Source: Lingula anatina (taxonomy: Eukaryota; Animalia; Brachiopoda). From it: a DNA stretch of 64,000 nt. The DNA is taken from positions 14,544,644 to 14,608,643 of the forward strand of contig CM120643.1 of assembly GCA_051362555.1 (NCBI GenBank), in the 5' to 3' direction. Of this stretch, positions 1 to 64,000 are shown piece after piece. The notes below the pieces were generated by a model that made no database searches, was not told the DNA's origin, and worked only from the letters and a program-made list of their open reading frames with translations. The translations under genes and the position numbers were made by a program. Every line of letters begins with the position of its first letter. Within the stretch, counting starts at the first letter, position 1.

Positions 1-872
1 TGTTATACATGCACTTCTTAATGCAGATGACATGAGTGTGTGGTCTAGAAATACGCGGAAACTTATTGACTGATTTGAGAATACTTCTGATCAGAGCTTT
101 AGTGCTAAAACTCTATCGTTTACTCCGATCTTCAAGTCTCATATCCTGTTTCATTCCTACGAAGTGTACGATTACGAGTGATCTGTTTTGGTTCGAATCA
201 AATCATTGGCATTCGTAAATGAACAAGAGCACGCGGGTCTCTCTTAACTCTCCTAAGTAAACGCGGCAAAAGACGTTCGCACACTCAAGCGCGCGCACAC
301 ACACACACACACACTCACATAAACAGGAGCTTAGACTAGTTGTATTTATGATAATATGTTTATTTGATGTTAATCTCTAATAAACATGCCCTTTGCTAGA
401 GTAGCTATAGATTTTAGTAGTTTTCAGTTTTAAGTGACGCTTACGTTTCAAATTTCTCTTGCTCGAAGAGGGTGGAAGTTTTGCTAAATTTACATTACAT
501 AAATATGAGAGGGTCGCTTTCAGTTGCAGCATGTTCAGGTACTTAATAATAATAATAATAATAATAATAATGCTTATTTGAAGCTGAAATAGTTGGATTA
601 TACAATAATATAAATCGTTAAATTCATGAAATAAGAATAAGATAAATAATTGAATTGTAAATGAGAAGTGCTAACATGAAAGAAAGCATTTGGTACTCCG
701 AGGATATTTAAAAAATACGTTAAGATTAAGATTCATTTAAAAACACATTAAAAGTAAGGTAAAGGAAAAGTGCGGCGACGGAATGGCATCTTACAACAGA
801 CGAAGGTCTGATGGGTGTGGTCTACCGCTGAAATTCACAGTAAATTGGTGGTCGGGTGTTGGTTCTGCCACG

Positions 873-1065
873 ACCCCAGCAACCTGGGAGGAAGACTAAC
901 ATGGAGATATTTTCTTAATACCAATCACTGCCTCTCCCCGAGGGTCAAGTTAAACTGGAAATGTGACTTAAACGCATCACCAGTTTAACTTGACCCTCGG
1001 TGAAAGGCACTGATTGGTATTAAGAAAAGATCTCCATATTGATCTCCCGCCCAGGTTGCTGGGGT
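873..1065. repeat. Foldback inverted repeat (86-bp arms, 21-bp loop), MITE-like
   Basis: 873-958 (accccagcaacctggg...cgagggtcaagttaaactgg) is an imperfect reverse complement of 980-1065; no clear TSD. Confidence 0.85.
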
Positions 1066-1736
1066 GTTGAAAAGTGCATGACGGAGGTCCATCTTTGCTG
1101 GTATCTCGATCGCCTGGTCAGGGTAGAAGTACACAGGGCGTGCATAAAGTAAACTTAGACCGGCGTCTTTTACATGACCAGTTTCGACAAATAACTTAAT
1201 GGACTTAGTGCTAGTAACTTCATTTCTCCAAAGATCGTGATTTGGGTTTTTAATACATCCCTTGTGACCATCAATTATCTCGTACCTGAAATGAAGGAAT
1301 TGATTGAAAAATTGCGTTTTTCTGTCAAATGAATCCATGATTTTATTTTAAGCCAGGTATAAATAAACGCAACCTAAACTTTCAAACCAAAAAATTTGCT
1401 GTCTTTTTACCCAGAAAGATCAGTAATAATCCATTTATTGATGATGTACAGACTGTGTTACAAAATGTGGTTGATCGATTCAGACCAATAGATATTTTTT
1501 TCAACTATACTACAAATGAATTAACCAAATCAAAGTAAGCTACTTTTTGCATTGATGCCTTTGGGAATTCAGACTAATTTATTCCAGGACTGCACAAAGA
1601 TAATAAGTATTTTACCATGGTAAAAAGAATGCACGTAGAATTTAACTTTTCGATTAGAATAGTTTTGTACCCCCAAAACCCTACAAAGTGTAGAGATTTT
1701 TCTTACTGTTTTTTATTCATTTTCAATCTATTGTAT

Positions 1737-1781
<45 letters not shown>

Positions 1782-1996
1782 GACTTTAAGATGCTTTAAG
1801 ATGGCTTTACTCGGCAAGACTCGTGTCAGCTCTAGCTTCTGTTAACACCAGTGGATGTAATTATACTTTTAAATTGTAGCCATTAAGACTGTGAAAGTGA
1901 CAATACTTTTCCACAGGACAAGAAATTGAGCCAATAACGTTGAGAAAAAAAGAGCGATTGCAAATGACACAAAAATTATTTATGGCTTTTGCTCTA

Positions 1997-2195
1997 ACCA
2001 AACAAGACGAGGTTTGCAATAATCTAACCTCGTTAAAGTTTTCAATCTTTTCATCTTTGTCTGTAAATTATTCAGATTATGTATCTAAAGGATTGTTGTG
2101 ACCAAACAAGACGAGGTTTGTAATAATCTAACCTCGTTAAAATTTTCAACCTTTTCATCTTTGTCTGAAAATTATTCAGATTATGTATCTAAAGG
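1997..2195. repeat. Direct duplication, ~95 bp, period 104
   Basis: accaaacaagacgaggtttg...gattatgtatctaaagg at 1997 and 2101. Confidence 0.9.
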
Positions 2196-2733
2196 TTATC
2201 AAGATATGGAGCTCATTAACACATAGTTATTTCGATCATGTAAACATTCTTGTCTATCATGTTAATTAATCATGAAACAGCATTTTTACACGCGTTAAAT
2301 ACATGAAGAGTTAAGATTAAGTGATGCCTTTTCAATACTGCAGCATTCAGTTCATTTTGATTTTTTCTGTTATGAACACGCAAGATTAAAATTAACGTTC
2401 ATCACTTAAAACTAATGATGGCCACTGATAAGTAAATGCCCTTAAAATGTTTTTTGGAGATTTTGCAAAAAAAATGTCTCACAGCGACGCTTAGCGCGAT
2501 ATGAATGAAAAAAATTATATGGCGAGACGATCATTCATTATCATTACTGCAGTTGTATTTTCTCGTTTGCGACCGATCTCTCAACTGGCTGAATTAATTA
2601 TGGTTAATGGAGAATCCCATGAATTTGTTATTAAATCTAGCTTATGTTGTTTTTGTAACCTTTGCCTGAAGTAGCGGATTTAGGGGGGTGTCAGAGGGTC
2701 CTGACCCCCCCCCCCCTTTGATTTCTGAAGAGT

Positions 2734-3140
2734 CCACACCCTAATGCCCTGGTGCAGCTCCATCAAGCTCTTCGGGACGAATGGGACACAGGGGTGGATC
2801 CAGCATTATTTGAAGGAGGGGTCCGTGGATGCAAAGCCGACCCCACCCCCCACCCCCTTGGCGTGGGGTTCGGGGCCTGGTGACGGCGAACGGTGCCAAT
2901 TTGGTACGGTTTAGAAATACCAGTATGATATATCTGGTCAAAATTCTTATTTCAAGAGGGGACCATTAGTGTGATTTTTTCAGAAATCGAAGGGGGGTTC
3001 AGGACCCCCCCCCCCCCCCGACACCCCCCTAAATCCGCCACTGGGACAATATCCCACAAACAGACTTGTAATCCTTGGTAGAGGCATGCCGCGCCGCCTA
3101 CAGGAGATATTTGCAGTTAGCCGTAGACACACACGATAAT
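2734..3140 (+). pseudogene. Tc1/mariner transposase C-terminal remnant split by the MITE
   Basis: With the MITE removed it reads PHPNALVQLHQALRDEWD-NIPQTDL*SLVE(frameshift)MPRRLQEIFAVSRRHTR, matching the Tc1 end motif W..IP....L..SMPRR...V....G..T.Y. Confidence 0.75.
2789..3043. mobile_element. hAT-like MITE (CAG...CTG) with a 5-bp TSD, inserted in a Tc1 fragment
   Basis: Termini caggggtggatcc / aaatccgccactg; GGACA duplicated at 2784-2788 and 3044-3048; poly-G/C subterminal tracts. Confidence 0.8.
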
Positions 3141-6100
3141 CGACACAAAAGAACCTTGGTACAATACAAATATAGACCAATTTTTTAAAACTATTTTGCT
3201 CAGTTTTAATATGTGTGTTTTATCCGTGCAAAGACAGTTTAAGTATTAATTCTGTAGAGTTTACTTATGGAAAATTACCTATGGAAGTATCATACAAGAC
3301 AATTCAATAAACCTGTGAAACTTAAACGTTTTTTTTAAAGTGTCCGTCTATGTTTTAAGGAGACAAAAAAACAAAGGAAGAAAAAAAGAAATACCAATAA
3401 CCATATGTTTATAACAGTTTATGCTGTACCTTAAGGTTGAATGAAAATCCTGTCTTTTCTATCACAATCCCCCTAGTTTGTTCATGCGACCTACAGGTAT
3501 GACAACTGGTTTATATGCTCAATTTCAAGTGTGTTGACTTTGAAATGCGTATTATTTTATTTATTTATATTTGTTGTGTTTGTATGTGTCATTATAATTT
3601 TATAAACCCCTAATCCTCTTTTCGAGATGGATACTATTGTGCCTTCTCATAAACCAGACTATAATTCAAACCGAAGCGTCCGCACGGAAAGTAGGTGACC
3701 TCTTCATTATTATGTAAATCAGGAGAACGTTTTGGTGAGAGGTGCTCAGATAGGACCAAGGTCAGTAGAAGATGGAAAAGAAGAATGTCCCATGCCATAT
3801 TCCTGTTACTGCCACACGTAAACCGAAAAGATGCCACCGAAACCGACTGTAGTATCAAGTAAGTTCCGTACAGATGGTAGGAAATGTATTGTAGCATTTC
3901 TTAGTTTTGCAGTGACGATATTTTCCCCGAAATGGTGCACTCTAGGCATAATGACCATGGGGACATCTAACTGACGTGAAGGATACTGTCTCTTAGCTTT
4001 CCTTCAGTGCCTTTTGGGCACCCTTTTGTTTTTGATACAGTTAACTTTCCATAAGGTTTCAACATAAAAATATATGTTTGTATTATTTCAAAGCTTAATT
4101 GCGATTTGTTCATTATAATGCAAAAGATACTGACACGAATTGCTGTAATGTGCAAGTACTGCTTTATCCAAGCTTTATCAGATTTTTAGATATTGTTTCA
4201 TGAATGTGAATTTATTCCTTGTATTCCAGTGACTCTAAGTACCGTTTACGAAGATACCAGATGCGTCCTACTCAGAGACAGCTTTCGTGTTCGACAAAAT
4301 ATAACCCCACACCCATGCCAAGATCGACTCCTAGGTCGACGCTTGTCTGCTTGTTAATTTGCAGGGACGACATTTAGTACGGAATATTATGCTTGCTTTT
4401 GGTTGGAACATTCTGCTCCAAAACGTATTTCAAATTAAAAGTTGAATAAAATAAGCTTTTTTTAAAGAAACTTTTCAAAGAAATTAAATCCATACTAAGC
4501 GTCCGCCCTGCATGACGTCGGTTTGCTTCTCTTGGTAATTGTATGTTACTATGTTGTAATACAGTACTCTATCTGATCATGATGTTACGAGGGCAATTTA
4601 TGTGTACTTTTGAGTCAAGTTGATACCCGTCCCTTTTCGAACATGAAACGGCAGATTTGAAGTTCTTATTTAGCAGAAATGTCCGTATAAAAATAAGTGA
4701 TTGTTTTAAAATTATCATATATTAATTTCCAAGAAGAGAAATGTTTTCTATTTGTCACTAAAAATACGTGTGGGCGAATCTGCAGTATGACACCTCGCTG
4801 TGAACTTGAAGATGTAATCCTATTCATTTTAAATGATGTTGACTTCTCTGAAGGAAAGACATTGCAACCGCATTACGTTAAATGTATATAGGAAACGTTC
4901 AATTACATTTATCATTTGTGCATTCGAAAAATAGGAAAAGATGTAAGTGTTCTAAAGACGCCGATAATAAAACATAAAATATCTTAGAAATCCCAAAATT
5001 ATTTAACGGGAAAAATGTGAACACGTTACTGCAGAATTGTCCACATGTATTATAACGATCTTTTAATAATTATGAATGTGGCACTGTGGCTGTGAATAAA
5101 CTTTCTCTGGTTCTCGGCGTTTTCAGTGTTGGGCGGGGATCAAATATCTGTTTTCTGAAAGTTAAACCAAGGGGTGGGGTAAAGATTGCCATCCAAAATA
5201 AAAATTAATTTCATATTGCAGTAGTAGATATGATAAGAAAACTCTTCCTAAAGTTGGCTTTAAAATTTTCCCACGATTAGGATCATTTATACATTGTATG
5301 CCGTTTAGGACTTGTATTACAAAAAAGAAGTGTCGAAAAATGGGAAATAGACTTCATTTAGATAACCTTTGTCCATTAAAATGTTTCTGTAGGACTGATA
5401 TTAATCATAACCTTTTGCATTTCTTATTTTCAAAATCCCTTAAGCTGTCGCAAAGCCCAAATTTCGGGAGGTCATGGGTATTCTGAAAGGCTTCAATGCA
5501 TTTTTAGACCGTCAACTCTTGTCAATTTTGCTCAAAAAGAAAGTGAACAATTTATAATTCCATTCTTACAGTTTTTATGTCAGTTATTTATTTAAGAATG
5601 TTACGGGATTATCATCTTAAAATGTTATTTTGTTCCTCTAAACCCTAATTTCGATAATCTACCAAAGGGTATCTAAACTTTAATACTTCTTTTGGTTTGA
5701 ATTTTTCTAGTGAAAAACATGCCTAAAACGTGAATAGGAATTTTCTAATAAAGTTTTTTTGTATTCTCGTGCATTTTAATCTATTTTCGGGAGCGAAGGG
5801 TTATTTAGATAGACAGGTTTGGTGAGATATCAGTCCTGCATTCCTATGTTGTGTTATTTGTGCTTAGTGTCATCACTGAAAACCGAGAACCAGAGTTAAT
5901 TTTAAGTGAATGTGAAAAGTCACATGAAGTACATTGATTTTTGTGTAACCTTTTCAGTTTTCTTTGTATATTTTCTTTGTATCTTTGTATGTTATTCTGA
6001 ATTTGGCAAAGACTTGGATAATCTTGTAAGCTTCCCATGTCTTTATGTCGCTCAAGATTCCCATGCTTTGCAAGTGTAAATTTTCATCCACAATTACGCA

Positions 6101-6694
6101 CTGTATTATATTTATTTTCGGATTTAATGCAAAGAAAACAAAAATATCGATTGGCAAAACATCCTGGAATCTTACAAACATGAAAAAATATTGGCGACTG
6201 TTCGATTTTGTGTGCAAAATTCAACAAGACGACATAGTACAAGGTGTGCTTACATGCGCGTGTGCATTAGTGCACGAATGGCGCTTACAGCAGATTATAC
6301 GCATTTTTAAAATTGTTACAACCTCTGAATTTGGACGGAAATGTTTTTGATTTAATTCGATGATGACAAAGCACTTACGTCAACTTTGACAAAAATTTGG
6401 CAAGTAATGTTTGTTAAAAATCCATTTTGTTCATTATCAGTTCTTGCCAAATTCTTTCAAATGTTACAATCCTGAACTTTTTTTGTAAATCTGTATTTTA
6501 GTAACAATGTTCAAATGCATAAAATCTCGACTTGTTTTACATACAAATATATACTGCCTTTTTTGTTTGTTTTAATTTGGGGCATAAAATGTTATATTTT
6601 CATTATTTTTGTAAAAAAAAAGCTTTTGTAAATAATTCATATGACAATAATAAACGCGCAAATGCTTTACTTCGTTCAAAACTGAAAAGTTTAT

Positions 6695-7060
6695 AGTCCT
6701 AGCTCGCCTCGAACTCATCAACTCCTGTTCACCATCCTGCCGTCTTATCTATTGAGCCACCGACTCTTCTTACATTCTATCCGTTCTAAGGATCCTCTTG
6801 TCGCAGTTTAAATTACTTATCTAGATTTTTTTTTGCAAAAGGTAATTTGCTGGGACCTAGAAGCGCCAGGTTTCGAACCCAAGTCTTGCTGGGTCCGAGA
6901 CTCGCGTGCTATCCACTCCTCCAAGTGTTCCCGCCCACCCACCCCTGGTAGACTTTTCTTTTATAGTAACTAAAGGGAATTTTGAAAAGCCCTTTTGGAA
7001 AAGAATCTAATATGTTCCAAGTACCCAAATCGAACCCCAACCCTTAGAGTTCCACCGAGC
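6695..7060 (-). repeat. Three degenerate tRNA-derived units spaced ~160 bp apart
   Basis: On the - strand: A/B boxes tggctcaatag..gagttcgaggc (6695-6767), tggaggagtgg..ggttcgaaacc (6861-6930), and ggttcgattt near 7030. The stems do not pair as intact tRNAs. Confidence 0.55.
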
Positions 7061-10000
7061 CAATGAAAACGCCAAGTCATTTTGCATATAATTGTAAAGT
7101 ACTTTATTTGAACCAAAATAAACTGCCACTGGTGTATTCTCATATTTTCAAATATCCACTTGTTAAAGATTTTAAAAATATTTTAATCACAATAAGTTTT
7201 GAATATTCAGATATGTAAAAACAAAAATATTGATATCTGCATTAACTCGCTCAAGTTTAATTTGATAAATAAACTATCTAATAAACTACTTGGCTAATGT
7301 TTGATCTCAGATAAAATATCAATCAGATTTTACAATTACATTTTAACAAAAACAACGGCAGATCTAATATTTGTCTCACCCACACCACCACAGGTAAAAA
7401 TCGAAAGAGACTCACTCTGATATGATAAATTATGATTTTAAAAGTTACAAAAATATTCCAAATTGTCGAGAATTTCATAGCGTGGCACCATTTAAAAATA
7501 CCATGCATCTGCCATTGTTTTAGTTTCATTTTATAACAGTTATTGCTTGTAAGGAAAATATTTTTACTATGCTTTACAAATAATTGTCACAAGCCGTGTG
7601 TGAAATAAATTTTAACATTTTACAGCAACTGATACAGCCAAATACACCGAGAGATTCACTTCAATGGGGAATGTGAAAAAAAATTCCCCTAGAGACAATG
7701 ATTATTGACAATGATTATTGAAAAGCATTTTAGCAATTGCAATATGTGTAAATATCAAACCCAGGCAAAAAGGAGGGACAAATCATGGTTTTACTTCCTT
7801 GCAGTTATATTTTATTTTAAAGTCCAACAATTTGTAACAAATGGTTTAACTTGTACCATGCGATAACGTAAACACCATTTCTGCATCTGTTGCTCTTATA
7901 CTGAAGATGGTGCTGAGATAGAATTTGTACAAAGCAGCAGAGTTTTGAAAATGGGAAAATTTGGATAACATGACTGTTCCCTTCATCTTTATGCAAAAGT
8001 GAGATCTGTCCAACAAATTAATGCCACAAATGCAAGCCATAATTAACAAATAATTACAAAAAAATATTGCACACTCTACTCACCTTAACTTTAAAAAAAA
8101 TAGATTATATTAAGATTACAATTCAGATGAGCAAATTTATATAAATAACCAAAACCGTTCAACATATATCCATGTTCTTTTTATGCACAGTTTAACAGGT
8201 AGACTTGAATTAGCAGCATTAGTTGACAACTATATGTAATTTACGCAAATTGAGTATTAAAGGTGCGTTGCATTGCTCAAACAAAATGATCGACTGTGGT
8301 CCGTAAAAATGACATTTTTCACTCAACAAGACAGCAAGTTTTCAAGCTTCAAAAGAGTATACAATTACGAGTTTTAAGTACTAAATTTCGAGTACTCCTT
8401 GCTATGGAGATAAAGTTAATGTTTTTCTCACGTGGTGATAGAATTATGGAAATTTGGAACCCCAAACGTGGTTTTCAGATCGAAGTTTTCGAAATGTTTT
8501 TGGGATAAAGGGGAATTTTTTTTTTTTTTGCTTTATTAAAGGTCTAACCCTCATTTCTGTCTTCAAAATTAAGAATTTTACAACAGGTATTAGAATTGAG
8601 TATAAATATTGTAAATGCCAAGTTCCTAATGATGAATAAAATGCTCGCAACTTAGAAAATGAAAATATGAATTTTAAAAATCTTTTGATAGAATTTTGTC
8701 AACTAAGCATCAAATAATTTAAAAATTGAATTAAATTGATTATGTATTATTTGTAAGATCAATAACGTAAGACTGCTTCAGTATGTTTTATTTCTCTCCA
8801 TAGCATTTTAAGGAACGTAAAAAAAGCAACATAAAATAACAAATGTGCAAAATTACGTAAACAGATATTTCAAGGAAGCTGTTTTCATCTTTTGATTAAA
8901 AGGTCAAACTGAGCTTCACTTGCCAGTTTCCCTGGACAAGAAAAATAATTCCGTTTTTTTAGCATTATATTTACTTTGAAATATCATTTGAAATGTCAAG
9001 TCACAACTTGCTGCCTTGCTGAAGAATACCGCATATAGTTTTACAAACGTTACGGAGGCAAACTCATTATAATTATAGTAAAACATGTTTAAAGGTATAA
9101 GGGGCGGTTTTATATTTTGGTGAAATAAAACCAGTCTTGTTACTAATGACTACGCAATTTTAAATATGCTGCGTTTTGGATTTTTACAAAAGTCTTTGAA
9201 ATTTGGAAGCAAAAAATCATGGTAAATTGCTTTAGACAACGTGATATTGATATTAGCCATAAATGAGAAATATCAAAATTACGTTCAAATTTAACTTGCA
9301 AATTGGTGATAGCAATTCGCCCCCTATGCCTTGAAAAGGGTTGCTTTCATAATCAGCCACGCAGAAAGCATTGTAACTATTTACTAGGTCACATACTTCA
9401 GTGGGTCGAAATATATCATTGTATGGTATTATTTGTGAAATCATGCCAAAATAAGAAATGGAAGTACAACACTAAACCTTTATCCTGTCCGTTAATCTTC
9501 AATTGCGACTCTTTTGCTGAACTATAATTATGACTCAAAATCTTATTCAAATCTACTTACAAAATTTCAACAGCCAAAATTTTAAAAGAGCCATTCCACA
9601 GAATTTTCCCCATCTCGATTATTTCGCCTGTAAAACTTAATTTCACTACTAAATCTACCGATGTAGTTTCAAGTTCTGTGAAGTTAACGTGAGGTACAAC
9701 ATCCCTGTCATGAGGTGCGTGATGAAATAAAGGTGTCATGGAGGACACAAATTATCACGTGGGGAAAATTTTGGTGGATGGCAAAACCCAGTGTTCAACA
9801 TACAGCTGTCAAACTCATTTTTAAAATGCATCAAAGATAAGTTTTCGACAAATACCTAAAGCCATTGCCTTAGAACGTTTCGTTAAATCGGTTAAAACTG
9901 AAATATCCATATATATATACTTAGTATCCTGGCCGCCTCGCATCCACACCCTGGTCACGCAGAACTGAAGAAGTGACATCTCTTCCAAGGGTTTATGTTT

Positions 10001-12179
10001 CAAATGATCCATGGGGGTAGGAAGCAGGAAAAGCAAGGTTCTATTTATCAGTTAGCATAAATTGACAGACAAAACTTGATAAACAATGTACATGTACAAA
10101 AAAATAGTAATGCTCAGAAAGCTTTTGTTTCCCGCATATTTCGAAATACACCAGATTGAATTAATTAAATTTAGCTTCAGACCCTTACACACCCCAAAGT
10201 AAAATGGCATTTTGTAGGTCACTAGCTATCCATATATGGTCTATGCATACTGCAATCTGAGCAGTTTTTGCCTAGTTTGACAAACCAAACCGTTCTATAG
10301 CGCCATCTGGAGGGGAAAAGAAATTATCTTCTCTGCTGCAATCGGTACCTTAGCAGATTGTTGTAGCGTGTGTGTGTGTGTGTGCGTGTGCACGCGCTTG
10401 TGCGTACTTAATCTTTAGCACCACAGAGATGGCGATAATAATGCAATTCGAACTGGCATATATACAAATAAATTTATAGTCATTTACGAGAATCACACCA
10501 ACAGTACATGTTATCTACAAACTGTACGGGCATTACCTCTGCTCACGGTCAGCTGTCATCTTGGATCTATTAATTATATGAATCCAAAAACCATATAAAA
10601 CGACCTTAAAATACTACATCAGTCTTCCATAATGTAAAAATGCAATGATAAAATAAATAAACCCATTATATTACCTTTAATTTAATTTAATTCAATTTTA
10701 GTTCATTATTATTTTAATTAAATTAATTTATTTATTCGTTTTTATTCACTACCACAATATTTCATTCCAACCCCTCAGAGTGCCCTCTTTAAATAAAGTT
10801 TATCATCAGCATCATCTCGTTTAGCGCTCTCGCATTGAGATAGATTCTGTATAAAATGGAGTTGCCTTAAAATACTTTTGAATCTGAAAGAACTTCATAT
10901 TCGATGATAACGATTTGTGGTAACGACCTTCAATAATCCATCTATATCAACTCTACAAAATAGCTTTAAATTATTCACAACTGTTAGACCCGCACAAGAA
11001 TATAAAAAGAAAAAGTCGCCAGCGATAATTTTTTGTCAGTATTTACACGTAAATGTTGCAAAATTGGTTGTCAGTGACATATCGACCTTTTACGTGCGAA
11101 CGACCGCCGAATAATGAACTCCAACTTAGAAAACCCTATTTATTCTGTAAACTTCGTTGCATATTTAAAATCTATAACAAAGGCGACTGTTGATCCTCTT
11201 CAACCTAGGTTCGTCTACCGACTTATACCAGTGAAATTTGCTTTTAGCATTTAATTACTACTGAGGTTTGATATTAAATTACGGCTCTGAAAAAAGTGTT
11301 AAAATATCGCGTCACACGGTCGCAGGCCATTATAGACGGAACTTCCCCAGTCGTATGCTGCGTCACCGTCTTAGTGACAATGGCGTCCAGCGCATGTTTG
11401 TAAAGAGGATATATCTCAAGTTTCCTTTCTTTCATACAGGTAGATCACAGGCTGATTAGAATCGTATTTATCGTATACTAATTAGTCCACCTGATAATGT
11501 CCTTGTCGTTATTAGCATTCCTAATTAAGTGACGTATGTAAGACAATTGAATCTCACCTAATGGTCACGCGTCACGACCCATTGTGGTCCGATTTAAGGT
11601 TATTTCTATCACTTAATTTGATAATCATAAGTTTTCAAATTGATAGCGATACCACAACATTGGGAAGAAATAACATAAATGACATGCCGATCTTCGGCTT
11701 TCAATGGTCAGTCTCCTACCACTTCCTTCCAAGTGACCAAAAGTCACGACTTCGATAAAAAAAAACACTGAAAAGCCCATCTGCAGCTGCGTTAATTGTA
11801 ATCCATAACTGAGTATATCATTGACTCGAAAAAGAAGTCAACGTTCCTAAAATCGCTCTGGATGCTTTCATCGCTTGCTTAATAACTAACTTAATCACTT
11901 GCGCAAGATTGCTATCACCATTCCTCATCAGCATCGGGCCAATCATCGCTCCAATGGTACTGGCTGGAGATTACGCTGAATTTCCCTATCTCTCTTCTAA
12001 AGGGAATCCTGCATCTTCTTGGGTCGCCGCGCGTTGCAATTAAGTCCCAATTATTCTCCACGATAACCCCAGTGACCCACGGCACCCTGCCTTATTTCCT
12101 TAAAAACTCCTGAATGCATTAAACTCGTCGTTAGAATTAATAGCGGGCTCAGGTGAAAGATAACGTTGGTCGACGGAGT

Positions 12180-12387
12180 CAGACCGTTGAATTAAGCGAG
12201 GGAAAAAAGTACACGATGGTCCCCCTTTGCTAAATAATCATCGAGGGCAGCTGAGCGTTTAAACGATTCTACACGGTCCGTGAACATCGAGAGGCTCTAG
12301 GGTGAAGACGGAAGTTGCCGTGACAGAGTGGATCTCTTTGCACCACCGTCGGGCCACGGAGTAGCAGGCTCCCAGGTTTCATGTAGG
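12180..12387 (+). other. Probable non-coding first exon of the Cys-repeat gene
   Basis: GC/CpG-richer island ending in a strong donor (gg|gtaaga at 12388). The coding exon has an acceptor only ~30 nt before its ATG, so an upstream exon is expected. The start coordinate is approximate. Confidence 0.45.
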
Positions 12388-14353
12388 GTAAGATATAGAA
12401 ATCCGCCATTTTATAAAGATTTTAGCAATTATTACATAGTTATGTCATTCTTTACGTTTATTTTTGATTTTTTAACGTTTTGCATTAATTTTGAAAGTAC
12501 ATAATTGGTATAAGACGTATGATTAGTTGAATGGCAATCACTACAACATCCCCCCTCATTGTCAGTTTCGTAATACTTTACGTAAAGTCAACGTACATAA
12601 ATGTCTTCGTGATACAGTAGTATCAGTACAGACAAGGGGGCATCAGCCGTGGTGAGTTAGCAAGGAATGCGTACGATATTTTGTCTTATTTTGTGTAATT
12701 TACCAAGTGATGATTTTAAGTGATATTAGTCAATTTTGAATAATTCCTGCATCCATAAACCGATATCTGTTAGCAACAGATTAAGCAGAGGTCAGAGTAA
12801 AGAGAAAAATTATTTATTGAAACTGGAATAAAAAAGTAACGCCATTACTTCTTAAGGGATTATTGGACAAATTATGGGCCGTATCTGTCCCTATTCCATA
12901 GACGTGATATCGAATGTGTTCATTATCTTTTACTGATGTTGTGTTTTAAAATAAGTCTAAGACCTCGTCTTCGGCGTCACATATGGACGGAGAAGGTTAC
13001 AGTGATATCACTTTTTTTTAATTTTCTACCTGTGTCCCATACACAAATTGTAAGGGGTTTTATAAACTTTATGTGAATTTATTTATAGTATTCTGACATA
13101 TTTATATCTGCCAGATCAGAACTTAACTTTTGTGAGAGTAGAAAACCCTTGTAGCGTGTTGTCTAATTTGCTATTCGTTTTTAGTATTTTCTTTTTATCG
13201 TGCCTTTTTGTTTTGTTTGTCACAATCTATTCTCTAGTTTTTTGTAAACATACTATGGGTCTATTTCCAGGGCTAATAAAGACAAGCTAAGTGAGAGGAT
13301 ATTGTCAAGAGAATCATCCAGACGCTAGCGAACGCTAGTGAAACTGGGAAGGTTATTATAACGCCCCGTAAGTACACCTATTGTTTTGCGATTCCGCATA
13401 AATTATTTTTTTAATTCTGATCGCTCGAAACGGAGAACTTATTGATGTTGTGTCTTTGTAAAGATGAAACAAAGCAGTTCTGTTTAAGATGAAATCGCTT
13501 TGAAGGTATATCGATTTTAAGTCACGCAGTTGAATTTCTAAAACAACTTGCTATTTTAATATATTCCCATAAACAGCGAATGAACTAGAATGTATCATAT
13601 TTTCTTCGTTTTTTATTATTTTTTCTGTTCGAAAACCGTTCATGAAGATTAAGGCATTAAAAATTTTCAATCCTTGCTAGCGTGCTTAACCACAATTCGC
13701 CTTCATCTTAAATTATGCATACGCAAACTTATTACCTATTCTTGTTAAAAATGCAGATTGTCTGATTCAGATGGCAAGATAAGAGTTCTTGGTTCGGTGT
13801 GAACCGTATATTAAGTGTAAGGTATAATTTGTAAAGATTTTCCGCGTTGTAACAATTGTGCAGTGCAAGGTTGGATGCAAAAATGTATATGAAGTACATT
13901 TCAGACAAAAAACTCCTGGACAAAACTTTGTTTTCATGTCCATCGAATATAAATTAAAGTTTAATATGGCCTATAAATCGCATCACCCGACTTCAAATCT
14001 AGTTAAAAATACAGCGCATGCGCAAAATAATCTAGAATTTCCCGGTCGTGACGTTTATAATGAGGGTATGATACGACTCCCCTCCCCCTTTATTATATCT
14101 TGTAGATAGAAATGAATATATACGCCGTGTAATTTTGCCTCCTCTATCATGCGTTTGTGCAGTCCGTATGTGTCATTCATAAGCAAATTGTTCAGATGTC
14201 TCGAGGAATTATAGATCTGCAGGGAATCTATCTAGATTATGATACGGAGCGTGACAAGGAAAAGTATAGACAACATCAACTTGACAGACATTTTGTCTAA
14301 TCTAATCATGTAAAAACTATGCACGCCGCTTTACCTATGTAGTGTTGGGTCTC

Positions 14354-14518
14354 CAGGCCCGTAGTCAGGGGGCTCCTGGGGGGGGGGGGGTTCGAAAGAC
14401 CCCCCCCCCCCTTTTTTGCCAGGAAAAGGTCCCCTATGTACATGAAGGTTTCATGATAAAAGGTCCACTTTTTAAGAAAAAAAGAAACCCCCTTTTGAAA
14501 TTGCTGGCTACGGGCTTG
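14354..14518. mobile_element. hAT-like MITE with a 5-bp TSD
   Basis: TIR caggcccgtagtcag / ctggctacgggcttg; GTCTC duplicated at 14349-14353 and 14519-14523. Related degenerate ends (ccccttt..gaaattgctg..ctg) at ~31226-31264 and ~38456-38639. Confidence 0.8.
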
Positions 14519-16580
14519 GTCTCTTTTGGTTATCGGTTGAAACAAACGACATTGTTCTTCGGGTGCGGGAAGGAGAAAAAGTTGAATGTCACTGGGTAAG
14601 TCGGGAAGCTCCAGGAACTTCCTTGTTCTGGTGACAGAAAGGGGGGGGGGGTAAAAGTCAACAGTCTTTGTGGGAAATATCATTTCATGTCTTTCTAACA
14701 TCTATTTATCCGACAATCACGAAGTACATTAATTTGAAATGTGCTCATCTCCATTGCAAGATTGATTACCTGATACAGTTATCTGGACATAATTTTTCGA
14801 TGTTTCCAGCGATATCCTATTTTGCCTACTTATTGCTTATTCAAGGTGAATTTTCACATTCATTTTAATTAAGTGGGACCTAATTGAGGTACGTTGATTA
14901 ATGTGGGACATACGCCGACAAAGAAATGCAAATGTGCTGCATTTCATTTATTAAAGAATCTATTCTACATTTTTATGATATCTAAAATTGTGAAAGTTTA
15001 AATTTTTTGTTCATATAAAGGTATAACACTGTCAAGACGAATTCATCACTTTTAGTGAACCTTTTACGCCAATTACCAAAAGAAAGAAAATAAAGGAGTT
15101 TACAAAGAGTGGGTTTTAAGTTCAAATTGAATCGAGATAAGATGTACTGAAACAGGCGCGATGTTTAGACGTTGGAGATTTTATTAACGATATCAGCTGT
15201 TGTAACTTTGGAACAAAGAAAAACAACTTTTGTCTCAGACAATCTAAATTATCACGTGAAATCACTACAGACCAACATAAAAATTAATACCACATAATCG
15301 TCAACCCGCGAAATATGCAGTGGAACAAAATATCTATTAAAATTACAAATTAGCTTGAACATATATAGATAAATCAAAGAGAAATTCCACCGATCAAACG
15401 AGTTCTGGTTTTAAAAGTTATAAATAAAATGCGGCTTGTTACGGGCAGACAGATATGTATCTTTTTTACCCCCGAGGCCACGAAAGTGTGCGTCATTTTG
15501 TATACCTTCCTTCGAGGAGACTAGACCGTAGCCGCCGCGGTGGGGTTTTACATTAAAAGGTGGTATTTTCGATTACAACCCGATTTTTGTATAGATAAAA
15601 ATATGCATCTCTTCTGATTTCTTTTTGATAATGATGACTACTATGCACTGATGATAAGGCTGATACTTTTTGTTATTCGAGAGTAATAAGAATTTTGTGG
15701 TCCAAACGTTTTTATATGTGTGATGACTGGTATGTACGTAAAATATAATAGAAATAAGATGAAATAATTTTTCAACCACTGCCTTTACACGGCTGAAGAC
15801 GGCACTCGTTATTTTATGACAATAACCGAAAAATAAGATCCATCAGTATCACAACAAAACATTTTACACACACACACACACACACACGAAAAAAAATGTA
15901 TAAGAATAAAGCACCATACAAATACAATGTACAAGGGTATTTTAATTCCTTCCCCCAGAATGTAACGAAAGTAAATCACAAAATGTAAAATCCAGTTTGC
16001 GTACTTCGCTTCACTGGATATTCGTTTACCTCGGCAACCAAGGAATGGTGATATTCCTCTAATTATATAAACTTAAGGATATGGACAAAAGAGGTCGCCA
16101 CTACCAAGAGTAGTCTTCCTTGTAATCTATGTTATATATTCTGATCTTATATGTACATGTGCGTTCACACGCACGAGGAAATGGGAGGTTTCGTAATCTC
16201 AGTATAAGATATAAGACCGTTTATACATATGCCGATGTATATATGATGCAGACATTACTTGGGAAGCATTGAAAGAAAATTCATTTTATAAAGAAAACGA
16301 TACTGGGTATTATGTTTTTTTTAGCGTTTTTCAAATTTAATATATTTAAACTTAATTCTTTTTAAAACATGAGATATTCTCGTTCTTGTTATTAACTACG
16401 TAAAACAATAACGTTGTCTATTTAATTTGTCGCTTTAAATAGAATAAAAAGCATAATTTAAAAAAGTAGAAACTAGGCAACTATAATAACTGTTCACCCT
16501 ATTACCTATATATTTACATTATTTCTTACATTTTTTATTTCTCTTTCAGTACAAAAAAAGAAAACAAAGATTTTAAAAAG

Positions 16581-17086
16581 ATGAAACCGAGAACCATCAT
16601 GTTTTCCGCCAAAGAACTGACAATACTGTTGGTATTATGCCACTGTCCAAGACTCATTTTAAGCACACTGGACACAGGGACATCTCTTTATAGTGGACTT
16701 GGCAGCTCTAGCCTATATGCTAGCCCTTACAGCACAAGCGCTTATCAAAGCCCATACGGAAGCGCGAGCAGTTCTTTATTCGGGAGCTCTTTGGGAGGAC
16801 AGTATGGCGGACTGAACAGCCCGTATTCATCATACGGCGGTGGTTACTCCAGTCCCTATTCCTCCAGCCGATACGGTTCATCAAGCAATGCGTACGCTAG
16901 TCCGTATTCCAGCTCGTACAGCAGCCCGTATTCAAGTTCTGGTTATGGCGGATATGGATCGAGCACGTCGTACGGATCTCCCTATGGCGGCTACAACAAT
17001 GGATATGGCAGCGGATACGGCAGTGGATATGGCAGCGGATACGGTGGATATAATACTCCGAGCTTCGGCGTCAGTAACAGAGAAAG
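16581..17086 (+). CDS. Coding exon 1 of the Cys-repeat gene: signal peptide plus S/G/Y low-complexity domain
   Basis: [28 protein letters not shown] (hydrophobic core), then 7 SPY motifs and GYGS repeats; canonical splice sites on both sides. Confidence 0.85.
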
Positions 17087-17149
17087 GTAAATTGAGACCT
17101 GATATGTTTATTTCTTATATTCTTTCTCTCTCTCTTTTTATTTTTTAAA

Positions 17150-17188
<39 letters not shown>

Positions 17189-20100
17189 TTGAGAAAGAGA
17201 GAGAGAGGCTGGTTAAATAAATCGGACTAAGGTTTCCCATACATCTTTGCACTTCGGTTTTCGAAATAAATCGGAATACCATACTTGTACTCTAACATTA
17301 AAACTACGGCTAAGAAAAACTACTAAAGTTTTGATAAAAAATGTTAAGACGGGGGAACTTGGCACTCAGCACGAAGGGGTTGAAGCAGGGGCCTGGTCTG
17401 GCAGTGGAGAAATGATACGTTTGTTAGCTCTAAGCGCCTAATATGGCAGCTGGGCTGTATCCTCCCCAGGGAGGTGAGAGCGACTATAGAGTGCAACAGG
17501 GCCAAAAATGACCAGGATTCTCTGACTTAAATAAATTTCATTAAAAAAATAAATAAATAAAATAAATAAATAAAAAGTATATAAATATATTTTTCGGGTT
17601 GCAATATTTCAATAAAGATTATTATTATATCATAACGGACAGGCGTTTTAATCTGGGACAAAAGTATGTACATGTAGTGTACATTCAGAGGGACAAATGG
17701 AGTATTTAGTTTAATGGCAAATATGCAATATTTTGATAACAGATAAAAAGAGAAGTACACATACACAAGATAAACTGAGTTCGAAAAGATGATGTATTTT
17801 CTAATCGATATTTTTATGTAAAAAACGCGTGCATATTTTTTCTTCAGAATAGTTCATATAAAATAGTAAGTTTGTCTAGAAAACGGAAGTATATTAAATT
17901 TTCATCCACCTTTCAGATGCGGCTATCTCCTCATCAGCACCAGTACCCAGGGATGCTGTGAGAACGTTCCCTACGTCCTGAGCCAGGCTGAATGTTGTAC
18001 AGGCCAAATCCTCCCCCGTGGTCAGTGTCTCGCCGCTCAGGTGGTCTGCGGGGGCATGCTGTACGACCCCCAGTTTAAAGAGTGCTGCGGGAACACCACG
18101 GTGGACATCGGTCTTTGCTGCAGCGGCGCACCCTGCGGTATCTGTAGCGGAGTCAGATTCGACACCACCAGGCGTGAATGTTGCCAAGGTCGACTGGTCG
18201 AGTTCGGCTATTGCTGTGACGGATTCCCTTGTTCGTACTGCGGTAACATTAAGTACAATCCGAACCGAGAAGAGTGCTGCGGCAATCAGCTCGTCCCGAT
18301 AGGTTTTTGCTGCGGCGGAAGACCTTGCTCTATTTGCGGCTCCTATCCATACCAGCCCAACGAACAGGAATGCTGCGGTGATACTACTCCTGTTGAGAAA
18401 GGTTACTGCTGTAATGGCGTAGAGTGCGCCCTCTGTGGTAGAACCAAGTACGACCCAAGGGCCGGGGAGTGCTGCGGGGGTCAGGTAGCTGACAAAGGCA
18501 TGTGCTGCGACGGGTACCCGTGTGGTATTTGCGCCGGACAGAAATTTTTCCCTCAGAATGACGAATGCTGTGGAGCTGCCCTCGTCCCGGTTGGCATGTG
18601 TTGTGACGGTTACCCCTGCGAAGTCTGCGGTGGTTTCAAGTACAACCCACGCGTGCAAGAATGCTGTAACGGCAAACTTGTTCAGCTCGGTATGTGCTGC
18701 GACGGAATCGAATGTTTCGAGTGTGGCCTCGATAAATATAACCCTACTCTTCAGGAGTGCTGCTCTGGTATCATCGTCGAAAAGGGCTTCTGCTGTGACG
18801 GAAAACCTTGCTCCAGCTGCGGGCCACTAATGCTTCAGTACAACCCAGATTCGCAAGAGTGCTGCAATGGTACAGTTGTGACCAATCTCGGGTTCTGCTG
18901 TGACGATCGTCCGTGCCAGGCCTGTGGGTTTGGTCTTTTCAATCCTTTCACCCATGAATGCTGTGGAAACAAGGTCGTGAGAAAAGGCATGTGCTGTGAA
19001 GGAGAGGTTCCCTGCAGACTTTGTAACGATCTCAAATACAGTTACCTCGTGCAAGAGTGCTGCGGCCTTGACCTAGTTAATAAAGGTGACTGTTGCCGTG
19101 GAGTTACATGCGAAGTGTGCGGTATTTATAAATTCAACCCTGTAGAGCAAGAATGCTGTGGCGGGCAAGTTGTAGACAGAGGCGGATGCTGTGACGGAAT
19201 TCCATGTCAAATGTGCGGGCTGGATAAGTACAACCCGAACATCCAAGAATGTTGCGGTGGAACTCTGGTCGAGAGTGGCTTCTGCTGTAATGGAATCCCC
19301 TGCTCAAGCTGTGGTCCGACGAGTCTGCTGTATAACAGAAACACTCACACTTGCTGTGATAACCAGGTGGTCCTGCCTGACATGTGCTGCGATGGTATAC
19401 CATGTGGACTGTGCAGCTCCGCCAAGTACAATCCAGCCCAGCAAGAATGCTGTTCCAACCAACTCGTACCAAGAGGAATGTGCTGTGAAAACGTTCCCTG
19501 TGCATTGTGCGGACAGAATAAGTATCATCCCCAGCGACAGGAATGCTGTGGCCAGACACCAGTTGATCCAGGAATGTGCTGTGAGGGCGGCGTCCCTTGC
19601 GGTGTTTGCCTTAGTACCAAGTACAACCCCACCCGTCAAGAGTGCTGTAACAACAGGCTAGTGGAAGCCGGCTTCTGCTGTGATGGTGTCCCATGTGCCC
19701 TCTGTGGAGACTTCAAGTTTAACCCCAACACACAAGAATGCTGTGGTGGCCAAGTGGTTGAGACCGGGTTCTGCTGCGACGGATTCCCGTGTCAAATCTG
19801 TGGTGATGTCCGTTTCCATCCTCAGCGGCATGAATGCTGTGATTTTGCTCTTGTAGAAGTCGGCAACTGCTGCAATGGTTATCCATGTCAGATTTGCGAC
19901 ACCAAGAAATTTAACCCAAGAGAATTTGATTGCTGCAACGGCCTGATTGTGGGTGCTGGAATGTGCTGTGAGGGGATCCCCTGCTCCCTCTGTGGGGTCA
20001 ACAAATACCACCCACAGAAACAAGAATGTTGCGGAGGAGTTATCCCTGTCCTTCCCGGCATGTGCTGTAATGGCAGGGAGTGTCAAATGTGTAGTGGACT

Positions 20101-23100
20101 GAAGATCGATCCAAGACTTCATGAATGCTGTAATAACCAGGTCGTAGACGCAGGCATGTGCTGTGGTAATGCGTTGTGTGGACTGTGTGGAAGAGAAAAG
20201 TATAACCCTAACCTTCAAGAATGCTGCGGAGGCTCTGTGGTTGAGAAGGGTTACTGCTGCGGTGGAAAACCGTGCGGTATATGTAACGATGCTCTGTTTG
20301 ATGTCGTGACTGAAGAATGCTGTGGAGGTGCTGTAGTCAAGCAGGGAATGTGCTGTAATGGACAGCCTTGCAAACAGTGTGGCTATGGTTTATTCAACCC
20401 CACAACCCATGAATGCTGTGGTACCATGAAAGTAGTGAGAACTGGCATGTGTTGCGATGGTCAACCCTGTGGCCTCTGCGGCTCATACAAGTATAACCCA
20501 CAAGCCCAGGAGTGCTGTGGAGACCGTCTAGTAGAGAGAGGATACTGTTGCAATGGCTATGTCTGCTCGACATGCGGCGTTTACAAATACAATGCAGTGG
20601 ACCAAGAATGCTGTGGCCAAAACCTGGTGGTTGATAAAGGCATGTGCTGTGATGGCAATGCTTGCTTGATGTGTGGTCTGGACAAATACAACCCTGCAGT
20701 CCAGGAATGCTGTGGTGGTGCCCTGATAGAGAAAGGCTATTGCTGTGAAGGAGTTCCATGTGGAATCTGTGTAGACTTGATGTTCAACCCACAAACCCAT
20801 GAATGCTGCGGTTCTAATATTGTAGAGAAGGGGATGTGCTGTGATGGGTTCCGCTGCTCCATGTGCGGCACCTTCAAGTATCACCCTAAAAAACAGGAGT
20901 GCTGCGACAACAAGCTGGTTCCTTTTGGTATGTGCTGTGATGGCTATCCATGCTCTCTGTGTGCCGAGAATAAGTATAATCCTCTTGCTCTCGAGTGTTG
21001 TGGATCTCAGCTAACCGGGCGTGGGATGTGCTGCAATGGGCTACCATGCCAGAGATGTGGCGGAATCAAATACCATCCTCTCAAGCAGGACTGTTGTGCA
21101 GGAGGTTTGGTCCCATATGGTATGTGCTGTGCGGACAAACTTTGCCAGTTTTGTGGGGAAGCCAAATACAACCCACTCGAACAAGACTGCTGTGGTGGCC
21201 AACTTGTCAGGAAAGGACTGTGCTGTGAGGGAGTGCCCTGCTCTGTCTGTGCTGAAAACCAGTTGTACAACCCAGCCAAATTTGACTGCTGTGATGGGCG
21301 TCTGGTGAACGCTGGCTTCTGCTGTCACGGCGTGCCTTGCCAGGTGTGTGGTGACAAGCTGTTTAATCCACAGGATCAAGAGTGCTGTGGCACAAGCCTT
21401 GTGACCCCAGGACTTTGTTGTGAGGGTACCCCATGTGAGAAATGTGGCGACCAGCTTTTTAGCCCAAAGAAGCAGGAGTGCTGTGCAAACTACCTCGTCC
21501 CACTGGGCATGTGCTGTGACAACTACCCCTGCTCATTATGTGGTCCAGAAGACACCAAGTATAACAGACACAAGAAAGAATGCTGTGGAGGAGAGGTGGT
21601 CCTATTTGGTGGATGCTGTGAGGGAGTGCCATGTGCAATGTGCAGAGATCTAAAATACAACCCACAAACCCATGGTTGCTGTAGCGGTCAGTTAGTTCAG
21701 TATGGTTTCTGCTGCAATGGAGTGCCCTGTGCCATGTGCTATGATGAAAAATTCAATCCACAGACCCATGAGTGCTGTGATAAAATAGTGACCGAGTCAG
21801 GCATGTGCTGCGATGGTCTTCCATGTGGTATATGTAACGGCATCAAGTATGACACAGCCAAGCAAGAGTGCTGTGGAGGCCAACTTGTTCGAAAAGGTTT
21901 TTGCTGTGATAACGCCCCATGCCAGATGTGTGGAGACCAGAAATTCAGCCCTGTCAAGCAAGAATGCTGTGCCTTTAATCTTGTACCAGTTGGCATGTGC
22001 TGCGATGGTTATCCATGCGACATCTGCGTCAATGAAAAGTACAATCCACACAAGAGTGAATGTTGTGGTAATGAGCTTGTTGCCTATGGTATGTGCTGCA
22101 GCGGCTTGCCTTGCGCCATGTGTAAAGAGCAGAGGTTCGATCCAAGAGAAAAGGAATGCTGTGGTGACGTCCTTGTAGAGCCAGGCACCTGCTGTGAGGG
22201 TGTACCATGTGGTCTTTGTAACAACAGAGTGTATCATCCACTTAAACAAGAATGCTGTGGCAGCACTATTGTAAATAAAGGCTTCTGCTGTGAGGGATTT
22301 GTCTGTGGATACTGTGGTGATTACAAATTCAACCCTAACACATACGAATGCTGCGGTAACTCTGTGGTCAAGAAAGGTTTTTGCTGTGATGGCGTTGAAT
22401 GCCAAATCTGCAGTGGTAAAAAATACCATCCACAGAAGCAAGAATGTTGTGGTGGCACTCTGGTGGAATTTGGCATGTGTTGTGGTGGTGTCTTGTGCCA
22501 GACTTGCGGTGAATTTAAATACAACCCTATCAACTATGAATGCTGTTATGGCCGACCAGTTGAAAAAGGTTTCTGCTGTGAGGGTTCACTTTGCGTTGAC
22601 TGTGGTGGGTTTAAATTCAACCCTTACTTTGAAGAGTGCTGCGAAGGTAACCCAATGAGAATCGGTTTCTGTTGCGGTGGAAACAAGTGCCCGACGTGCG
22701 GAAACCAGCCTTTCGATCCAACACGTCACGAGTGCTGTGGGCGCAGAGTCGTTGGACTTGGTCTGTGCTGCGGTGGCGTAGAATGTGTACAGTGTGGCAA
22801 CAACAAGTATAACCCAGTGAGTCAGGAATGCTGTGGGGGTGCTGTCACGGAGAAAGGCAACTGCTGCAATGGAGCACCATGTCAGATTTGCCGAAACGTG
22901 AAATACAACCCCTTGGTGAATGAATGCTGCGCTGGTAATCTTGTCCCAGCAGGTGACTGTTGCAATGGAAGCCCATGCTCAACCTGTGGTATCTCAAGAT
23001 TCGACCCTACTGTCTCCGAATGTTGTGCCGGCACAGTGGTAGATATAGGCATGTGTTGCAACGGCGTGGTATGCGGTGTGTGCAGTGATGTGAAATTCAA

Positions 23101-24352
23101 CCCCACCGTTCAAGAATGCTGTGGCACATCTTTGGTGCTGCCAGGCAGCTGCTGTGGCGGAGTCGAATGCGGGATATGTGGCTTCTACAAATTCAACCCA
23201 GTTCTGGAAGAGTGTTGTGACAACAGGAGAGTGACACCTAAAGGCCTGTGCTGTGGTGGCTTTGAATGTGGTCTTTGCGGTGGTGTGGCCTATCCACCTC
23301 AGTCGCAAGAATGCTGCTCTGGCCAAATCGTTGATCTAGGTTTCTGCTGTAATGGCGCACCATGCATCCTGTCTTCTAGCGGATCAGTGATTGGAGAAAC
23401 TGGCACACCTGGTGGCAACTCCATAGCAACTGAAGCTTCCTGTTTGGGCGTGGCTTATGACAGTGGGACCCAAGAGTGCTGCAATGGCCAGGTGGTTCCA
23501 GCCGGTCAGTGCGTCCTGACCCCTCCAGTTCAACCAAACACGGGCAACCAGATCCTACAGAAGTGCGGTGGAGCCAGCTACGATCCTTCTGTGAATGAGT
23601 GCTGTGCTGAGGTCTTGGTAGAGAGAGGCATGTGTTGCGATGGTTGGCCGTGCCGACTCTGTGGCACCGTCAAATACAACCCAACTGTTACCGAGTGTTG
23701 TGGTGATCTTTTGGTGGACGTTGGTCAGTGTTGTAATGGCCAGGCATGCCAAATAGTCCAAGTTGAACGATGCGGTGCTGACACATTCGATCCGACTTCT
23801 CAAGAGTGTTGTGGTGGTAGGGTCGTTCCAATGAACTTCTGCTGCGATGGTGCAATCTGCGACACATGCGGAGGACAGAAATACAGTCCCGTGACCCGTG
23901 AATGCTGCGGAACCACCATTGTTGAGAAGGGCTTCTGCTGTAGTGGGAACATACCATGTAAGCAGTGTGGCTCCCAGCTGTATGGCCAAGGAAAAGGCTG
24001 CTGCGCTGGTGTAATCTTTGACCTAGCCTCGCAGCTCTGCTGTGGAAATGAAGTCACAGACTCCGATACCCATTACTGCTGTGATGGCAAAGTCTGTCAC
24101 AACGATGGTGACACCCCACCATCTGGCGGCAGAGATCCAACCACCTGTGGTACTTACAACATCAATGTTGCCGTGGAAGGTTGCTGTGGTGATAAACCAT
24201 ACTATAAACGTGATCAAGTCTGCTGTAACAATAACATCCGGTCCAGGTCGACCTGGGAATGCTGCCAGCACCCGTCTGGGTACCAGGTTCCTTTGCCAAT
24301 GGCAAGTGGCGGCTGCAAGTCGTTAAATTTCCCTGTGGTCCAGCCAGCATGA
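16581..24352 (+). CDS. Giant secreted Cys-rich tandem-repeat protein (galaxin-like di-cysteine repeats) with an N-terminal Ser/Gly/Tyr-rich domain; 2 coding exons, ~2313 aa
   Basis: Coding exon 16581-17086 (acceptor tttcag before 16550, donor AG|gtaaat) splices in phase 2 to 17917-24352 (acceptor ctttcag). The junction reads NRER-CGYLL and runs into the 2103-aa ORF without a stop. 506+6436=6942 nt. Repeat consensus CxxCGxxK(Y/F)NPxxQECCGGxxVxxGxCCxGxP. Confidence 0.88.
17376..17520 (+). mobile_element. SINE body fragment in the intron of the Cys-repeat gene
   Basis: GC-rich island containing atggcagctgggctgtatcctccccagggag, recalled as a conserved central SINE-domain motif of marine invertebrates (unverified). 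Confidence 0.45.
17917..24352 (+). CDS. Coding exon 2 of the Cys-repeat gene: ~60 galaxin-like Cys-rich repeats
   Basis: 6.4-kb stop-free frame, ~96-nt periodicity, 6 Cys per unit; TGA at 24350-24352. Confidence 0.93.
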
Positions 24353-24579
24353 TCAACAGTGGTGAAAGGTGGGTGTGGCTGTTTTTAATATGGTTATTTC
24401 AGAAAATTTGGAAATTATATTTGAAGCATGATTTAATTATTCTTTTTTGTATTAGGATACATAATGTTTCTGCAAGTTATTTTCGCAAAGAAATATCACT
24501 TTATTAAAAAAAAACTCCTAAAATTCCTTTTTTTCCTATTTTATGATTTACTCTTATGATTGTTTTTTTCTCTCCTCAG

Positions 24580-25225
24580 GTACGACAGTCTATCACTTGT
24601 GGTACGAAGTCTACAAGTCTTAGGGGGAAGTCTAGGATGAAATCCAAAAAGAAGGAAAACTGTCAAAATCTCTACATATGATGACTTAACTAAACATCTG
24701 TACTACTGGTGAAAATTTCATTTGATCACTTACTATATCATCTATCTTCCCTTTCTCCCCAATGAAAAAGGTCCTGTATTTTTAGTTGAAATACAAATTA
24801 AATCCATTTCATTTCTCCATTCTTTCTGACTTTTGTACTTTCTCAGTACAAAAGTCAACTTCATAAGTCCTCATATATTGAGATTTTGGATGTTTTACTA
24901 CGTGTTTTCGTCATCGTTTTTGCGATGTATCATGCATAAAAGCTTTAATTTCGAGACAGCCTGAGCTGTTTTATCATCTTTTTTTCTTTAAGAATTGTAT
25001 AGTTCTTGCATAACCTCTTACATAACGTTTAACTTATTTCTAGAGCAATTGGAGTGATTTGAATTTGTTTTGTGTACTGACAGTGTAAACTGAAACACTT
25101 TGTGACGACTAGATACAAATATTGTTAATTCAAATAGTGTATGTTTTGGATAAAAATTGTGAAAATATTTGCTTGTTACTACAAAACACTATTAAGTAGA
25201 ATAAAACTGTCGCACAATTGTCCAC
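24580..25225 (+). other. Probable terminal 3'UTR exon of the Cys-repeat gene
   Basis: Donor aag|gtgggt at 24369, long pyrimidine tract ending ctcctcag at 24579, AATAAA at 25200-25205. Confidence 0.45.
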
Positions 25226-25636
25226 CAAAAATTAGCTGAAATGATTCACTTCAGAGATCAACATAATTCAATTGATGAGAAGGGAGATTTGAGTCGAATT
25301 GATTGAATTTTCCCATTCCCCCTTTTTAGATATGCAAAACAATATTGATTGGTCAATATACTTATTATATGTTATGTACATAAGTAGCGAAGTGTTCATT
25401 AGTAACATGGGTGTCAATGTTTTAAGCCACAATAAATATACCAATTACATCAATGTTTTGTTTTTCCATTCACTGATAAGAAAATATAAATCTAAATTCC
25501 TCAAAGCTTTGTCATGAAGAACAAAGGCAAGTACAACACGTCCATTGATGGGATACATGAAACATGCCTCGTGTTTTTGAAATAGTTAATTAAGATATAA
25601 ATTAAACATAAATTTTTTCGGCCTTTAGTGTGGGGT

Positions 25637-25638
<2 letters not shown>

Positions 25639-25687
<49 letters not shown>
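25639..25687. repeat. (GA)n microsatellite
   Basis: Read directly. Confidence 0.95.
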
Positions 25688-25691
<4 letters not shown>

Positions 25692-25744
25692 AAAACAGAG
25701 TTTAAATCATTTCAATTCCCCAATTCCCTCTCCTTGTGTTAATG

Positions 25745-25985
25745 ATAAAGTCACAAGAAAAATAATCACACAAGACATTTGCTATTATTTACACAGGACG
25801 TATAATTTGGAATGCACTTGCAATGATACAACAGAAAATAGAGTTTGAATCATTTCAGCTTATATCAACTTATAGACTATTGTGTTTAATGACATAGTCA
25901 CAAGAAATAGTCACACAAGACATTAACTATTATTTACACTTTCATATGGAATGCATTTGCATTAATTGACACAACACAGAGATAT
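25745..25985. repeat. Diverged direct duplication (~147-bp period) between the convergent 3' ends
   Basis: agtcacaagaaa..tcacacaagacatt..ctattatttacac occurs twice. Confidence 0.7.
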
Positions 25986-26968
25986 GGCTTTGAAATCAAG
26001 ATTAATTGGTTTTCAACCTAAATGTTAAACTACTGCATTACATAGATCACTGAGCATTTATGCTTAACCCACTCACATGGCAGTGATTAAAATTCCAAAT
26101 ACTTTCTGGGCAATATCAACATGGACATCTGGTCAACACGCAAGAACAACTTGTTACAATATAGACATACTACACATCCCAAACAGGAGGCAGTATTTTT
26201 GACTGAACACATAAACATAAGACATTTTAAAAATAGCAACAAATCATATTGACAAAAAAGTTTGACTGAATACAAGCAAAATTAGTTCTTTTTTCTGAGT
26301 AAAATATTCTGAGCAAATCTATTACAACAGCAACACTAAAGAGACAGTGCCAATTTTTTTTTCAGTGATCACTAATCTAAAACAAAACAAAACAAAAAAC
26401 AATAACAACACAAATATTGCATCAAACTGAATGATCTGTGCCCAACCTTCTACTTCATACCCAAATGCATAGTATTAATGCCCTAAATGGATAAACATTT
26501 CTTATATACTACATTTCTCAAGTAGTTTAAGACATGCTACTAAATACTGAACCCCAACCTTTGCTAAATAACTGTGATTTTACCAGAAGTTTACCAAGAA
26601 TTCATGCTGCAGTAACTGTTATGGCCAGTAACTGTTATGGTCATAAGGCTAATTTAAGAAATTCAACTTTTAGCATATTTACGTACAGTCTGCCTCATCT
26701 GTTAGATTGTCAGGTTTTGAGTTACAAAGACAAAACCAATAAAATACATTATTGTGTAAAAAATATATCAAATATATATGCCTGACAGCAATATATCTTT
26801 ACTTTTGTCTGGTGCACTATCTTGGATAGTTTTAGCCATGATTAAACACAAAGACACACACACACACATGTGCATAAATGTATATATTTAGAACCAATAT
26901 CAAATCAACATGACCAATCGGTCATACATTGCGAGCTATGTTATCATCTTTTATGTGAAACTCACTCC

Positions 26969-46042
<19,074 letters not shown>

Positions 46043-46199
46043 TATGCTGGCCAACCATGAAAAACAAAAGAATAAATAAGTTAAACATAAAAAAAGACAA
46101 GAGTTATGATGATATAAATAAAGCTGACATTCCAATCCAAAGCAGCACTGGTGCTAGCTGTTACTATCTATACATACACATACACATACGTGCACATGT

Positions 46200-46300
<101 letters not shown>

Positions 46301-46427
46301 GACAGACAGAAACAAACCTGCATGCACATACACACAAACACACGTGCAAACACACACACTTGTGATTGTATTTTTTTTAATTTTTCTTACTTACCAGCCC
46401 AGGCAAACAGCACCCGACAATTTATAA

Positions 46428-46675
46428 GGCTGCGCTCACATGAAAAATCTATTTTCTAAAAATCTATTTGCGGTATCTTGTGGTCATGGTCTGTGCCCTG
46501 AATACCACGTGGCGTAATTACTGGCAGCGACGAGAATTAATTACAGCTTTGGAAGTAACTGGCTTGCGCTGCCCATAATTACGCCGTGGGGTATTCAGGG
46601 CACAGACCGTGATCACAAGATACCGCAAATAGATTTTTAGATTTTTAGAAAATAGATTTTCATGTGAACGCAGCC
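46428..46675. mobile_element. PIF/Harbinger (Tourist-like) palindromic MITE
   Basis: ~100-bp inverted arms starting ggctgcg(c/t)tcacatgaaaaatctattttctaaaaatc; TAA TSD at 46425-46427 and 46676-46678. Confidence 0.88.
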
Positions 46676-47360
46676 TAAGTCTCATAACACTCTTTAAAAT
46701 GTTGAAATAGAAAGCAATGTTGTGTCTTTCCATCTTGGCTGACAAAAACAAACACAAAATCAATGATATTTTCATACACTGAATGACCCTTGTTATGCCT
46801 GACTTAGCATAAAAATAAAATAGCAAGGACAAGTCTGTTTTATGTGGTTCCCATAGTCCTGAACCAGTCAGTGATTAACAGCCAAGCTTGGCTGAACCTT
46901 GGACCTAAATAGAGAAGGACAAGAAACGCGGCATCTTCCTTTGAAGCTATGTGCGTTCGGGTAAACATTCGCCTATTGTCTCACATAATCTGTTTTGATA
47001 GCTCCACGGGCGTCTGAACAGCTTATTATCAAGGTAGCGCGCGCTGTGCTTTGGTGCATTTCTATTGTTTCTCTGCATTGATAACGCAATTTCTCGCAGT
47101 CCCTCGTGGTTGCTATGATACAGCATTGCCGCCATCTTGCAGTTGCGAGCACACAGGTTTCCGTCAACACGTGGAAATTTATTGAGGGGTTTTCGGCATT
47201 TTTCCCCGTTACCTCATAAAAACGGGGTGAGAAGTTTGTCTTCAATACCTGCTGCCTTTCCCTGTCCGTGAGGTAGTCTCTGACAGGACAGGAATATGCA
47301 CCCAACGACCGGAAATCTCATTCCTACATGTACCAGTAGCTGTGACACCCCGGAAGATCA

Positions 47361-47567
47361 ATCAAATTTACACAAGAACTGACTGCTGGTGAATCAGACA
47401 AATTAAAAATGGACCTTTTTAGCATGTTTGTGAAATTATATATTACCATTAGGGGCCACTCATTTTGCAGACAGCTTAAAGAAAAGTACCAAGAATCTGT
47501 GTCTGCATCTACGAAAGAAAAAGGATTGAGAAAGTCTCTCAAAAGGAAGAGTAGAATTACAGCTTGA
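47361..47567 (+). pseudogene. Residual C-terminal coding fragment inside the transposon
   Basis: Open frame IKFTQELTAGESDKLKMDLFSMFVKLYITIRGHSFCRQLKEKYQESVSASTKEKGLRKSLKRKSRITA*; helical and protein-like, with a basic NLS-like end and no intact upstream frame. Confidence 0.5.
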
Positions 47568-49039
47568 ATTATTACCTAGATTTTCAACAAACAGACAGTA
47601 TGATCTTGTGCATTTATAACATTTGGGTTTTTTCACTTAGCAATTAAGATCTTAATTAGAAATTTCATCTAGGTTTACATTAATTTTAATTAGTTATTTA
47701 AGAGTCAGATTTGTCGTATTAGTTTGGTAGAAAATAATACACCAGGTACCAAAATATGGCTTTCTGTTTTCATAACTGAAAAGCAGTCGTAATTCAAGAA
47801 CTTATTATAAGTATTTATTATATTTGTTTTTTTCATTCAGCAACTATCTTTCATTTATATTTCGCTTTATTTTTCATTAAAAGTTACCCGTTTACAATAT
47901 GAGATTAATTTCACCAATACTGATCTTATGGTAATAAAAAATGCATATATTTGATATAAAAAATCTTTTTTTTATTTCTTTTCACTTCCTTTTTTTTTTT
48001 TTACACAACTTTAAATAATAAAAGATTTGATAAATAAGACGCATATCACTGCAAGAGGGCCAATATCAAATGTGAGTATGAATTTTATCAGGATCAGATT
48101 TTTTAAACCTGTAGTTAGTGTATTCTGAGGTAATTGAATATGCAATTTCAATCAAGCAAGAAAAAACTGTCTAAACATATAATCCATGTTTTTTACATTT
48201 GATTTTTTTTTTCATTATAAGATAGGAAATATAAAACAACTTGAGTACATTCCAATATTTATTATTATAAAAGTAAACATTAAATTTTTAAAATGCTTGT
48301 TACAAAGCTAGTGATGATGAATATACATGTGCAGTTTTCTTGTCTTGTCTCTTTTGTGAAAGTCATGTTGGAGTTATTTCCTATTTGTATCCAAGTAGTA
48401 TTAACTTATTTATAAAAGGTATAAACTAATTTCTCATTGACCTATGTGAATTACTGTTCAAATGTTTAATTAGTGAGTCTCCTCTTGGGCAATGGTGCAT
48501 TGTCCAATTTTAACTTTCCGGCATCTTGTGGAGAGAATCTGGAAGAGAATAAGAATGTTTTTATCACAAACTACTATAAATGACAATTGCCTTTTTTACT
48601 TCTACTTGGACATTTGAGCCACAGGTAAGCCTTATCAAATGCATCTCAAGATTCTACCTGTCAGGTAGATTTTCCCTCTAGTTAAATTTACTTCCCTTGT
48701 TAGGCATGGACTTTCTAGATCATTATCAGCCAGGTAACTAAGCCGTCTGGCCCTTTGATGATTTGATAAAGCCAGCTAGGTGCTATCCAAAGGCATGTCT
48801 CATGATTATTTCAAAGATTTAAAGCACCTGATAACAAGATAATGCAATGTAGCAAGGCAATTACAGAGGTGAGACTCTTATCACAAATGTGATCAAGATC
48901 TACTTTTATGACCATTACCCGAGTAAATATAATCATGAACTTTGCATGTGTACATGTCCACATATACACTTTCACTATAAGACCAATGAGGGTGTTTGTC
49001 AATCGTCTTTATTCTGTTTAGGGAATCCAATTTAAAAAT

Positions 49040-49880
49040 GAAAAACTAATAATTATTATTCTCAAACTGGAGCAGACTTTAGCCGGTCATGTGAATATAC
49101 ATATATACTTCAGAGTAGAGTTAATGTCAACTTTGATAAAAGGATATTAAAAGGCCCACAGGTGCGTTTTTTGTGTGTCACAATTGCATGGGTGGTGCCA
49201 TATTGCAATGATAGCCCATATTAAGAGTTAAAAAAATAATAATTATCATTCTCAGACTGGAGCTGACTGGAGCCGGTAATGTGTAAATATATATATACTT
49301 TCGAGCAGTGTTAATGTCAACTTTGATAAAAGGATATTTAAAGAATCACAGTTGCGTTTTTGTGTGTAACAATTGCATGTGTGGTCTCATATTGCTATGT
49401 TAGCCCATATTGAGAGTCAAAAAAATAATAATTATCATTTTCAGACCAGAGCTGACTGTAGCCGGTAATGTGTAAATATGTATATACTTTAGAGCAGTGT
49501 TAATGTCAACTTTGATAAAAGGATATTAAAAGGATCACAGGTGCGTTTTTGTGAGTCATAATTGCATGTGTTGTGCCATATTGCAATGATAGCCCATATT
49601 GAGAGTTATAAAAATAATAATTATCATTCTCAGACCGGAGCTGACTGTAGCCGGTAATGTGTAAATATGTATATACTTCAGAGCAGTGTTAATGTCAACT
49701 TTGATAAAAGGATATTAAAAGGATCACAGGTGCGTTTTTGTGTGTCACAATTGCATGTGTGGTGCCATGTTGCAACGAGAGCCCATATTAAGAGTTAAAA
49801 ATATTAATTATCATTCCATAATTCGGGCTCACTTAAGCAAGTAACATAAACCTATACATATAGTACACAGCGGTGTTGAT
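49040..49880. repeat. ~189-bp satellite, 4 full copies plus a partial copy, inside the transposon
   Basis: Anchor aattat(c/t)att at 49051, 49241, 49430, 49619, 49806; shared ttaatgtcaactttgataaaaggatatt. Confidence 0.93.
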
Positions 49881-51539
49881 GCCACCTTTATCTAAACCGT
49901 ACGTAAAAAATACCAGACCTAAAACGATGTCGGCGAGTCGAATAAATCGGAGAGGAATTGCGTCATTTCAATTCAAAACACGATTTGAGGTTAAATTATT
50001 ACCGCATCTATGGCTAATTATTTACATAGAGGTAAAATTTCGAGACTAGAAATATTTTTCTATCGGATCATAGCTAAAGACAAGTATTCGACACCGCAGT
50101 TGTACAATTTTAAACACTCATTTTACGGCAACAAACACGATTGCCTTCACCATATTGGGCATTTTGAATTCCTCCATGAACAAACATACCTTATTCTCAT
50201 CTAGCATCCAAAATAGCAAAAGAAATTGTACTTACATTTTATCTCTATAAGTGTCTTGACTCATCCACCCGAACGTTTTCCTCGCCTTATCACCAGCTAC
50301 CTGTCCAAATGACACAAAAAGTCATCAACAGCCGCGATATGCTCGCTACCTGTACGGGAGGTCACCTGATCCGAACGCACATCGTTTCGCGAAGAGCTCG
50401 CGCTAAGCCGATTATCCTTTGATCTTTCTCCGCGTTACTTGTCCTTCTCTATTTAGGTCCAAGGCTGAACCATTGTGAAAAATTAAGAACAAATATCGGC
50501 TTTTACAATACACATATACAGTAGCAACTGGTTCTATTTTTAATTACTGGTATAGTGTATCCATTCAGTGATTCACAGCTATGTTTGACTTAGCTACTGT
50601 GAAAAATAAAGAACAAATATCGGTATTTTCAATCCACATATAGCCAACTGATTCTATTTTACTGCTATACTGCATCTTTTCTAAAGATATGTTCTAGAAA
50701 TCTCTGTGGTATTCATTTTGCCTAACTGATGAGATTTTGACTCTTTCAAGGTGTATTTTACAAAATTGTTTATAATACAAACATGGTTCAAATTTGGTAA
50801 ATTTGGCAGGATTATTGATAAGACTAAACTTAAAAACCAAAAATAAATTGATCAGTTTTTGAGAAATATTGATAATTGATCACCATTGCAGATGAAAAAT
50901 TGTACAACTATTTTAATTTATCACACAACTTTAATTTAAATTCAAATCTTTTACTTCGAATGAGTTTTGAAAAGCAATTTTTATCATTTTATTTTGAAGT
51001 TTAAAAAAATGACATTTGATTAATGGACGGAAAATTTTGACACAGTGATAAATTTTTACTAGTACATAAGCAATAAAAACAATGCGCTTTATATCACAAT
51101 GCACCATTTTTTTTAATGGGAAATTAAACTATTTTTTAAGTACATAAGTAATCTATTGAGTCAAATATAAATTGTGTGGTACTTGTGTCCGGAACATATA
51201 TAACTTCCAAACATACTGAAATCAATCAAAAGATCATCAATGAATAATAAATACTAGTACTCTCAAATGATGTTAATAATGCAACATACTGTTAGTAAAA
51301 AAGACGCTTAAAAAGCTGCCTCTACCAGCATGTGACATTTTACAACCTGATGAAACACAATATAAGATAAATTCTACACTGACAGGCCTAAGCAACATTT
51401 TCCATGAAGCGGCTAAAGAGGCTGGGTGTTTAGTACGCACTAAATCTACACGCAAGCATGGGTGGTTCCCACATATCAGCAAATTCTGGTAGTATACATG
51501 GACGTCTAATGGTTGCCCTTGGAAAAGCATAATTTATAC

Positions 51540-51637
51540 TATACTACTATTTCCTTTTATGCCGTCAGGCATCTTGGGCACCAATAAAGATATTCCACTG
51601 CTCTCTGCCACGAGCTAGGTGTTGAATGGTTCTCCAG
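51540..51637 (-). mobile_element. RTE-like LINE 3' fragment
   Basis: The - strand reads WRTIQHLARGREQWNIFIGAQDA* (compare W....LA.DR..WR..V.AL), followed by a short (tag)n tail. Confidence 0.55.
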
Positions 51638-52922
51638 ATTATTATATTTATGACTGCTACAAAACAGTTGTAAACACATCTGTTAAGGAAGTTTGTCACT
51701 CTTACCCCAGAATACTATTAATTCACATATCAATGAAATAAATTATCTGTTTTATATGAATTATAAAGTCAAAGGACCACAGGCTAATGTAACATACTTT
51801 GCCAGTGGCAATCTATTGTAGGTCTCTATCAGATGTGAATCTTCTCTCTGTTCACCTTTATAGAGCTGTATGACTACAACATGTACATAAGGCTGTATAG
51901 AAATGATTCTTTTCTTATATAATGCCACAAAACTATTACTCATTACAGGACCTGCTTCATTCTTATTTTGCAAAACTTGTCATTTGCATTATAAATACAA
52001 AAATATTAATCTATTAAAAAACATCAAGTGCAGAACACTGAAGCAAAGATTCACACAACGTCTTGGTCCTATAACAGGCCTACCCAACTACCAGACTCGG
52101 CACATAAGGATCCTGAATTAACCGGTATATCGGACCACACTACCCGTTTTCAAGGTGTGTGTCAGATCGCATTTCGGAGTATCAGTCAAAACACCGACAG
52201 GATGAGCCCATTTTTTTCTTTCATTTTAGTACATGATGATAAATTCCAAATTAGCTCATGATGATGGATAAAGAAAAATGACCTAAGCCGAGAAAAACCA
52301 TGAAAAAACAACTCAAGTATGAGGCCCCCTAAATATGTGGTCTACTTTTTTATCTAAAAAATCATGCAGCATTTTGACTTATTTTTTTCTTCTTTTTTGG
52401 TGCATGAAGGCCATTTTCTCCGGATATGTTTGTGGTTTTGTCTCTTTAAGGTATATTTTCAAAGAAAAAATATAATCCGTATCATGACAGATTAAGGGAC
52501 AATTAAGGGGAAAATATGCTTATGTGTATTATACCGGTAGATCTACAGGTATGTCTAGACACCTTATGGCAAGGGCCATATAATATTGATCCTTAATAAT
52601 CAGGTCATCGAACACAGGTATCTACACTAAAAGATTTAAGTTGAACTTCATTAATTAAACTCAGCGGTACTACTACTAGCACTAGTATTAGTATTAGTAG
52701 TCGTAGTATTAGTAGTACGCGTAGGCGGAGCTACATTTATGACCCCGCGTATGACTTTCTGTTTACTACAGTATATCTTTTAGTTGCAAGTGGGAAAGTG
52801 CATCCACCGGTCTGGTCCTTCACCCATGAAGCACGATAAATCATTACTAATTACTGCAAGAGAACTCACCACATGTCGTTTCATTAAGCTGAATCAAGCC
52901 GATTGATAACAAAGCCACTTAC

Positions 52923-52990
52923 CTTTCGTTTATCGGGTGTCAAATGTCCCGACAAGTTCATGTATTGGAGAGACCATATATATAAATAGT
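52923..52990 (-). promoter_or_regulatory. Probable FCSK promoter and non-coding first exon
   Basis: Consensus donor aaag|gtaagt at 52922, TATA-like tatttatatata at ~52976-52987 on the - strand, and a local CpG-rich patch (~52700-53040) in CpG-poor surroundings, between the PHAF1 3' end and the FCSK ATG exon. Confidence 0.45.
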
Positions 52991-54715
52991 GTTGGTGCGC
53001 AAAGCATTCTGGGATACTGATTGCGTCGGTCGAGTATCTCTTGGCTCACCTAACACATTGGCTATTGTTCTTGATGGGTATGTGTGTGTCTTCTTGTGTG
53101 TGTGTGTGTGTGTGTGTGTGTTTAAAATTATTATTATTATTATTTTTAATTTGAGAAGAGGGTAGGGATGGTTTACGAGCTTTGTAAACTCACATGATGA
53201 AGAGGGGTATTTGTAGCACATAAGATGGGAAGCTGGAATATCTGTAACTGCCATAGGGAATACAGTACATAAGTGTGTACCAGAAATTGAATCATGTCCT
53301 TTTTTTCTGCTGTAAATTATAGTAGGTACACGCACTTTGATTTGTTGCCAAATATGACATCAGGGTGCATCTCTGCCAAAACTTGCAATTCGACATAAAA
53401 AAAAGAACGATGAGCAAGAATGTGCATTAGCTTGATAGTTGATCATTTATGAATTAAAATTTCATATGTGAAGAGACTAATAATAATATTATATTGATTT
53501 TACATATATGAAGAAACAACTATTTCAAATTTTATGAACAGTCAATATTTATTTATTTTTTTCAAATGAAATACAACTACATAGTGATGTGATATCTGTA
53601 TTACCATATGAATTCCAGTACAAAGCACAACTTTGTTCCTTATCAGTTTGTCTTTATAACTTCAAAACATGAATACTGTACAATTCCACTTCATTATATA
53701 CAAGTAGAATTTCATTCATCCTGCACCTTGGGTGAAATAGAAAGGGCAATACAAACCCACCACTCTCCTGACCTTCTACGATAAATAAATACCCATCATC
53801 CATTACAGTCATCTTATTAGTTGTCTGACAATAAAAAAATGAAAAACATAGTCAAACCATTTTAAACAAATTGAAATTGTATAATTAACAATAATGTCTG
53901 CTGACAAGTTATTTTTTCTTTTCTTTAAAATTTGGAAGAAATGCTGTACAATGACTATCTGTGTAATTAAATGCAACCCAGTCCAAGGCAGGAGATGCAT
54001 GGAAACACCTTACAGCAGTTTGATCTATGCTCAAGATCAAAACACATTTAGACTCAAAATCTCATGCTTTTGGATTCTTTCTATTTGCAAGGTTCTTTGA
54101 AGAGATTTTTTTTGACAATTTTCCTATCTAAAATACTCTTGGTATGGAAAGACTTCTTAACACTGGGTAAAACTGACCTTTTAAAAGTGTTAAGTTCAAA
54201 ACATCTCAATCACTCCTAAATTTAGAATTACTGACCTATACCTTTGTAAATGCAAACACTTCTTTTAAGAACATTTTCACACTCTTCAAGAAAGCTTTTA
54301 AGCTGCAGCATAACTATGGGGCATGTACTATGGTGAAATAAGTGCACATTCATATCAGAATAATAAAATTTGGCAACTTAAATTTAACCCCCCCCCCCCC
54401 CCCTTCAAGAAAAAAAAAACTTGTCTGGAGGTACCTGCCCTCCTTGTGCTCTGAGAGGATTATACTGTATGGTGCCTGTTATCACCTAAATTGCTGCACA
54501 AAATAATTCAATTAAAGTCAATTTTTGGTTTAAGATTATTCTGGGCATGCAGACAGCATATCATCCTTAAATAATTCAGAATTGATATGTTTACAGCTCA
54601 TAATGATGCAACTGGAAAAAACTCCAAAAAAAGACAGTCATCTGACCAAATCAGTTTTAACAAACGATCAATCTCGGCTCTGGAAGCAGAGCAAAAAGAT
54701 CCAAATGGAGATATA

Positions 54716-54898
54716 GAGCACTTTCAGAACAGCGGACTAACAGATCCACGGATCAAATATGACCAATTCACTTGTATGCTTGTTGCATGATTCCCGTGGG
54801 GAATCTATTTAGTCTTATTGGGAATTAAGCAACAAGCTTTTTAGTGGGTCGCCATATCTGATCTGCAAATCTATTAGTTCACTGTTCTGAATGTGCTC
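54716..54898. mobile_element. Palindromic MITE family, copy 2
   Basis: gagcactttcagaacagcggactaacagatcc ... ttagttcactgttctgaatgtgctc; interior also aligns with copy 1. Confidence 0.7.
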
Positions 54899-56279
54899 GT
54901 AGAGGCTGTTTTCTCAAGGTCCTGGTATTATGTATATATATATCTCTCAAAACCCAACTTCTGGCACAACGAACAACCACAGATATATATACATGGATGT
55001 ATACAAAAAACGGGGGAAAAATGCATAGATAATATGGTTATCATTTTGATAACAGTTGCAACTAAATCTGATTTAATCAACTTGTATTGAACAAATGTAA
55101 ATAAATAAAATTATGCACTAACATTACATAGAAATAATCCTGTAGATTGGTCTTTTTAAGTCAGTTAAATTTGAGTTTCAGTTAGCTTTACAGTATGAAA
55201 AATGACATTGAACTAAATACATGGCATGTTAATTTGTTAAACTGATTGCATTCAGCGAGAGTCCCCATGGAGTTAGATCGATCTATGTAGACTGTTAGTT
55301 TAAATGGGAATGAACACTAAATTTTGTTAAAAAAAGCGTAGAAATCCCTAAGTAACTGGAAAGTGACTAATCACAATCTATCAACTTCAAAAAATTAACA
55401 TAATACACAGAGTTCCAATATTTGTTTTACAATGTTACTAAATGAGATAACATAAACTGAAAAATTTCTTTTTCTTTTTAAATCTGATCCAAATGACTTT
55501 GTTAACTAAAGAGTCTGGCTTTTACAAGGAAGAAATACAGTGTGGAAAAAGTATTATATAAATTCCTACCCACCCCACCAATTTCTTAACAAACCATCTC
55601 ATATAAATTTCTGTATTGTCATTATCTTGTTCTGCCACTAATATACCATATAATAATATTATATATAATATACATATTTATGAGGATTAATATGTGGATA
55701 CCAAAAGCTGGAATAGTAGATTTCTGACTTAAGATTTTTAGCACAAAAAGGTCTGCTATTTATCTGCCATATGATACAAAGTATTCACTAGACTGTAAGC
55801 TTTCCATAACTATTCATACCATAAAACAAACATTTGAGTAAACAAGATAAAACCTTTAACAACTGATGCTGCATTGTTTGCATGAGATCAAACTAAAAAA
55901 AAGAAAGAAAGAAAAAAAATGAACCATGGACTAGTGACTTGGATATTTATAAAATATTTCAATACATTGTGATTAATAACAAAAAAAAGTTTATAGGAAT
56001 TTCACATATTTCATGAATTTGGTGAACCTCATGAAAGGCAAGATTTCTAGCTACGTTAAAATACATCACAGCCAAAAGACATGTTACGCCATGTAAGAGG
56101 GTCATATGAGCAAAGAGACCAGGATATGGTCTTAAAGTGCTGTAGTGTTACTTAGTTACAGTGTATTTGAATCATAATTATCTTCAGGCCCTTTTCACTT
56201 CCATGCAGTACAATTTGCTGTTTAACATCATTGTGACTGACAACTTAAGAGCCTGGCTATTATGCAATATAGTCATCTA

Positions 56280-56552
56280 AGAAGCATTCTGAACAGATGA
56301 TTCGAGGACTAACTGATCCACTGACTAAATATGGCTGACTCATTTAAAAGCAGCACCAATTAATTCCCTGATGTTCTCCCTGCCTCCACCTGTCCTGTCG
56401 CTGCAGGGGCCAAGCAATTAAACCTCGGAGCGACAATTTAATCCATATAATGGCACCTGTAGGGGAAGGGAGACCATCAGGAAATAAGCAGTATTGTTTT
56501 TAAGTGAGTCGGCCACATCTAGTCTGCGGATCAACTTGTTCTGAGTGCACTC
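56280..56552. mobile_element. Palindromic MITE family, more distant copy 3
   Basis: ggactaactgatccactgactaaatatggctgactcatttaaaa is inverted relative to ttttaagtgagtcggccacatctagtctgcggatcaac...gagtgcactc. Confidence 0.55.
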
Positions 56553-57825
56553 TAAGGGAGCCCAGGCACTTGACACAGCCAGTTAAACAGATTAATTTTG
56601 ATTGTGTAAGTATATGTTACCCCCAGCCAAAATGGTGTGAAACAGTAAAGTGTAAAGCACTATGTGAATAGGGCCTTAAATATTAGTCAGTTACAAACTT
56701 TAAGACAGACCCATAAAGGGGGGGGGGGGGGGTCCTCTGCACCCTAGGTTTTTTTCTTTCTGCATGCATGTTCAGTAATAAGACAGAATATTGCTTCCTC
56801 CCCCTCTTCCACCCCCTCCCCTTCAGGTGAATATAATAAAAATTGTTCTAGATCTGCCAAAATTCACTGCTGTAAACCATTGGGTAACCTAGTTTGCATT
56901 TGTCTGATCATTCAATGTAAGATGTTGACTTATAAAGAAATGCCCATAAATATTCCTAAAAATTTGAGACCGCAGATTTCTGAAAAATACCTCCCCAGAA
57001 GGATTTTTTTACATTAGGACAAGACAATACTGTTCATTGTAGGAAATTAGCCCAATGGTTTGACTGTGGAGATCCAAAACAATTCTCATCTTCCTGCCTT
57101 CCCATCCCCATCATATCTACTTCAAGTTGCCAAGACAACAACTTTGTGTTAAGAGAAAAATATGTTTCCTGAGAAAAGATTTTTCCATAGAAATCAAGGC
57201 ATACTGCAGTCCCTTAGAAATTCACCTATCCTTAGATATTCATAATAATATATATATACAGTCATAAATTCACCATAGATGTCACGTGCACATATTTTAC
57301 ATCTCTACATGTAGATAAGAGGAACAGTTCCAAAGCAGGGATAAGGGAATGGTCTGTGTTCCTGTCACACACACTTGTTCTCCTTGCATTATTCATCTAC
57401 ACAACAGTTCTCAGTCTGAGGTCTGGTCCATCTCTGCACATGGTTGATAAATATCTGCAATTGCTGGCATGTTTTCTATCATGATATCAATTCAAAATCC
57501 CATCAGTCCTAATTTAAGGCCCCCATCTGTCTTCTTCTGTACATGACTGCTTTCCAACCGATGTATTAAAATTCTTCTCAATGTTGACCTACGTTTAAAA
57601 ATTCAATATGGCCGTCAATAAGTAAAAAAATCCAATGTCTGCCTCATTTTTGGTTTCTCATTATCAAAGAAACTCCACTCCACTCGTAAAAACTCGTGCT
57701 TTTGTGACTACGTCTCGTCACACTCTCATTTCCAGGTTTCCAATGTGACTCAATGCTCCCTATTGTGACTCAACCATCTGTTTGTCCCTGCCATAGTCAA
57801 GAGACCCTCGTTGCCCTGCGCTGTG

Positions 57826-63721
<5,896 letters not shown>

Positions 63722-64000
63722 CTAGAATGAGAAAAGCAAATTCTTGGCATCAGTTTATTAAAACACTAGTTTAGGTGTTAAAAGATAAAAGTTGTAATTT
63801 TTCTTCAATTTATAAAAAGCTAATATTGAAGTTGTGTTTACCTCCAATATTGCCAAATCTTAGCTAGATCGAAAAAATTTCAATAGCTGTTGATTAAAGA
63901 AAAATAACTACTTTATTGTTATGACATAACACAGCTGATGAAATTCTTCTCTGACCTGAGCAGATGTTATTAGATTCAAAGCAACCTGCATGTAAATTCA

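What the first reader, a model, noticed from the sequence alone, without database searches (positions are those of the whole stretch)
16581..24352. Giant secreted S/G/Y plus ~60x six-cysteine repeat protein: candidate new extracellular matrix, biomineral or adhesive scaffold
Seen: two separately listed ORFs join in phase into one ~2313-aa protein. It has a signal peptide, ~130 aa of Ser/Gly/Tyr low complexity, about 55 uninterrupted 32-aa units (CxxCGxxK[YF]NPxxQECCGGxxVxxGxCCxGxP), and a few more units separated by Pro/Thr/Gly linkers. Cys is roughly one residue in six, and there is no TM segment or catalytic domain. Known: coral galaxins are skeletal-matrix proteins of a few hundred aa with ~30-aa di-cysteine repeats, and related repeats occur in usherin and in annelid and squid galaxin-like proteins. 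Inference: this protein is several-fold longer, has two CC pairs plus a CxxC per unit, and is fused to a Gly/Tyr domain. I do not recognise this architecture. It could form a long disulfide-stapled rod in shell, tube, cuticle, egg coat or glue.
Basis: partly seen in the sequence, partly recalled or inferred. Interest (0 to 1): 0.85.

Follow-up and report, generated by a model that had tools for sequence, protein, structure and literature searches.

The report
Giant galaxin-repeat protein of Lingula
The lamp shell Lingula carries an intact gene for a protein of about 2,300 residues built from some 59 copies of a six-cysteine unit behind a serine/glycine/tyrosine-rich head; it is an unusually long variant of the known galaxin-repeat family and is likely a secreted, disulfide-stiffened thread in the animal's chitinous or adhesive outer materials.

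Summary
A GT-AG join of 16581-17086 to 17917-24352 gives a 2313-aa frame with 16.5% Cys: an S/G/Y head, 55 contiguous units of about 32 aa, and four more after a linker. The host is the brachiopod Lingula anatina: the neighbouring fucose kinase matches its protein. The repeat is not a new family. It passes Pfam Galaxin_repeat (122 bits, cut-off 28) and is predicted to fold as chained beta-hairpins, as published for galaxins. New are the strict six-Cys spacing (0 of 135 fetched relatives), 127 CC pairs (at most 64 in them) and the Tyr-rich head; no orthologue appeared among 1.84 billion representatives. Units are old and diverged, and 9 of 12 listed read variants are silent. Not shown: the splice junction (coverage too thin in 8 runs), secretion, tissue. 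Best reading: a structural scaffold in chitin-based matrix (chaetae, periostracum, pedicle cuticle); adhesive is the main rival, since galaxin-like proteins up to 231 kDa occur in mussel byssal footprint. The scan had no sequence look-alike, only analogous Cys-repeat proteins in bacteria and a fungus.

The parts
16581..17086 (+). First coding exon (506 nt): putative signal peptide plus S/G/Y head. A strong acceptor at 16549 suggests an unlocated upstream non-coding exon.
   Evidence: acceptor 16549 scores 11.2 bits, best of 33 AG in 16000-16700
16581..16664 (+). Putative signal peptide, res 1-28 (hydrophobic core about res 13-28; contains two Cys, a His, Pro and Arg, so imperfect)
   Evidence: hydropathy; no dedicated predictor available
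16671..17084 (+). Ser/Gly/Tyr low-complexity head, res 31-168 (44 S, 30 G, 25 Y, 8 P, 2 acidic residues)
   Evidence: no Pfam or NCBIfam hit; Atlas look-alikes score 0.75-0.80, leads only
17087..17916 (+). Predicted 830-nt phase-2 GT-AG intron; holds a dispersed, heavily transcribed repeat at about 17358-17520
   Evidence: repeat from partial read piles
17917..24352 (+). Second coding exon (6436 nt), res 169-2313 and stop; carries the whole Cys array
   Evidence: Pfam PF24748 E 2.1e-35
17917..18043 (+). Degenerate N-terminal cap of the array, res 169-211
18044..23362 (+). 55 contiguous units of 32-35 aa, res 212-1984; C-x2-C-x11-CC-x9-CC-x4; predicted three beta-hairpins per unit
   Evidence: model
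23363..23557 (+). Ser/Gly/Thr/Pro linker with one partial unit, res 1985-2049
23558..23947 (+). Four further full units, res 2050-2179
   Evidence: 34-43 bits each
23948..24352 (+). Degenerate di-Cys C-terminal region, res 2180-2313, and stop; no TM segment
24369..24579 (+). Possible 3'-UTR intron beginning 16 nt after the stop codon (not seen in RNA)
   Evidence: donor 8.2 bits, acceptor 10.7 bits

Best explanation
This gene encodes a giant galaxin-repeat protein that is likely secreted and likely serves as a long, disulfide-stiffened thread within the chitin-based organic materials of Lingula (chaetae, shell skin, larval shell or pedicle cuticle). Shown: the frame, the 59 six-Cys units, the family, the host species, selection on the frame. 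Predicted: each unit folds into three short beta-hairpins. Inferred from the published galaxin chain rule: the six Cys pair locally (C4-C16, C17-C27, C28-C1 of the next unit), so that about 175 hairpins form one unbroken, protease-resistant filament of roughly 245 kDa. Inferred from composition: the Tyr/Gly/Ser head is the assembly and cross-linking end, joined to neighbours or to chitin-bound proteins by tyrosinase, laccase or peroxidase chemistry. The protein would reinforce the matrix rather than nucleate apatite.
For: Family: PF24748, 122 bits against cut-off 28. Fold: AlphaFold2 on four units with a 12-row alignment of the protein's own units, pLDDT 94, pTM 0.66, strands at 2-4/7-9, 14-17/20-23, 27-28/31-32 of each unit, matching the hairpin chain described in PMC12419799. 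Real, constrained gene: units average 47% identity (max 75%), no higher-order period; codon identity at identical residues 0.46 against 0.43 at saturation, longest exact DNA repeat 18 nt, so neither a recent expansion nor a collapsed assembly; 9 of 12 listed read differences in exon 2 are synonymous, P 0.004 against 33% expected. Host Lingula: 26 segments of a minus-strand fucose kinase match XP_013387059, most at 91-100%. Lingula shells, chaetae and pedicles are chitinous, and a 1988 paper title reports chitin plus 'keratin' in its setae (supplement of PMC4595640; title only). Its shell proteome lists Gly/Tyr keratin-associated-like proteins, a tyrosinase-like protein, laccase and peroxidasin. 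Galaxin-like genes are expressed in body wall of Riftia and epidermis of Ciona, and are proposed to be ancestral structural ECM proteins (PMC2726143).
Against: No tissue, protein or junction evidence. About 0-29 reads on exon 2 per run, none in 3 of 8 runs; in the two stranded runs with reads, one points sense and one antisense, so some reads may be read-through from the convergent fucose kinase gene. The variant count rests on few reads, and 54 rows were not shown. The motif ECCG, present in 29 of 94 detectable tryptic peptides, has 0 occurrences in the supplements of both Lingula shell-proteome papers; this is weak because the 2026 search lists RefSeq accessions and the protein was not found in the public collection. 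The single-sequence model was poor (pLDDT 47), and the good model used an alignment of its own repeats. Disulfide pairing could not be read from the model. The signal peptide is imperfect.
Confidence: 0.5

Rival explanations
1. It is a component of an adhesive or mucus secretion (pedicle tip, burrow lining or larval attachment), working like the large galaxin-like proteins of mussel byssal footprint.
For: Three galaxin-like proteins, two of 149 and 231 kDa, are enriched in the quagga mussel footprint (PMC12993968 table; dataset rows). Low abundance in bulk RNA fits a small gland. A Tyr-rich head fits DOPA-type adhesion (own knowledge).
Against: The mussel sequences were not in the supplements I could read, and no protein of that size with this unit appeared. 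The array is acidic (net -49 over 53 units), unlike most DOPA adhesives (own knowledge).
Confidence: 0.2
2. It is a true shell-mineral matrix protein that templates or shapes apatite, as galaxins, calcarins and cysrichin are linked to carbonate skeletons.
For: Galaxins and calcarins are in coral and sponge skeletons; cysrichin knock-down disturbs mussel shell crystals (PMC10045328). Acidic pI 4.9; 44 serines could be phosphorylated.
Against: No galaxin term or ECCG motif in either Lingula shell-proteome supplement (database caveat above). No acidic domain. Galaxin itself did not bind calcium (as cited in PMC2726143).
Confidence: 0.12
3. The two exons are not one gene or the product is not secreted: exon 1 alone gives a 169-aa Gly/Tyr protein, and exon 2 is joined to another leader or binds metal through CxxC and CC motifs.
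For: Unspliced exon 1 ends at a stop after 169 aa, the size of the 132-167 aa keratin-associated-like proteins in the Lingula shell. No junction read. Stronger acceptors lie nearby.
Against: A strong donor sits exactly at the end of the exon 1 frame, and of the three best acceptors only 17916 keeps the frame open. Exon 2 has no signal peptide of its own. No metal-finger fold match (best Z 2.5). Described animal galaxin-repeat proteins carry signal peptides.
Confidence: 0.1
4. It is an immune or microbe-managing protein whose repeats are cut into antimicrobial peptides, like squid EsGal1/2.
For: Squid galaxin repeats inhibit bacteria (PMC12773714). Diverged repeats could give varied peptides.
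Against: Squid galaxins are cationic (+5 to +21.5) with at most 7 repeats; these units are neutral to acidic, show no regular dibasic cleavage site in the position table and are predicted to be cross-linked in series.
Confidence: 0.06

Closest known systems
Galaxin, galaxin-like proteins and calcarins (Pfam PF24748 Galaxin_repeat)
   Same: Tandem about 30-aa di-Cys repeats, above Pfam cut-off; predicted chain of short beta-hairpins; acidic pI near 4.5-4.9; no catalytic or TM domain.
   Different: Coral galaxins are 338-660 aa with 13-19 di-Cys; calcarins have 10-23. This has 127 di-Cys, a strict C-x2-C + CC + CC unit absent from 135 fetched relatives, and an S/G/Y head instead of an acidic domain.
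Large 'Fibrillin/Galaxin' footprint proteins of Dreissena bugensis (comp56544; homologues in Mya and Mercenaria)
   Same: Galaxin-like, similar size class (149 and 231 kDa), lophotrochozoan, extracellular material.
   Different: Sequences not available to me; unit spacing and head domain not compared. No such protein surfaced in my searches.
Long uncharacterised galaxin-repeat proteins of echinoderms, hemichordates and cnidarians (P0005-P0007, P0020, P0135; 872-1302 aa)
   Same: Long di-Cys arrays, PF24748 on P0005-P0007, 24-28% identity for those three.
   Different: Irregular CC-CC spacing, at most 64 CC pairs, 0 exact units, no Tyr-rich head.
Mammalian hair keratin-associated proteins (high-sulfur and high-Gly/Tyr classes); from own knowledge
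   Same: Both compositional types, Cys-rich and Gly/Tyr-rich, occur here in one chain.
   Different: Analogy only: those are small intracellular proteins with no homology shown; no Pfam keratin-associated hit.

Membership tests
Galaxin_repeat (PF24748) | Score above Pfam gathering threshold | tested here: met
   122 bits against 28, E 2.1e-35, 7 stretches
Galaxin-like proteins | Tandem repeats of about 30 aa with evenly spaced di-cysteines | tested here: met
   32-35 aa units, two CC each, 9-14 residues apart; definition from passages
Galaxin-like proteins | Chain of short beta-hairpins starting at di-cysteines | tested here: met
   predicted only: model, three hairpins per unit
Galaxin-like proteins | Hairpins linked in series by disulfides | not testable with these tools
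Galaxin-like proteins | N-terminal signal peptide | tested here: inconclusive
   hydrophobic stretch res 13-28; depends on the unobserved splice
Galaxin sensu stricto (coral orthologues) | About 340 aa, only two di-Cys and no CxxC per repeat, scleractinian coral | tested here: not met
   2313 aa, six Cys per unit, brachiopod host
Lingula shell matrix proteins | Peptides in the shell proteome | tested here: inconclusive
   ECCG and galaxin absent from both supplements, but the gene model may be missing from the searched databases
Usherin-like multidomain proteins | Laminin EGF and fibronectin III domains around a short di-Cys region | tested here: not met
   PF24748 is the only Pfam family at E up to 1
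Known solved fold | Structural match in PDB | tested here: inconclusive
   no Foldseek match at E 0.001; best VIA Z 2.5, rmsd 3.6, 44 aligned

The most novel reading that the evidence does not exclude
This is the unidentified sulfur-rich 'keratin' of Lingula chaetae: one 245-kDa chain that joins a disulfide-locked hairpin filament to a Gly/Tyr cross-linking head, a convergent counterpart of both classes of hair keratin-associated proteins, and the first named structural protein of a brachiopod bristle.
Probability: 0.15. Interest if true: 0.72.

Novelty: new variant of a known kind. Interest (0 to 1): 0.42.

Why it matters
It adds a brachiopod member, apparently missing from public protein collections, to a family whose function is still unsettled, and with 59 regular units it is the most regular long example among those I could compare. 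That makes it a good substrate for the first solved structure of the galaxin hairpin chain (none matched in PDB). It gives a concrete candidate for the protein phase of Lingula chaetae, cuticle or adhesive, testable by re-searching existing spectra and by in situ hybridisation. It does not by itself reveal a new class of system.

Tried and rejected
No whole genome is held, so paralogues outside the window were not searched; none lies in the other six-frame sequence of the window. PDB sequence search gave only Ras chains at E 0.3-0.8, taken as chance. NCBIfam none. Rfam none. Fold searches in PDB, the wide PDB set and viral models gave no significant match; weak rows were mostly viral fibre shafts. 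Atlas: galaxin-repeat clusters at 0.82-0.84, leads only. XP_023933310 (2362 aa, shell proteome) looked like a candidate by size but its peptides and TSP1 domain belong to another protein. Exact look-up of three partial gene models found none in the collection. Assembly artefact or recent tandem expansion rejected. Nesting inside the fucose kinase gene rejected: its last coding segment ends at 26972. Literature: 'Lingula'+'galaxin' 2 papers and 'brachiopod'+'galaxin' 5 papers (4 listed), all on corals by title; no galaxin mention in the text or supplements searched of three Lingula genome or proteome papers (main text of PMC4595640 was not searched for the term directly, but it was not listed); tubeworm tube paper has no galaxin. 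No complex prediction was run.
Full report
Observation. The window holds an open frame of 2160 codons at 17870-24352 and a shorter one ending at 17090. Joining ATG 16581 through a GT donor at 17087 to an AG acceptor ending at 17916 gives 2313 residues without a stop, 16.5% Cys. Between consecutive CxxC motifs there are 53 units, all 53 with six Cys, 42 of them exactly 32 aa. In those 42, the six Cys and Gly25 are invariant. A profile of them finds 59 full units, 55 contiguous and four after a Ser/Gly/Thr/Pro linker, with degenerate di-Cys caps at both ends. Residues 31-168 are 72% Ser, Gly and Tyr. There is no TM segment, the pI is 4.9 and the mass about 245 kDa.

Is the gene real? The longest frame in 200 shuffles was 188 codons. 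Tandem Repeats Finder reports nothing in the exon; units average 47% identity with no higher-order period; synonymous positions are close to saturation (0.46 observed, 0.43 expected) and the longest exact DNA repeat is 18 nt. The array is therefore old and is not an assembly artefact. Of the 12 read differences listed in exon 2, 9 are synonymous (P 0.004 against the 33% expected for transitions); these rest on few reads and hid 54 further rows. Transcription is weakly supported: I laid 8 of 9 offered runs and estimate 0-29 reads on exon 2 per run, none in three. No joint was listed. In the two stranded runs with reads, X1 points sense and X2 antisense, the latter plausibly read-through from the convergent neighbour.

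The splice. With matrices built from 21 of 25 introns of the neighbouring gene (four could not be placed), the donor scores 8.5 bits, second of 61 GT sites, and the acceptor 7.2, third of 82 AG sites; true sites range 3.7-10.3 and -0.2-15.4. The two better acceptors lead to stops at residues 175 and 274, and the unspliced exon gives 169 aa. The join is the best open reading but remains a prediction, as does the signal peptide.

Host. A minus-strand L-fucose kinase spans 26972-46042. One exon is 100% identical to the Lingula anatina protein, the next best hit being 68%, and 26 segments cover XP_013387059. The host is this phosphate-shelled brachiopod, whose shell, chaetae and pedicle are chitinous (supplement passages of PMC4595640).

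Family and relatives. Exon 2 passes Pfam Galaxin_repeat at 122 bits against a cut-off of 28 and hits no other family. A profile of 12 four-unit blocks against 1.84 billion representatives gave 115 hits, the best at 145 bits, far below what an orthologue with dozens of units would score. Word-index searches gave 1 and 7 hits at 24-32% identity. Named hits come from sea urchins, a sea star, a sea cucumber, Nematostella, Stylophora, oyster, a copepod, Saccoglossus, fishes and a green alga (25 of the 115 hits looked up); the top scorers are unnamed metagenome proteins. Among 135 fetched proteins none has the exact six-Cys spacing (56 matches in this protein) and the most CC pairs is 64, against 127; a looser profile finds at most 6 full-length unit matches in any of them. 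Neither the protein itself nor three partial models were found in the collection, so it appears unannotated there; eukaryote coverage of these libraries is incomplete.

Structure. From one sequence the model was poor (pLDDT 47). With an alignment of the protein's own blocks, four units gave pLDDT 94 and pTM 0.66, with three short beta-hairpins per unit. No solved or viral fold matched. PMC12419799 (passages) describes galaxins and calcarins as hairpins starting at di-cysteines, the first Cys of each pair bonding to the second Cys of the preceding hairpin. Applying that rule gives C4-C16, C17-C27 and C28-C1 of the next unit, a continuous chain of local disulfides. I could not read the bonds from the model, so this is inference.

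How it most likely works. A secreted, single-chain filament of about 175 linked hairpins, resistant to unfolding, with a Tyr-rich head for assembly and oxidative cross-linking, laid into a chitin-protein material (0.5). The Lingula shell proteome lists small Gly/Tyr keratin-associated-like proteins, a tyrosinase-like protein, laccase and peroxidasin (PMC13425148 supplement), so the chemistry is present in the animal. A 1988 title on chitin and keratin in Lingula setae (seen only in a reference list) points to chaetae as one candidate site. The main rival is adhesive or mucus (0.2): galaxin-like proteins of 149 and 231 kDa are enriched in the quagga mussel footprint (PMC12993968 passages and dataset rows), which also shows that great size is not unique. 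A direct mineral role (0.12) has family precedent but no support in two shell-proteome supplements, a weak negative given the database gap. A wrong gene model (0.1) and an antimicrobial role like squid galaxins (0.06; PMC12773714) are less likely.

What I read. Passages of PMC2726143, PMC12419799, PMC12773714, PMC4890752, PMC8476170, PMC11788577, PMC13121700, PMC4595640, PMC13425148 and PMC12993968; part 2 of 5 of PMC10045328; supplement searches for PMC4595640, PMC13425148 (also parts 1 and 22 of 132), PMC12993968 and PMC13121700. Tables held as pictures in those supplements could not be seen and may bear on the shell-proteome negative. Ten full-text searches listed no paper whose title or abstract start describes this gene. 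The keratin-associated protein analogy, DOPA chemistry and the MetaSINE name are recalled, not tested.

Verdict. A real and striking gene, a new variant of the galaxin-repeat family: new in unit design, length and head domain, not in kind. Interest 0.42; higher if it proves to be the chaetal matrix protein.

Noticed in passing
window 26972-46042, minus strand: L-fucose kinase gene, 26 matched segments, near-identical to Lingula anatina XP_013387059; convergent with the finding, about 2.6 kb between stop regions.
   Followed up: yes
window 17358-17520: Dispersed repeat in the intron with thousands of partial, one-strand RNA reads in runs X1-X3 and a constant loose 5' end; SINE-like (resembles a MetaSINE-type domain from memory); no Rfam match.
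   Followed up: partly
proteins P0001-P0004, P0010, P0014: Unnamed metagenome proteins of 484-1542 aa with galaxin-repeat arrays, some fused to non-repeat C-termini that look prokaryotic; they are among the best profile hits, suggesting the module occurs outside animals.
   Followed up: partly
proteins P0009, P0011, P0017, P0035: Unnamed, Arg/Lys-rich galaxin-repeat proteins that also combine CxxC with CC pairs, in a different spacing.
   Followed up: partly
window 49041-49816: Four copies of a 189-bp tandem unit, 89% matches.
   Followed up: no
window 14479-14519 and 26250-26970: A second dispersed repeat with partial read piles, and low read cover with several allelic differences downstream of the fucose kinase stop, probably its 3' UTR.
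   Followed up: no
window 24369-24579: Strong donor and acceptor just after the stop codon suggest a 3'-UTR intron.
   Followed up: partly
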